From: Longimicrobiales bacterium
GTDB taxonomy: Bacteria; Gemmatimonadota; Gemmatimonadetes; Longimicrobiales; Gaopeijiaceae
Length of the DNA: 64,000 nucleotides
Assembly: GCA_965226375.1 (NCBI GenBank)
Contig: CBDDCX010000008.1
Coordinates: 640,001 to 704,000 of the forward strand
Direction of reading: 5' to 3'
Every line of letters starts with the position of its first letter. Positions within the stretch are counted from its first letter, which is position 1. The position numbers and the translations under genes were made by a program. Positions 1 to 64,000 of the stretch are shown in pieces. The notes under the pieces are model-generated. The model was not told the DNA's origin. It did not search any database and was given only the letters and a program-made list of their open reading frames with translations.

Positions 1-141
1 GTTCGAGTGGACGGATCGCCGTGTGGGCGTCGTCTCGGACGCGCGCTATCGTACGCGGGGAAACAGGTGTGGGGAAGGGCCGCCGGTGAGATATGTCTCC
101 CGATCGGCTCATGCAGGTCGGGTCAGGGCCGGGCGCGGGGG

Positions 142-1374
142 TCAGGCTTCCTTCTTTTGCTCCTCGGGGTGGAGCACCAGAAGGGGTGGGACTTCTTGAT
201 CGACGCAGTCCGCCGTGACGACCACTTCACGCACATCAGTCCGCGACGGAATCTCGAACATGACGTCGCGCATGAAGTCCTCGATGACCGAGCGCAGGCC
301 TCTCGCACCGGTACCTCTGTTCAGGGTCTTCTGGGCGATCCGACGCAGCGCCTCCTTGTCGAAGGTCAGGCCGATGCCCTCCAGCTCGAACATCTTCTTG
401 TACTGCTTGACCAACGCGTTCTTGGGCTCCGAGAGAATCTCGACCAGGGCGTCCTCGTCCAGATCGGTGAGGTTCACCGTGACCGGAAGGCGCCCCACCA
501 ACTCCGGAATCAATCCGAACCGCTGGAGATCCTCGGGCTCGACGAAGCGCAGAAGCTCGTCGCGCTGTTCGTCGGAGGCCTTTTCCCCGAACCCGATGCG
601 TCTCTGTCCCAGCCGGCTCTCGACAATCTGCTCCAGCCCGTCGAAGGCGCCGCCGCAGATGAAGAGGATGTTGCGCGTGTCGAGCTGGATGTACTCCTGC
701 TGAGGGTGTTTCCGGCCCCCCTGAGGCGGTACGGAGGCGATCGTTCCCTCAAGGATCTTGAGGAGCGCCTGCTGCACACCTTCACCCGAGACGTCCCGGG
801 TAATCGACGGGTTCTCCGACTTGCGGGCGATCTTGTCCATCTCGTCGATGTAGATGATACCGCGCTCGCACTCGGCGACGTTGAAGTCGGCCGCCTGCAG
901 GAGCCGAACGAGGATGTTCTCGACGTCCTCGCCCACGTATCCGGCCTCGGTAAGGGTCGTGGCGTCGGCGATGGTGAAGGGGACGTGCAGGATGCGTGCG
1001 AGGGTCTGGGCAAGCAGTGTCTTGCCCACTCCGGTCGGCCCCATGAGCAGAATGTTGGCCTTGTCGATCTCGACTTCGTCGAGTACGCCCTGGTTGTTCA
1101 CCCGCTTGTAGTGGTTGTAGACCGCCACGGAAAGGGCACGCTTGGCGAGCTCCTGGCCGATCACGTACTGGTCCAGAACCTCTTTGATCTCCTCCGGTAT
1201 CGGACTGGGGATTACGGAGTCTGCAGCTTCTCGCTCCTCTTCCTCTGCCAGGATCTCGTTGCAGAGAGAGATACACTCGTTACAGATGTAGACGGACGGT
1301 CCGGAGATGAACTTCTTGACACTCTCCTTGGACTTTCCGCAGAAGCTGCAGCGCAGGTGTTTGTCACTGGACAT
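142..1374 (-). CDS. clpX: ATP-dependent Clp protease ATP-binding subunit ClpX
   Basis: N-terminal CSFCGK...ICNEC zinc finger, Walker [27 protein letters not shown] loop; follows clpP. Confidence 0.98.
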
Positions 1375-1403
1375 AGGCGTGTCCTCAGTACCCTTCCGAA
1401 GTC

Positions 1404-2057
1404 CTACTCTTCGTCTTCGATGGTGGGCCCGTCAAGCTTTTCGTGCGAGTCGGTCGGTTTCCCGTCCTTCACCATGGGCCCCTCGAGAATCCGGTCGATC
1501 AGGCCATACTCCATGGCCTCTTCCGGGCTCATGAAGCGATCCCGATCGACATCCTCGGCGACACGCTCGAGGGTCTGCCCCGTGTGTTTGGCCATGATCT
1601 CGTTGAGCCGCTTACGGGTATAGAGAATTTCCTTGGCCGCGATCTCGATGTCGGCGGCCGTACCCTGCGATCCGCCCGACGGCTGGTGGATCATGATACG
1701 GGCGTTGGGTAGCGCCGCGCGTTTGCCCTTTGCACCGGCCGCCACGAGCACGGCCGCCATGGACGCCGCGATGCCCACGGCGAACGTAGAAACGGGCGCC
1801 CGCATGTGCTGGATGGTGTCGTAGATGGCCAATCCCGCGTAGACCCCACCGCCCGGCGAGTTCACGTAGATATAGACGTCACGCTCCGGATCTTCCGCGT
1901 CGAGGAACAACAGCTGGGCGATGATGATGTTGGCCACGTTGTCGTCGATGGGCGTGCCCAGGAAGATGATGCGGTCCATGAGGAGGCGGCTGAAGATGTC
2001 ATAGCTCCGCTCTCCTCGGCTCGTCCGTTCGATGACATAAGGTGGGTAGATCGCCAT
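1404..2057 (-). CDS. clpP: Clp protease proteolytic subunit
   Basis: [28 protein letters not shown] (catalytic Ser), IMIHQP (His). Confidence 0.98.
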
Positions 2058-2085
2058 TGGTTCTGATTGCTCCGTTCGGGTCGGC

Positions 2086-3348
2086 TCAGTTCACTACGAT
2101 CTCGGACTGCCCCTTGAGGAAGTCGAAGACCTTTCGTTCGGTGATTTCTCTTTCCAGTGCTTCCAATCTCTCGCTTTTCTGTAGATTGGCGTAGACCTTG
2201 GCCGGATTTTCTCCGGCCTTCTCGGCGATTTCTTCGATTCGTGAGTCGAGCTCTTCCTCGGTCGCCTGAAGTCCCTGGCTGTCCGACACCCTGTCGATCA
2301 CCAGGATCCGTTTTACCGCCATCTCGGCTTGAGGGGTGATCTGCTCCTTGGCCTCCTGCCACTTCTCGGGAGGCACGTCCTCCGGGTCACCCAGGAGCGA
2401 CGCCACGTAACGATCCACCATGGACACTGGCACGGTGAACGGATTGGCCTCGAGAATGGAGTCGAGGAGCTTGCCCCGGACCACACCCTCTGCCTGATCC
2501 TCTGCCTCGCGCTGCAGGTCTGCACGCACCTTGTCCGAGAGATCGTCCAGGCTCTGGAACTCGCCGAGCTTAGCGGCGAACTCATCGTTCAGCTCCGGAA
2601 GCTCGAGGCGGCTTCTCGACGCGAGCTGAATGCGCAGATGCTCTTCCTGACCTCTGCGCTCCTCGTTCGGGAAGTCGTCCGGGAAGCGCACCACGAACTC
2701 CCCGCCCGCTCCGATCTCGAGCGTTTTGATGGCATCTTCGATGTCGGTAATGGCGTCTCCTCGACCGAGCACGAACTCGTACGGTTGGGTCACGCCCTCC
2801 CCATCTTCTTCCAGCCGCTCGATCTCTACGCTGACCAGATCGCCTTCCTCCGGGCTGCCGTCTTCCAACGCCTGCCAGGTGCCGTTCTGTTCCCTGAGGC
2901 GCTCCAGGACCTGTTGCAGCTTCTCATCCAGGCCTTCGATCTCCGGCCGTTCCACCTTGAAGCCGCCCAGCCTGGAGATGTCGATCTCCGGGCGAACATC
3001 GAAGGAGATCGAGAAGGTCAGGTCCTGCTCCGGCTCGTACTGGACGTTGCCGACTTCGCCTTCGGAGATGGGGTTGAGCTCGTTTTGGTTGAGCGCCTCC
3101 CTGTATGCGTCCCCGATCAGTTTGTCGAGCGCCTCGCGATTCAGGGCCGGCCCGTATTTTTTCTCTACGACCGCGGCGGGTACCCGTCCCTTGCGGAAGC
3201 CAGGTAGCTTGAGCCGCGACGCGAGCTCACCCGTGATACGACGTCGTTCGGTCTGAACGACGTCAGCGGGTACCGTCACGTTCATGGTGCGGCGCCAGCG
3301 CTCGCCCTCCTCCACGGAGATCTGCAACTGTGTGCCGTCGATAGCCAT
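2086..3348 (-). CDS. tig: Trigger factor
   Basis: Ribosome-binding motif [14 protein letters not shown]-like middle domain, tig-clpP-clpX order. Confidence 0.96.
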
Positions 3349-3369
3349 CTATGCTCAATCCTCAATAAA

Positions 3370-3411
3370 GAATCGGCGCTAATGAATCGGCGCTAATGCC
3401 TCGGCGCTCGT
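3370..3411. repeat. Three tandem 14-bp units (GAATCGGCGCTAAT x2, GCCTCGGCGCTCGT)
   Basis: Read directly between the tRNA-Leu 3' end and the tig start. Confidence 0.85.
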
Positions 3412-3425
3412 GCCGAAAAGCCGAA

Positions 3426-3508
3426 TGCGAAAGGGGGGACTCGAACCCCCACGGCATTTAGCCACAGGATCCTAAATCCTGCGCGTCTACCAATTCCGCC
3501 ACTTTCGC
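3426..3508 (-). tRNA. tRNA-Leu (anticodon UAG), CCA not encoded
   Basis: GCGAAAG/CTTTCGC acceptor stem, GGAATTGGTAGAC D-arm, CAGGA-TTTAGGA-TCCTG anticodon arm, long variable arm, GGTTCGAGTCC T-arm. Confidence 0.97.
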
Positions 3509-3640
3509 CAGTATTTTCACCGAAAACCGGCCATTATGCCGAATTAGGCAAAGATAACCGAGCCCGAAAACACCATCAACAGATGGGGGGTCTTGGGGTG
3601 GTGGGTCACTCAGACCCATCACCGGGTTTCGGACACAGCA

Positions 3641-3670
3641 GAGGCGCGACGCCCGTGGGCGTCGCGCCTC
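3641..3670 (-). terminator. GC-rich hairpin after degP (probable terminator, no U-tract)
   Basis: GAGGCGCGACGCCC-gt-GGGCGTCGCGCCTC perfect inverted repeat. Confidence 0.6.
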
Positions 3671-3698
3671 CCTGCTATAGGTCCCCTCGCGGTCCGTG

Positions 3699-5243
3699 CT
3701 AGCTGGAAATGCGCACGTGGAATACCTGCGGCTGACCGACGGAAGCCTGCACACGAAGAGTGACGATGTCACCCCTGTCCACGTCGGCCATGATGCGCCG
3801 GACGTCGGAGGCATCGTCCACCGGCTGCCGATTGATCTCGAGCACCTTGTAGCCGGCCCTCAACCCCCTGCGAGAGGCGGGGCCGTTGACCTGGACATCG
3901 GTGATGACCGCACCGCCGACGTCGCGGAAACCGTAGTTCGCAGCAAAGTCACGCGTCATGTCCTCGATGCGTACGCCGAGCTTGTCGTCCATGCGCTCCT
4001 CGTCACGCACCGGCGCCGCGGCGACCCGGACGGGTTCGCTCCTCAAGGGAGCCTCGCCGAGACGCACACTGACCGTCCGTTCACGACCGTCGCGATAGAC
4101 GGTCACCCCGATCCGATCACCCGGACGCTTGCGGGCGATGCTCTGCTGCAGTTGACCGGTCCGGCCGACCGGCTGGTCGTCGATGGCCACGATCACGTCG
4201 TAGGCCAGGAGGCCAAACTCTTCCGCCGGGCCATCGGGGGTGATCTGGGTCACCTCCACACCGGAGACGGTGGGTAGGCCGTAGCTCTCGGCCGACACCG
4301 CGTCGACGCCGGTCATGGCGATACCGAGCCAGGCCCTGCGCACACGCCCGTACTCGACCAGATCCTCCATGACGCGTTTGGCCAGATCGATGGGAATGGC
4401 GAACCCGTACCCCTGATAGAATCCGGTCCTGCTCGTGATGGCCGAATTGATGCCCACCACCTGACCCCGCAGGTTGACCATGGGCCCACCGGAGTTACCC
4501 GGATTGATGACCGCGTCCGTCTGGATAAAGTCCTCGATCGCGAACCCTCTGGCATCCCGCGTCTCGGGGTTCTCCTGGAGTTCGCGTTGAAGCAGCGCCA
4601 GCGGCCGCCCGAGCGCACTGATGATGCCTACCGTCACGGTGTAGTCCAGCGGACGACTAGTACCTCCGAAGCCCGGATTACCGATGGCCACGATCCACTC
4701 GCCCACGCGCAGATCGTCGGAGCTCCCGAAGCTCAGGCTACCGAGGTTGTCCGCTTCGATCTTGATGACCGCCACGTCCGTGAAGGGATCCCGTCCCACC
4801 AACGTGGCTGGGAAGGACCTTCTGTCCTGAAGGAACACGGTCATGGCCGTGGCGTCCGCGACCACGTGGTTGTTCGTGAGGATGTATCCATCGGTGGAGA
4901 CGAGGAATCCGCTTCCACCCGAGACCTGGTCGGGCCGATCCCGCTGATTCTGCTCGGGGTTCCGGAAGAGCCTACTGGGCTGCTCTTGTGCCGCAGGAGC
5001 CTGCCTGCGCGCCTCGATTCGTACGACCGCCGGCGTCACCATCTCGGAGACGTTGACGAACGCATCGCTCAGGTCCAAGGCCGGCTGGACCGCCTCCACC
5101 GGAATCTGAGGCTGAGTCTCGAGGACCGGCATCGAGTGGGTCACGCCGGTCCACCCGAAGGCCGAGGCGATACCCAGCCCGAAAAGACAGGCCACCGTCG
5201 AGAAGAATACGATCTTCATCTTCGAACGCAGGGGGTCATACAT
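3699..5243 (-). CDS. DegP/HtrA-family serine protease with two PDZ domains
   Basis: N-terminal TM, GSGFLVSTDGYILTNNHVV, TDVAVIKI, IQTDAVINPGNSGGP; ATG 5243 chosen for spacing from the AAGGAAG RBS. Confidence 0.95.
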   Translation of the reverse strand: MYDPLRSKMKIVFFSTVACLFGLGIASAFGWTGVTHSMPVLETQPQIPVEAVQPALDLSDAFVNVSEMVTPAVVRIEARRQAPAAQEQPSRLFRNPEQNQRDRPDQVSGGSGFLVSTDGYILTNNHVVADATAMTVFLQDRRSFPATLVGRDPFTDVAVIKIEADNLGSLSFGSSDDLRVGEWIVAIGNPGFGGTSRPLDYTVTVGIISALGRPLALLQRELQENPETRDARGFAIEDFIQTDAVINPGNSGGPMVNLRGQVVGINSAITSRTGFYQGYGFAIPIDLAKRVMEDLVEYGRVRRAWLGIAMTGVDAVSAESYGLPTVSGVEVTQITPDGPAEEFGLLAYDVIVAIDDQPVGRTGQLQQSIARKRPGDRIGVTVYRDGRERTVSVRLGEAPLRSEPVRVAAAPVRDEERMDDKLGVRIEDMTRDFAANYGFRDVGGAVITDVQVNGPASRRGLRAGYKVLEINRQPVDDASDVRRIMADVDRGDIVTLRVQASVGQPQVFHVRISS

Positions 5244-5426
5244 ATCAAGCACTTCCTTAAGTCCGGTTGATCATTGCGTGTCGCCGACCGAGATGCTCGG
5301 TCATGCTACACTAATACAAGCTCCGTCTTTAAAAGCTCCGTGTGTCTTCGATCCCAGGCCGCGGCTTTGCGTTGCCTGGCCGGGCGCTGCTCCCGCTACT
5401 ACCCCGCAAAAGCCCCGCACGGGCTC

Positions 5427-5511
5427 GAGGGTTTTCAGGCCCCTCTCCGAACCCGTCTGCCGCAAAGCGGCGGTAGCGTAGCGGGGTTCGGAGAGGGGCC
5501 TGAAAACCCTC
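5427..5511. repeat. Perfect 28-bp inverted repeat with internal mini-hairpin (REP-like) after the dnaK stop
   Basis: GAGGGTTTTCAGGCCCCTCTCCGAACCC (5427-5454) pairs with 5484-5511. Confidence 0.85.
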
Positions 5512-5519
5512 CAAGCAAC

Positions 5520-7448
5520 TTACGCGTCTTCGTCGACGATCTCGTAGTCCGCCTCGACCACTTCTTCTTCGTCCTCGCTGCCCTCGGCGGCCTCGCCCTC
5601 CGTACCCTCACCGCCTTCGCCTTCCTCGGACTCGGTTTCTGCGGCCTGGGACTGGTACATCTCCTGGCCGGCTGCACTGAAGGCCTGCATCAGCTCATCC
5701 CGGGCGGAGTTGAAGGCGGCGGCCTCGTCGCCCTTGAGGGCTTCCTTGGCGGCCTCCACGGCTTGGTCGAGACGCTCCTTCGTTTCCTCGGAGACCTGAT
5801 CGCCCCACTCGGCGGAGTCCTTCTCCACCTGGTAGACCAGGGAGTCGAGCTGGTTGCGGGCCTCGACCTTCTCTCTGCGCTGCTCGTCTTCGTCGGCGTG
5901 GGCCTCGGCGTCCTTCACCATCTTGTCGATCTCGGTGTCGCTGAGTCCGCTGGAGGACTCGATGCGGATCTTCTGCTCCTTGCCCGTGGTCTGGTCCTTG
6001 GCCGAGACATGGAGAATGCCGTTGGCGTCGATGTCGAACGTGACCTCGACCTGGGGCATGCCCCTCGGTGCCGGCGGAATGCCGGTGAGCTGGAACTTGC
6101 CGATGGTCTTGTTGTCGAGGGCCATCTTGCGCTCGCCCTGGAGCACGTGGATCTCGACCGTGGTCTGATTGTCCTCCGCCGTGGAGAAGATCTCGGCCTT
6201 CTCGGTGGGGATGGTCGTGTTGCGGTCGATCAGCGCGGTCATGACTCCGCCGAGCGTCTCGATCCCGAGCGACAGCGGGATCACGTCGAGCAGGAGAACG
6301 TCGGTCACGTCACCGGCCAGCACGCCGCCCTGGATGGACGCTCCAACTCCCACGACCTCGTCCGGGTTCACACCCTTGTGGGGGTCCTTGCCAAAGCACT
6401 CGGTGACCACCTCTTGGATCTTCGGAATCCGGGTCGAACCACCGACCAGGATGATCTCGTCGATCTCCGAGGGGTCGAGGCCGGCATCCTCGAGAGCCTG
6501 CTTCATGGGCGGGATGGTCCGCTGGACCAGATCGTCCACGAGCTGCTCGAGCTTGGCCCGGGTCAGCGAGTAGTTCAGGTGCTTCGGGCCCTCTTGCGTG
6601 GCTGTGATGAACGGAAGGTTGATATCGGTCTGCTGAGTCGAAGACAGCTCCATCTTGGCCTTCTCCGAGGCCTCCTTGAGGCGCTGCAGAGCCATGGCGT
6701 CCTTGGACAGGTCGATGCCCTGGTCCTTCTTGAACTCGGTGACGAGCCAGTTGATGATCTTCTGGTCGAAGTCGTCACCACCCAGGTGCGTGTCACCGTT
6801 GGTGGACTTTACCTCGAAGACGCCGTCGCCCAGCTCCAGGACGGAGATGTCGTACGTTCCACCGCCGAGGTCGAACACGGCGATCTTCTCATCGGCCTTT
6901 TTGTCCAAGCCGTACGCGAGAGCGGCGGCCGTGGGCTCGTTGATGATACGAAGTACCTCGAGGCCCGCGACTTTGCCGGCGTCCTTGGTCGCCTGCCGCT
7001 GGGCGTCGTTGAAGTAGGCCGGTACCGTAATCACGGCCTGGTCGACCTCCATGCCCAGGTAATCCTCGGCGGTCTGCTTCATCTTCTGCAGGATCATCGC
7101 CGAGATCTCGGGGGGTGTGAACGTCTTGTCCACGTTGGGCACCTTGATCTGGACCCGGCCCTTGCTGTCCGTCTCGACCGCGTAGGGGACCAGCTTCTGC
7201 TCTTCGGTCACCTCGTCGCCCTTACGGCCCATGAAACGCTTGATGGAGAAGATGGTGTTCTCAGGGTTCGTGATGGCCTGTCTCCGTGCCACCTGACCCA
7301 CGAGACGCTCGCCGTCCTTGGTGAAGGCCACGACGGACGGCGTCGTGCGTCCGCCCTCGGAGTTGGGGATGACGACCGGCTCGCCGCCCTCCATGACGGC
7401 GACCACCGAGTTGGTCGTCCCCAGGTCGATGCCGATTACCTTTCCCAT
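5520..7448 (-). CDS. dnaK: Chaperone DnaK
   Basis: [36 protein letters not shown], acidic tail ending [11 protein letters not shown]. Confidence 0.99.
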
Positions 7449-7526
7449 GTCTGCTCCTTTATGGACCTACCGTGTATGTGCTGAGCCCCGAGCGGGGTGT
7501 TACTCATGTTCTCCTGGCACGACCTG

Positions 7527-7604
7527 TGCAATGATCATGCCCAGTGAGAGGCTCAAAAAGCCGCCAAACTGGCGCCTTTCTAGTAACACCCTGCCAAAAT
7601 GGCG
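7527..7604 (-). promoter_or_regulatory. Sigma54-like -24/-12 element for dnaK plus two upstream YGCCA-N3-TGGCG palindromes
   Basis: Minus strand TGGGCATGATCATTGCA (GG-N10-GC) at 7543-7527; palindromes at 7562-7574 and 7592-7604. Confidence 0.6.
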
Positions 7605-7756
7605 GACTTTTGAAGCGAGTGGTCGGGGGAGGGTGGTGTGGGTGGGGCAGACGCGAGCTGGTTCACTCGACAGAGGCTCGCTTGCAGCCGTCCCCAACCG
7701 CGAGGCATGTTGGACAGGTTACGGCAACCTCTTCGCGTCTTCGGCGCAGGTGCATC

Positions 7757-9328
7757 ATGCCAAAACCCACCAGCCCTCACTCGTCGTCGCCCTCACAAGC
7801 CTTCCTCAGCTCCCTCGAGCTCAGCCGGCGTGAGCTGCTCGCCGGAGCGGGCGCCGGCGCCGCAGCCCTCTTTCTCGAGCAACGCGGCCTCCAGGCCGAG
7901 ACGCCGTCACGTACGGCTTCCACCGTGCAGAGCCCGACCGTCGTGTTCGCCAACACCACGGTCGTGAACGCCGATGCCGTGCAGAAGAACGTGGCGCTCG
8001 CAGTCGAAGGCTCGAACATCTCAGCGATCGGCCCGACCGACACAGTCCTCCAGAGCCATCCCCGAGCCGAGGTTTACGACGGACGGGGAAAAGCGCTACT
8101 TCCGGGCTTGATCAACTGTCACGCCCATATGGGGGCGGTGATCGCGCGCGGATTCAACGAGGACTTCGGATTCCCCAACAGCGCTCGACTGGCGGTCTCA
8201 CCCAACAGCCTCCTCGAAGGGGAGGAGCGCACCCTGATGGTGAGGGTGGCCGCGCTGGAGGCCATCCGGACTGGGACCACCACGATCGTGGAGAACGTCG
8301 GCAACATCCAACGGCACGCGGCGGCGTTGGCCGAGTCGGGTCTTCGCTGCGTGTTCGCGGAGTCGGTTCGGGACGCCTCAAACGTTCGTGGTCCGATGTC
8401 CCCGGAGAGGCTCGTCCTGAGCGAGGAGCCGAGGTTCTCGCCGAGGCTGCGCGACGAGGGCCTTCAGCGCATCAACGATCTGTTCACGACATGGCACGGT
8501 GCCGAGCAGGGGCGGATCAGCGTGTTCCCGGCGGCGGGACTCACCGAGACCTCGTCTCCCGAGCTCCTGCGGGCGGTCCGGGCTTTCGCCGAAGAACACG
8601 ATGTCGGGTATACCATCCATCTGAATCAGAGCCGTGCCGAGTTCGAGTTCATGGTTAGGTACCACGGCATCCGTCCGGCGGAGTATCTCGATCGGCACGA
8701 CTTCTTGGGCCCCCGGCTGTTCGCCGCGCACGCCAGATACGTCAACGAGTCCGAGATCGAGCTGCTCGGTAGGTCCGGCAGTACCATCTCGCACCAGGCC
8801 GCGATGGCGGCGAACCGAGGCGTGAGTCCACCGATTCCGGGTCTGCGAGCGGCGGGCTGCACCATCGCTCTCGGGACCGACAACAACACCAACGACGTGT
8901 TCGAGGTGATGCGCATCGCTCTCGTGACGGAACGGATCAGGCGCAATCGGGACGGGGACGAGGTCCCCGGTCTCCAGCCCCAGCCGGAAGACATGCTCGC
9001 GGACGCGACACAAGGCGGCGCGCGGGCGGTGCAGCAGCAGGAGCTCCTCGGCACGCTCGAGGTCGGCAAGAAAGCAGACCTTTTCGTCCTGGATCCCCAG
9101 CGTGCTCACCTCGTGCCGGCGGGCCGTATCCTGTCCGCGGTGGTTCACAGCGGTCACCCCGGCGACATCGAGTCGGTCATGATCGATGGGCGGTTCGTCA
9201 TGCGCGACCGCACGGTCCTCACGATGGACGAGGAGAGCATCATCAGAGAGGCGGACGCGGTAGGGCGGCGGGTCTGGGACCAGGTGTTGGAGGCCAGCCC
9301 GATTACGGTGCCGCGGTTAAGGCGGTAG
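7757..9328 (+). CDS. Metal-dependent amidohydrolase (SsnA/AtzA/MTA-deaminase-like) with putative Tat signal
   Basis: LSRRELL plus hydrophobic stretch; LLPGLINCHAH, IHLNQS, FAAHA, LGTDN, GTLEVGKKAD; start moved to ATG 7757. Confidence 0.85.
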   Translation: MPKPTSPHSSSPSQAFLSSLELSRRELLAGAGAGAAALFLEQRGLQAETPSRTASTVQSPTVVFANTTVVNADAVQKNVALAVEGSNISAIGPTDTVLQSHPRAEVYDGRGKALLPGLINCHAHMGAVIARGFNEDFGFPNSARLAVSPNSLLEGEERTLMVRVAALEAIRTGTTTIVENVGNIQRHAAALAESGLRCVFAESVRDASNVRGPMSPERLVLSEEPRFSPRLRDEGLQRINDLFTTWHGAEQGRISVFPAAGLTETSSPELLRAVRAFAEEHDVGYTIHLNQSRAEFEFMVRYHGIRPAEYLDRHDFLGPRLFAAHARYVNESEIELLGRSGSTISHQAAMAANRGVSPPIPGLRAAGCTIALGTDNNTNDVFEVMRIALVTERIRRNRDGDEVPGLQPQPEDMLADATQGGARAVQQQELLGTLEVGKKADLFVLDPQRAHLVPAGRILSAVVHSGHPGDIESVMIDGRFVMRDRTVLTMDEESIIREADAVGRRVWDQVLEASPITVPRLRR

Positions 9329-11017
9329 CGCTGAGCCACGAGGAGAGTCTGGAGAGGGCCAGTTCGATGGCGTAGTGGCCTTTGGGGGCGGACCCCACCT
9401 CGGCACCTCCGTATCCCCGTAGAACGCTGGAGCGTCCGGGCTCGCCCGCGTCTTCCGGAACGGAGCGTCAGGCTGTATTTCGGGACGGCTAAGCGAGTTC
9501 GCGAGGTTCCGAACGAGGTAGACGGACATCGCGGACATGGCTACCGGGGCTTCCCAGCTCGCGTCCGGAAGGAAGTTGTCGCGCTGCTGGTGGTTCACGT
9601 TGTCTAGGTAGTACTGCCAGGCCTGCCGGTTCGTCTCCCGGTTCCCATCGACCGTGAAGCCGGGCATGAGGTAAACGCCGGGCACACCGGCGAGAAGGAA
9701 CGAGTACTGGTCGGAGCGGAACAGGAGCGCCTGGGCCGCCGCGAAGGGCGGGATCCGATAGCGCTCGTACGACGTGCCATACTCCTCACCGGCCTGCTCG
9801 AGGAACGGCCCGAGCGTCGAGTATTCTTCACCGAAGGCGAGAAAATCGTCCGAGGCTTGCCCGTCCAGCCCTCCGTCATGGTTGATGGCGGCCACGGTCT
9901 TCTCCATCGGGAAGACGGGGTTCCGCACGTAGTACCACGAGCCCAATAGCCCCCCCTCCTCAGCTCCCATGGCGAGGAAGAGCACCGAGCGGGCCATGTC
10001 GAGTCCGACCATCGCCTCCGCGGCCGCGAGGACCTTCGCCACGCCGACGGCGTTGTCGTGCGTGCCGTTGTAGATGCTGTCGCCTTGCGCGTCCGGGGCA
10101 CCGATGCCGACGTGGTCGAGGTGAGCGGTGAAGACGACGACTTCGTCGCGCAGCTCGGGATCCGTCCCCCGGATGAGCCCTCCCACGTTCCAACTCCTGG
10201 AGGAGCGAAGCTCATGGGCGGGCTCGATGGTTACGGGACCGAGGTCGACCGCCTCGGCGCCCGCCGCAGGGCCGGGTGACAGCCGGTCGAGCAAGGCACG
10301 GGACGCATCGGGTCCGAGGGTCGCCGCCGCCCGGAACCTGGTCGTCGTGCCGTCCGCCAGCACTCGGAGCGGGCGCCGTGGACGCAGCCGGCGTTCCCAC
10401 GTCTCTTCGCTGGGTCGCGGATCTACGACTACCACGGCCTGTGCTCCCAGGCGATACGCGAGCTCGACCTCGGTCCGGGCCCGGATCACCACGTCGAGGT
10501 CCTGCTCTCGTCCTTCGGGGATGCCGGCCAGGACGAACGCGATGCTCCCATCCAGGTCCACGTCCTCAGGCAGCTCGCCGTCCACCAGTCCACGGCCCAC
10601 GTAGACTCCTCGGCCCGAGATCGAGGGTCTTTCACCGATCCAGTCCGGGGTGAACGAGGCCTCCGGGTAGGCGATCTCCAGGTCATCGATGCGGAGGTTA
10701 CTTCCTTGATCCCGCACGATTTCCAGCAGGTCGAAGGGTTGCATGTACGAGCCGTCGAAGGCCGGCTCGACGCCGATTCTCGCGTACTGCTCCGCCACGT
10801 AGTCGCGGGCCATCTCATAACCCACGTCGTCGGTATCTCGGCCCCGCAGACGGTCATCCGACAGGAACTCGATATGGGACCGGATCAACTCCGGCTGGAT
10901 GACCTCGATGGCCTGCGCGATGTCCGTGGAGGGTGCCTCTTCGCCGCACGCGTAAAGGACCCCAATCACGGCCAGGGCTGCCAGTGCCGAAGCGGACAAC
11001 GCTGAAGTGCTCCTCAT
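9317..11017 (-). CDS. M28-family peptidase lipoprotein with PA domain
   Basis: Lipobox LYAC; TAHLDHVG, NGTHDNAVG, GAEEGGLLGS, FRSDQYSF. Confidence 0.9.
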   Translation of the reverse strand: MRSTSALSASALAALAVIGVLYACGEEAPSTDIAQAIEVIQPELIRSHIEFLSDDRLRGRDTDDVGYEMARDYVAEQYARIGVEPAFDGSYMQPFDLLEIVRDQGSNLRIDDLEIAYPEASFTPDWIGERPSISGRGVYVGRGLVDGELPEDVDLDGSIAFVLAGIPEGREQDLDVVIRARTEVELAYRLGAQAVVVVDPRPSEETWERRLRPRRPLRVLADGTTTRFRAAATLGPDASRALLDRLSPGPAAGAEAVDLGPVTIEPAHELRSSRSWNVGGLIRGTDPELRDEVVVFTAHLDHVGIGAPDAQGDSIYNGTHDNAVGVAKVLAAAEAMVGLDMARSVLFLAMGAEEGGLLGSWYYVRNPVFPMEKTVAAINHDGGLDGQASDDFLAFGEEYSTLGPFLEQAGEEYGTSYERYRIPPFAAAQALLFRSDQYSFLLAGVPGVYLMPGFTVDGNRETNRQAWQYYLDNVNHQQRDNFLPDASWEAPVAMSAMSVYLVRNLANSLSRPEIQPDAPFRKTRASPDAPAFYGDTEVPRWGPPPKATTPSNWPSPDSPRGSALPP

Positions 11018-11213
11018 CTGCTGAACCTCCTCCGATCAACGAAAGGTCTCCATCCAGACTCAAAAGGTGGCCGGAACCGGGACTCGGCAACCTCGAACCC
11101 CGACCCTTTAGTGCGAGTTCGACTTGGAGCGCGGCCGGCTCCCCCCTTCTCAGGTACCTACAGTGAGCGGTATCGAGCTCCGCGCCCGGCCGTGGGGGGC
11201 GGTGGGCGGCCTG

Positions 11214-12965
11214 TTACGCGCCAATCGCAGCCGTGCCGGTGGGCGCCTGTGCCTTCGGCGACTGGACCTTGGGCGCCCATAGATCAAGGGCCATTCGCAT
11301 GACCACATACAGGACCGCCATCAGGCTCACCAGAATGACGGCAAGGGAGGCGCTCTGCGAAGTGAGGCCCTCACCCCAGAGAAAGTAGGTGCGCTGGGAA
11401 AGCGTTGAAGTCTCCGGCGTTCCCGTCCCCAGAAAGAGCGGCGTGAGCAAGTCCCGCATGCTCGCCATCCAAAGAAGCAGAAACGTCGCCACGGCCACGG
11501 GGCGGATCACGGGAACCGTGATGCGGCGGAGCATGGCGAACGTCCCGGCGCCGCAGGTCCGGGCGGCTTCCTCGAGCTCAGGCCGAATCTGGCCGAGGCC
11601 GTCTCTCAAGTGTTGGACGCCTAGGGGTAGGAACCTCGAGATCTGGCAAATGATGATGATCCAGATCGTCCCGTAGAGGACCAACGGAGGCCGAAGCCAA
11701 GCCCACGCCACGCCCACCACAAAAGCCACGCCCGGTACGGCGATGGGGAACGTCGCAATAAACGAGAGCAGGTTCTTGAGCGGGCCGCGACCCCGAAGGT
11801 CGAGGTAGGCCACAAGCAGAGCGATCACGCCGGTCGCCGCGGACATGATGAGCGCCACCTCGAGAGTGTTCCAGAAGATCTCGTGAAAGACCGGGCTCCT
11901 GAAGTGGTCCAGATAGTGTCGAAGCGTGAGGTTCGAAAAGGCAAAGCTCCGGTAGACGTTCGCCGACAGAGACAGCATGACGAGCGTCACGTATGGGATG
12001 ACGAGCGCGAAGGCGAGCACAGTCAGATTAAAGGCCGCCAGGGGATACTTCATCCAACCCACCTCGATCTGAACCGCCCGGTGTCCCTTGCCGGCGATGA
12101 CCTGGAAGCGGGCTCCGTGGTGCCGACGTGCCACGCGCAGCCCCAGCCACACGGCGAGCCCGGCGGTAACCGCGAAGAACACGGCGATCGCCGCCGACAG
12201 GCCGAGATCCGGAGGCGGCGTGTTGAGGAGCCGGTACAGATAGGTAGCGAACACGTAGATATTGCCCGGCGTCCCCAGAATCGCCGGGATGGAAAAACTC
12301 TCCCACAGGATCACGATCGAGAAGACGACGGCGGTGACCATCGCGGGCGTGACCAGCGGCAGCGTTACCCGCCGCAGCATCTTCCAAGGGGAAGCTCCTG
12401 CGGTGAGCGCGGCTTCCTCATAAGTACTGTCGACGTTCTCCAGGGCGGCGCTCAGGGTGAGATAGAGGTACGGATAGAGAAAGAGCGCGGCGACGAATAC
12501 CATGCTGGACATTGAAAAGGCATTGAACGGCTTTACGCCGAATAGCGCATCCGTCCACCGGTTGAACGTTCCGGCCTGCGGCGACAGCAGCCACGCATAC
12601 GCCATGGCGGTGATCCAGGGTGGATTCACGAAGGCGATGATGCTCGCAGACCGAACCAGGCCGGCGAACGGAGTGCGCAACCGGGTCGTGCTCAGAGCCG
12701 AGATGGCCGCCATCGCCATGCCGAGCACGAGGGCGCCACCGCTGAACACCATGGAATTCTTCATGGCGTCGAGAGGACCCAGTCCCCGGAACACCGAGCG
12801 GTAGTTCTCGAGGGTGAAGCCCGCCTCTCCCCCGAAGCTCCCGACCGCCAGCCACAACATTGGGTAGACCGTCACGATGCTCACGGCCAACAGTCCGAGC
12901 AACACAGCCGGCGTCAGAGGATCTGCCCGCCATAGCCGTTTCAGCGCAGTGATCGCTTTCGACAC
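11214..12965 (-). CDS. ABC transporter permease (FbpB/ThiP-type, duplicated TM domain)
   Basis: Two EAA loops (YEEAALTAGAS, LEEAARTCGAG), many TM helices. Confidence 0.9.
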   Translation of the reverse strand: MSKAITALKRLWRADPLTPAVLLGLLAVSIVTVYPMLWLAVGSFGGEAGFTLENYRSVFRGLGPLDAMKNSMVFSGGALVLGMAMAAISALSTTRLRTPFAGLVRSASIIAFVNPPWITAMAYAWLLSPQAGTFNRWTDALFGVKPFNAFSMSSMVFVAALFLYPYLYLTLSAALENVDSTYEEAALTAGASPWKMLRRVTLPLVTPAMVTAVVFSIVILWESFSIPAILGTPGNIYVFATYLYRLLNTPPPDLGLSAAIAVFFAVTAGLAVWLGLRVARRHHGARFQVIAGKGHRAVQIEVGWMKYPLAAFNLTVLAFALVIPYVTLVMLSLSANVYRSFAFSNLTLRHYLDHFRSPVFHEIFWNTLEVALIMSAATGVIALLVAYLDLRGRGPLKNLLSFIATFPIAVPGVAFVVGVAWAWLRPPLVLYGTIWIIIICQISRFLPLGVQHLRDGLGQIRPELEEAARTCGAGTFAMLRRITVPVIRPVAVATFLLLWMASMRDLLTPLFLGTGTPETSTLSQRTYFLWGEGLTSQSASLAVILVSLMAVLYVVMRMALDLWAPKVQSPKAQAPTGTAAIGA

Positions 12966-12971
12966 CTATGG

Positions 12972-14081
12972 TTACTCGACCGGGTCGCGAGGCAAGAGCA
13001 TCAGGTCCTCGGGCGTCAGCCTCACCTCGACCTCCTCACCCGCGCGCCAGTCGTGTTCGTCGGAGTCCCTGGCTTGCAGCATCAAGTCTCCGATTTGCAC
13101 CTGACAATCGACTTCGTCTCCAAGGAAAGTGACGCGGACGATCCGACCCGGCAGCGTGTCCGACTCCCCTGTCCCGTCCGGGGCCCGGCGCAGCCCCACC
13201 CGACTGGGCCGCACGGCCACCCAGACCCGCTGTCGCGCGGCGCCTTCCCCCTTCACGATGACCGAACGGCCGGTTCCGGCCAACTCGACCTCGACACTCC
13301 CGGCGGTTGGCACGGCGACGATCTCGCCTGGGAGGCGGTTCGAGACGCCGAGGAAATCGGCGACAAAGGGGTGCTCGGGGTCCGAGAAGATCTCCCGCGG
13401 CGCCCCCTGCCTCAGGATCTGCCCCTCGCGCATGACGATCACGTGATCGGATAACGCCATGGCCTCGGCTTGATCATGGGTCACGTAGATGGCGGTCAGA
13501 CCGAGCCGCTGCTGAACGTCCCGCAGCTCGAAGCGCATCGCCTCGCGCAGCCGGGCATCGAGATTGGCCAGCGGCTCGTCGAGCAGGAGCACGCGCGGGC
13601 GGTAGACCAGCGCGCGCGCGAGGACGACCCGCTGCTGCTGTCCCCCGCTCAGCTCTGAGGGATAGCGGTCCTGGTAGCCATCCATCCCCACGCTGCGGAG
13701 CACCTCGACGACCCTGGCACGACCTTCCGTTCGGTCGTCGGACCTCTTCTGGTTGAACTGGAGCGCCAACGCCACGTTCTCGAAGACGGTGAGGTGAGGC
13801 CAGATCGCGTAGGACTGGAACACCATTCCGACAGCCCGCTTTTCGACGGGCACGGTCTCGCCCGTCGCGCCATCGTGAACCACCTGGTTTCCGATCAGAA
13901 TCCGACCGGCCGACGGCGTTTCGAGCCCGGCGATGCAACGGAGAATGGTCGTCTTGCCACAACCGCTCGGTCCCAGCAGCGTCACGATCTGACCTTCATG
14001 AGCGGTCAAGGAGACGCCGTCGACCGCACGGGCGCCTGATCCGAACTCCTTCGTCAGGCCCTCTACTCTGACCTCGGCCAT
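12972..14081 (-). CDS. ABC transporter ATPase (FbpC/PotA-type, TOBE domain)
   Basis: GPSGCGKT, LSGGQQQRV, LLLDEP. Confidence 0.95.
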   Translation of the reverse strand: MAEVRVEGLTKEFGSGARAVDGVSLTAHEGQIVTLLGPSGCGKTTILRCIAGLETPSAGRILIGNQVVHDGATGETVPVEKRAVGMVFQSYAIWPHLTVFENVALALQFNQKRSDDRTEGRARVVEVLRSVGMDGYQDRYPSELSGGQQQRVVLARALVYRPRVLLLDEPLANLDARLREAMRFELRDVQQRLGLTAIYVTHDQAEAMALSDHVIVMREGQILRQGAPREIFSDPEHPFVADFLGVSNRLPGEIVAVPTAGSVEVELAGTGRSVIVKGEGAARQRVWVAVRPSRVGLRRAPDGTGESDTLPGRIVRVTFLGDEVDCQVQIGDLMLQARDSDEHDWRAGEEVEVRLTPEDLMLLPRDPVE

Positions 14082-14182
14082 CTAGAGGACGCGGACGGAG
14101 ATCGTGGTGCCTACGAGGCCGGCGGGCCGGAAGAAGAAGACGCCGTGGCCCACGTCAACGATCGACCGGTGGCGGACCCGTC

Positions 14183-15256
14183 TCAGCGGGGGAGAGATCG
14201 CCACAACCGAATGATCCGCTCGCGGTTCTCGTTGAACGTCTCGGCGTCGATGGAGACCGGATCCAGGTCTTCCAGCTTCGGAAACCCCTCCGGGGGCGTA
14301 ACTCCCGAGATCACCGGATACGCTCTCAGCCTCTGTGCGACACCCTCCTGGTGTGACTGCGAAAGCAGGAAGTTCACGAACAGCCGCGCGGCGTTGGGAT
14401 GAGGTGCGAGCTCGGGCACGCTCGCCGAGTACGTATCGACCTTCGTGCCCTTCACCCAGTGGTATGCCAGTGGAGCGCCCGCCTGGATCTGCGCCGCCGG
14501 CGATGTCTGGCTGATGGGTCCCAGAAGCCGCTCGCCCCGAGCGATGAAGTTGGCGGCCTCCACCTCTCGATCGGTCTCGAGGAGGTCGTTCGCCGTGAAG
14601 CTCCTGAGCCAGGCCATGCCGTACATTCGTTCCCAGATAAAGATCAGCCCCACGATGTTCGAGGAGTTCTCGGGGCTCCCCATCGCGATCTTACTCCGGT
14701 ACTTGGGATCTGCGAGGTCCTCGTAGGTGTCTGGCAGCTCGCTCTCGGCGATCAGGTCCCGGTTGTAGACGATGGGGACGACGAGGGCCACCGTGGGGTG
14801 CGCCCCCGGTGTCCGCCCACCGTGGCGCTCGGCATAGCTGGTCTCGTTCGGGACCGTGAACTCGGCCATCCGCTCGTCGGCCGGCACGCTCGCGGCGATG
14901 CTCGATTCGACCTGGAGCACGTCGGCCAGATGCGCCCCCGCCGCCACCTCGGTCAGGTAGGTCTGGAGCGTCGGCGCCGACCCACCCTTCCGGCTGTAGT
15001 TCACGCGGATCCCGGTCGCCTCCTCGAAGCGGCGGAACAGGTCCGCGTCGACCGACTCCGGGAACACGCTCCGCACGTGGACCTCGCCCTCGGCCTTCGC
15101 CGCATCGACGATCGCCTGCCACGAATCGTCGCCGGTAGCGATTTCCTGCATGAGTGCCGCTTCGTCGGCGCCCCCGGTCGTCCTCTCCCCTGCTCCACAG
15201 CCGATCGCCGCGAGGGGGATCAAGACGAGCAGGCCGAGTCTCACGCTCATGAGCAC
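14183..15256 (-). CDS. ABC substrate-binding lipoprotein (AfuA/FbpA-like fold)
   Basis: Lipobox AIGC; AKAEGEV, YNRDLI...PDTYEDL, APHPNAARLFVNFLLS. Confidence 0.88.
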   Translation of the reverse strand: MLMSVRLGLLVLIPLAAIGCGAGERTTGGADEAALMQEIATGDDSWQAIVDAAKAEGEVHVRSVFPESVDADLFRRFEEATGIRVNYSRKGGSAPTLQTYLTEVAAGAHLADVLQVESSIAASVPADERMAEFTVPNETSYAERHGGRTPGAHPTVALVVPIVYNRDLIAESELPDTYEDLADPKYRSKIAMGSPENSSNIVGLIFIWERMYGMAWLRSFTANDLLETDREVEAANFIARGERLLGPISQTSPAAQIQAGAPLAYHWVKGTKVDTYSASVPELAPHPNAARLFVNFLLSQSHQEGVAQRLRAYPVISGVTPPEGFPKLEDLDPVSIDAETFNENRERIIRLWRSLPR

Positions 15257-15264
15257 TCCGTGTC

Positions 15265-16128
15265 TCAGCCGTCGAGGCCGAGCAGGCGTGCCGCGTTCTC
15301 GCCCAGACAGCGACGGCGAATCTCCTCGCTGTCGAAGTCGAGCGCCGTGAACTGCTCGACACTTTGCTTTAGCGGACGCACCGGGTAGCTGCTACCGAAG
15401 AGCAACCGGTAGCTCAGGAAGTAGTTCGCCGAGCGTACGTATTCCTCCGCGCCCGGCGTGTTGGGAATGTGGCCGTAGAAGTCCGGAATCAGGTGGACGT
15501 TGGGGTTCTGGAACGCGACACCGCACATCTGCGTCGTCCACGGCCAGCCCGCATGGGGCACCACAATCTTGAGTTCATTGAAGCGACGGGCGACCCTCTG
15601 GATGTGAACCGGATGGCAGTACATCATGTCCGGCCCCACGAAGATGCTGCTGGTGATGGAGACGATCAGCCCATCGCTCATGCACTTCTCGTAGATGGGA
15701 AAGAGCGTCTCGTCGTCGTCGTAGAGCGGGGGATCACACCACCCATTGTCGAGGGCTACCCCCTTGAACCCCATCGCACGGCAGCGATCGATCTCCTGCA
15801 GGGCCTCCTCGGTCTTGGTGCCATTGATCCCCCCGAAGGCAACGAACCTTCCGGGATCCGCCTCGACCAGCTCGGCCAGCTCTTCGTTGGGAATCCATCC
15901 GTAGGGATCGGGCGACTGCCGCCCCATCACCACACCGACGTCGATCTTGGCCTCGTCCATCTCTTCCACAAACGCCTCGATCGACCTCTCCTCGTACGAG
16001 CGATAGCTCGGCATATCGAGGCGCAGTCCACTCACCGCCACCGGATCCGGGTTGGGCGGCCGCGGACGGTAGAGGTGAAGGTCACAGAAACCCTTGAAGG
16101 GAGGACGAACCCGGAAGTCAACGATCAC
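15265..16128 (-). CDS. Amidohydrolase_2-family protein
   Basis: VIVDFRVRPP, FVAFGGI, GFKGVAL, FPIYEKC, IVVPHAGWP, LLFGSSYP, GENAARLL; GTG start after AAGAGG. Confidence 0.85.
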   Translation of the reverse strand: MIVDFRVRPPFKGFCDLHLYRPRPPNPDPVAVSGLRLDMPSYRSYEERSIEAFVEEMDEAKIDVGVVMGRQSPDPYGWIPNEELAELVEADPGRFVAFGGINGTKTEEALQEIDRCRAMGFKGVALDNGWCDPPLYDDDETLFPIYEKCMSDGLIVSITSSIFVGPDMMYCHPVHIQRVARRFNELKIVVPHAGWPWTTQMCGVAFQNPNVHLIPDFYGHIPNTPGAEEYVRSANYFLSYRLLFGSSYPVRPLKQSVEQFTALDFDSEEIRRRCLGENAARLLGLDG

Positions 16129-16361
16129 GGTCGGCAGCCTCTTGTAGGGAATCACCGAGCTGAGTCGTGCGTTTTCGAGAGCGCACCGGGCTCGGCTGGT
16201 CTGTCGTTAAAGCGAGGAGCTATTGTATTCGTGAATCGCCGATCGTCACCCGCCGATCGGTCGGCTACATGTTAGCAGGCGGTCGGAACGTCCAACAGGG
16301 AATGACGCAGAGCAAGGAGCGTCCTGCTCCGGAGCACCGACCCTTCACCCGGTGGAGAACC

Positions 16362-17156
16362 ATGCCCGTCATCGACTTTCGCGCTCGCCCCAACACCGAA
16401 CAGTACATGAGCATGTATCCCGATGCGGGTCCCTGGGCGCGCTTCTTCCACTGTTCCAGGCCTCAGCCCGTCTCCTTGGCCGCGTTTATCCAAGCCCTGG
16501 ACGGGGTCGGACTCTCTCGGGCCGTCTTCACCGGGCGGCAGACGCCGGTCAACACCCTCAGCAATGACTACGTGCACGAGTGTGTGCAGGCCTACCCCGA
16601 CCGACTATTCGGATTTGCCGGTATCGACCCCACCAAGGGTGAGGCGGCGGTGCGGGAGATCGAGCGCACCGTCACCGAACTCGGCATGAAAGGGATCTCC
16701 ATCGATCCCCATTCCTCCAAGCGCACGCCCGACGACGACATCTGGCATCCGCTCTACGACAAGTGCACGGAGCTGGGAGTGCCCGTCATCGTCACCATGG
16801 GCCCCATCGTCGGGAAGTGGGCGCCGCCGATCAGCATCGACAACGTTGCCGAGCAGTTTCCGAAGCTGACGATCGTCTGCTCGCATGGAGTGTGGCCACA
16901 GGTGACCGAACTGATCGCGCTCGCCTACAAGTACGACAACGTTTATCTGGAAGCGTCGATCTACGAATTCCTTCCCGGCGCTGAGCCGATCTTTGAGGCT
17001 GCCAACACCATCCTGCAGGACAAGGTCATCTACGCCAGCGGGTTTCCATTCCGGCCCCTCGCCGACTTGCAGCGTTTCCTTGAGTATCCGTTTGCCCCGG
17101 AGGTCGTGGAGAAATTGGTGTACGGCAATGCCGCGCGGGTGTTGAAAATCGAGTAG
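16362..17156 (+). CDS. Amidohydrolase_2-family protein (paralog)
   Basis: MPVIDFRARP, YPDRLFGFAGIDP, HPLYDKC, IVCSHGVWP, YASGFP, GNAARVL. Confidence 0.85.
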   Translation: MPVIDFRARPNTEQYMSMYPDAGPWARFFHCSRPQPVSLAAFIQALDGVGLSRAVFTGRQTPVNTLSNDYVHECVQAYPDRLFGFAGIDPTKGEAAVREIERTVTELGMKGISIDPHSSKRTPDDDIWHPLYDKCTELGVPVIVTMGPIVGKWAPPISIDNVAEQFPKLTIVCSHGVWPQVTELIALAYKYDNVYLEASIYEFLPGAEPIFEAANTILQDKVIYASGFPFRPLADLQRFLEYPFAPEVVEKLVYGNAARVLKIE

Positions 17157-17255
17157 GGTGGGGATTAGGGCCGGTCAGCAAAGCCCCGCGCCGATCCCCA
17201 ACGCGTGTGGCGCGGTGCTCAGTCGACCGCCGTTCATGTGTCGGTTGGGCCCTTT

Positions 17256-18023
17256 TCAACGAACGTAGCTCGCTCCGTTCACATCGAGAGTCGCGCCAGT
17301 GAGGTGGCGGCACCTCCCGGATGCGAGGAAGACCAAGAGCTCAGCCAGTTCGCTGGGCGGTACCCACTCGCCCATCGCGAGACCGGCGGTTACAGCCGGT
17401 TCTCCACCCATCCGTGCCGCCGACTGCTCCGACATCTCGGTGCGAACCACGCCGGGCGAGATGACATAAGCCAGGACGTTGTCGCGAGCGAAGTTACGGG
17501 CGACGGTCTGGGTGGCTGCGCGTATCGCCGCCTTGGAGGCTGCGTAGGCCATCAGATCCGCCACCGAGCTCCCGCGCTGACCTACCCAGCTACCCATCGT
17601 CACGATGATGCCGCCCCCCATTTCGCGGAAATGGCGCACGGCGTTTCGCAGCAGCCGCGCGGGGGCAAGGACGTTGACTTGCATGGACTCGGACCAGACT
17701 CGGTCCCAGTCTTCGTCACTCGCGTCGATCCCACCCTCGAAAAGCAGCGTGGCCGCGTTGTTCACGAGCACGTCGATCCGGCCGCGCCATGCCATGGCCT
17801 CCGACCAGAGCGCGTCCGCGGCCTCGGCCTGCGAGAAGTCCGATCGAACGAGGAGCTTGCGGTCGCTGGGGAGGTCGGCCGTTGCCTGCTCCGCCCCCTC
17901 CTCGTTCCCGTGATATTGGGCGATCAGGTAGCAGCCCTCGCGAGCCAGCGCACGAGCGCATGCGGCGCCGATCCCGGTGGAAGCGCCGGTCAGGAGTATG
18001 GTCTTGTCGCGCAGATCATCCAT
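17256..18023 (-). CDS. Short-chain dehydrogenase/reductase
   Basis: TGASTGIG, LVNNA, YAASK; ATG after GGAGG. Confidence 0.93.
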   Translation of the reverse strand: MDDLRDKTILLTGASTGIGAACARALAREGCYLIAQYHGNEEGAEQATADLPSDRKLLVRSDFSQAEAADALWSEAMAWRGRIDVLVNNAATLLFEGGIDASDEDWDRVWSESMQVNVLAPARLLRNAVRHFREMGGGIIVTMGSWVGQRGSSVADLMAYAASKAAIRAATQTVARNFARDNVLAYVISPGVVRTEMSEQSAARMGGEPAVTAGLAMGEWVPPSELAELLVFLASGRCRHLTGATLDVNGASYVR

Positions 18024-18073
18024 GATCGCACCTCCGCGGCCCTCCGGCCGAGCCGACTCCTGCCGGGGCTTGC

Positions 18074-19189
18074 TCACCCCCGCTGTAGCTCAGCGCGGCG
18101 CCGTAGGTAGAAGGCGTACGAGAACGGCAGGATGCCGTGTGGGTCTTCCAGACCGAGCTCTCGGGCCGCACGATACGCCCAGTTCGGGTCGGCGATGAAC
18201 TCGCGGGCGATCGCGATAAAGTCGGCCTGGCGGTTCTGTAGGACCTCTTCGGCCTGCCTCGGCTCGGTCAACATGCCGACGGCAACGGTCGCGATGTCGG
18301 CGTCCCGTCGCACGGTTTCCGCGAGTGGAACCTGGAATCCGGGCGGCGGCAGCTTATTCGTCATGGATACCGAGCCGAGGAGGCCCCCGGACGAGCAGTC
18401 GATCACATCCACGCCCGTCCCTTTCAGAGCACGCGCGAGCGCCACCGTATCCTCCACGGTGATCCCACCGTCCACGCCGTCTATGACCGAGGCGCGATAG
18501 AACAACGGTCGCTCTTCCGGCCACACCGACCGGATGGCTTCGGCCACCATGACGGGAAACCGTATGCGGCGCTCGCGGTCCCCCCCGAACTCGTCCGCCC
18601 GTTGGTTCGACAGCGGGGAAAAAAAGCTGTGCAGCAGGTACCCGTGGGCTCCGTGGATCTCCACGAAGTCGAATCCGGCTTCAAGGGCGCGCAGCGCCGC
18701 CGCACGAAAGGCCTCCACGATGTCCGCAATCTCTTCCGTTTCGAGAGGCCGCGGGGGCGGCCACCCTTCGCGAGCGGGGAGCGCGCTGGCGCCCACGGTC
18801 TCCCACGCCGGGTCACCCTCGGCCGGAAGTGGACCCCCTCCATCCCACGGCCGCGCCGTGCTCGCCTTCCGGCCCGCGTGATTCAGCTGGATGCCCGAGG
18901 CCACACCGTGTGCTCGGTACGTGTCCGCGATCCGCCGAAAATCCGGAATCTGATCGTCCTCCCAGATCCCGGTGCACCCGGGCGAAATGCGGCCGTCGCG
19001 GGTCACCCCGGTGGCCTCGACCACGGCCGCCCCCACCCCGCCCAACGCGAACCGGGAGTGGTGAGCGAAGTGCCAGTCCTGGGGCCGGCCCTCGACGGCA
19101 TGGTACTGGCACATCGGCGAGACCATGATGCGGTTGCGGAACGTCAGGCCTCGGATGGAGAGAGGCGAGAAGAGCATCGGTTGCGTCAT
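18074..19189 (-). CDS. NADH:flavin oxidoreductase (old yellow enzyme, YqjM/XenA-like)
   Basis: NRIMVSPMCQY, IQLNHAGRKAS, EIHGAHGYLLHSFFSP. Confidence 0.93.
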   Translation of the reverse strand: MTQPMLFSPLSIRGLTFRNRIMVSPMCQYHAVEGRPQDWHFAHHSRFALGGVGAAVVEATGVTRDGRISPGCTGIWEDDQIPDFRRIADTYRAHGVASGIQLNHAGRKASTARPWDGGGPLPAEGDPAWETVGASALPAREGWPPPRPLETEEIADIVEAFRAAALRALEAGFDFVEIHGAHGYLLHSFFSPLSNQRADEFGGDRERRIRFPVMVAEAIRSVWPEERPLFYRASVIDGVDGGITVEDTVALARALKGTGVDVIDCSSGGLLGSVSMTNKLPPPGFQVPLAETVRRDADIATVAVGMLTEPRQAEEVLQNRQADFIAIAREFIADPNWAYRAARELGLEDPHGILPFSYAFYLRRRAELQRG

Positions 19190-19196
19190 GCCGCGC

Positions 19197-20183
19197 TCAG
19201 CCCTGGCCCGCCCCCACCGCGGCGAAGTCGGACGCCGCATCGAGGTCCGACGCCGCATCGAGCTCTTCCATCAGCGCATCCAGTTCGTCCATGAACTTCA
19301 CCAGCCGCTCCCGTCGCTCCAGCCCCTCCTCGCCGAGTTGTTCGAACGTCGTCAACGGGGGCCGGACGTCGCCGACCGGGCACCCCGCAGCCGCCGCGAG
19401 CGCCTTGGAGTAACACTGATGTCCGTAGGTCGGATGCCCTTCGGCGATGACGTGGTCCATGGCGTTGATGAGCCGCTGAACGCGCTTGGCATCCTCGATC
19501 CGTCCCTCTACGAGGAAGTCCCAGATGCGATGCGAGGCGCGGGGGATGTAGTTCCCATACGGATTGACGTAACCCACCGCTCCGAGCAGGAAGGACTCGA
19601 CGATCCGCTCGCCGGCGAAGACGGACATCCGGCCCTCGGTCTCCTCGACGATGTCGTGGACCCGGGCGATGTCCATGCTGGCTTCCTTGATGTACTGAAC
19701 GTTCGGGAAGGCTCGGACGAGGCGACCGACGAGCTTCGCCGACATGTCGACGTTCGACGTCACCGGGTTGTTGTAGAGCATGATCGGCAGCGACGTCGCT
19801 TCGCAGATGGCCTGGTAGTAGCCGAAGATCTCGTCTTCGGTGGGGGTGTAGTAGTAGGGCGGGATGATCATCAGGCCATCGGCACCCAACTCCTCCGCCT
19901 CCCTACTGTACCGGGCCGCGCGGGGCGTGTAGGCGTTCATGCTTCCCACGAGCACCGGTATGCGGCCGGCCACATGGCTCACCGTGGCCTCGATAAAGCT
20001 GGAGCGCTCCTCGTCCGAGACCGTGAGGAACTCGCCTGTGGTGCCGAGAATGATGATGCCGGGCACATCAACGTCGAGCTGCCAATCGAGGAAGCGCGCC
20101 CATGCCGACAGATCGATCGCGGAGCGGTCTTCCGTGAAGGGGGTGACGGTGACCGTGTAGCTGCCTCGGAATTGCTTGCTCAT
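19197..20183 (-). CDS. DapA/NAL-family lyase (copy 1)
   Basis: LGTTGEF, IIPPYY, MLYNNP, YIKEAS Schiff-base Lys; ATG after AGGAG. Confidence 0.9.
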   Translation of the reverse strand: MSKQFRGSYTVTVTPFTEDRSAIDLSAWARFLDWQLDVDVPGIIILGTTGEFLTVSDEERSSFIEATVSHVAGRIPVLVGSMNAYTPRAARYSREAEELGADGLMIIPPYYYTPTEDEIFGYYQAICEATSLPIMLYNNPVTSNVDMSAKLVGRLVRAFPNVQYIKEASMDIARVHDIVEETEGRMSVFAGERIVESFLLGAVGYVNPYGNYIPRASHRIWDFLVEGRIEDAKRVQRLINAMDHVIAEGHPTYGHQCYSKALAAAAGCPVGDVRPPLTTFEQLGEEGLERRERLVKFMDELDALMEELDAASDLDAASDFAAVGAGQG

Positions 20184-20302
20184 GATGGCTACTCCTGATG
20201 GAATCCAGCCGTCGTTTCGCCCCCTCCACCGTGTCGCTGGCGTCGCGAATCGTGCTGGTGTATTGATTCGTCCCATGGTAGCCATCGCATCCGTCCGACA
20301 CC

Positions 20303-21454
20303 ATGCGTGAGACCCACCGTACGGACGTTCTGATCGTTGGTGGGGGCCTCGCGGGATGCGCAACCGCCTACTACCTGGCCAGCGAGGGGGTCGGGGTTTC
20401 CCTGATCGAGCGTTGGGACCTCAACACGCTGCAGTCGGGGTGCAACTCCGGGAGCCTGCACGCTCAGATTCCACACGAGCCGTTCATTCAATATGGAGAT
20501 GAGTGGACGGAAGCCTACGCGCGGACGATCCCTCTCTTGCGCGAGTCCATCTCTCTCTGGTCCGGCCTCGGCGAGGAGCTCGGCTCGGACCTCGAGGTAG
20601 CGATTCGTGGTGGGCTGCTGGTCGCCGAAAACGAGACGCAGCTGCGAGACATCGAGCGCAAGGCATCCATCGAGCGCGCACACGGCCTGTCGGTCGAGTT
20701 GCTGTCCCGCAGCGCACTCTTGGAGTTGGCACCCTATCTGAATGAGAGCCTGTACGGTGGTGCCTACTGCCCCACTGAGGGCAAGGCCAACCCACTCCTT
20801 GCGACGCCCGCCTTCGCGCGCGCCGCCGAGGCCTGTGGTGTGGACATCAGGTGTCGGACGGAGCTCCGCAGTCTCGAACTTACGCGCAGCGGGTTCAGGG
20901 CCGAGACGAGCGGGGGCGTGTTCGAGGCCCAGCGCGTAGTGAATTGTGCGGGGACCTATGCGCCGCAGGTCGCCCGGATGGTTGGGCTCTCGATCCCGAT
21001 CGATGGGCACCCCATTCAGGTCAGCATCACGGAACCGGTGGCGCCGTTGGTGCCGCACCTCGTGTACTCCGCCAGCGAGAAGCTGTCGCTGAAGCAGGCC
21101 GCGAGCGGCGGTGTGATGATCGGAGGGGGGTGGCCGGCCAGGTACGACCCGATCACTGGTCGGCTTGCGGTGGATCCCGCCTCGCTTAGAGCCAACCTGC
21201 AAGTGGCACAGGCGGTGGTGCCCGCGGTTTCCACCCTTCAGTTGCTTCGCACGTGGCCGGCAGTGGTGAGCGGTTCCAAGGACTGGAAGCCAGTGCTCGG
21301 GGAGGTACCGGGCGTTCCGGGGTTCTTCATGAATGCTATTCCATGGCTTGGTTTCACGGCCGGCCCGATCGCTGCGCGGGCGGTGGCCCGGCTGCTCATG
21401 GGTCGGGACCCCGCGGTTGATGTGACGGCCTTCTCACCCGGTCGCTACCGCTAG
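20303..21454 (+). CDS. FAD-dependent oxidoreductase, DadA/SoxB/OoxB-like beta subunit (copy 1)
   Basis: DVLIVGGGLAG, SGCNSGSLHAQ, LRTWPA, GFTAGP. Confidence 0.88.
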   Translation: MRETHRTDVLIVGGGLAGCATAYYLASEGVGVSLIERWDLNTLQSGCNSGSLHAQIPHEPFIQYGDEWTEAYARTIPLLRESISLWSGLGEELGSDLEVAIRGGLLVAENETQLRDIERKASIERAHGLSVELLSRSALLELAPYLNESLYGGAYCPTEGKANPLLATPAFARAAEACGVDIRCRTELRSLELTRSGFRAETSGGVFEAQRVVNCAGTYAPQVARMVGLSIPIDGHPIQVSITEPVAPLVPHLVYSASEKLSLKQAASGGVMIGGGWPARYDPITGRLAVDPASLRANLQVAQAVVPAVSTLQLLRTWPAVVSGSKDWKPVLGEVPGVPGFFMNAIPWLGFTAGPIAARAVARLLMGRDPAVDVTAFSPGRYR

Positions 21455-21461
21455 GCGGCTC

Positions 21462-23225
21462 CTATCCCCCTTCGTTTCCCCTTCGGGCCATGTCTGATTC
21501 GGTGAAGCGCCCCGGTGCCACTGCGCCGATGGGAACCGGTTTGAAGGGCGCCCGTGGGGCGAAGAAGTCCAGCTCGTCTCTTGCCCGGGCACTGTGGACG
21601 GGGAGCATCCCGGCCATGATCCCGGCGCAATAGCGGCCCTGACAGCGCCCCATGCCGGCGCGGGTCACCCGCTTGAGTGCTCCGAGCGACTCGACCCCGT
21701 CGTCCATCGCCTCGTGTATCTCTGCACGAGTCACTTCCTCGCAGCGGCAGATGTGCGTCTCGTCGGTCGCCAACTGATCGACCAGGAGTGGTGCATCGTA
21801 CAAGGCCCAGAGCGCGCGCTGGAATCGCTCCTGACGGCGCAACATTTTTTGAGCCCGCCTGGCCTCGAGCCGGAGCCCTGTCGGGTCCCCTGCACCCAGA
21901 CTTCGGGCCGCGTCGACCCCCGCGAGTACGCCCTGCGCTACCGCCACGCGACCACCGCCAATGCCTCCGCCGTCTCCTACGACCGCAACGCCGTCTACGG
22001 TCGTGCGGCCGTGCGGGTCCCGGACCGCTACAAGGTGCCCGCGACGCTCATCGAACCGATGACGACACCCGAGTGCCCGGGAAATGTCGTTGGACGGGAG
22101 GAACCCGAATCCAGTGCAGACCGCATCGACATCGAGGATGCGCTCCGTTCCCGGTATCGGTCGTCCGCCACCGTCGATGCCCGCCACCGTGGCTTGGGCT
22201 ACGCCCTCGTTCCCGGACGCAGCGATCACCGAGTGACCGTACAGCAGAGGAACGCCTGCCCGCCGCAGCGTATGCAGGTAGCCCACGCCATCCCTGAGTA
22301 GATCCGGGGCGTTCCACAGCATGGCTGCCAGATGCCAGGCCGAACGGACGCCTGGTGCCGGGGCGAGCTCCGCGAGAGCGACGACCGTGACTCCGGCTCG
22401 TGTCAGCTCCGCGGCAAGCTGAACGTTGAGGGGGCCGTTGCCGGAGATCACCACTCTCTCTCCCGGCGCGACTTGATACGCCCGCAGGAGTGCCTGCGCC
22501 GCCCCCGTGGTCATGAACCCGGGAAGTGTCCAGCCCGGCATCGGAACGGCCCGGTCGTAGGCGCCGGTCGCAACGATCAGTCGCTTCGGCCGAAGCACGT
22601 AGCTTGCTGCGTTCCCCAAAGCCATCACCTCAGTGGGTCCGTGCGCCGCCCAAACCGTGACGCCCGGTAGCACGCGCGCACCCGACTGCTGCACCCGACG
22701 AATCATCGCCCCTCCCCGCCGGAACTGGCGGTCGCCGAGCGCGTCGTTCACGGTGGACGCGTCCGCCGGTTGCTTGTAGTACTGGCCCCCGAGCTTTGCG
22801 CGTTCATCGACCAACACTACGTCGAGGCCGGCTTCGGCTGCGATGGATGCCGCCGCCAACCCTGCGGGACCACCACCGATCACCAGGACATCCATGCTTT
22901 CGTCGTGTTCAACGACCCCCTGGAATGGCACCCCCTGCTTCGCGAACGGCTGCTGGCATGCGACCGCGACCCCGCGACGGGCGGGGGTCACGCACGCGCG
23001 CTGATTCGGCACACCATCCACCGTGACCAGGCAATCCTGACACACTCCGATACCGCAGAACAGGCCGCGCGGTGCCCCGGAGGGCGTTCTCCGGCACACG
23101 CGTTCACCGGCGGCGAGTAGCGCCGCTCCGAGGGACTCACCACGCACCGCCTGGACCCGATGTTCCCCGAAGTCGAACGCCTCCCCTTCTTGGTGTGCCG
23201 CTATGCCCCGGGTGGTCACGCGCAT
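21462..23225 (-). CDS. Fused 2Fe-2S + FAD/NAD oxidoreductase + BFD-like domain (HcnA-HcnB / OoxA-like, copy 1)
   Basis: [14 protein letters not shown]...RAC, IGGGPAG, PGWTLPG, ICRCEEV, TRAGMGRCQGRYC. Confidence 0.88.
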   Translation of the reverse strand: MRVTTRGIAAHQEGEAFDFGEHRVQAVRGESLGAALLAAGERVCRRTPSGAPRGLFCGIGVCQDCLVTVDGVPNQRACVTPARRGVAVACQQPFAKQGVPFQGVVEHDESMDVLVIGGGPAGLAAASIAAEAGLDVVLVDERAKLGGQYYKQPADASTVNDALGDRQFRRGGAMIRRVQQSGARVLPGVTVWAAHGPTEVMALGNAASYVLRPKRLIVATGAYDRAVPMPGWTLPGFMTTGAAQALLRAYQVAPGERVVISGNGPLNVQLAAELTRAGVTVVALAELAPAPGVRSAWHLAAMLWNAPDLLRDGVGYLHTLRRAGVPLLYGHSVIAASGNEGVAQATVAGIDGGGRPIPGTERILDVDAVCTGFGFLPSNDISRALGCRHRFDERRGHLVAVRDPHGRTTVDGVAVVGDGGGIGGGRVAVAQGVLAGVDAARSLGAGDPTGLRLEARRAQKMLRRQERFQRALWALYDAPLLVDQLATDETHICRCEEVTRAEIHEAMDDGVESLGALKRVTRAGMGRCQGRYCAGIMAGMLPVHSARARDELDFFAPRAPFKPVPIGAVAPGRFTESDMARRGNEGG

Positions 23226-23229
23226 ACGA

Positions 23230-24399
23230 TCAGGCCTCCACCCGGAACATTGTCTCCTCGTCGATTCCCGTTACGACCCTCATGAATCCCTCGAGCTCCC
23301 GGTCCAGCTCCGGCTCGCCGGTGTCGACCAGCAGGACGCCACGAGTCAACGACAGGAGCTTTGCGGCCGTAGCGACCACGACGATGCTGTCGCGTCCGAT
23401 ACGCCGGATGACTTGTGGTCCAATCTGCTGATTTCCACGTCCGAAGATGTAACCCTGACCGCCGATGACACTCACGATGATCCGCGCGCGGTCCGCGTTG
23501 TCGAGTAGCGCGAGGAGCTGCTCTTCGTTCAGGTCCTTTCCGGCGAACCGTCCGTCGAGGATCGCATCGACGCCCAGGAGCGTGCAGTCGAGGTTTAGGT
23601 GCCGAGTGATGGCGCGGGTCGTCGTGCCGGGCCCGACGATGTACAGGCAATCGGGCTCCATCGCGCGCGCCACGCTCCGGGCCGCTGCGGCGAGCGCCTC
23701 GACGTCCCCGGTCGACCCGCTCTTGGGGCCCGCGACCATCTGTGGAGCACTCGGGACGGTCATGTAGCCGTAGAGTGACGCCGAGAGATGCCCCAGCCGC
23801 ATCGCCTCTTCGTCCACGTCCACCACTTCGGCTTCTCGCAGGGTGGCTGAGGGCCCGGCGGCCACGAACTGCGCCGCGAGATTTCCAGCGTTCTCGGGCG
23901 TGGTGGCAAAGACTCCAGAGTAGATCTTGACGCCCGCAGGGATGCCGAGGGCGGGCAGCTCAGGGCCGATCACCTCGGCGACGTCTCGCGCGGTCCCGTC
24001 CCCACCTGCGAACAGAAGGAGATCCACTCTTCGCCGCAGCATCTCACGCGCGGCTTCTTTCGTATGCTCCGGACCGGTCGGTCCGTCACCCGCCGAGATG
24101 ACCTCGCATCCCGATAGACCAGCGGACTCTGTGGCCGCAGCCCCCATTTCGCCGGGGCACGTGAGAATCTCGCAACCGTTCGCCACCGGGGACAGGCGCC
24201 GCAAGGCACGGGCGGCTTTGGAGCTGGCCTGCGGCACGGCACCCAGCGCTCTTGCGGTGTGCACGATTGGCCCATCCGTCCCCTTGAGGCCTACCCTTCC
24301 ACCCATTCCCGCGATGGGGTTCACGATGAGGCCGACCCTCCGACGACGCCGGGAGGGCGACTCGCCTCCCGATCGCGACGACATCGAGGTCCGAGACAC
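23230..24399 (-). CDS. ATP-NAD kinase / AcoX-family protein
   Basis: GLIVNPIAGMGGRVGLKGTDG, AGGDGTARD, GIPAGVKIYSGVFA, GGQGYIFGRGNQQI. Confidence 0.88.
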   Translation of the reverse strand: MSRTSMSSRSGGESPSRRRRRVGLIVNPIAGMGGRVGLKGTDGPIVHTARALGAVPQASSKAARALRRLSPVANGCEILTCPGEMGAAATESAGLSGCEVISAGDGPTGPEHTKEAAREMLRRRVDLLLFAGGDGTARDVAEVIGPELPALGIPAGVKIYSGVFATTPENAGNLAAQFVAAGPSATLREAEVVDVDEEAMRLGHLSASLYGYMTVPSAPQMVAGPKSGSTGDVEALAAAARSVARAMEPDCLYIVGPGTTTRAITRHLNLDCTLLGVDAILDGRFAGKDLNEEQLLALLDNADRARIIVSVIGGQGYIFGRGNQQIGPQVIRRIGRDSIVVVATAAKLLSLTRGVLLVDTGEPELDRELEGFMRVVTGIDEETMFRVEA

Positions 24400-24412
24400 G
24401 GGAAACGCTACC

Positions 24413-25969
24413 TCACCCCTTCGCGTTTCGCTTCTTCAGGTGTGCGCGCCACGTCATCGCTCGGCGTGACGGATCCTGTAGGGCCTCGAAGTCGACGCGG
24501 TGCACGGCCTGCCTATGGGGCGATGTCTTGACGACCTCGGGATTCGAATAAGCCTCGGACGCGACGTGCTCGAGTACCGCCGCCCAGTACTCGATATCCT
24601 CCACCGGGGGCGTCTCCCCGGTCTCCGGCGTAAACGGCTCTGGCACGATCTCGGGTGGGTGAGCCATCCAGTACGCGTCCAAGCCGAAATCGGTCATGCG
24701 GTGCTGGATGTCGACCGTGTCGACGCCGGTCTCTTGCGTCAGCTCGTCCCAACCGTATCGCGTCATCTCGAGTCGCCGTTTGGTCATGTTCGGAAAACCC
24801 TTGGAGACGCCCTTGATGGCCATGAGCAGCTTCTCGAGGTAGTTGTTTCCGAGCACGGACAGCTCACGCGCCTCGCGGATCCCGTCCGCTCCCATCGCCA
24901 GCACCCACGCATACGCCTTGAGCACGACCTGTGCGTTGCCCCAGAACTCGCGGATCTTGCCGATGGAATGGGGCCGGTCGTGGTCGAGGCGGTAGGTGCT
25001 CCCATCGTATGTGACGATGGGAACCGGGAGGTACTCTGCCAACTCGCTAGTACATCCGTAGGCCCCACCAGCCGGTCCCATGCCTCCCTTCGACGCCCCG
25101 AAGGTCTTGTGCAGCATGTACATGCAGGCGTCGAACCCGATGTCTCGCGCCCGCGTCAATCCCATCACGCCGTTGAAGTTGGCGTGATCGTAGAAGCAGA
25201 GTCCGCCCGCATCGTGCACGATCTTCACCCACTCGTCGATGTGCGGGTTGTAGATGCCCAGATCGTCGGGGTTGACCGTCATCAGCCCAGCCGTGCGCTC
25301 CGAGACGGCGGCCTTCAGCGCGTCGACGGACGGGTACCCGTTCTCCTCGGGCATGAGGTTGATCACCTTGAACCCCGCCGTCGCCGCAACTGCCGGGTTG
25401 CAGCAGTGGGTGAAGAGCGTCGTGATCACCTCGTTCCGCTGCTCGAGCTCGCCACGCGCGGCGTGATACGCGCGCATCACGCACGCGTGTGTGTAGGCAG
25501 CGTGCGAGCCGCCGCCCGGCTGGAAGACGAACTGATCCATACCCGAAAAGGCACGACACATGTGGTCGAACCGATGGATGATCTCCAGTATGCCCTGCAG
25601 TGTCTCCTCATCCTGGTAGGGATGCAGCTCCGCCATCTGCGGGGCCATGGCCGCCTGTTCCGCCACGCGCGGATTGTACTTCATGGTGCAGGTGCCGAAG
25701 AGGTTGATCCCCATCATGCTCAGCGTCTGCTGAGAGAGGTGCAGGTAGTGCCTTAGCACCTCGGGTTGAGACAGCTCCGGCAACCTCGGGGGTTCCTTGC
25801 GACGCATCGCGACAGGAACGAGGTCGGCGGCGTCTCCGACCGCTTCGCGGACACCGTCTTCCGCTTCCGGAATCGCCAGCCCGCGCCGTCCCGGGTGCCC
25901 CATCTCCATGACGACCGGCTCACTCCAGACGGCCGCGTGGTAGTCCCTCAGTTTCACACGTTCGGTCAT
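24413..25969 (-). CDS. gcvPB: Glycine dehydrogenase subunit 2-like PLP enzyme (divergent)
   Basis: LPELSQPEVLRHY, GTCTMKYNP, YDHANFNG, LHKTFG PLP lysine; ATGA overlap with gcvPA. Confidence 0.85.
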   Translation of the reverse strand: MTERVKLRDYHAAVWSEPVVMEMGHPGRRGLAIPEAEDGVREAVGDAADLVPVAMRRKEPPRLPELSQPEVLRHYLHLSQQTLSMMGINLFGTCTMKYNPRVAEQAAMAPQMAELHPYQDEETLQGILEIIHRFDHMCRAFSGMDQFVFQPGGGSHAAYTHACVMRAYHAARGELEQRNEVITTLFTHCCNPAVAATAGFKVINLMPEENGYPSVDALKAAVSERTAGLMTVNPDDLGIYNPHIDEWVKIVHDAGGLCFYDHANFNGVMGLTRARDIGFDACMYMLHKTFGASKGGMGPAGGAYGCTSELAEYLPVPIVTYDGSTYRLDHDRPHSIGKIREFWGNAQVVLKAYAWVLAMGADGIREARELSVLGNNYLEKLLMAIKGVSKGFPNMTKRRLEMTRYGWDELTQETGVDTVDIQHRMTDFGLDAYWMAHPPEIVPEPFTPETGETPPVEDIEYWAAVLEHVASEAYSNPEVVKTSPHRQAVHRVDFEALQDPSRRAMTWRAHLKKRNAKG

Positions 25970-27375
25970 TGCGCCAGCACCTCCTCGAGTTCGCCGGCCA
26001 GCCGGTCGACGTCCCCCTGTGTGTGAACCTCGGTGACACAATACAACGCGCTCTGGCCCAGCTCGGGGAACTCACCGCTGAGATCCTTGCCACCGTAGAT
26101 CCCCCGCTCCCGAAGGGCGCGATTGATGTCGCGGACCGTCTTGCCGGTGCCGTCGAAGTTCGCGATGAACTCCTTGAAGCCATCAGGCGCGAATGAGACG
26201 TCGACTCCGGGAATGTCGCCGAGCCTCTTTCGGGCGTATTGCGATCGCTGGAGAATGACCTCGCCGATCTCGCGGAATCCGTTGGGACCGAGCAACGACA
26301 TGTACACCGCATTGACGATGGTCCAGAGGTACACCGTGTTGCCCGTCCAGTCCTTCCCCTCGTCCCGGAGCCCGTACGAGGTCTGATGCTCGCAGGTCAG
26401 GAAGAAGGCACGCTCGTCCCCGCCGGCGGTGGTCGGCGCGATGCTGACCAGCAGGGTCGGGTACTCCCCCACGTAGCGATCCTCGTCGCGCGTCGCGATG
26501 AACCCGCCCGCGCCTCCGCCGCAGTTCATGTGGATGCCGAGCGTCTGCGTGGTGCCGACGACGATGTCGGCGCCGTAGTCCGCGGGAGCGGCCAGCACGC
26601 CGAGTGATAACGGGTCGACGCCGACCACACACTCCGCTCCGTTGTCGTGAGCCATGCGCGCGATCTCTTCTCCTTGTGACTCGATGAACCCCAGGTAGCT
26701 CGGGTTCTCGAAATACACGGCTGCGGTCGTGTTCGAGATCGCCCCTCGCAAGTCGTCCAGGTCGAGTAGACCGCTGCCCGCATCGAACCCGACCTTGCGA
26801 ACCGCGATGTGCCCACCCACGTCCGTGGGACCACAGAAGGATCTGAGCACCGCGAGCCGCTCGGGGCTGATGGTGCGCGGCACCAGCACCTCGTTCCGCC
26901 CGGTCATGCGGGCGGCCATGCGAATGGCGTTGCCGAGGGCACAGCCCCAGCTGTAGGTCGGGAGCCCGACCACGTCCATGTTCACGAGCTCGCCCATCTG
27001 GCTGCAGAACTCGAAGTACGCCTGGAACCGCCCGTGGTCGGAGGAGGCGGAGCCGAAATTGGCGGTCAGGAACTCACTGCGCTGTGCGATCTCATCGCAC
27101 ACGGCCGGCACGTAGTGCTGCCAACAACCTGCGCCCAGGAAATTGAGCACATCTTCGCACGACCGGTTCCGGGATAGCATCTCCCTGAGGTGCCGGTCGA
27201 GCGCACTCTCCTCGACGATAGGGGAGGGCAGTTGGAGCGGCGCCTGGAGCCGAAGCCGTTCCGGTATCTGCTCGAAGAGCTCATCGATCTCGTCGATGCC
27301 GATGGCCCGCATCATCGCGGCCTTGGTCTCGGGCACCGCGTTCGGCATGTAGGGGTGGACCTTGGGATCTGCCAT
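25966..27375 (-). CDS. gcvPA: Glycine dehydrogenase subunit 1-like (divergent)
   Basis: HPYMP, LNFLGAGCWQHYVPA, ENPSYLG, PADYGADIVVG, LYCVTEVHT. Confidence 0.85.
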   Translation of the reverse strand: MADPKVHPYMPNAVPETKAAMMRAIGIDEIDELFEQIPERLRLQAPLQLPSPIVEESALDRHLREMLSRNRSCEDVLNFLGAGCWQHYVPAVCDEIAQRSEFLTANFGSASSDHGRFQAYFEFCSQMGELVNMDVVGLPTYSWGCALGNAIRMAARMTGRNEVLVPRTISPERLAVLRSFCGPTDVGGHIAVRKVGFDAGSGLLDLDDLRGAISNTTAAVYFENPSYLGFIESQGEEIARMAHDNGAECVVGVDPLSLGVLAAPADYGADIVVGTTQTLGIHMNCGGGAGGFIATRDEDRYVGEYPTLLVSIAPTTAGGDERAFFLTCEHQTSYGLRDEGKDWTGNTVYLWTIVNAVYMSLLGPNGFREIGEVILQRSQYARKRLGDIPGVDVSFAPDGFKEFIANFDGTGKTVRDINRALRERGIYGGKDLSGEFPELGQSALYCVTEVHTQGDVDRLAGELEEVLAQ

Positions 27376-27392
27376 AGCTTTTCACCGAGCGG

Positions 27393-28685
27393 CTAGGCCG
27401 CGATCGCTCCCGTCGAGACGTCTTGCGGATCGTCGACTGGTGGGCGGACCCCGAACCAGAGGACCCCCGCCAACAGAGACAGCGCGCCCGCGGTCGTCAA
27501 GACCGCAATCCATCCCAGCTTGTCAGCCAGAATGGGCGTCACCGCACCCGCCACGATCCCGCCCAGGTTGTTGGACATATTGAGTGCCCCGCTGGCCGCG
27601 CCCGCGCGGCTGCCACCGATCTCCACGGCGCTGGCCCAGAACAGTCCCTCGGTGCTTTCGATGAGCCCGAGGGCGACCGACAGGAATCCGATCGCCACAT
27701 ATGCGCTTGTCGCGGTGGCGCCGCCCACGAGGCACCCGGCGGCTCCCGTGAACGCGATCACTGCCACGATCCGCTTCCCGTTGAACGTGCCTCTGGTTCG
27801 AGACAGTCGGTCGGCAATCCAACCGCCGAGTGGCGATGTCACGGTGGCGGCGAAGAACGGGAGGCTAGCGAACACCCCGCCCTGTAGAACGCTGAAGCCT
27901 CGCACGTCGACCAGGTACAGGAAGAACCAGAAGATGAACAGGTACCACAGGCATCCGAGCAGAAAGTAGCTCGTGAACAGATATGTAAGGCTTCGTTGGC
28001 GCAGCACGCTCCAGAGCTCGCCCGCGATCTGACGAGCTCCGGAGAACTCGAGCCGGCCCGGGGAAGCGGAGTTCACGCCCCCGTCGGCCGTTGGTTTCCC
28101 CAGGTAACGCCAGCAGAGCAAGGCAATGATGAGAGGTAGAATCGTGGCCCAGTAGAAGGATGCCCTCCACCCGATCGCAACCATCAGTGACGCGACCAAT
28201 GGCGGAGTCACCGCGGACCCCAGCATCGTGCCGGCGATGATGATGCCGAATCCCACCGCGCGCTCGTGGGGACCGAACCATGCCTGCATCTCACGGGCAC
28301 CCGCCGGGTACGTCGGCGACTGGAGAGTGCCCAGAATCAGGCGAAGTACAATTAGCGCGACGAGTGCCGGTGTACCCACCATGACCAGGGTGCCCGGGAT
28401 GATGCCGGTGAGAACGGTGATCACGCTCCACCCCAGCACCGCGGTCACCAGCACCTTGCGGGGGCCCAACCAATCGGCCAACAGGCCCGCGGGGATCTGA
28501 CACACTGTGTACCCCACCATGAATGCTGCGAACACCTGACCCATCTGGACCTCGGTCAGACTCAGCTCCGGCATCATGAACTTGGCGGCGATCGAGAGGT
28601 TCATGCGGGTCAGGTAGCTGACCAGACCCAGACCGGCGAGGATGGCCACGATCACCCATCGCGGGGCCGAACGGTCGCGCGTCAT
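27393..28685 (-). CDS. MFS transporter (ACS/anion:cation symporter-like)
   Basis: SYLTRMNLSIA, GLLADWLGPRKV motif A, WFGPHERA, about 12 TM helices. Confidence 0.9.
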   Translation of the reverse strand: MTRDRSAPRWVIVAILAGLGLVSYLTRMNLSIAAKFMMPELSLTEVQMGQVFAAFMVGYTVCQIPAGLLADWLGPRKVLVTAVLGWSVITVLTGIIPGTLVMVGTPALVALIVLRLILGTLQSPTYPAGAREMQAWFGPHERAVGFGIIIAGTMLGSAVTPPLVASLMVAIGWRASFYWATILPLIIALLCWRYLGKPTADGGVNSASPGRLEFSGARQIAGELWSVLRQRSLTYLFTSYFLLGCLWYLFIFWFFLYLVDVRGFSVLQGGVFASLPFFAATVTSPLGGWIADRLSRTRGTFNGKRIVAVIAFTGAAGCLVGGATATSAYVAIGFLSVALGLIESTEGLFWASAVEIGGSRAGAASGALNMSNNLGGIVAGAVTPILADKLGWIAVLTTAGALSLLAGVLWFGVRPPVDDPQDVSTGAIAA

Positions 28686-28749
28686 GAAGGTTGCCCTGGG
28701 GCAGGTGGCGCCAACGTTGGGCAACGCCAGGGGGTCAGGTCTGGGCAGA

Positions 28750-29469
28750 TCAATAGCCCGATTCCAACCTCGTATTGACCACCATTTCGGGCACCGAGGC
28801 GTTGTTTGGCAGGCGCAGCAGGAACGAGACGATCTCTGCCAGAGTGTCGGGCGGGATGCGCTCGGCAACCGGTGTCACGCCTGGAATCGACTGGATCATC
28901 GGCGTGTCTACCGCGCCTGGGCAGAGCACCGTAACGCGCACACCCCGCTCCCATCCTGCGGTCTTTGCGGCGTGACTCAGCGCCAGTACGGCGTGCTTGG
29001 ACATGGCATACCCCACCGAGACGCCCTCGCGGTAGCGCTTGGCATCGGTCGAGGCGACGTTGATGATCCGGCCGCCGCCGGTCTCGGAAAGATGGGGCAG
29101 GGCGTGGCGGATGAGGCGGAACGGCGCTTTTACGTTGACGGTCCAGAGCTCGTCCAATAGCTCCTCGTCACCTTCGTCGAAAAAGATCTGGCGCAAGATG
29201 CCGGCGTTGTTGATGAGTGCGTCGATTTGCCCGAAGTGCTCGGCGGTCGCGTCGACCCAGGCCCGGGCGGTGTCGGCCTCCCCAGCCTCGAACCGACAGA
29301 TCAGTCCCCGATCGGGGACCAGCTCCGGAAACATCTCGCGGGCCCGTGCGACGTCGCGGACCCCCAGCGACAGCCGGAACCCGTCCTCGGACAGGCGCCG
29401 GGTCACCGCAGCTCCGATTCCTCCGGTGGCCCCCGAGAGCATCACGACCCGGTCGTTCGGATCGATCAT
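28750..29469 (-). CDS. Short-chain dehydrogenase/reductase
   Basis: SGATGGIG, INNAG, YAMSK; TGATG overlap with the upstream SDR. Confidence 0.92.
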   Translation of the reverse strand: MIDPNDRVVMLSGATGGIGAAVTRRLSEDGFRLSLGVRDVARAREMFPELVPDRGLICRFEAGEADTARAWVDATAEHFGQIDALINNAGILRQIFFDEGDEELLDELWTVNVKAPFRLIRHALPHLSETGGGRIINVASTDAKRYREGVSVGYAMSKHAVLALSHAAKTAGWERGVRVTVLCPGAVDTPMIQSIPGVTPVAERIPPDTLAEIVSFLLRLPNNASVPEMVVNTRLESGY

Positions 29470-30251
29470 CAAAACAGTCCCTGATAGACGCCGCCGTCGT
29501 TGATGATGTTCTGACCGGTCATGAAACCCGACTGGGCGGCGCAGACGTACGCGACGAGATCGCCGCATTCCGAGGGGTCGGCAAACCGCCCTGCCGGGCA
29601 GTTCTTCTTCCGGTCCTCGACGATCGCTTCGTACGTCGTATTCCCGCGCTCCGCGTGGGAGTGGAGGTTGGTGTGCAGTGCATCCGTGTCGAAGAGCCCG
29701 GGACAGACCGTGTTGATGGTGACGTTGTGCCCGATCAGCTCCCGTGTCATGGAGGCGATCGCACCGCTTAACGCGAGCCGTGCGGCGTGGCTGGCGGCGA
29801 AGCCCACCTGTGGAAACTTGATAAAGCTCACCGACATGTTCACGATCCGGCCGAAGCGCCGCTCACTCATGCCCGGAACCAGGGCACGGATGAGATCCAA
29901 CGACGAATAGAAGTGCCAGCCCAACCAGTCGTCCCAATCCGCCCGCGCCATGGTGCGGAAATCGGCCGGCACCTGCCGGACGCCCGGATTGGCGACCAGG
30001 ATATCGGCCTCGGCGCAGGCGTCCAGGACCGCCGCACGTCCCTCCTCGGTCGTGATGTCGCCGGGGACGGCATGGACCGTGCCGCCCGTGCGCTCTGCGA
30101 TATCGCTCGCCGCCTCCTCGAGCGGCTCTTTCGTGCGCGCGGTGATCCACACCTCGGCACCTTCCCGAGCCAGGGAGAACGCACACGCCCGCCCGAGTCC
30201 CTTGCTGGCAGCGGTCACGATGGCGCGGCGTCCCTGAATGCCGATATCCAT
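29469..30251 (-). CDS. SDR-family oxidoreductase with atypical active site
   Basis: TAASKGLG, FGRIVNM; SHAAR where YxxxK normally lies. Confidence 0.88.
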   Translation of the reverse strand: MDIGIQGRRAIVTAASKGLGRACAFSLAREGAEVWITARTKEPLEEAASDIAERTGGTVHAVPGDITTEEGRAAVLDACAEADILVANPGVRQVPADFRTMARADWDDWLGWHFYSSLDLIRALVPGMSERRFGRIVNMSVSFIKFPQVGFAASHAARLALSGAIASMTRELIGHNVTINTVCPGLFDTDALHTNLHSHAERGNTTYEAIVEDRKKNCPAGRFADPSECGDLVAYVCAAQSGFMTGQNIINDGGVYQGLF

Positions 30252-30255
30252 CGCG

Positions 30256-31701
30256 CTACACCTCGGCGTCGGGTGCGAACGAGCCGGCCAGCAGATGCGG
30301 GGGCACTCGGAAACGGCCAGCCGCGTCGCGGAACTCTTCGCGGTCGGTGATCACTTCGGCGGTGTCGCGGGTCACGAGCACCGTCGCCGGCAGTCGCTGC
30401 GCGTTGTAGCGTGCCGCGCTCGACTCGACGTAGCCCCCGGTGTCGAGGAACGCCACGTAATCGCCCCGCTCGAGCGGCGGCATCTTGCGGTGGCGCCCGA
30501 GCTCATCGGAGTTGCACAGCGGACCGACCAAGTCGACCGTTTCGGTCCCCTCAGCGGCGGCGTCCCTGACCGGAACAGCGTGATAGTACCAGTCGAGGAT
30601 GGCCGCCCACGACAGGTGATTGGTCGAGAGATCGAGATTGACCCACTTCTTGTGGTCGCCGGTCTTCACGGCGCCCACGGTCCCGACCGCGACACCGGCG
30701 GGCCCCGACAGCGCTCGCCCGGGTTCGAGACGGAGTTTGGGCAATGGGAAGTCCAGACGTTCGGCCTCGTCCTTGATCGCTTGGGCGCACTCCCGGGCGA
30801 AGTCTTCCGCATCAGGGGCGCTTTCGTCGTCGAGCTGTGTGTTGGGGCCCGTCCCGTACCACTTGCCGAACGTCCAGCCGCCGCCGATGTCGATGGTCGG
30901 TACCGTCCAGCCCGTGTTTTCACGAATATACGCGGCCCACGTGATCATTTCGCCCGCCATCACGGCGAAATCGGCCGCGACATTCGACATGCGGCTCAGG
31001 TGGAAGTGGATCTCCATCAGATGCAGGTGCGGAATGCCCTGGGCGCGCTTGACGATCTCGACCGTTTGCTCGCGTGTCATGCCCCACTTGGTGGAATCGC
31101 TCTGCTCCTTGAGCGTTCCCGGTCCATGCATGGCGACACCCTCGCGCTGGGCCAGAGGGTCTAGATCGAGTGCGAGGCGGATCCCGATATCCACCTCCTT
31201 GCCGAGGCGCGTAGCGACCGCGTCGATGCGGTCGAGCTCGTCCATGGCGTCGATGTTGATGCACAGCCTGTTGGCAACAGCCATCTCCAGCTCCTCTTCC
31301 TCTTTGTTCGAGCCGTTCAAGACGAGCGTCGTCGGGTCCGTTCCGGCCAGGAGGGCCAGGTACATCTCAGTGTTCCCGAAGCAGTCACCCCCCGCCCCTT
31401 CCTGATTCATGATGTGTCGGATCGCCAACCCGTTGTTGGACTTGTTGGCGAACAAGATCTCGCTCTCGGGATAATGCTCGCGAAACGCGTCACGGAACGC
31501 TCGGTAGGTGTACCGGAGCTGATTCTCGGACATGATGAGAAGGGGGCTGCCGAAGCGGTCCACGAGCTCCGCGACGTCGCACCCGTCGACCCATAGGTTG
31601 CCGTTGGGGCCGATGCCGATGAATTCGCCGAAACTGGTTTCATATTCGCGCGGCTCGAGCTGCGGTGCGCGCCCTGACTTGGGAAGAGTGGGTGCACTCA
31701 T
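30256..31701 (-). CDS. Fold-type III PLP decarboxylase (LysA-like, divergent)
   Basis: FGSPL, FANKSN PLP lysine, DIGGGW, LEPGRAL, VGPLCNSD; ATG after AGGAG. Confidence 0.85.
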   Translation of the reverse strand: MSAPTLPKSGRAPQLEPREYETSFGEFIGIGPNGNLWVDGCDVAELVDRFGSPLLIMSENQLRYTYRAFRDAFREHYPESEILFANKSNNGLAIRHIMNQEGAGGDCFGNTEMYLALLAGTDPTTLVLNGSNKEEEELEMAVANRLCINIDAMDELDRIDAVATRLGKEVDIGIRLALDLDPLAQREGVAMHGPGTLKEQSDSTKWGMTREQTVEIVKRAQGIPHLHLMEIHFHLSRMSNVAADFAVMAGEMITWAAYIRENTGWTVPTIDIGGGWTFGKWYGTGPNTQLDDESAPDAEDFARECAQAIKDEAERLDFPLPKLRLEPGRALSGPAGVAVGTVGAVKTGDHKKWVNLDLSTNHLSWAAILDWYYHAVPVRDAAAEGTETVDLVGPLCNSDELGRHRKMPPLERGDYVAFLDTGGYVESSAARYNAQRLPATVLVTRDTAEVITDREEFRDAAGRFRVPPHLLAGSFAPDAEV

Positions 31702-31750
31702 CGTTGAGCTCCTACTAGGGTTGGTCGAAACGACTTCAGTCGAAATGGCT

Positions 31751-32653
31751 TCATAGGACGCCGAGGGCGGCCAAGCCGCTCTCCAGGCCTTTGAGCGGTT
31801 CGTCGGCCAGCGGCTGCAAGGGCAGACGGGGGTTCCCACCTCCGGGTAGTCCCTGCATGTCCATAGCAGCTTTCGTAGAGGGGTAGAGCGTCCGTCCACC
31901 GGTCGTGCAGAGGTCGGTGAGCTTGCGGCCGAGCGCCTGCAGCTGACCGGCGCTCTCCAGATCGCCCCGGTGTGGGGCATGATAGAGATCGAGAGCGCCC
32001 GCCCACATGTTCGGGAAACAATCGATGACGCCGTCGGCACCGAGCTCTACGGCGGGGACCCCGTAGATCGAGGACGGCCCGCAAAAGACCCGGAGCCGTT
32101 CGTGGACTTCCAAGAAGGTGGCGTAGTAATTGTTCCAGTCACCCGAGCTTTCCTTGATGGCCACCACGCGTTCCAGGTCTGCCAGCCTCCCCACCAAGGC
32201 CGGACTCAGCTCGTTGACCGCGTTTCCCGGAATGTTGTACAGAAGGATTGGGATCCCTGCTGCGTCCGAGACGGCCGAATAGTGCGCGAAGATCTCGTCG
32301 TCGGTCAGTTTGACGAAGTAAGGCGGCAGGATAAGGGCACCGTCGCAGCCCGTTTCCTCCGCTTCCCGGGTGAGAGCCACGGTCTCGTCTACGGTGACGG
32401 CCCCCGTGCCAACGATGAGGGTCCCCCGGTCGCCGACCGCCTCCTTCGCCAGGCGGAACAGACGCTTGCGCTCCTCGTGGGTCAGCGCCCAGAACTCACC
32501 GGTGCAGCCACCGGCGAGCACCCCGGTCGCTCCGCTCGCCAGCAGTCTCTCCGCGTTCAGCTGAAACGCCTTCTCATCGATGCCGCCGTCCGCATGAAAC
32601 GGGGTCGTGAGAGCCGCCATCGGACCGGTCCAATCGACGCTCGTTCGATCCAT
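31751..32653 (-). CDS. DapA/NAL-family lyase (copy 2)
   Basis: ALTTPF, GCTGEF, ILPPYF, LLYNIP, AIKESSGD. Confidence 0.9.
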   Translation of the reverse strand: MDRTSVDWTGPMAALTTPFHADGGIDEKAFQLNAERLLASGATGVLAGGCTGEFWALTHEERKRLFRLAKEAVGDRGTLIVGTGAVTVDETVALTREAEETGCDGALILPPYFVKLTDDEIFAHYSAVSDAAGIPILLYNIPGNAVNELSPALVGRLADLERVVAIKESSGDWNNYYATFLEVHERLRVFCGPSSIYGVPAVELGADGVIDCFPNMWAGALDLYHAPHRGDLESAGQLQALGRKLTDLCTTGGRTLYPSTKAAMDMQGLPGGGNPRLPLQPLADEPLKGLESGLAALGVL

Positions 32654-32694
32654 GATGCGATACTCCGCTGGGTTCGTAGGAAGTGTCCCGATAC

Positions 32695-32752
32695 CGTCCT
32701 CGCGATCTGCGTTGAGCCGCCGGCCCGTCGCAGAATCGAAAAAGTGGAGTCG
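32695..32752. repeat. 58-bp imperfect direct repeat, copy A (duplicate of the ABC ATPase 3' end)
   Basis: 54/58 identical to 36337-36394 by manual alignment. Confidence 0.92.
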
Positions 32753-32877
32753 GAGTCGGACTTTGGCTAGGCCGGGCAAGGGTGTGCCCATCTCGGCACT
32801 GGCATTCCGTCCCACGGTACCGCAACTTCGCACCGCTTCCGAATCGCCCTACCTACGTCACCCGCCTGGGAGGACAC

Positions 32878-34083
32878 ATGAAGTTGAAGCGTATCGGCCT
32901 AGGTCTCACCCTAGTCACCGTCGTGGCGGCGTCCGCCTGCGTGGGCGAGAGCGAGGCACCTGTTGGCAGGTTCGGGACCGCCAAGGGCGGCGACGACCGG
33001 AGCGGCCCGTATGACGTGATACCCGGATGGTGGAAGCCTGCACCGGACCATGACTCGATCTGGACTTGGGGGTCCGCGGCAGGCGTTTGGCCTGACACCC
33101 CGGACCGGATTCTGGTCGTGATGTGGGGGGATCAACGCAGGCAGCGTCAACAGGGGGAGGAGAACGAGCTCAGCCGAAACTTCCTCGTGGCCGTGGATCG
33201 CAACGGGAACATCACCGAGAACTGGGCGCAGTGGGACTCGCTCTTCAACCGTCCCCACCAGATCTACATCAACCCTTATGATCCCGAGCGTGCCGTCTGG
33301 GTGGACGAGAGAGGCGGGAACGGCGTGCATGAGGCCATCCTCAAGTTCAGCAACGACGGGAGTGAGTTGCTGCTGCGGATGGAAGACCCGAATCCGGTTT
33401 GGGGCGAGGGTGGACCGAACCCACGCGAGAACCCGGATCCCGGCCCGCTCGACTTCGGTCAGAACGCCGTGCTCACCTTCCTTCCCAACGGCGACTTTCT
33501 GTTGGGTGACGGCTATCAGAACGGTCGCATCGTTCGCTACAACGCGCAGGGGGAGTTGCTGTCGGAGTTCGGTTCGGTTGGAAGTGGCCCCGGACAGTTC
33601 GATCTGATCCACGGCGTCGCGGTCGATCGAGACCATCGTATCTACGTATCGGATCGGAGGAACCACCGGATCCAGATTTTCACTGAGGATGGTACGCTCC
33701 TGGACGAGTGGCCGGACGTTTGGGATCCGGTCGCGATCATGATCGACGTGAACGACTTCGTCTGGATCCTCGATGCCACGCTGAACCGGATCCTCAAGTA
33801 CAACATGGACGGTCAGTTGTTGGATTACTTCGGCACGTACGGCGAGGCGTCGTCACTCGGTCGACCCGGATGGACCTGCTCGGACGATGCGGCGGTCGCT
33901 GACGCAGGGCTCGATCCCGATCACACGGGAGCCTGCGGCGGATTCTCGCTTCCGCACCAGATGAGCGTGGACTCCGAGGGAAACCTCTACGTTGCTCAAT
34001 TCGGCGGTCCCTGGATCGACAAGTACGTACCGAAGCCGGGTGCAGATCCCTCTAGACTGATCGGGCAGCCGATAGGGCCCTGA
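32878..34083 (+). CDS. NHL-repeat beta-propeller lipoprotein (PAL/peptidylglycine-lyase-like)
   Basis: Lipobox ASAC; GDGYQNGRIVRY, GSGPGQFDLIHGVAVD, SDRRNHRIQIF, PHQMSVDSEGNLYVA. Confidence 0.85.
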   Translation: MKLKRIGLGLTLVTVVAASACVGESEAPVGRFGTAKGGDDRSGPYDVIPGWWKPAPDHDSIWTWGSAAGVWPDTPDRILVVMWGDQRRQRQQGEENELSRNFLVAVDRNGNITENWAQWDSLFNRPHQIYINPYDPERAVWVDERGGNGVHEAILKFSNDGSELLLRMEDPNPVWGEGGPNPRENPDPGPLDFGQNAVLTFLPNGDFLLGDGYQNGRIVRYNAQGELLSEFGSVGSGPGQFDLIHGVAVDRDHRIYVSDRRNHRIQIFTEDGTLLDEWPDVWDPVAIMIDVNDFVWILDATLNRILKYNMDGQLLDYFGTYGEASSLGRPGWTCSDDAAVADAGLDPDHTGACGGFSLPHQMSVDSEGNLYVAQFGGPWIDKYVPKPGADPSRLIGQPIGP

Positions 34084-34627
34084 TCAAGGGCGACGGGGCG
34101 TGCAGAGCTCGTGAGTCTCAGTGTCTTGAAAGACCGTGCCTTTCACGTGTGTCTTGCTCAACCAACCCTCGCGCTCGTCGATCGGACTCCGAACTCGATA
34201 CCCCCGTTCGATCTCAGAGAGGATGAGCGGGCGTGAACCTGCCTTCATCTGGGTGACCACGCTGACTCCCTGGTCTTGTGCACTCGGTACCGAGACCCAG
34301 CTGATCAAGGGCTCGGGGGTAGATCCTGTCAAGCACCCTTTGATACTCTGGCCGCGACCCACGTCTCGGGCTCCTGCTGCCCGCCTTCGACCCACAGACG
34401 CGGGTTCCCGCGATCTCGGGGAGTGAGAGTAGCTCTACGTGTCTCACGCACCCTTTGAGGGGCTTACTGAACAGTGAGCCGATAACCAACAAGAGTCCGA
34501 TGAGCGTAAGGAAGGGGTGACGTCGTATCCAATTGCCCCCTGGCCTCCGCTCCCCGCAGCCAGGACAACGCGTCGAGCGAACGCTCGTCGCCTCGCCACA
34601 GACGCGGCAGTTCCACGACTTCGCCAT
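34084..34627 (-). pseudogene. Zinc-ribbon + TM + small beta-domain protein, split across two frames
   Basis: CRVC...CPGC and a TM in the frame of 34627; the C-terminal part (...EREGWLSKTHVKG) lies in the frame of ORF 34084..34395. Confidence 0.55.
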
Positions 34628-34784
34628 CTAGCCGCCGGAGAGTCGAGTCATCGGCCACCTCCGCTGCGAGCGAGTTCGCTCCCGACGCCCTCGCCGGGGA
34701 TCGTACTCAACATCCCATCGGCACGTCAGAAAGCGCAAGGACAGATACATTGACCAAAGCGTAGATCCATGGCATCGATGCAGG

Positions 34785-36265
34785 ATGGCAAGACTCGTCC
34801 CTTTCCTTAGCGTCCTCGGATTCTTTTCTGTCCTCGGAGCCGTCCTCCGTGGGATGCACCTTGCCATCCCCATGCGCTACGACGAATCGGCCACCTATCT
34901 GACATACGCATCGCAGGGTTGGGTACAGGCCCTCACCGGATACGCGACGCCCAACAATCATGTCTTCCACACTTTACTCGTGACTTGGGTGACCGCTTGG
35001 TGGGGGGACGCCCCCTACATCATCCGGCTTCCGGCCTTTCTGGCGGGGTGCGCGCTGATTCCCGCCTCAGCGTGGGTCGCCACCAAGCTGTTCGACCGAA
35101 ATGTCGCCGTCGTCACGGCCGCCCTCGTGGCCACATCGCCGATACTGATCGAGTACTCGACAAACGCTCGTGGCCACGCGCTGGTCGTCCTCTTCGCTGT
35201 AACCGCCGTGGGCGTTGCCCGCTCGCTTCTCGACCACGCTACCCTTGCCGACTGGCTCTTGTTGGCAATGCTGGGTATGGCCGGCATGTTCACGGTACCC
35301 ACCATGCTTCTGCCTTGGCTCGGCGTATCGCTCTGGCTGGCGACGACCCGGTTCCGCTCCGCGACTGGCCTGCGTGAACGGGCTGGTTCATTGGTGCCCC
35401 TGGTTCGAGTAAACGTGCTGGTGGTCGCGTACTTGGCGGTGCTCTACGGCGCAGTGGTTCGGGACAACGGTTGGGAGGCGCTCTTCAACAACCGCTTCGT
35501 TCAAGCGCTGGACTGGCCGGTGTTTGTGGCCTCCTTACCATCCGCGCTAGCAGACGTCGGCGAGCATTGGACCCGAGGGATCCCCCTGCCTCTGATCCTC
35601 GTGGCAGTGGCGGGGCTCGTGGCCGTCACACTGCGACCGCCTCCCGGCGACCGCGCTCCCCTGATCTATTCGTTGGTCATCGCCTCGGTCCTCGTGATGC
35701 TCCTGCGGAGAAACCTGGGCGAGGCCCGAGTGTGGCTCTGGGCGCTTCCCCTGGTGCTGATGTATGCTAGCGCAGGGCTCATCGGGCTGATGTGGGGAGT
35801 ACGCTCATACGCGGGTAAGGCCAACTCTTCCCGGTGGAACGAGGACTCTCTGGCTGCACCGTTCCTCGCCGTGTCCTGGGGCCTGATCATGAGTGCTGTT
35901 CTTCTACTGGCCAAGCCGGTCTGGAAGTCGGTGGAGACCGGCACTTTCCCCCAAGGTCCGGAGGTCGCTACGTATTTGGTCGAGAGAGCGCAAGCGGGGG
36001 ACAAAGTGTTGACCGACTTCATCACCGAACAACCCCTCCGATACTACCTGGACCGTCTCGGCTATATGACGCGATGACGGACACCCTCCAACCCCAGTCA
36101 GAACGGGTTTGGGTCGTCTTACATCGGGACGGTGGCCCGCGCGAAGAGCAGGTAACGGGCAAAGTGAGGAGGTTGGGCGCCCCACCGCTGAGCGGCAGCC
36201 CGGCCTTCGAGTCGGGGAGTACGGCAGTTTATCTGCTCGAGCGTGCCGAAGGGGAGGCAAATTAG
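34785..36265 (+). CDS. GT-C (PMT/ArnT, GT39-like) membrane glycosyltransferase; C-terminal tail shifted near 36065-36077
   Basis: MRYDESAT, PNNHVFHTL, IRLPAFLAG, YSTNARGH, multi-TM; main ORF stops at 36077 and the tail continues in another frame to 36265. Confidence 0.7.
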
Positions 36266-36325
36266 GGGGGCGGGGGTTCCTCGCCCAAGCTCCGTTCCCG
36301 AACCCCGAAAGGGCGTTTGTCTCGC

Positions 36326-37471
36326 CTATCCTTGATCGTCCTCGCGATCCGCGTTGAGCCGCCGGCCTGTGGCAGAATCGAAAAGGTGGAGTCGTTCGCC
36401 CCTGAGAGCAAAGTGGACCGTCTCACCCGCGTTGATGGGCGTGTCTCCGGGCGCTCGCGCGATCAGCGGAGTACCATCGGCGTCCAACTTGACGATGCTC
36501 TCATGGCCCGTCCGCTCGACGACCCTCACGGTCGCCGAATGCTCACCACTCCCCAGGAGGATATCCTCCGGTCGGATGCCGAGCGAGACCGGTCCCGGGG
36601 CGACCGAATCCCCGAGCAGCCCGGGCGAGAGAGGGACGTCGAGGGCCCCGCAGTGAACCCGGAACGGCGCGGCACCCGCGCGGTCGGCACCGCCGTGGTT
36701 CGCGGCACCGCCGCGGTCCCCGTCCGGGCCCGTCAGCTCACCAGAAACCAGTGACATGGCGGGGGAGCCGATGAATCCGGCGACGAACACGTTGGCCGGA
36801 CGGTGGAAGATATCCGCGGGAGTGGCGAATTGCTGGAGCACTCCAGCGTCCATGACGGCGATCCGAGTGGACATGGTCATCGCTTCGAGCTGGTCGTGGG
36901 TGACATAGATCATCGTGCGTCCGATGCGTCGATGCAGCTCGATGAGCTCGGTGCGCATGTGGGCTCGCAGCCGCGCATCGAGGTTGGACAGGGGTTCGTC
37001 CAGCAAAAACACCTGTGGCTCCCGCACCAGCGCGCGGCCGAGTGCTACACGTTGCTGCTGTCCACCCGACAGCTGCCGCGGTTTACGATCCAGCAGTGAC
37101 TCCAACTCCAAGAGACGCGCGGCCGCCCGGACTCGCTCGGAGCGCTCAGGGTCACGAACACCGCGTTTCTTCAATGGATAGGCGATGTTCTTCCCGACCG
37201 TCATGTGCGGATACAGCGCATAGGACTGGAAGACCATTGCGATATCGCGCTTGGAGGGCGGAACACCGTTCACCACGCGCTCGCCGATGCGGATGGTCCC
37301 CGCGGTGGGCTCTTCCAGACCCGCCAGCATCCGGAGCGTCGTGGTCTTGCCGCAGCCCGAGGGCCCGAGCACGCTGACGAACTCGCCCTCACCGATGGTG
37401 AGATCGAGACCGTCGACCGCGATCATGGAACCGAACGCCTTGCTGACCTTCTCGAAGACGACCTCAGCCAC
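36326..37471 (-). CDS. ABC transporter ATPase (MalK/UgpC-type)
   Basis: GPSGCGKTT, MVFQSYALYPHMTV, LSGGQQQRVA, LDEPLSNLDA. Confidence 0.95.
   Translation of the reverse strand: MAEVVFEKVSKAFGSMIAVDGLDLTIGEGEFVSVLGPSGCGKTTTLRMLAGLEEPTAGTIRIGERVVNGVPPSKRDIAMVFQSYALYPHMTVGKNIAYPLKKRGVRDPERSERVRAAARLLELESLLDRKPRQLSGGQQQRVALGRALVREPQVFLLDEPLSNLDARLRAHMRTELIELHRRIGRTMIYVTHDQLEAMTMSTRIAVMDAGVLQQFATPADIFHRPANVFVAGFIGSPAMSLVSGELTGPDGDRGGAANHGGADRAGAAPFRVHCGALDVPLSPGLLGDSVAPGPVSLGIRPEDILLGSGEHSATVRVVERTGHESIVKLDADGTPLIARAPGDTPINAGETVHFALRGERLHLFDSATGRRLNADREDDQG
36337..36394. repeat. 58-bp imperfect direct repeat, copy B
   Basis: Matches 32695-32752. Confidence 0.92.
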
Positions 37472-37474
37472 GCG

Positions 37475-38308
37475 TCAGCCCTTCACCGCGCCGGCGCCGA
37501 ACCCCTTGGTGAGCGTGCCCTGGAGGAACGTGAAAATGATGATGAGCGGCAGGCTCATCATGACGGAGGCGGCCATCAGCAAGGACCAATCGATGTTGAA
37601 CGCCGTGATCAACATGTTCATGGTCCCTGCGGTCAACGGACGAACACGGTCGGAGTTCACGAGCACGAGCGCGAACAGGTACTCGTTCCAACAGAGAATG
37701 AACGTAAACAACGCCGTCGAGACGATGCCCGGCAGGGCCTGCGGGAGAATCACGTCGACGAAGGCTCCCATGCGGCTTGCGCCGTCCACCAGCGCCGCGG
37801 ATTCGAGATCCTCCGGGATGCCCGCCATGAACGAGCGCAACAACCACAGTGCATAGGGGAGCGCGAAGGTGGTGTAGGCGATCACGAGGCTCGCGAGGGT
37901 GTTAGCCAGTCCCAGCTCGACCATCATCAAATACAGCGGGATGATCAACACCACGGAGGGCATCAGGTAGGTGAACAGGACTAGCGTCGCGAGGGCCTCG
38001 CGGCCGCGGTAGCGGAAGTGCACCAGGCTGTAGGCCCCCAACGTTCCGAGCACGATGACCACGACGGTCGTCGTCACGGCCAGAACCATCGAATTGCGGA
38101 AGTACAGGAGGAACGGAGTCTCGGTCAACAGCCGCCAGTAGTGCTCGAACGTGATGGTCTCCGGCCCCAGAGTGGGTGGAATGCGGAAGAGCTCGGCCTG
38201 AGGCTTGACCGAGGTGAGGATCATCCAGATCAACGGAAAGACGACCACGAGCACAACCGTCCAGGTGACGACGCTCATCCAGATCGTTCTAGTCCGCGTG
38301 GCGCGCAT
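37475..38308 (-). CDS. CUT1 ABC permease (MalG-type)
   Basis: IPEDLESAALVDGAS EAA loop, GFGAGAVKG end. Confidence 0.93.
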   Translation of the reverse strand: MRATRTRTIWMSVVTWTVVLVVVFPLIWMILTSVKPQAELFRIPPTLGPETITFEHYWRLLTETPFLLYFRNSMVLAVTTTVVVIVLGTLGAYSLVHFRYRGREALATLVLFTYLMPSVVLIIPLYLMMVELGLANTLASLVIAYTTFALPYALWLLRSFMAGIPEDLESAALVDGASRMGAFVDVILPQALPGIVSTALFTFILCWNEYLFALVLVNSDRVRPLTAGTMNMLITAFNIDWSLLMAASVMMSLPLIIIFTFLQGTLTKGFGAGAVKG

Positions 38309-39225
38309 TACCGCTCCTCAGCCGGCTTGTTGGTTTGGCGGAGGTAGAGCAGCGTGAACGCGAGCAGTACCAGCATCATGGCTACGGCGTAGCTGGACGC
38401 CATCCCCATGCGGTTCAGCCTGAACGCTTCCTGATATACGAGGAGCGACAGCGTCTGGGTCGCGTTGACGGGCCCGCCCCCGGTCATCAGGTAGATCAAG
38501 TCGAACTCCTTGAAATCCCAGATCGCGCGCAGGAGGATGATCACCACGAGTACGTCGCGCAGCTGCGGGAGCGTGATGTCGATAAACCGCTGAACAGGGC
38601 CGGCGCCATCGATAGTGGCGGCTTCGTACAGGTGCTCTGGAATCGACTGGAGGCGCGCTAAGACGGCAATAACGACGAACGGGAAATACTTCCAGGCTCC
38701 GACGAGAATGATCGAGATCATGGCGTTGGGCATCTCACCCAGCCAGTTGATCGGCGCATCGATCATTCCGGCGATCAGCAGCACGTGGTTCAGGATCCCG
38801 TAGAGGTCGTTGAAGAGCCAACGCCAGACGAGCACCGCCACGACCGTGGACAGAAAGTAAGGGAAGAGGATCAGACTGCGAGCCAGCGAGCGGAAGACGA
38901 TGGATTGGTTGAGCAAGAGCGCCACCGCCACCCCGAAGACGATCTGCAGCGTCAGGGTGCCGACCGTCCAGATCAGGGTGTTGAGGACAGCGTTCCAGAA
39001 CCGTCCGCCGGCGAGGAGCTCAGTGTAGTTGTCCACTCCCACCCACTCACCGGCCAGCGTGGGGGTGTAGATCGAGAAGAGGGAGAGGTAGATCGCCGAG
39101 ACGAGCGGATAGAGAATGACGGCGCAAAACACCAGCACCGTAGGCGCGATGAGCACAGCGCCGAGCATCGCATAGCGTTTTTCTAGCGAGGGCGGCGCGG
39201 TCACGGCGGTGGTCGCGGGCCTCAT
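38308..39225 (-). CDS. CUT1 ABC permease (MalF/UgpA-type)
   Basis: WVGVDNY, IPEHLYEAATIDGAG, MTGGGP. Confidence 0.93.
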   Translation of the reverse strand: MRPATTAVTAPPSLEKRYAMLGAVLIAPTVLVFCAVILYPLVSAIYLSLFSIYTPTLAGEWVGVDNYTELLAGGRFWNAVLNTLIWTVGTLTLQIVFGVAVALLLNQSIVFRSLARSLILFPYFLSTVVAVLVWRWLFNDLYGILNHVLLIAGMIDAPINWLGEMPNAMISIILVGAWKYFPFVVIAVLARLQSIPEHLYEAATIDGAGPVQRFIDITLPQLRDVLVVIILLRAIWDFKEFDLIYLMTGGGPVNATQTLSLLVYQEAFRLNRMGMASSYAVAMMLVLLAFTLLYLRQTNKPAEER

Positions 39226-39256
39226 CCGCTGCTCTTCCGATCGGGGTTCATCGAGA

Positions 39257-40609
39257 TCAGGTGCGCATGATTTCTTCGAGTCGCCTCGCGGTGTTGCCGA
39301 CGGCGACTTTGACATTCTCATCGTTCAAGACCACTCGCTGCACCATCTCGGCTATGGCGTTCGAGGCGATGATTTCGCCCGCCTTGGGGTTCGCCCGGTG
39401 GGCCGTCGTCTCGAATCCGAGGTTGTGCCCCTGAGCAGCCGCGGTGGCCATGAGGTCGATTTCTCGCGGATACTTCTGAATGATCGGGTTGTCTCGGTAC
39501 GCCGGGTCCTCCGCGACGGTCTCGAGTACGGGAAGCACGTGTCCCGGAGCGGCATGCAGTTGGGCGATGTATCCCGGAGGATCGAAGAGCGACGCCGCTA
39601 GCAGCTTGGCCTCCGCCTTGTTCGGAGCCGCGGAGGGCATGCACACAGCAGGGAAGTCGTTGTAGGTCCAGGCCGGTACGTCCAGCGAGATCCGCGGATA
39701 CAGCGTGCACGTGATCGAATCAGCGATCTGGGGGTTTTGCGCCGCGACGTTGGCCAGCACACGGCCGGCATAGATTCCCGTAGCCGTGGCACCGCTCACG
39801 AAAGCCGTGAGCATCTCGCCCCAAGAATACCCGGTGGCGCCCGGGGGGCAGAGCTCCCTCATCGATCGGTAGAACTCGAGAGCGTCGTAGGTCGCCTGCT
39901 GGTCCAGGGAGACCTGGAGATCGGGAGTGAACACCGCGCCGCCGGCGCGATGGATGAAGCCGATGAACGTCAGCGAGTTGGCCGAGTCCAAGCCATAGGG
40001 TAGAGGGGCACCGTAGATCCCTCCGCCCTGCATCGCTCGACACGCCGCGCGCAATTCGTCCCACGTTTCGGGGATCTTGTCGATCTGCGCTCTTTCCATC
40101 AGGTCGAGTCGAACCCACAACATGTCGGCTGCGGTGTTACCGATGCCGGTGCCGACGTACCTGCCGTCGGCGGCGCGGTAGACCTCGTTCGCTCCCGGGT
40201 AGTACTTTGCCGGTCCAATCGACTCGATGACGTCGTCGAACGGCTCGATCAGCCCGTGAGCGTAGTAGCCCTGGATGGCGAATGACGGCAGGTGCGTGAT
40301 GAGGTGCGGCACCTGGCCGGACGCAAAGGCCGCGGCGAGCTGGGTGGCGTAGCCCTCGTCCGACATGGCCTCGAAGAAAACTTCCACACCCGGGTGGGCC
40401 GCCTCGAACGTGGCGATCTGCGCTCGATATGCCGCCCGCTGAGCGGGGGCTGCCTGCGTCGACCACCACCGGAGTCTGACACTCGAAGCCCCCCTCGTGT
40501 CCGTCCCGCGGCAGGCCCCCGCCACGGCGGCGAGCCCGGCCACTCCGAGACGCTGCAGCGCGGCCCGCCGCGTCAGTGTCCGAACCTCGATGATCGGCTC
40601 CTCAGTCAT
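39257..40609 (-). CDS. CUT1 ABC substrate-binding protein, Tat/lipoprotein signal
   Basis: LTRRAAL...VAGAC, FEAAHPGV, PETWDEL. Confidence 0.88.
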   Translation of the reverse strand: MTEEPIIEVRTLTRRAALQRLGVAGLAAVAGACRGTDTRGASSVRLRWWSTQAAPAQRAAYRAQIATFEAAHPGVEVFFEAMSDEGYATQLAAAFASGQVPHLITHLPSFAIQGYYAHGLIEPFDDVIESIGPAKYYPGANEVYRAADGRYVGTGIGNTAADMLWVRLDLMERAQIDKIPETWDELRAACRAMQGGGIYGAPLPYGLDSANSLTFIGFIHRAGGAVFTPDLQVSLDQQATYDALEFYRSMRELCPPGATGYSWGEMLTAFVSGATATGIYAGRVLANVAAQNPQIADSITCTLYPRISLDVPAWTYNDFPAVCMPSAAPNKAEAKLLAASLFDPPGYIAQLHAAPGHVLPVLETVAEDPAYRDNPIIQKYPREIDLMATAAAQGHNLGFETTAHRANPKAGEIIASNAIAEMVQRVVLNDENVKVAVGNTARRLEEIMRT

Positions 40610-40638
40610 GGGCGATGTCTGACTCCCTCCGCCACGCG

Positions 40639-41799
40639 CTACTGAAATCGACTTGGCGAGAACGGCGCCAAATCCTCCGCGGGTCGCCGGCCGAGCACCG
40701 CGTCCGCGACGAGCCGTGCGGAGAGCGGGCCAAGAGTGTAGCCGGCATCCCCTGGAATCGCCACGAACGCACCGGGGATGCCGTCGATCGGGCCGAGTAT
40801 ACCGACGCCGTCGGTCGTGGTGTTGATGCCCGCCCAGGTGCGGATGATCCGAAGCGGACCGATTGCGGGCACGATGTGCCGCGCGAGCGAGGTATTGCCG
40901 ACGATGCTGGACAGTCGAACCGCAACGTAGTTCTCGGAGGGGGACAGCTCCGCCGGCCACCCGCCCCCGATCACGACATGACCGCTCGAGAGCTGCTTGA
41001 TCGTGACCATGCGATCGGCATGCTGAACGAGATGGCCGATGAACGGCTCCGTCGGCTCGGTGATGTTCACGTGTAGTGGCTCGGCCTCTACGGGTAGCCT
41101 GATGCCGAGTCCCTCCCCCAGAATCCGTGACCCGGCGCCCGCAGCGATGACGACGGCTGCTGCGCTGATGGTGCCGAGCGGCGTGTCGAGCCTGAAACGC
41201 CGGCCATCACGAGTGACCCGATCGACAGGCGTTTCGCCGATGAAGGTGACCCCGACCCCTCGAGCCCAAAGCCGCAGTGCCGTATTCGTCCGGAGCGGAT
41301 CGAGCCGGCCCTCGTTCGAGCACAGCTCGACGCCGACGACCGCCGGACCGAGGTAGGGAGCGATCTGTTCGAGGTCGGGCTGCTCGATGATCCTCGCGTC
41401 GATCCCAAGAGCCCGCTCGCGCTCGGCCTTTTGGGCAAGGAAGTCGAGCTGTTCACGGCTCTCCGCGACCATCAGCCCGCCGGAGATCTCGAGCTCGAAA
41501 TCGGCGCCCACATGACGCTGCAGTTCGAGCCAGAAGTCGATCGCCTTCGGGTACAGGTGGAGGCCCGATTCCAAGACCGGGACCTGATCGGGGTAGAGGC
41601 GCATGAACCGGCTCTGCATCTGCACGTGAAGACTGCCCGCGTTGGTGGTCGTGCCGTCAAGGCGGCCTGAATCGATGATGGCCACCTCGCGATCCTCCTC
41701 GGCGAGGAATCCGGCGACACACAGCCCAAGGATGCCACCGCCCACCACCACCGTTTCGATGTCGCGCGGGAGTGCGTTGTTCGGGGTGGGCGGAGGCAC
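40639..41799 (-). CDS. FAD-dependent oxidoreductase beta subunit (copy 2)
   Basis: VVGGGILG, TTNAGSLHVQ, IRTWAG, GYTLGP; TAGTG overlap with the upstream gene. Confidence 0.88.
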   Translation of the reverse strand: MPPPTPNNALPRDIETVVVGGGILGLCVAGFLAEEDREVAIIDSGRLDGTTTNAGSLHVQMQSRFMRLYPDQVPVLESGLHLYPKAIDFWLELQRHVGADFELEISGGLMVAESREQLDFLAQKAERERALGIDARIIEQPDLEQIAPYLGPAVVGVELCSNEGRLDPLRTNTALRLWARGVGVTFIGETPVDRVTRDGRRFRLDTPLGTISAAAVVIAAGAGSRILGEGLGIRLPVEAEPLHVNITEPTEPFIGHLVQHADRMVTIKQLSSGHVVIGGGWPAELSPSENYVAVRLSSIVGNTSLARHIVPAIGPLRIIRTWAGINTTTDGVGILGPIDGIPGAFVAIPGDAGYTLGPLSARLVADAVLGRRPAEDLAPFSPSRFQ

Positions 41800-43472
41800 T
41801 AGTCGTCTAGGGGGTTGGCGAGATCTTCTATCGGAACCGGTTTCACTGGGATCCTGGGGGCGAAGCCTGAATACTCGTCTCGTGCGCGGCCGGTACGCTC
41901 GGCCAGGAAGTCCTCGAGCGCCGGCCCGCAGTACCGCGCCTGGCAACGCCCCATCCCGATCCGGGTCCGCTGCTTTATCTCACCCGGCGAGGTCGCTCCC
42001 TCGGCCAGTGCCGCTTCGACTTGGCCATACGATACCTCCTCGCAGCGGCAGATCACCGTGTCACCGGTGGGCTGCGGCTGCAGGGATTCCTCCATTCGAT
42101 ACATCCGCCAGAGCGCCTTCTGAAAGCGGCCGTGACGCGCGGCGTTCGTCTCGGCCTGCGCCTCCAGGCGAGCGGCCTCGGCCGAGAGCGGGCGGTCCAG
42201 GGCTCGGGCGGCGGCGAACCCCGCGAGGGTCCCCTCGGCCAGCCCGACCCGCGCCCCTCCGAGCCTGGTGCAGTCGCCGAGGGCCCAGACGCCGGCCACG
42301 CTGGTCGCGCCCTGTGCGGTGCGTACGGTTACGAGTCGGCGTTGCCCGGGATCGAACGCATGTGAACATCCGAGCGCCCGCAGTAGTTCATTCGAGGGAT
42401 GGAACCCGTAGCCGAGACATACGACATCCGACCTGAGCTCGGCGGCTTCGCGCCCCTCGATCGTCGCCAGCAGACCGCCCGAGTCGTGTCTGACCGACGT
42501 CAGAACCGATCCGTTCATCAACCGCACGCCGGCACGGCGGCACCTCGAGAGATAGCGCACTCCATCGGCCACTAGGCCGGGTGCATTCGCGAGCATGGTC
42601 GCGATCTCCTTCACCCGGCGTGGGCCCACACCCGGCGCCGCCTCGACCACGGCAACGACCTCGGCTCCGCCCGCGACGAGCTCCGCGGCGAGTTGGAGAT
42701 TGAGCGGCCCGTTGCCGGCGATCAGTACGCGTCTCCCGGGCAGGCGGCGAGCGGTACGCCACATGGTTTGCGCCGCCCCTGTTGTCATGACTCCGGGAAG
42801 GGTCCATCCAGGCACCGGCCAGCCTCGATCGTATGCACCGGTTGCGACGATCGCCGTGCGGGGCAGCACACGAACGGTGCTCCCACTGATCGTCGCCGCG
42901 AACTCCAACGGCGGGAAAGCTCCCCAGACCAACGCGTTCGATAGCACGGTCACACCGGAAGCGAGGACATCGTCGATCAGTTGCTGCCCCTCGCGATGTT
43001 GCGCGTCGGGCGGGACGACGTCGGCAGCGGAGCACTGCTTGAAGTACTGGCCGCCCGGCGCCGATCCCTCGTCGAGCAGGAGCACCTCGGCCCCGGCGAG
43101 CCGGGCGGCATAAGCGGCGGCGAGCCCTCCCGGTCCGGCGCCACCCACTAACACGTCCGGGCGCTTGATCGGGATCTCTTCGATCGTGATCGGGGGGCGA
43201 CCCTGAACCACGTCGACTGCGGGCGGGGCACGCCCACTCGCTTCGCGCCTGACCTTCATGGGTCGGTCGACCTTCAGCGTGCAGGCACGTTGGTTCGGCC
43301 GTCCGTCGACTTCGACCAAGCAATCCTGGCACACACCCATGCCGCAGAAAACACCGCGTTCGGCACCACCTTCGGTTGTGCGAAACGAACGGATGCCGTG
43401 AGCCGTGAGCGTTGCCGCGAGACTCTCGCCCGGGTGGGCCTCGAGGGTCTCACCCTCGAATTCGATCTTCAG
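41799..43472 (-). CDS. Fused 2Fe-2S + FAD/NAD oxidoreductase + BFD-like domain (copy 2), probable CTG start
   Basis: In-frame extension [22 protein letters not shown]...[12 protein letters not shown] upstream of ATG 43340; [24 protein letters not shown]. Confidence 0.87.
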
Positions 43473-43573
43473 CGTCAGGTCTCCTTGCGCGCGATGATGG
43501 CCATCCGGAGATTCCGCAGGCCAAAGTCACCGTACGCCGGATAATCGGCAATATGAGCGCCAGGAGCTCGCCC

Positions 43574-44965
43574 ATGTCCTCCCTGTCGGAGCTGGATCGG
43601 CGGTACCTCTTCCACCCGATGACCGCGCTCGCCACCCACGAGCAGTGCGGGCCGGTTCCGGTCATCGTCAAGGGCGAGGGAGTGTGGCTGGAGGATGCCG
43701 AGGGGCGGCGATACCTCGATGCCATGGCGGGCCTCTGGTGCGTCAACGTCGGCTACGGGCGGAGGGAGATTGCCGAGGCGTTGGAGCATCAAGCGAGCAC
43801 GCTGTCGTACTGCCACACGTTCTCCGGCGTGTCGTCCGACCAGGCGATTCTGCTTGCCGAGCGGCTCATCGAGATGGCGCCCGTGCCCATGTCCAAGGTG
43901 TTCTTCGGCAACTCGGGCTCCGATGCCAACGACAGCGCGGTCAAGCTCGTCTGGTACTACCAGAATGTCCGCGACAAGCCGGAAAAGAAGAAGATCATCG
44001 CCCGCGAGCGCGGCTACCACGGCGTCACGATCGTGTCGGGGAGCCTGACCGGGCTGCACGCCCCGCACGCGGGGTTCGACCTTCCGCTGCCGTTCGTGAA
44101 ACACACCACCGCACCACGACCGCTGTGGGAGGGCGCGGGACTCACCGATGCGGAATTCGTCGGCAAGCTCGTGGATGATCTCGAGCAGCTCATTCGGGCG
44201 GAGGGTCCGGAAACGATCGCTGCCATGATCGTCGAGCCTGTGATGGGCGCGGGCGGAGTGATCGTACCCCCCGAGGGATATTATCCGGCTATCCAGGAGG
44301 TGCTCGCTCGCCACGACATTCTGCTGATCGCCGACGAGGTGATCACCGGATTCGGGCGCTTGGGCCGCCCCTTCGGGACGGAAGTGTGCGGCCTCGAGCC
44401 CGACCTGATCATCCTGGCCAAGGGCGTCACCTCTGGGTACACGCCGCTATCGGGCTGCATGGTATCGGAGACTCTCTGGCGAACGATCGTCGCGGGGGAG
44501 CAGCGATTCGGTGTGTTCGGTCACGGATTCACCTACACGGCGCATCCCGGTCCCGCGGCCGCCGCGCTCGCGAACCTGGACCTGATCGAGAGGGACCAGC
44601 TCGTCGCACAGGCTGCATCGCGCGGTGCCTATCAGCAAGAGCGCCTCGTGGACGCCTTCGGGGATCACCCGCTCGTGGGCGACATAAGGGGGGTGGGACT
44701 CATGAGCGGAGTGGAGTTCGTCGCGCGCCGCCAACCGGCCGTCGCGTTCGACCCGTCCTTGAAGGTGGCCGCGCGCATCGTCAAGGAAGCCTTTCAGCGG
44801 GGTGTCATCGGGCGGGCGCTGCCCCAGACCGACACGATCTCCTTCTCGCCGCCGTTCATCATCTCCGAAGAAGAGATCGACACGGCGGTGAAAGCTTTCC
44901 GTGAGGCGACCGACGTCGTGGCGCAGCAGCTCGTGGACGAGGGGACCTGGCGGCCCGAGGCGTGA
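43574..44965 (+). CDS. Class III PLP aminotransferase (omega-amino acid/putrescine-pyruvate type)
   Basis: [53 protein letters not shown] after AGGAG. Confidence 0.93.
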
Positions 44966-44966
44966 G

Positions 44967-45677
44967 GTGATCAACAAAGAGGTAGCCAGCGTAGAGGCGG
45001 CGGTCGCGGACGTCTTCAACGGTGCGACGGTAATGATCGGGGGCTTCGGCGAGGCGGGCAGCCCGGTCGAGCTCATCCATGCGCTCATCGACCAGGGGGC
45101 CACGGACCTGACCGTCGTAAACAACAACACCGGCAACGGCGAGGTCGGTCTGGCCGCCCTGATCAGAGCCGGGCGCGTATCGAAGATGATCTGTTCGCAC
45201 CCGCGCTCCACGAACTCGACGGTGTTCCCCGACCTGTACCGAAGTGGCCATACCGCGCTGGAACTGGTCCCGCAGGGCACGCTGGCCGAACGGATCAGGG
45301 CTGGTGGCGCCGGCATTCCGGCCTTCTACACGCCGACCGCCATGGGCACTCCCCTGGGGGAAGGAATGGAGCGCCGAAGCTTCCATGGTCGGGACTACCT
45401 GTTGGCGTACGGTTTGACGGCCGACTTCGCGCTGATCAAAGGACGGTCGGCGGATCGTCATGGCAACGTCGTCTACAACAAGACGGCCCGGAACTTCGGT
45501 CCCCTCATGGCCACGGCGGCGGCGATGACCATCGTGCAAGCGTCCTCGGTCGTTCCGGTCGGCGAACTCGACCCCGAGGCCATCATCACGCCGGGCATTT
45601 TCGTGAACCGTGTGGTCGCTGTCGCCGACCCCGCGCACGAGTCCGTCCTCGTCGCTGAAGGACTGTCGTACCCGTGA
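44967..45677 (+). CDS. 3-oxoacid CoA-transferase subunit A (PcaI-like)
   Basis: VMIGGFG, VNNNTG, PQGTLAERIRAGGAGIPAFYT, TARNFGP. Confidence 0.92.
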   Translation: MINKEVASVEAAVADVFNGATVMIGGFGEAGSPVELIHALIDQGATDLTVVNNNTGNGEVGLAALIRAGRVSKMICSHPRSTNSTVFPDLYRSGHTALELVPQGTLAERIRAGGAGIPAFYTPTAMGTPLGEGMERRSFHGRDYLLAYGLTADFALIKGRSADRHGNVVYNKTARNFGPLMATAAAMTIVQASSVVPVGELDPEAIITPGIFVNRVVAVADPAHESVLVAEGLSYP

Positions 45678-46336
45678 GTGAGCGAAGCGCTCGCGTTGGC
45701 CTCACACGAGATGAAATGGCGCAGCGCTGCGCTCTCGACATTCGCGACGCCTCGTACGTCAATCTCGGTATCGGCATCCCCGAGGGGGTCGCAGCGCACG
45801 TGCCGAAGGGTCGCGAGGTGATCTTCCACACCGAGAACGGACTGCTCGGAATGGGGCCTCCGCCGGATGCTGGTGCGGGCGACCCTGAGCTGATCAACGC
45901 GGGCAAGCGCCAGGTGACGGCCAATCCTGGGGCGGCGTATTTCCACCACGCGGACAGCTTCTCCATGATCCGCGGCGGACATCTCGACTTGTGTGTCCTC
46001 GGTGCGATGCAGGTCTCTGCATCAGGCGACCTGGCGAACTGGTCGACGGGTGTACCGGATGCCATTCCCGCCGTGGGAGGCGCGATGGACCTCGTGGCCG
46101 GTGTGGAGACGATCTACGTCATCACCCAGCACACCACCCGCGGCGGTGATGCCAAGCTCGTTGAATTATGCAGCTATCCGCTTACCGGAGTCGGCGTCGT
46201 CGATCGTATCTACACCGATCTTGCCGTCATCGACGTGGTCGAGGAGGGTTTTCGGATCGTCGAGCTGAGCCCCGGAGTGACCTTCGAGTACGTGCGGGAA
46301 CGAACAGCGGCGCCGCTGATTCCGGGGGGTGAATGA
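45674..46336 (+). CDS. 3-oxoacid CoA-transferase subunit B (PcaJ-like)
   Basis: YVNLGIGIP, TENG catalytic Glu, VGGAMDL. Confidence 0.92.
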   Translation: MSERSARVGLTRDEMAQRCALDIRDASYVNLGIGIPEGVAAHVPKGREVIFHTENGLLGMGPPPDAGAGDPELINAGKRQVTANPGAAYFHHADSFSMIRGGHLDLCVLGAMQVSASGDLANWSTGVPDAIPAVGGAMDLVAGVETIYVITQHTTRGGDAKLVELCSYPLTGVGVVDRIYTDLAVIDVVEEGFRIVELSPGVTFEYVRERTAAPLIPGGE

Positions 46337-47832
46337 AGCGGCCGGCAGGGGGCATCCTTTTCTTGTGGACTGCGGCGGCGATGCTCATGCTGACCGGAGC
46401 CACGCTGGCCGGTGGCGCGGACATCGCTCCGGGTGAAGCGTCCGCTGTTGCGCTAAGTGACGTAGGGACCACGTCCCCCCTACAGATTTCGGCGATCGGC
46501 CGGGATCTGAACACTCCGTTGGTGGACCGAGCTCGATCCCTGCTCGGTCTGCTCGTCCTCGGGCTCATCGCCTGGCTGCTCAGCAACGACCGTAGGTCCG
46601 TTCCGTGGCGGGTCGTGGCCTGGGGGATGGCGCTCCAGCTGCTCTTTGCCGTCTTCATTCTCAAGACCCCGGTCGGGGGCGTCGTTTTCGACGGCCTGAA
46701 CGCGGTCGTGATGGCCCTTCTCGGGTTCACCCTGGACGGGGCCCGCTTCATCTTCGGGAATCTGGTCTGGGACAACCTGCCGGTGGGAACGGGATCCACC
46801 GGCACGGTGGGACAGGGTGCGTTCCAGGCTGCCGATGGGCAGGTGGCAAACACCGGAGCACTCATCGCGTTCAACGTGCTCCCCACGATCATCTTCATCT
46901 CCTCGCTGATGACGGTGCTGTATCACCTGGGGATCATGCAGGTGGTCGTGAAGGGCTTCGCCTGGATCATGCAGCGGACCATGCGTACATCGGGAGCCGA
47001 AACGCTGTCGGCGGCCGGGAACATCTTCGTGGGGATGACCGAGGCGCCCCTTCTGATCAAACCGTTCATCGAACGGATGACTCAGTCGGAGATCATGGCG
47101 GTCATGACCGGGGGCTTCGCGACGGTGGCGGGTGGAGTGCTGGCCGCGTACGTGGGAATGCTGGTCGCGTTTTTCCCGGACATCGCGGGGCATCTCATGG
47201 CGGCGTCCGTCATGTCTGCCCCGGCGGCACTCATGGTGGCGAAGCTCATGCATCCGGAGACGGAAGAGCCCGAGACATCGGGCACTCTGGAGCTGAGGGT
47301 GGACCGTCCGGATCCGAACGTCATCGGAGCGGCCGCGAGGGGCGCGTCCGAAGGACTCCACCTCGCGTTGAACGTCGGTGCGATGCTCCTCGCCTTCGTG
47401 GCCCTCGTGTTCATGTTCGATGGTATTCTCGGGTGGCTCGGGGGATTGGTAGGACTGGGTGGTCTGTCTCTGCAGCTCGTTCTCGGATGGCTGTTCTCTC
47501 CGATCGCGTGGCTCATGGGCGTCGCGTGGGTGGATGCTGCGGAGGTCGGAGCTCTTCTAGGCATGCGCACCGCGCTGAACGAGTTCTTCGCCTACCTACA
47601 GCTCGCTGCCACGCTCGGACAGGGGTCCGACTTGCAGCCCCGATCGATCATCATCGCCACGTACGCGCTGTCCGGCTTCGCCAACTTCGCGTCCATCGCC
47701 ATCCAGATCGGCGGAATCGGGGGGATCGGTCCGTCTCGTAAAGACGATGTGGCCCGACTCGGGCTGCGCGCCATGATCGGGGGCACGATCGCCGCGTTCA
47801 TGACGGCGGCTGTGGTGGGGATGCTGCTGTGA
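46333..47832 (+). CDS. nupC: Concentrative nucleoside transporter (NupC/CNT family)
   Basis: VLPTIIF, NIFVGMTEAP, GGFATVAG, NEFFAY, GFANFASIAIQIGG. Confidence 0.92.
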   Translation: MKRPAGGILFLWTAAAMLMLTGATLAGGADIAPGEASAVALSDVGTTSPLQISAIGRDLNTPLVDRARSLLGLLVLGLIAWLLSNDRRSVPWRVVAWGMALQLLFAVFILKTPVGGVVFDGLNAVVMALLGFTLDGARFIFGNLVWDNLPVGTGSTGTVGQGAFQAADGQVANTGALIAFNVLPTIIFISSLMTVLYHLGIMQVVVKGFAWIMQRTMRTSGAETLSAAGNIFVGMTEAPLLIKPFIERMTQSEIMAVMTGGFATVAGGVLAAYVGMLVAFFPDIAGHLMAASVMSAPAALMVAKLMHPETEEPETSGTLELRVDRPDPNVIGAAARGASEGLHLALNVGAMLLAFVALVFMFDGILGWLGGLVGLGGLSLQLVLGWLFSPIAWLMGVAWVDAAEVGALLGMRTALNEFFAYLQLAATLGQGSDLQPRSIIIATYALSGFANFASIAIQIGGIGGIGPSRKDDVARLGLRAMIGGTIAAFMTAAVVGMLL

Positions 47833-48668
47833 GTGGCGTTGGGGAATTCGGACCCGCCGCGGTGGAGCAGGCGGCAGAGGTGCTGCGCGAACGGATCCAG
47901 GGTGATCCCGAGGTGCTCGTGGTATTGGGCTCGGGGTTGGCCGGCCTTTCCGATCTCCTCGAGGAGCCGGTGACGGTAGAGTTCAGTGAGGTGTCCGGCT
48001 TTCCTGCCACGTCGGTGGCCGGGCACTCGGGCCGGTACGTATTCGGCCTCCTGGAAGGGAAGGGGACGCTGGTTCAGATCGGGCGCTTCCATGCCTACGA
48101 AGGTCATCCGATGGACGTGGTCGTGGCGCCCATCCGGGTTGCATCAGCGCTCGGGATCGACACGATGGTCGTCACCAACGCTACGGGGGGACTGCATCCC
48201 GAGCTGTCGCCCGGCACGCTGGTTCTTCTGGATGACCACATCAACCTGATGTATCGCAGTCCGCTGGCGGGGTCGGTCCGCGATGGCGAGGAGCGCTTTC
48301 CGGACATGAGCCGGCCGTTCGATCCCGCGCTGCAGGAGTTGGCCGTTGCCGCGGCGCTCGAGTTCGGCATCCCTCTTCCGCGTGGGACGTATGCAGGAAT
48401 GTTGGGGCCCAGCTATGAGACTCCCGCCGAGGTTCGCATGCTCGCGTCACTCGGAGCTGACGTGGTTGGGATGTCCACGGTTCCGGAGGTGATCACGGCA
48501 CGAGCGTTGGGGATACGGGTGCTGGGGTTCTCTGTGGTCACGAACCCGGGGGCCGGGGTGGTCGGGGGTGGAGAGACGCTGAGCCATGCCGAGGTGTTGG
48601 AGATGGGGGAGGGGGCGGCTGATCGGTTGGGGGGAATCTTGCGCGGTGTTTTTCGGGCGCTGGAGTGA
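47829..48668 (+). CDS. Purine-nucleoside phosphorylase (trimeric PunA/XapA type)
   Basis: VLGSGL, GRFHAYEG, GPSYETPAE, VGMSTVPE. Confidence 0.95.
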   Translation: MSGVGEFGPAAVEQAAEVLRERIQGDPEVLVVLGSGLAGLSDLLEEPVTVEFSEVSGFPATSVAGHSGRYVFGLLEGKGTLVQIGRFHAYEGHPMDVVVAPIRVASALGIDTMVVTNATGGLHPELSPGTLVLLDDHINLMYRSPLAGSVRDGEERFPDMSRPFDPALQELAVAAALEFGIPLPRGTYAGMLGPSYETPAEVRMLASLGADVVGMSTVPEVITARALGIRVLGFSVVTNPGAGVVGGGETLSHAEVLEMGEGAADRLGGILRGVFRALE

Positions 48669-48691
48669 TTGGATTCGGTCGGTGAGCCGCT

Positions 48692-49498
48692 TCAGTCCGT
48701 AGGTCGAGCCGGCACGAAGTGGTTGATCGGACCATGCCCGGCTCCCAGCCCCGGCGCTGCCTCAAGGGCGCGGACTACGTAGTCTATGGCTGCGTCGGTG
48801 GCGTCCATGAGCGGCAGCCCCAGGGCCAGCCCGGCGGCTAACGCGGCCGAGAGCGTACAGCCGGTACCATGGCCCGCCGTGGTATGGATCCGAGGGCGGG
48901 ACCAGACTTGATGACCTTCGGCGGTTACCAGAACGTCCACCACTTCATCCCCTTCCAGGTGCCCACCCTTGATGAGGGCGGCGCGGGCGCCCATTTCGAG
49001 CAGGTCCCGCCCTGCGGTCTCCAGGTCGTCGGGACTCTCGAGCGAGCGCCCGGTCAGGATGCGAGCTTCCTGCAGGTTGGGTGTCACAACGGTGGCCAGC
49101 GGGATCAGGTCGTCCCGGATCTCGTCCACCGCACCGTCGTCCAGAAGCCGATGCCCACTGGTGGACACCATCACCGGGTCGAGCACGTAGTTGTCCAGGC
49201 CGTGGCCGCGGATACGCTCAGCCACGGTCGCCACCAGGGCGGCCGTACCGAGCATGCCGGACTTCACGGCCACTGGTTCTAGATCGCCGACCACCGCGTC
49301 GATCTGGGCCCGTACCACGTCCGCCGGAATGCCGTGCACGGCCTCGACCCCGAGTGTGTTCTGGGCCGTGATGGCGGTGACGGCGCTACAGCCGAAGACA
49401 CCGAACGCATGGAAGGTCTTGAGGTCCGCCTGTATTCCGGCACCGCCACCGCTGTCACTTCCGGCGATTGTGAGGGCTACGACAGGTGGGTTATCCAT
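48692..49498 (-). CDS. thiD: Hydroxymethylpyrimidine/phosphomethylpyrimidine kinase
   Basis: [35 protein letters not shown]. Confidence 0.96.
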
Positions 49499-49556
49499 AG
49501 AGTCCAGGAAAGTGAGGGTCGCCCTTCGTTTCTGACACCCCTCCGAGGCCAATCTA

Positions 49557-50345
49557 GTGTCGCCCAGCAAGAACAAGATACTCCTCATCGAGCGCCTGAA
49601 GACTCGAAAGGGTCGTCCCCGAGAGGGGCTCGTCCTGGTCGAGGGCGTGCGGTGCGTGAGGGAGGCGCTCGCCGCTGGGGTGCCGGTCCGATTCGTGATT
49701 CGGTCCCGGAGGCTGCTCCAAACGGAGCCCGGCCGGGCCCTCGCGGCCGCTGTCTCGGAGCGGGGAGGGCCCGTGGACGAGGTGGACGACGCCGACCTGG
49801 ATGGCATGGCGGACACCGAGCATCCACAGGGAGTTCTTCTCGTTTGTGAGGAACCGAAGTGGGAACTCACGGCCCCTCCCACTCCGTCCGGTGGCCCCAT
49901 CTTGCTTCTCGATGCGATCCAGGATCCCGGCAACCTCGGCACGCTCATCCGGGCAGCCAGAGCGTTTGGGGTCTCGACCGTAGTGGCGCTCGACGGGTCG
50001 GTGGATCCCTGGAACGCCAAAGCCGTGAGGGCTTCGGCCGGAGCCTGCTTCCATCTGGACGTAGTGCGGTCTCCGTGGGCCGCAGTGGGCCCCTGGCTTG
50101 AAGGCCGGAAGGTGCGGCTTCTGGCCGCCGATCCCGGCGGAGGCGATGTTAGCGAGACAGAGCCGACCGCCCCATGGGCGTTGGCAGTCGGGAACGAAGG
50201 GGCCGGGCTTCGACCCGAGATCGTGGCGGCGGCTCAGGCCAAAATCGCCATCCCGATGGGGTCGGGTGCGGACTCGTTGAACGCCGGAGTGGCGGGCTCG
50301 ATTCTGCTCTACGTCCTCACAACACACGGAAGTGACGCTCCTTGA
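49557..50345 (+). CDS. TrmH/SpoU-family RNA methyltransferase
   Basis: IQDPGNLGTLIR, VGNEGAGL, IPM...SLNAGVA. Confidence 0.93.
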   Translation: MSPSKNKILLIERLKTRKGRPREGLVLVEGVRCVREALAAGVPVRFVIRSRRLLQTEPGRALAAAVSERGGPVDEVDDADLDGMADTEHPQGVLLVCEEPKWELTAPPTPSGGPILLLDAIQDPGNLGTLIRAARAFGVSTVVALDGSVDPWNAKAVRASAGACFHLDVVRSPWAAVGPWLEGRKVRLLAADPGGGDVSETEPTAPWALAVGNEGAGLRPEIVAAAQAKIAIPMGSGADSLNAGVAGSILLYVLTTHGSDAP

Positions 50346-51133
50346 TCGACATCTTGATCGACCCTTTGATCGTCGCAGTGATCGCCGGGGCCTTCGGGCT
50401 CACCATCGGATCGTTCTTGAACGTGTGCACCCTGCGTTGGCCCCAGGACGAATCCGTCGTCTTCCCGGGCTCGCACTGCACATCCTGCGGTGCCGACATC
50501 CATTGGTACGACAACGTTCCGGTCCTGAGCTACCTGATCCTGAGGGGCCGTTGTCGCGCGTGTAAGGAGCCTTATTCCATCCAGTACCCGCTGGTAGAGT
50601 TCGCCACGGGACTCGTCTGGGCCGGGGTCTTCGCTTATGGAGGACTCTCGGGCGAAGCGTTCCGCGGGGCCGTCTTCCTGACCATGCTCTTCGGGATCTC
50701 TCTGAGTGACGCTCGTTTCTACATCATTCCGGATCAGTTTTCACTGGGGGGGTTGGTCGTCGGCCTCACCCTCTCGTTCGTTCCGGGTGGGCTGACGTGG
50801 GTTGAGGCTGTGGTGGGTGCCGTAGTCGGCTTCGCCGTTCTGAAAGGTGTCGCGATCGCGGGCAAGTGGATGTTCAAAAAGGACGCCATGGGCGGTGGCG
50901 ACGTGAAGATGATGGCGATGATTGGTGCGTTCCTGGGGTGGCAGGGGGTGCTCCTGACCATCTTCCTGGGGTCGCTTCTGGGCTCGGTGATCTTCGGGCC
51001 CATCTCGTATAAGACAGGTAACCTGGTGCCGTTCGGGATTTTCCTGGCGGCGGGTGCCGCGGTGACCTACGGCTGGGGGAATGACATCATCGAGTGGTAC
51101 GTGACTACGGTGCTGGAGATGCCGGCGCGGTAG
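50342..51133 (+). CDS. pilD: Prepilin peptidase
   Basis: GSFLNV, SHCTSC...CRAC, MGGGDVKM, VPFGIFL. Confidence 0.93.
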   Translation: MIDILIDPLIVAVIAGAFGLTIGSFLNVCTLRWPQDESVVFPGSHCTSCGADIHWYDNVPVLSYLILRGRCRACKEPYSIQYPLVEFATGLVWAGVFAYGGLSGEAFRGAVFLTMLFGISLSDARFYIIPDQFSLGGLVVGLTLSFVPGGLTWVEAVVGAVVGFAVLKGVAIAGKWMFKKDAMGGGDVKMMAMIGAFLGWQGVLLTIFLGSLLGSVIFGPISYKTGNLVPFGIFLAAGAAVTYGWGNDIIEWYVTTVLEMPAR

Positions 51134-51161
51134 GGGATGCGCCAGCCACGGACCTGACGGT

Positions 51162-53066
51162 CTAGTTGCCCACTCGCTCCTTCAACTCCTCGAACCAGTT
51201 CACCACAACGACAATTTCCGGGGCGACGACGGCGTTGTCCCCCACGGCCTGCTCCACCACCGCTCGCCCCGAGACCGGGTTCACATCCCATCCCGGGAGC
51301 AGACGCGGGAGCACGGCAACCACCTCGGGCGAGCTGCCCGCCGGTTGACCCGGTGCCATCGCAACAGCGAAGAGCGTGTCCCGTGACAGGCTCCAGTAGT
51401 ACACGGTCTGACCGTCGGGCGCCCAGCGGGGGGAGAGACCACCGGCTGCGGAGACGAGGCGCACTTCCCGCGCGTCGGGAAAGCTGCGTACGTAGATCTG
51501 CGGCCGGCCGGCTTCGTGAGACTCGTAAGCCGCAAGAGTCCCGTCTGGTGATACCGAGAGGTCCGTTTCGGTCCACTCAGCCGCCAGGTAGGGAGTGACG
51601 CGTTCCGGGTTGTTCGGGTTGACGATCAGAATATCCTGCGCGCCGGCCGCGTTTATCACGATGATGTCCTCGGATGGCCAGGCCAGCGCATGGTCATCAC
51701 TGGGAAGATTGAGGAGTCGGGTCGGCGGCGAGCTGCCATCGACAGGCGTGATGAAAAGGTCTTCCGCGATGGTGCCCGCCTGCTCCGAGGAGAACACCAT
51801 TCGGGTTCCGTCCGGAGACCAGGCCGCGGCGTGAGCGCCGCCGCCAAACGTAATCGGCGTCGTCGTTCCCGTGGCGAGGTCGTACGTAAAGACTGTCCGC
51901 TGCTCGATCCGGCCGGCCCCCGTGTTGAACGCGAGCCGCTCACCGTCTGGGGAAAACCGTGGCCAGTTGAAGACCCGGGGCGACAAGGGGATCGTGTCCA
52001 TGCCGCCACTCATTTCCAGCAGGAGGAGTTGTGACGCCTGTCCAACGTCCAGCGGGTTTGTGGCGTAGACTAGGGTACCCGTCCGGGAGATCGAATAGAA
52101 GGCGTTGTTTCCGACCAGATCTACGTCGTCCCTGACTGGAGCGGGACGTGCGCGTCTGCCCCAGCGGTCACACGCCATGACGGGCCGCCCTACGGTGCCG
52201 CTGCCGTTCCAGCGTGTATGGTCTGCCACGTGAAGGCCGGGTTCGTCAGGGCCTCCGCGAACCTCGCGGCGCTTTCGAACCGATCTGCAGGGAGCTTCTC
52301 CAGGGCTTTGCGTAGCGCGGCGTCGACATGCGGTGGGACCGCAGGCCGTTCTTCCGTGGCCGACACCGGTTTGCTAGAGATGATCTTGCCCAGCACCGCT
52401 TGAGCTGTCGCACCGGGATACGGTGGCTCGCCCACCAGCATCTCATACAGGACCGAACCTAAGGCATAGGTGTCGGTGGACGATCCCACGAACTGATCGC
52501 CCGTGGCTTGCTCCGGGCTCATGTAGAACGGAGTACCCAAGCTGAGGCCGGTCTCCGTCAGACGACCTCCACCAGCCGCACCTACGGCGAGCGCGATGCC
52601 GAAGTCTGCGATCAAGGGTCGCCCTCGTGCATCAGGATGTTGGCGGGCTTGATGTCTCGGTGGATCACCTTGTTGCGATGAGCGTAGTCGAGCGCCTCGG
52701 CCAGGTCGGTGGTGATCTTGACCGCCTCCTCCACGGGGAGCTGATGCTCACGGTCGAGTCTGTCCCTTAACGACTCGCCTTCTACGTAGGGCATCACGTA
52801 GAAGAGGAAGGCGTCAACCTCGCCCGAATCGAAGAGGGGGAGGATGTGGGGATGCTGCAGGTTGGCGGTGACCTTGATCTCGGCGAGGAAGCGCTCGGCA
52901 CCGACTACCGCGGCCAGTCGGGCTTGAGGACTTTGAGGGCGACCTTGCGCTCGTGCTTGAGGTCGTCGGCCAGGTAGACCGTGGCCATGCCGCCTTCGCC
53001 GAGTTCACGCTCGATGGTGTAGCGGCCGGCGAGGGCTGCGTTCAGGCGGGCGACGGGATCGGACAT
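51162..53066 (-). pseudogene. Ser/Thr kinase-TolB propeller gene relic K1 (two frameshifts, an in-frame stop, internal deletion)
   Basis: MSDPVARLNAALAGRY...GEGGMATVY, HRDIKPAN, DFG, GTPFYMSPEQ; shifts near 52919 and 52620, TAG at 52192-52190; C-terminal PRFSPDG repeats ending VNWFEELKERVGN. Confidence 0.92.
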
Positions 53067-53072
53067 GCGGGC

Positions 53073-53102
53073 AAGATGCTGCTAGGGTGTGAACACCCAC
53101 AA
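53073..53102 (-). promoter_or_regulatory. Putative leaderless promoter TTGTGG-N18-CATCTT-N6-ATG
   Basis: Same spacing recurs at 56268-56297, 57568-57597 and 58959-58988. Confidence 0.65.
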
Positions 53103-53355
53103 GGCGGACAGGCTATACATGGGTTGTCCCATACAGCCATGGACGGATTCTGAGCCCCACGATTGGGGACGGTCGGAACAGGCTCGAAACTCCGGTGTCG
53201 GTGTCCCTGGCTGACCCCAGGACGCGCCCGGAGCAGGGGGTCGGACATCTCCTCGTGACCCCGCCTCAGCCCTCACAAGGCCTCCTGATAGGTCTCGAAA
53301 CACCCTCTTATATTTCATGTAACTTGTTGTCATTGTTAGATATGAGGGGGTTTCG

Positions 53356-55149
53356 ATGCGTCCCGCCAAGATCGCACTTCCTGAGGTATCCCACCTTCCT
53401 TCAGATGCCGCCGAGCGGCTCATCCAGCGTTCCGATGGCGAGCCCGAGCGTTCCGATGTCTCACCCGAGCGTGCCGATGTCTCAGCCCAGCGTGCCGATT
53501 GCGCACCCCAGCCGTCCGATGGTGCGCCCGATCAACACCGCGTCCCGACGCCCGGCGGGCCCAATCTCGCCACTTCCGTCTGTGTCGCGTCCGGTGCCGG
53601 GGCGTTGGGCCGGACCACATGCCTGTGTGAGGCCTGCCGGGCTGCCGCGGCAGCGGACGACTCGTTCGAGGTCCTCACCGAACTCGCCGATGAGATCACC
53701 ACCCTCGCAGCGAACATCCACGCGGCCGAATACCGGTTCATCACCCTGATTGCCGAGTTCGACCGGCTCGAGGGCTGGCAGCCTGAGGGCCACCGATCCT
53801 GCGCACACTGGCTCGCTTTTTATACAGGCATCCACCTGGGTGCAGCTCGCGAAAGGGTACGTGCCGCACGAGCCTTGGTGGGCCTCCCGCATATCAGCGC
53901 GTCGATGGAGAAGGGCGAGCTGTCCTTCGCCAAGGTGCGGGCGCTCACGCGTGTCGCCACGCCCGAGAGTGAAGGCGAGCTGATCGAGCTCGCCCGCGAC
54001 AGCACCGCGGCTCAGCTAGAGCGGACCGTCAGGGCTTGGCGTCGACTCAGCCGGTACGACGAGGCGGAGCTGGAGAGGATGCGGCATCGTTCTCGCTACC
54101 TCTCGGTCCTTCCCGACGAGGAGGGCATGTACCTCGTGCGCGGCCGGCTGGATCCTGAGGTGGGGGCGATGCTCATGCGAGCGCTCGAGGCCGCGGGCGA
54201 CGCTCTCTTTCGAAAGGAAACGGCCGAAGAGATCGAGCCTATGCACCGGCGAGCGGATGCCATGGGGCTCCTGGCCGAGCGCGCGCTGGCGGTGGGGTTC
54301 GGAGACGGGGCAGGGGCGGCAGGTGAGGAAGCGGAGGCTGCGGAGGCAGCGAAGGCAGTGGAGGATGTGGAGGATGTGGAGGATGTGGAGCCGGCGGAGG
54401 CAGCGGAGGATGTGGAGCCGGAGGCGGCGGATCGGGAGGAGGCGCGCCCCACCCCACTCTCCGGCAGCCGAGCCGAGCGCTATCAGGTGGTCCTGTACGT
54501 CGATCCTCCCACGCTCGAACGTGAGAAGCACACGAGGAGAGAAGGTGGTCCAAGAGGAAGCGGGCCAGGAGAACGCAGTCCAGGAAATAACAGCGAGCCG
54601 GGACGTTCGGAGCTGGAGGACGGCACACGCGTTTCCGCGGAAACGTCTCGGAGGCTCTCGTGCGATGCTAGTGTGGTCCGGATCACTGAGGCCCCGGACT
54701 TGTCAGCGCCTCGAGGAAGGCGGGTGCTCGATGTCGACGCCCCTCACGGAAGGGGGGTGCCCGACGTCGCCGCCCCCCACGGAAGACGGGTGCCCGACGT
54801 CGCCTCCCCTCACGGAAGGCGGGTGCTCGACGTCGGCCGGAAGGCGCGTACGATCCCGCCTTCGCTCAGACGGGCGCTCGAGTCCCGGGACCGCGGATGT
54901 CGCTTCCCGGGCTGTGGCCTGCGCTTCACCGACGCCCATCACATCGAGCACTGGGCGGACGGCGGCGAAACCAAGCTGCGGAACCTCGTTCTGCTGTGCC
55001 GATTCCATCACCGCCTGGTACACGAGGAGGGCTACACAGTCCATTTCCCTCACGGGGAGCGGTTCTACTTTCTCAATCCGAGGATGAGGTTGATCCCGGA
55101 TCGGCCACCGGCGACCGGTCCGGCATCTCCCGGACTCTCTCCTTGGTAG
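53356..55149 (+). CDS. DUF222 / HNH endonuclease (REP13E12-like) with tandem-repeat inserts
   Basis: SCAHWL, GELSFAKVRALTRVATP, RRADA, RRLSCDA, RDRGCRFPGC...DAHHIEHWADGGET...NLVLLCRFHH. Confidence 0.9.
   Translation: MRPAKIALPEVSHLPSDAAERLIQRSDGEPERSDVSPERADVSAQRADCAPQPSDGAPDQHRVPTPGGPNLATSVCVASGAGALGRTTCLCEACRAAAAADDSFEVLTELADEITTLAANIHAAEYRFITLIAEFDRLEGWQPEGHRSCAHWLAFYTGIHLGAARERVRAARALVGLPHISASMEKGELSFAKVRALTRVATPESEGELIELARDSTAAQLERTVRAWRRLSRYDEAELERMRHRSRYLSVLPDEEGMYLVRGRLDPEVGAMLMRALEAAGDALFRKETAEEIEPMHRRADAMGLLAERALAVGFGDGAGAAGEEAEAAEAAKAVEDVEDVEDVEPAEAAEDVEPEAADREEARPTPLSGSRAERYQVVLYVDPPTLEREKHTRREGGPRGSGPGERSPGNNSEPGRSELEDGTRVSAETSRRLSCDASVVRITEAPDLSAPRGRRVLDVDAPHGRGVPDVAAPHGRRVPDVASPHGRRVLDVGRKARTIPPSLRRALESRDRGCRFPGCGLRFTDAHHIEHWADGGETKLRNLVLLCRFHHRLVHEEGYTVHFPHGERFYFLNPRMRLIPDRPPATGPASPGLSPW
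53425..53529 (+). repeat. Five degenerate 21-bp coding tandem repeats (xRSDVSP)
   Basis: Units such as GAGCGTTCCGATGTCTCACCC. Confidence 0.85.
54697..54834 (+). repeat. Four degenerate 33-bp coding tandem repeats (DVxxPHGRRVx)
   Basis: Units start at 54697, 54730, 54763 and 54796. Confidence 0.88.
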
Positions 55150-55171
55150 TCACGCGATCCACCACTTGTCG

Positions 55172-55732
55172 CTAAGAGCGAGCCCGGTCACGAGCCACGG
55201 CCCATTGCTCTCCGAGATCCAACTCTCCGACCCATCTCTCGATGCTGTCGATGTCCAAGGCGCTCCCCTGCACCCTCAGGATCTCAACTACATCTCTGAT
55301 CTGGCGATCCGAGTCGCTCAGCTTGGCCCACTCGAGCTTGGCCACGACCATGTCCTCAGCTCGTGCGATGGCGAGGTCCAAGCCTATGAACGTGATGGTC
55401 TGCCGAGCGTCGAACTCTTGGCGGCTAAAGTCCCTCTCCCTGCGTAGGATGAAGTCGATCTTCCAGCCTGACGCCGGGTCGATCGCGTTGAAGAGGCCCC
55501 GAGATACAACGGCCTCGTGTATCGCGGTCTCACTGACATACAGACCTTCGGCCTCCAGCTTCCCCGCCAACCGTATCAGAGCAGGGGCCTCGGCCTCGAC
55601 CACGAGGTCAACGTCTTGTGTGGCCCGAGGGGCTCCGTGGAAGGAACTGGCGAGGGACCCCGTGAGCATGTACGGAATCCCGATCTCATCGAGGGACCCG
55701 ACCACCAGACCCAAAAGCTGCTCGAGCTTCAA
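55172..55732 (-). CDS. Nucleotidyltransferase-fold protein (putative toxin, AbiEii/DUF6036-like)
   Basis: YMLTGSLASSFHGAPRATQDVDLVV (GS...DxD), KIDF, EDMVVAKLEW. Confidence 0.8.
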   Translation of the reverse strand: MKLEQLLGLVVGSLDEIGIPYMLTGSLASSFHGAPRATQDVDLVVEAEAPALIRLAGKLEAEGLYVSETAIHEAVVSRGLFNAIDPASGWKIDFILRRERDFSRQEFDARQTITFIGLDLAIARAEDMVVAKLEWAKLSDSDRQIRDVVEILRVQGSALDIDSIERWVGELDLGEQWAVARDRARS

Positions 55733-55944
55733 CGGTCCCCAGACCCACGGGAGGTTGAGGAATCCGGCGCGGGAGTCTCCTCGGCGTCGTTCGACCCTGC
55801 GGCGCGCGCGGCGGCCCCGGCGGCGCTGAAGTCAGCCACGAACTGACTGAGGTCCAGGGCTTGTTGGAGCCGTTCGGCACCGCTCAACCCAGCTAGAGCA
55901 TTGCGTCGGGCTTCAGCGGCGTCACGCGTCGTATCGAGAGTCAT
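55729..55944 (-). CDS. Small helical partner of the nucleotidyltransferase (putative antitoxin)
   Basis: MTLDTTRDAAEARR...SGAERLQQALDLS; 4-nt overlap with the NTase gene. Confidence 0.65.
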   Translation of the reverse strand: MTLDTTRDAAEARRNALAGLSGAERLQQALDLSQFVADFSAAGAAARAAGSNDAEETPAPDSSTSRGSGDR

Positions 55945-55999
55945 GATTCAATCTATACGCCAGCTACCAACGGGGAATCTTGGTCACTCGGACGCGCCC

Positions 56000-56261
56000 C
56001 TAATTTCCCTCTCCCAACGCCGCGCGAAGCTCGGTGAACCAGTTCGTCACGATCAGGTGCGGTGGTCTCGATCTCGGCCAGGAATGGCTCAGCGCCTACA
56101 ACCGCCGCCAACTCGGGCTTCAGGACCTTGAGGGCGACGTTGCGGTTGTGCTTGAGGTCCTTGGCGAGAAAGACGGTGGCCATGCCGCCTTCGCCCAACT
56201 CGCGTACGATGGCGTAGCGGCCTTCAAGGGCCGCGTTCAGGCGGGTGGCTGGGTCGGACAT
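56000..56261 (-). pseudogene. Kinase-TolB relic K2: first ~58 codons joined out of frame to the last ~19 codons
   Basis: MSDPATRLNAALEGRY...FLAEIETTA, then LIVTNWFTELRAALGEGN* in another frame; junction ~56055-56060. Confidence 0.9.
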
Positions 56262-56551
56262 GCCGGGAAAATGGGCCGTGCATAGGTCAGGTGACAAGCG
56301 TGACGGCTTCCGGTCGTACTTATCCCTCGCGGGATTCCAGGGAGTAGCCCTGACATGTGGATGCCTAGAGGGGCCTGAGACGTATGGGCCTCCCCGCTCC
56401 CCTTCGGCGCTTGGAGAGCCGCCAGCGGTTGGGCCGATCTGGGATTGGAGCAGCAGGCGGACCCGGCCTAGGAGGCTTTCAGACGCCGGTGGAGACGGGC
56501 TAGCGGCCGTGATGCGGTTTCCGCTCTTCCTCGGGTATCATTTCTGGCTCG

Positions 56552-56580
56552 TAGACATCATGATGTACTGATGCTATGAT
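56552..56580 (+). promoter_or_regulatory. vapBC promoter/operator
   Basis: TAGACA-N17-TATGAT 5 nt before the ATG; perfect palindrome ACATCATGATGT at 56555-56566. Confidence 0.7.
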
Positions 56581-56585
56581 GCGTC

Positions 56586-56810
56586 ATGCGAACCACCCTG
56601 AATCTGGACGACGAATTGCTGCGCGCCGTGCGCTCCCTCGCCAAGGAGCGGGACGAAAGCCTCGGAGCCGTTGTTTCGTCGCTTCTCCGCCAGGCCCTCA
56701 GGCCCGAACGCGAGTTGGGCTACGAGCAGGATGTGCCGGTCTTCATGGTGAGGGAGAACGCGCCGCCGATCACCCCGGAAATGGTGGAGCAGGCGCTGGA
56801 GGATCTCTGA
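56586..56810 (+). CDS. vapB: VapB-type antitoxin (RHH/CopG-like)
   Basis: MRTTLNLDDELL...SLGAVVSSLLRQAL, directly before a PIN gene. Confidence 0.88.
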   Translation: MRTTLNLDDELLRAVRSLAKERDESLGAVVSSLLRQALRPERELGYEQDVPVFMVRENAPPITPEMVEQALEDL

Positions 56811-57235
56811 CAGCCCTCTTGGACGTCAACGTGCTCGTGGCATTGGCCTGGCCGAACCACATTCACCACCGCCGTGCCGTTGCCTGGTTCGTTTCGGTCC
56901 GATCCGAAGGTTGGGCCACATGCCCCACCACCGAGTCCGGATTCGTCCGGGTGTCCTCGAATACACGTGCGATCCCCGATGCGCGCACGCCGAGCGAAGC
57001 GATTGGGCTCCTGACGCAGCTCAAGGGGTCAGGACAGCATCACTTCTGGGAGGACCCGGTAACGCTCACATCAGACCCCTTCGGCGTCTTCGCTCGCGTG
57101 GTGGGGCACCGGCAGGTGACGGATGCGCACCTGCTCACGCTCGCGCTCCATCACTGCGGATGCTTCGCGACATTCGATCGGGGGCTACAGGAGTTGGCGG
57201 GATCTCACCGGGAGAGTGTGGTGCTGATCGGCTGA
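56807..57235 (+). CDS. vapC: VapC PIN-domain toxin, probable CTG start
   Basis: ALLDVNVLVAL, TESGFVR, QVTDAHLL, ATFD; CTGA overlap with the vapB stop. Confidence 0.9.
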   Translation: MTALLDVNVLVALAWPNHIHHRRAVAWFVSVRSEGWATCPTTESGFVRVSSNTRAIPDARTPSEAIGLLTQLKGSGQHHFWEDPVTLTSDPFGVFARVVGHRQVTDAHLLTLALHHCGCFATFDRGLQELAGSHRESVVLIG

Positions 57236-57278
57236 CCAGTGGTCTTCGCGCAGCCCAGGCGGGTGACGAAATCAGACA

Positions 57279-57561
57279 TCAGTTCGGCACCAGGCGCTTC
57301 AACTCCTCAGAAAATTTGGTGACAACAATTAGCTGCTGTTGCTGGTCGCCGACATCCTGTCGGACCATGAGGAACCGCCCGTCGAGGGCTACGTCGTAGG
57401 ATTGATCGCCTGCTGGGTGGGTGACGAAGTCTCCCTCGAAGAGCATTTCCGGGCGCCCAACGGAAAAGGCGCCTTCGGTCGTCACCTCGACTGCCGAGCT
57501 CGCGCTCGATGGTGTAGCGGCCGGAAAGGGCGGCGTTCAGGCGGGTGACGGGATCGGACCT
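57279..57561 (-). pseudogene. Kinase-TolB relic K3: ATG->AGG, ~23 N-terminal codons joined to the last ~72 codons
   Basis: SDPVTRLNAALSGRYTIERELG, then AVEVTTEGAFSVGRPEMLF...YDVALDGRFLMV...EELKRLVPN*; shared GGC at 57493-57495. Confidence 0.88.
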
Positions 57562-57683
57562 GGCCGCAAGATGCGGCTAGGGTGTGTTATGCCACAAGGA
57601 AGGCCCGGAGTGGTGATGCCATGCGTTGAAGCGCCGTCCGCCGTAAGACGCCTATTAGTCGGTAACCCGGACCGACGGTTCTC

Positions 57684-58904
57684 TCACCCGTCGCCCCCGT
57701 ACCAGATCCGGAAGATCCGCCCCCCCGCGTCGTCGGAGACCAGCAGTGATCCGTCCGCGGACTGAAGTACGTCGACCGGGCGACCCCACACCTCCTTGTC
57801 CTCCTCGTCGCTGACGATGAATCCGGTCAGAAAGTCCTCCGGGGGGCCGGTCGGCCGTCCATTCTCGAAGGGGATGCGCACGAGCGAATACCCTTTGAGA
57901 TCGAGGCGGTTGATGGACCCGTGCAGCGCCACGAACGCACTGTTTCGGTACGCTTCGGGAAACCGGTCGCCCGTGTAGAAGGCCAAGCCCATCGGAGCAG
58001 CGTGGGCGGGGAGGAGTACGTCGGGAACGATCGTCCGCTCGACCAGATCCATCCGCGCTCCGTTGAGGATCGGCTCGGGGTTTGGACCGATATAGGCATA
58101 CGGCCAGCCGTAGAAGCCGCCGTCCACGACCGAGGTGACGTAGTCGGGCGCGAGGTCGTCCCCGAGGTGGTCTCGCTCGTGCACTGCGGTCCACAGGGTT
58201 CCAGATCCCGGGTAAAGTGCCAAGGGCACTGGGTTACGCAGGCCTCCGGCGAACACCCGATGTCCCGATCCGTCCGCATTGTATTCGTTGATCGCGGCCC
58301 GCCGGGGGTCGGTGCCGGGCATGGCGTTCGTCGCGGAGCCGACCGCGACGTACATCTTTCGGCCGTCCGGGCCGAAGATCAGGTTGCGCGTCCAGTGGTT
58401 GAAGCCACGTGTCCTGGCTAGGTCGATGCCGAGGCGCTCGGCCGTGTCGGTATCGAGCGCGTCGCTGCTGACGGGGAGGTCGACGACGTGCTCGGGCGAT
58501 CCTTCCGCCCGCAGTTGACCCGGGACGTACTCGAAGCGCACGACGGCATCGTTGTTCCCGACGTACAGGTATCCGTCTCGGAACGCCAAGCCGAACGGTC
58601 GCTCCAGGTCCGTGGCGAATGTCTCGCGGAGGTCAGCTACGCCGTCGCCTTGTGCGTCTCGGAGGATCACGATCTCGCCGGAGCCGCTCGAGGCGACGAA
58701 GATGTCCCCGTTCGGGGCGAGCGCCATTCGGCGCGGGCTCGAAATCCCGTCGGCGAACACGTTCACCTCGAACCCTTCCGGAACGGACAACCGGACGCCG
58801 TCCGGCTGCTCGACAATCTGTGGAATGGCGCGGTTCCACGGGGTCTCGAAGGGCTCGGGCAGCTGCTGGGGGGCCAGGACCAACATCAACGCGATGGCAG
58901 ACAT
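57684..58904 (-). CDS. PQQ-dependent glucose/sorbosone dehydrogenase-family protein
   Basis: Short signal peptide; VPEGFEVNVFA, NHWTRNL, GLRNPV, ERDHLGD, FYGWPY, HAAPMGL, WGRPVDV. Confidence 0.9.
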   Translation of the reverse strand: MSAIALMLVLAPQQLPEPFETPWNRAIPQIVEQPDGVRLSVPEGFEVNVFADGISSPRRMALAPNGDIFVASSGSGEIVILRDAQGDGVADLRETFATDLERPFGLAFRDGYLYVGNNDAVVRFEYVPGQLRAEGSPEHVVDLPVSSDALDTDTAERLGIDLARTRGFNHWTRNLIFGPDGRKMYVAVGSATNAMPGTDPRRAAINEYNADGSGHRVFAGGLRNPVPLALYPGSGTLWTAVHERDHLGDDLAPDYVTSVVDGGFYGWPYAYIGPNPEPILNGARMDLVERTIVPDVLLPAHAAPMGLAFYTGDRFPEAYRNSAFVALHGSINRLDLKGYSLVRIPFENGRPTGPPEDFLTGFIVSDEEDKEVWGRPVDVLQSADGSLLVSDDAGGRIFRIWYGGDG

Positions 58905-59098
58905 GTGTCACGACTCCTCTCATGCCCCCCGCTGTTTCATCGGGAGGCCGCTGGCCGCAAAATGCGGCTAGGGTGCGCCCCCCCACAAGTCTGGTTCGCC
59001 ATTCCTGTGGCTGATGGACGCGCCTTGCCAGATATCGGTCTGGCCCCCGGCTTCCGTCGTCTGGCCCCGGGACGCCGAATCTCAGACGGGCCTATCGA

Positions 59099-60414
59099 TC
59101 ACTCCGCCTTCAGCGTCTCCAGCGGATCCGTTCTGGACGCCCTCACCGCGGGCACCCAGGAGGCGAGCACCGTCGTCCCCAGCAGGACCATGGCAGAAAC
59201 CCCAAGGGACACCGGATCCTGCGCGGTCACGCCGAACAGGAAACTCTCCAGAAGGCGACCCGCGCCCCAGGCGGCGAACCCTCCGACGCCAACCCCTAGT
59301 ACAGCCATTGTCAGGCCCCGGCGCACCACCTCGCGCTGGATACGGGCGCCTCCCGCACCTAGGGCCAGACGGATGCCGAGTTCTCGACGGCGCTCCCCGA
59401 CGGCGAAGAGGAGCGTGCCGTAGAGCCCGCCCGCGGCCAGAAGGAGCGCTATGACTCCGAACGCGGCGAGAGCGCCGAGCCGAACCGCCTCGTGGCTGAG
59501 GACTCGTCGACCCACTGCGTCATGAGCGCAACCTCCGGCACGGGCAACTCCGCTTCGACCGCCCAGACGGCTTCGCGAATCTGGCGCACCAGGCCCTCGG
59601 CATTGCCGGCGGTCCTCAGCCCGAACACGGCACGGTCGATGGGGAACGGCAATGCCTCCACCGGCATGTAGACTCCATTCTCGTGGGACTGGTCCAGGCC
59701 GTAGTACAGGGTGGGCTCGGCTACGCCCTGGATGAACCCGCTCACGCTTCCGTCCCCGAACTCCCTGCCCAGAGCCGCGTCGGCCGACCCGTGGATACGT
59801 ACGGCCAATTGTTCGCTGATCACTAGTGGTGTGGGCTCATTCGCAGCATCGAGCGAAGACCATCCGCTCCCGGCGACCAGCCGAGTCCCGTACGTCTCGA
59901 AGAATCCATCTGAGACCGGATGGACGGACGCCCGTACCATCTCGGTTTCCGCTTGGTGGAGTGCTACATCGGTGCTCCAACAGCACTGGTCTCCGCCGGT
60001 CCATTCGAAGGGCGCTTCGATTCCGTAGCTGACCGAGGTCACTCCCGGTATCAGCGCGAGGGAACGCTCGATGGCGTCCATTCGGCGTGAATAGTCCTCC
60101 GGGGTCTCGATTCCGGTGGGATTCAGTTGGAGGACCCATACATTTTCGGCTTCGAAACCCGAATCCTGGTTGGTGACTTCCATGAAGCTGCGCATGAGCA
60201 AGCCGGCGAGTGTCACCAATACCAGCGAGAGAGCCACTTCTCCGACGACCAGTCCGCCTCGGACCAGATTGAGTCCTCGTCCACTGGAACTCCTCGGACT
60301 CGCTTGGCGTAGCGTGTCGTTGATATCCCGACCGATACTTTTCAGCGCCGGGAGCAATCCGAACGCCAACGACGTGAGTGATGCGAGTGCGATGGCGAAC
60401 GCGGCCACGCGGCC
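59099..60414 (-). pseudogene. MacB/FtsX-type duplicated ABC permease, 5'-truncated and frameshifted near 59470
   Basis: AFGLLPAL, LVVGEVALSLVLV...LLMRSF, then RRELGIRLALGA...ASRTDPLETLKAE in a shifted frame. Confidence 0.88.
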
Positions 60415-60774
60415 GCGTTTCTTCGACAGGGCCTTCAGCGACCCGCTATGCGCCGCCTTGCGCCACGTCGTCAGGTGCGACGAGTACAGGCCCTCTCGCC
60501 GCAGGACTTGACCCACCTCGCCGGGCTCGGTGCACCGGTCCGCTTCTTCGACGATCCGCAGCTTGTACGACGGACTGAACCGCCGCCGTAGCGGCCTATC
60601 TACTACCTCCGGGTCCGCAGGAGCTGCCGCGCTTCGCTTGGCCTCCCCGGTTCCAGGGGCACTACCATTCTCTGCCATTCTCTCTCGCAGTCCCAAAATG
60701 TTCGTTTTCTCTGCCTTCGCCCTACTCTAATTCTTTGCGTGCTCCGTGTCTCACGTACGTTGGCAGAGAGGGGT
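60409..60774 (-). mobile_element. Left end of an IS3-like insertion sequence: terminal IR plus truncated orfA HTH
   Basis: DPEV...RRRFSPSYKLRIVEEADRCTEPGEVGQVLRREGLYSSHLTTWRK; end motif TGCCAACGTACGTGAGACA (minus strand, 60765-60747). Confidence 0.8.
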
Positions 60775-60775
60775 G

Positions 60776-60862
60776 AGCCTCAAAACCGCCTACCAGCAAG
60801 CAGACGCCGAGACTATGTTACGCGTCGTGTTGGAGGCGGGTGAACTCCGGGAAGTCCGTTGA
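60776..60862 (+). pseudogene. Probable C-terminal remnant of a tyrosine integrase
   Basis: SLKTAYQQADAETMLRVVLEAGELREVR*; resembles integrase tails by recall; lies next to a tRNA and tandem arm-like repeats. Confidence 0.55.
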
Positions 60863-60870
60863 CTAGGCCG

Positions 60871-60894
60871 AACGTGCACACCAACGTGCACACC
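60871..60894. repeat. Tandem 12-bp direct repeat AACGTGCACACC x2 (possible integrase arm-type sites)
   Basis: Exact tandem between the integrase remnant and tRNA-Thr. Confidence 0.7.
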
Positions 60895-60957
60895 CGCCCG
60901 TTCCGTCAAAACGGAAGAAGCCAGAAATGGCTTAGCAAAAGGAAGAAAGTACGTCTC

Positions 60958-61030
60958 GCTGGCGTAGCTCAGTTGGTAGAGCAGCTGCCTTGTAAGCAGC
61001 AGGTCATCGGTTCGAGTCCGATCGCCAGCT
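60958..61030 (+). tRNA. tRNA-Thr (anticodon UGU), CCA not encoded
   Basis: GCTGGCG/CGCCAGC acceptor stem, AGCTCAGTTGGTAGAGC D-arm, GCTGC-CTTGTAA-GCAGC anticodon arm, GGTTCGAGTCC. Confidence 0.97.
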
Positions 61031-61232
61031 TGTGGTAATGGATGATCCGGTAGGCGTTTAGCCGCTGCCGTGGATCCGTCCCGCGAGCCCCCCCAGAACA
61101 CATTGCATCCCGATTGCAGGGGCTTCTGCTTGCGCCTACTGGATCGCTCTCGGATGTTGACCGCAGTCTGATCCCGGAGTACGGGTCGTTGCTATGGCCC
61201 TGGGATTCATCTTTCGGACAGGGAGGTGAGAG

Positions 61233-61859
61233 ATGTCGCTCCGACGACATGCTCGTGCTCTCATGCTGCTCGGCCAACTGGCCGCCGTCCCACTCGCGGG
61301 CCAGGTGCGATCCTCGTCTTCCGTCGATTTGCCGGAACTTACGGCTACAACCGAGGCAATGGCGGCCAGGGTCGTAGACCTCACGCAGCAACTGCAACAA
61401 TTTTTGGAGTTGCGCAGGGAGATCGCTACGAGTCGCCCAATCCATCCAGGCGAGAAGGCCTCGGACGATGAGTTGGCGGCCCTCCGGGAGGCCTACGACA
61501 CCTGGCGGTCGCGACTTGTACGTGTCGCTGAACGCATCGCGGATGTACGAGAGCGCCTGTCGCAGGCCGAGGGTGAAATGTACGAACTCTCGGCGAGGCT
61601 CGGATCTACTACGGCTCGAGACGCAAAACAGCAGGAGTACGTGGACGCGCTCAGTGCGTACACTTCTGAGCTCCAACAGAGTGCGAGCGCCCTGCTTCTG
61701 GAATTGGATCTCGCAACCGGGGCCTCGACTCCCGCCGCCGATGCATCCTCTGCAGGAGCTGGGGCCATCTCGGATGAGCTGCAGGAAGCCCTCAAAGGCC
61801 TGATGGTAACAGCAGCCCAGCCGCCGTCCGGAGTAGGGGGGCCGGGCGGACGCCGTTGA
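61233..61859 (+). CDS. Hypothetical secreted coiled-coil protein
   Basis: GGAGGTG RBS, signal peptide ending PLAG, helical heptad-like composition. Confidence 0.7.
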   Translation: MSLRRHARALMLLGQLAAVPLAGQVRSSSSVDLPELTATTEAMAARVVDLTQQLQQFLELRREIATSRPIHPGEKASDDELAALREAYDTWRSRLVRVAERIADVRERLSQAEGEMYELSARLGSTTARDAKQQEYVDALSAYTSELQQSASALLLELDLATGASTPAADASSAGAGAISDELQEALKGLMVTAAQPPSGVGGPGGRR

Positions 61860-62076
61860 CCTCGCGGTGACCCGTCTAAGCTACGAGAGCTTTCTGGCCT
61901 ACCCTGGATGTCCCTGATGCGGTGTCGGGATATCCCAACCTTTGGCATCCCCAGTCCTCCATACCACTAGCTGGAGTCTGATAATCTCCGGGCCCCCAGA
62001 CGGCTTCTGCTTGCGCTTCCCGACCTGCGGATAGGATGTTGAGCGGGTCTGATCCTCCGATGCTGAGGAACGAGCT

Positions 62077-62142
62077 ATGTCCGATTCAGTCTCCCGCCTG
62101 AATGCCGCACTAGAAGGTCGCTACGCCAGGCGGCCAAACTGA
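62077..62142 (+). pseudogene. Kinase-TolB relic K4 (21-aa mini-ORF)
   Basis: MSDSVSRLNAALEGRYA-RRPN*, after a GAGGAA RBS. Confidence 0.8.
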
Positions 62143-62362
62143 GGACGAAGGAGCAGCGCATGAGACTCTCCAGCCAATGGGGCGTATCGGTCACTAATAC
62201 CCGTGCGGGGACCCGTTCACCAGAGGCGTTGGCGCATGGCTCCTAACCTCCGCGCCTCCTTGCCGCCCTGGGACGTGACACGCATAATCGATTACGCGAC
62301 GGCCCTTGGGCCATGAGGCCCTCCGCCTGCTTCGGCCGCCGCGTCAGGAGGAGGGTGAATTT

Positions 62363-62590
62363 ATGCCCACGGCGACCACGCGATTCACGAATGAGAAGGC
62401 CCCTTGCGGTCAGGTCGGAGACGGAGAGCGCTTCCGTGATTGGGACGACGAGTGCGTGCTCAGAGACGACTTGTTCTTCGACTGCGGCTGCCGGATTATC
62501 CGCCACGAGTATCACGACGGAAGCGTTTCCCGCAGTGTGGTCCGCCACGACGGTACAGTCCTGGAAGACGAGCTCATTGGCGCGCAATAA
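62363..62590 (+). CDS. Small Cys/His-rich hypothetical protein upstream of frdA/sdhA
   Basis: AGGAGGAGG RBS; APCG...CGC...HEYHDG...RHDG. Confidence 0.7.
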   Translation: MPTATTRFTNEKAPCGQVGDGERFRDWDDECVLRDDLFFDCGCRIIRHEYHDGSVSRSVVRHDGTVLEDELIGAQ

Positions 62591-62611
62591 GGCTCGATTC
62601 CGGGTCGCGTC

Positions 62612-64000
62612 GTGATCGCCTCTCATGACGTAGTACTGGTGGGGGGCGGCGGAGCGGGATTGCGAGCGGCCATCGCCATCGCGGAAACCAACCCAAACCT
62701 CAGCATCGCCGTCGTCTCCAAGGTTTATCCCATGCGCAGCCACACGGTGTCGGCGGAGGGGGGAGCTGCGGGGGTAGTGGCCGCGGACGACTCCCTCGAC
62801 GAGCACGCCTACGACACCATCTCCGGTGGCGATTGGATGTGCGATCAAGACGCCGTCGAAGCGTTCGTGAGAGAGGCGCCCGACGAGCTGCTCCGGTTGG
62901 AGCACTGGGGTTGTCCCTGGAGCCGCACGCCCGAGGGCACAGTTGCCGTGCGTCCGTTCGGCGGCATGAAGAACAAACGAACGTGGTACGCGGCCGACAA
63001 GACCGGCTTCCACATGCTCCACACGCTGTTCCAAACCTCACTCAAATACACGAGCGTCGTACGCTACGACGAGTGGTTCGTGACGAAGCTCCTGGTCGAT
63101 GATGGCCGGGTCCAAGGCGTCGTGGTGCTGGAGCTGATGTCTGGAAGGGTCGAGCCGATTCTGGCTAAGGCCGTCATTCTGTGCACGGGCGGGTGCGGCC
63201 GCGTGTTTCCGTTCACCACCAACGCGAGCATCAAGACCGGCGACGGCATGGCGTTGGCCTACACGGCCGGCGCCCCGCTAAAGGACATGGAGTTCGTCCA
63301 GTATCACCCGACGGGTCTCCCGTTCACCGGCATCCTGATCACCGAGGCCTCGCGGGCCGAGGGAGGCTGGCTGCTCAACAAAGACGGCTACCGCTACCTG
63401 CAGGACTACAACCTGGGCACACCGGAGCCGAAGCCGGTTCTAAAAAGCATGGAGTTGGGACCTCGGGACCGTCTGTCCCAAGCCTTCGTCAAAGAGGTGG
63501 AGAAGGGGCGGGCCGTCGACGGCCCCTACGGCGCGGTGGTCCACCTCGACCTGCGGCATTTGGGTAAGAAGGTCATCGACACGAAGATCCCGTTCGTGCG
63601 GGAGCTGTGTCGGAAATACCAGAATATCGATCCGGTCACGGAGTTGATTCCGGTGCGGCCGGTCATCCATTACATGATGGGGGGGGTCCACACCGACATC
63701 GAGGGTGCCACCCCTCTGGCCGGGCTGTACGCGGCCGGTGAGGTTGCGTGCGTGAACATCAACGGCGCAAACCGCCTGGGGTCCAACTCCCTGACGGAGC
63801 TGCTCGTGTTCGGCGCGCGCGCCGGCCGTGCAGCGGCGGAGTATGCGTCCACCCGGACAGATCCGAGCTCCATCCTTCTGGCGCAGGCAGAGGACGAAAA
63901 ACGGCGTTTGGAGCGTGACTTCCTGCACAAGACGGATGGCACGGAACGCTCCGCGACGATTCGCGAGGAGATGCAGGAGACCATGGAGCAGGCCGCGGGC
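62612..64000 (+). CDS. frdA: Fumarate reductase/succinate dehydrogenase flavoprotein (runs off the window end)
   Basis: [32 protein letters not shown] (FAD-His), [26 protein letters not shown]; open to the end. Confidence 0.9.

Follow-up and report, generated by a model that had tools for sequence, protein, structure and literature searches.

Broken copies of a kinase gene family alternate with accessory genes in Gemmatimonadota and probably serve as landing sites for gene exchange

Background

Integrons hold small accessory genes and toxin-antitoxin (TA) modules in attC cassette arrays, often beside tRNA genes. Homology-facilitated illegitimate recombination combines one homologous anchor with a microhomology joint, and in the minimal mobile elements of Neisseria replacement occurs between conserved flanks. 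In the T4-type phages RB49 and phi1, promoter-bearing repeats of about 100 bp (PeSL) flank accessory genes, which are inserted, deleted or swapped by homologous recombination with no integrase, according to the available part of the report (PMC2839356). Displacement of rhs C-termini, as the accessible sections of another paper describe it, proceeds by recombination at the conserved part of a large paralogous gene, with arrays of gene fragments left behind and foreign DNA acquired (PMC2935791). Among the tandem lpl paralogs of S. aureus a conserved stretch is the crossover site and the moving unit spans gene boundaries, as described in the accessible part of PMC2568036. A literature search covering mostly papers outside subscription found no description of a comparable system for a cellular gene family or for Gemmatimonadota. 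The kinase family treated here is not mentioned in the accessible main text of two Gemmatimonadota surveys, whose supplements could list it (PMC11316326, PMC10581226).

The window analyzed here is the whole stretch of 64,000 nucleotides at positions 640001-704000 of contig C8 in a 4.23-Mb genome of 8 contigs (G000). A first-pass annotation had interpreted 11 kb of it as an integron-like cassette array, in which relics of a kinase family alternate with accessory genes. We found neither a fixed crossover point nor a linked integrase, and with kinase breakpoints scattered between 20 and 209 nt there is no sign of a site-specific system, so that the likeness to an integron does not hold as a mechanism.

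Kinase relics and cargo genes in the window

Four broken copies of the family, K1 to K4, are present as had been annotated, among the features that follow (window positions, unless the contig is named).

50342..51133, plus strand: pilD, prepilin peptidase (Pfam A24), the core gene that forms the left wall of a variable site
51150..51161, minus strand: 12-nt remnant that matches the start of the partner family Q
51162..53066, minus strand: K1, chimeric kinase relic; a 5' part of about 920 nt, in which two -1 frameshifts occur, meets the last 984 nt of another paralog at about 52146
53070..53104, minus strand: motif A of K1 (TTGTGG, 18 nt, CATCTT, start codon 7 nt later)
53356..55149, plus strand: DUF222-HNH gene (Pfam), divergent from K1
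55172..55944, minus strand: two-gene pair (186 and 71 aa), with a homolog in 5 of 19 genomes
56000..56261, minus strand: K2, a 5' stub of about 200 nt fused to a 3' stub of about 60 nt
56263..56300, minus strand: motif A of K2
56586..57235, plus strand: VapBC toxin-antitoxin pair (TIGR00028)
57256..57279, minus strand: fifth 5' stub, about 24 nt, whose start overlaps the K3 stop (TGATG)
57279..57561, minus strand: K3, a 5' stub of about 72 nt (start mutated to AGG) fused to a 3' stub of about 215 nt
57562..57599, minus strand: motif A of K3
57684..58904, minus strand: cargo gene of the glucose/sorbosone dehydrogenase family (Pfam GSDH)
58953..58990, minus strand: motif A with no kinase stub, 49 nt ahead of the dehydrogenase
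59099..60408, minus strand: 3' part of an ADOP duplicated permease (TIGR03434); among the matches listed, the contigs of four runs differ upstream
60409..60773, minus strand: end of an insertion sequence (IS), 365 nt, at which two loci are joined; the genome has 32 full copies of the IS
60958..61030, plus strand: tRNA-Thr(TGT)
61118..61182, plus strand: motif B with no kinase stub (TTGCGC, 17 nt, GATGTT, leader)
61233..61859, plus strand: single-copy cargo gene for a 208-aa coiled-coil protein
61998..62065, plus strand: motif B of K4
62077..62142, plus strand: K4, a 52-nt 5' stub with a possible RRPN* tail
62208..64000, plus strand: start of the 3.68-kb frdABCD tract shared with the related genome G002, which ends in the kinase start at C8:705878-705890
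C8:705878-705890, outside the window: further kinase start or stub directly after frdD

Each copy had been said to keep its promoter and 5' end. An upstream motif (A at K1 to K3, B at K4) and the 5' end are indeed found in all four, although the start of K3 is AGG and not ATG. K1 to K3 also carry the last codons of the family, as annotated, and the RRPN* tail of K4 is a plausible remnant only (107 of 39,802 ORFs end in PN or GN). K1 is not, as had been thought, a single gene with its middle deleted, but a chimera of two different paralogs: its last 984 nt show 90.5% and 87.5% identity to kinase copies in G002 and G001, whereas the 5' parts of those copies are only 76% and 74% identical to K1. 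The fifth stub is the relic of the next copy in a tandem. The motif and stub of K4 share 90% identity with a copy in G002 behind which different cargo follows. A microhomology of 3 nt, such as the GGC at the K3 junction, is at chance level. The fifth stub, the two motif-only copies, the tRNA-Thr gene and the further stub past frdD are additions to the elements that the first-pass annotation had listed.

The Q partner, which often comes directly after the stop codon of the kinase, had no match in Pfam or NCBIfam. Neither did the two-gene pair at 55172..55944, which lacked a PADLOC match as well; its earlier label of NTase pair goes back to a motif only, from which we presume the pair to be nucleotidyltransferase-like. 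The DUF222-HNH gene was considered as a cutter aimed at kinase starts and rejected, because its single other genomic copy lies 44 kb from any family element. The dehydrogenase was not found in G001 or G002 and has orthologs of 80-81% identity in two other genera, with no motif upstream. What had been listed as a permease unit is permease sequence, but it comprises only the 3' part of the ADOP gene, fused to the IS fragment. Fusion by deletion is also seen between unrelated genes, namely this IS-permease joint and a histidine-kinase-like gene joined with a sulfatase.

Two variable loci and their junctions

The 11-kb array is composed of two separate loci, the pilD site and the tRNA-Thr site, joined at the end of an IS that we take to be IS3-like. 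The two sites are about 1.5 Mb apart in G002, and relatives run from pilD into the gamma-carbonic-anhydrase/ATP synthase region, with tRNA-Thr located elsewhere in G002. At the pilD site two complete relatives (G011 and G071) are empty, pilD being directly adjoined by the next core gene, presumably gamma-carbonic-anhydrase-like. The three congeners are filled differently: G001 carries a 3' stub, VapBC and amidohydrolase-like genes, G002 two fusions of its own, a TA pair and VapBC, and VapBC (86-87% identity in G001 and G002) is the sole cargo common to all three there. Comparison across strains reveals a variable site at pilD. The stretch from pilD to frdA, which had been proposed as the interval to align, is not one conserved interval, and frdA is cargo, not its flank. 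Another 1.4-kb unit of G000, at 177.5 kb of contig C7, occupies a site that is empty in G001, G002 and G011, and its Q gene has its closest match beside tRNA-Thr in G002. Among the genes behind elements in relatives, 27 of 34 rows had no G000 match at 55% or more, some rows being kinase fragments, and at none of the compared loci did a cargo that follows an intact kinase in one genome follow a stub in another.

Junctions were checked against independent contigs of four runs (X1, X2, X4 and X7; 32 of about 8,300 pieces listed), one of which may be the source sample. Among the matches listed, the K2 junction is bridged in at least three of the four runs (X1, X2 and X4), that of K3 in at least one (X7) and that of K4 in all four. 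The K1 fusion point at about 52146 had no bridging contig among the matches listed from the four runs; those of X2 and X7 follow the window up to this position and continue with about 400 nt unlike it. All four runs, again among the matches listed, depart from the window at or before the permease/IS joint. Contigs thus span the K2, K3 and K4 junctions as drawn in the first-pass annotation, and the K1 fusion point and the permease/IS joint, unmatched among the matches listed, are either strain variants or misjoins. Sequencing error was discarded as the origin of the breaks: most housekeeping ORFs, identified by motif, run their full length, which shows that general sequencing noise does not account for the breaks, and one K1 frameshift also occurs in contigs of three runs among the matches listed.

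Distribution and decay of the kinase family

Intact members of the family have 868-897 aa, score above the cut-off for Pkinase (PF00069) and PD40 (PF07676) and fall under the cut-off of every named NCBIfam kinase. Their closest relatives are found in Gemmatimonadota, many of them in Longimicrobiales, and head-to-tail, TGATG-coupled tandem arrays are common across the phylum (74 loci, picked by an intact N-terminus and thus biased to intact genes). Paralogs are alike in DNA only at the motif, the kinase domain and the last 50 nt or so.

A census of G000, made with a profile of the first 75 nt followed by curation, counted 45 starts and 22 ends. Full-length copies account for 10 of the 45 starts, 4 intact and 6 frameshifted. 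The relic with both ends, the form annotated earlier for K1 to K3, is a minority (5 of 45 starts, three of them in the window), the commonest form being a promoter-like motif followed by a 5' stub. A hand-curated list of truncations, which leaves out the 10 full-length copies, one copy at a contig end and three kinases with other C-termini and collapses two duplicated units, contains 27 events. Breaks within 150 nt of the start make up 21 of these and none falls between 210 and 840 nt; on this hand-curated list the bias has a p of about 1e-21 when the whole gene is the reference and of 3e-14 when it is only the kinase domain. Stub ends range from 20 to 209 nt, and the copy number is 39, 24 and 17 in the first three 75-nt windows, all within an equally detectable domain. 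Because the DNA of the propeller middle differs between paralogs, short pieces of it may have escaped the census, and the bias at the 3' end is less secure. Among 2,518 genes of at least 200 aa, with ORFs overlapping IS and one 93-copy repeat set aside, an excess of 5' copies was found only for the kinase family and its Q partner. Clusters of elements lie within 5 kb of a tRNA gene in 8 of 32 cases against 2.4 expected.

Stubs accumulate 0.16 nonsynonymous changes per codon versus 0.07 in intact copies at similar silent change, which indicates relaxed coding constraint; most reach a stop codon or a frameshift within 50 codons, and in-frame fusions use only about 10 codons. The downstream neighbour of a stub was no more similar to it than the remaining copies were (mean quantile 0.42, n=8), and local duplication as the source of similar stub and downstream copies was discarded for want of such a signal. 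A 29-nt stub pattern had no match in viral contigs, and the exact fused-relic pattern, so narrow that the result says little, had none in metagenome contigs. Relatives have relics of the same kind, with junctions and cargo different from those of G000. In G011 (42 matches, 30 loci read) the kinases are mostly intact, but one 5'+3' fusion and some stub-cargo units occur as well. Stubs and cargo of one orientation form 20-kb runs in G002, and of the 30 truncated starts in G071 (40 matches, 30 loci read) 24 break off within 150 nt. The relics are a real, lineage-wide feature in these Gemmatimonadota.

Motifs upstream of stubs and cargo

Motifs A and B precede kinase starts and also stand alone before cargo. 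Both types present two conserved hexamers 17-18 nt apart with a variable spacer, and two hexamers at this distance are the layout of sigma-70-type promoters. Judged by this layout the motifs read as putative sigma-70-type promoters, that of K1 being likely leaderless. They were not called by a promoter scan based on the E. coli consensus. Terminator-like sites numbered 4 against 6 expected in shuffles, and one of them overlaps a motif A copy, the only copy so overlapped. The next gene is co-oriented behind 14 of 20 informative short stubs (70%) versus 69% genome-wide; co-orientation was therefore dropped as support for promoter capture and, being at background level, argues that promoter donation is not general. 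For a 474-aa family the motif-stub junction is common to G000, G001 and G002, with the stub worn down.

Scans of G000 for attC found one full attC-like site and eight left-half matches, none of them in the window, with simple patterns that can miss degenerate sites. Motif B was considered as a degenerate attC and rejected, the likeness being visible by eye only and the attC scans not picking it up. A 50-nt repeat, R3, is identical in G000, G002 and G071 and had no match in Rfam (three loci) or in plasmids.

Footprints of recombination in shared units

Two cargo units are 94-96% identical between genomes of about 80% core identity and stand behind different promoters. The ABM unit, composed of a 5' stub, an ABM-family gene and a 3' stub, is preceded by motif A in G002 and by motif B in G071. 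Identity between these two copies is 45% in the promoter, 78% in the 5' part of the stub, 100% in its 3' part and 94% in the cargo; at the far end it is 88% and then 62% in the 3' stub and 40% in the downstream flank, with 80-82% in the core DNA of both genomes. Steps like these are what a crossover in each of the two kinase ends would be expected to leave. The stub-150 unit, a 150-nt stub with a small ORF, occurs in G000, G002 and G071 with a different allele of promoter and stub 5' part in each, and identity from the promoter to beyond the unit runs 37/79/100/96/41%. Its closing joint in G000 is a 5-nt match to a further 5' piece of a kinase. The codon at which identity switches differs from case to case. 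The earlier proposal that the conserved ends act as recombination anchors thus gains support from the steps in both ends of the ABM unit and from the 5' switch of the stub-150 unit in three genomes, though these are two clear units. The presence of near-identical unrelated genes behind different stubs in different species makes the stubs likely landing sites for gene swapping.

The frdABCD tract shows 96% identity over 3,683 nt between G000 and G002, against 79-80% in core DNA (one patch at 89%), and was found in 5 of 31 genomes. On the right it stops 13 nt inside a kinase-like start in G000 and G002 alike, and its left edge lies about 65 nt past K4 in G000 and just after a tRNA end in G002. 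The tract is recently shared cargo and not flank. A scan for shared tracts, which covered 73-456 kb of each relative, reduced 215 matches to 39 low-copy rows and, with 6 rows of ATP-synthase core and 10 IS-like rows set aside, to 17 tracts by our own grouping. Four of the 17 end in a kinase end and 13 elsewhere, kinase ends being about 2% of the compared DNA; among non-IS tracts of at least 95% identity and at least 400 nt the fraction is three of four. The enrichment, observed in few and kin genomes, is suggestive.

An extra amino-acid permease gene stands behind a 60-nt stub and still carries the last codons of the native upstream gene, which suggests that the cargo was cut from a foreign operon just before the ribosome site and joined imprecisely. 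The copy is 80-81% identical to all native ones, and elsewhere the native operon stands undamaged. Retention of a short upstream tail is thus no peculiarity of the kinase. Perfect matches between stubs reach at most 16-38 nt and MutS is present, so crossovers should be infrequent. Genes recA, comEC and rho are present in G000; comEC is intact in G000, G002 and G011 and split in G001.

Origin of the relics and of the exchange

We interpret the relics as ends of a 40-copy kinase/beta-propeller family that deletions and fusions left behind and that then became anchors for homologous swapping of cargo between loci and species, with a probability of roughly 0.6. Decay with promoter reuse alone would explain part of the record, if tandem arrays in IS-rich islands erode, their ends survive for the promoters and ribosome sites, and crossovers in stubs are rare accidents. 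The TGATG-coupled arrays found across the phylum, the 32 full IS copies, the six frameshifted full-length kinases and the 13 of 17 shared tracts ending away from kinase ends are all consistent with such erosion. Yet deletion cannot place a junction plus cargo of 94-96% identity behind three promoter alleles in genomes with about 80% core identity, and three of the four non-IS tracts that reach both 95% identity and 400 nt end in kinase ends, so we regard decay alone as unlikely, if far from negligible.

A site-specific system, whether an integron integrase or an unknown recombinase acting on the motifs, stubs or R3, could draw on the integron integrases that score above cut-off in three of four genomes, the attC-like sites beside some arrays and the identity of R3 in three genomes. 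It is very improbable in view of the variable breakpoints and crossover points, the absence of any attC found in the window, the location of the sole G000 integrase above cut-off on contig C4, which has no family starts, and a DUF222-HNH gene with no link to the other loci. We give still less credence to an assembly artefact in which repeat collapse or chimeric bins produced the fusions and shared units. The K1 fusion point and the permease/IS joint, unmatched by contigs of other runs among the matches listed, fit an artefact, but the K2, K3 and K4 junctions are bridged in other studies, other genomes have distinct fusions of their own, and the shared units are 94-96% identical, not 100%, and lie inside megabase contigs.

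Under the preferred reading, homologous swapping on family relics, imprecise deletions and fusions likely break kinase copies and spare the promoter-like motif, with kinase-cargo junctions forming at variable points, mostly in the first 150 nt, as the breakpoints indicate. Selection would keep the promoter together with the ribosome-binding tail of the upstream gene, and a short stub may be of advantage, since a long reading frame that is no longer functional would cause polarity through Rho. As soon as cargo is joined to a stub, a RecA-type crossover in the stub could put the cargo behind any other family promoter; the footprint of this step is visible in the units above, and RecA is the enzyme we propose. 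At the far end, either another crossover, located in a 3' stub, or microhomology of a few bases would complete the exchange. The incoming DNA may derive by transformation from co-occurring relatives, and no dedicated recombinase would be needed. Cassette shuffling is probably a by-product of family decay. More tentatively, and at odds somewhat below even, the kinase starts and ends, the Q start and R3, a repeat without sequence differences between genera, may be shared joints of an integrase-free exchange network that is a main route of gene turnover, not a set of scars, and in which cargo arrives ready-expressed. Accessory genes, even the fumarate reductase operon, would then move among dozens of sites and between species.

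Comparison with known systems

The kinase loci resemble integrons in their runs of small accessory genes with TA modules, often located by tRNAs, and real attC arrays adjoin some of the kinase loci of G002 and G011 without delimiting the kinase units. These units bring or borrow their own promoter-like motif and have no attC at their edges. With PeSL, as far as the accessible part of its description goes, they share the gain, loss and swap of genes with crossover inside a repeat, seen here as a sequence footprint in two clear units. The repeat here is instead the start (and end) of protein-coding paralogs at about 30 loci of a bacterial chromosome, no terminator stem-loop is found in the stub unit, exchange is observed between species, and excised mini-circles are a feature of PeSL. 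Systems of the rhs type, according to the sections consulted, swap the tips of the same protein and leave 3' orphans, whereas the loci described here have lost the kinase itself, retain mainly 5' stubs and carry unrelated genes as cargo; kinase stubs do not show the in-frame new C-terminus on an intact N-terminal core that marks rhs and polymorphic toxins. The lpl array, in the part of its description available, shuffles family members only, with neither foreign cargo nor a stub, in contrast to the foreign cargo carried by kinase stubs.

The stub-150 unit of G000, with a stub anchor and a 5-nt joint, resembles homology-facilitated illegitimate recombination. Unlike in that process and in the minimal mobile elements of Neisseria, the anchors here are multi-copy relics, so that one cargo can enter many sites. 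What appears to be new is that recombination at repeated promoter cassettes, known in T4-type phages, may operate in a decaying cellular gene family. If this is true, a decaying family of signalling genes can turn into a distributed cassette system that lacks its own recombinase and in which incoming genes obtain a landing site and a promoter together. It provides a testable rule for the entry points of accessory genes in these genomes, and a warning that such 'pseudogenes' need not be inert.

Repeats and a 474-aa family

The 50-nt repeat R3 often lies directly 3' of a kinase 3' end or of a stub of Q, the gene that frequently follows the kinase stop. Among the 61 family genomes searched, copies within 3 mismatches were found in the source genome G000 (8), its congener G002 (10) and the further relatives G071 (14) and G011 (1), and the repeat was absent from the other 57. 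Its sequence is identical across genera, and R3 may represent a leaderless promoter. The copies, all outside the window, include:
G000 C7:598889-598938, R3
G000 C7:610191-610236, R3
G000 C8:1926332-1926381, R3
others in G000, and loci L203, L254 and L273, R3

In the region of G000 C8:1037381, the start of an ORF coincides in part with a different short repeat, which matches the genome 93 times. Within the window, the DUF222-HNH gene contains 9-nt and 33-nt tandem repeats, and a form shorter by 99 nt occurred in all four runs that supplied independent contigs:
window 54291-54434, tandem repeats
window 54694-54825, tandem repeats

A secreted-looking family of 474 aa, without a Pfam match and often in tandem, has 13 copies in G000, 11 in G002 and 3 in the congener G001, and none in 16 other genomes at the same cut-off:
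G000 C6:200-205 kb, C7:4-10 kb and C8:299-302 kb, 474-aa family
locus L194, 474-aa family

Kinase fusions and relatives in other phyla's contigs

About ten kinase codons are joined in frame to lipoprotein-like signal peptides, which gives new N-termini:
L203:14918 (+), fusion
G000 C8:904615, fusion
G000 C7:609103, fusion
In L092, from G011, an open frame starts as kinase and continues, as judged by eye, as ankyrin-like sequence. Close kinase relatives were also seen in contigs labelled Alphaproteobacteria and Acidobacteriota (L191 and L161), reflecting either transfer or binning error.

Mobile elements and cargo

One IS, present as 32 full copies in G000, also occurs at 97-99% identity in G001, G002 and G005, the last belonging to another genus. 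One full copy adjoins the gene that stands after pilD in relatives, which points to an IS-linked rearrangement. The fumarate reductase operon frdABCD is patchily distributed among genomes and recently shared between G000 and G002; in G002 it directly follows a tRNA.
window 60409-60773, IS
G000 C8:1595746-1597312, IS
window 62208-64000, on to G000 C8:705890, frdABCD
G000 C4:70218-71267 and loci L220, L221, L222 and L223, integron integrase and attC arrays

The G000 integrase has at most one attC-like end close by; attC arrays are present in G002 and G011, and some of them hold Q-like genes.
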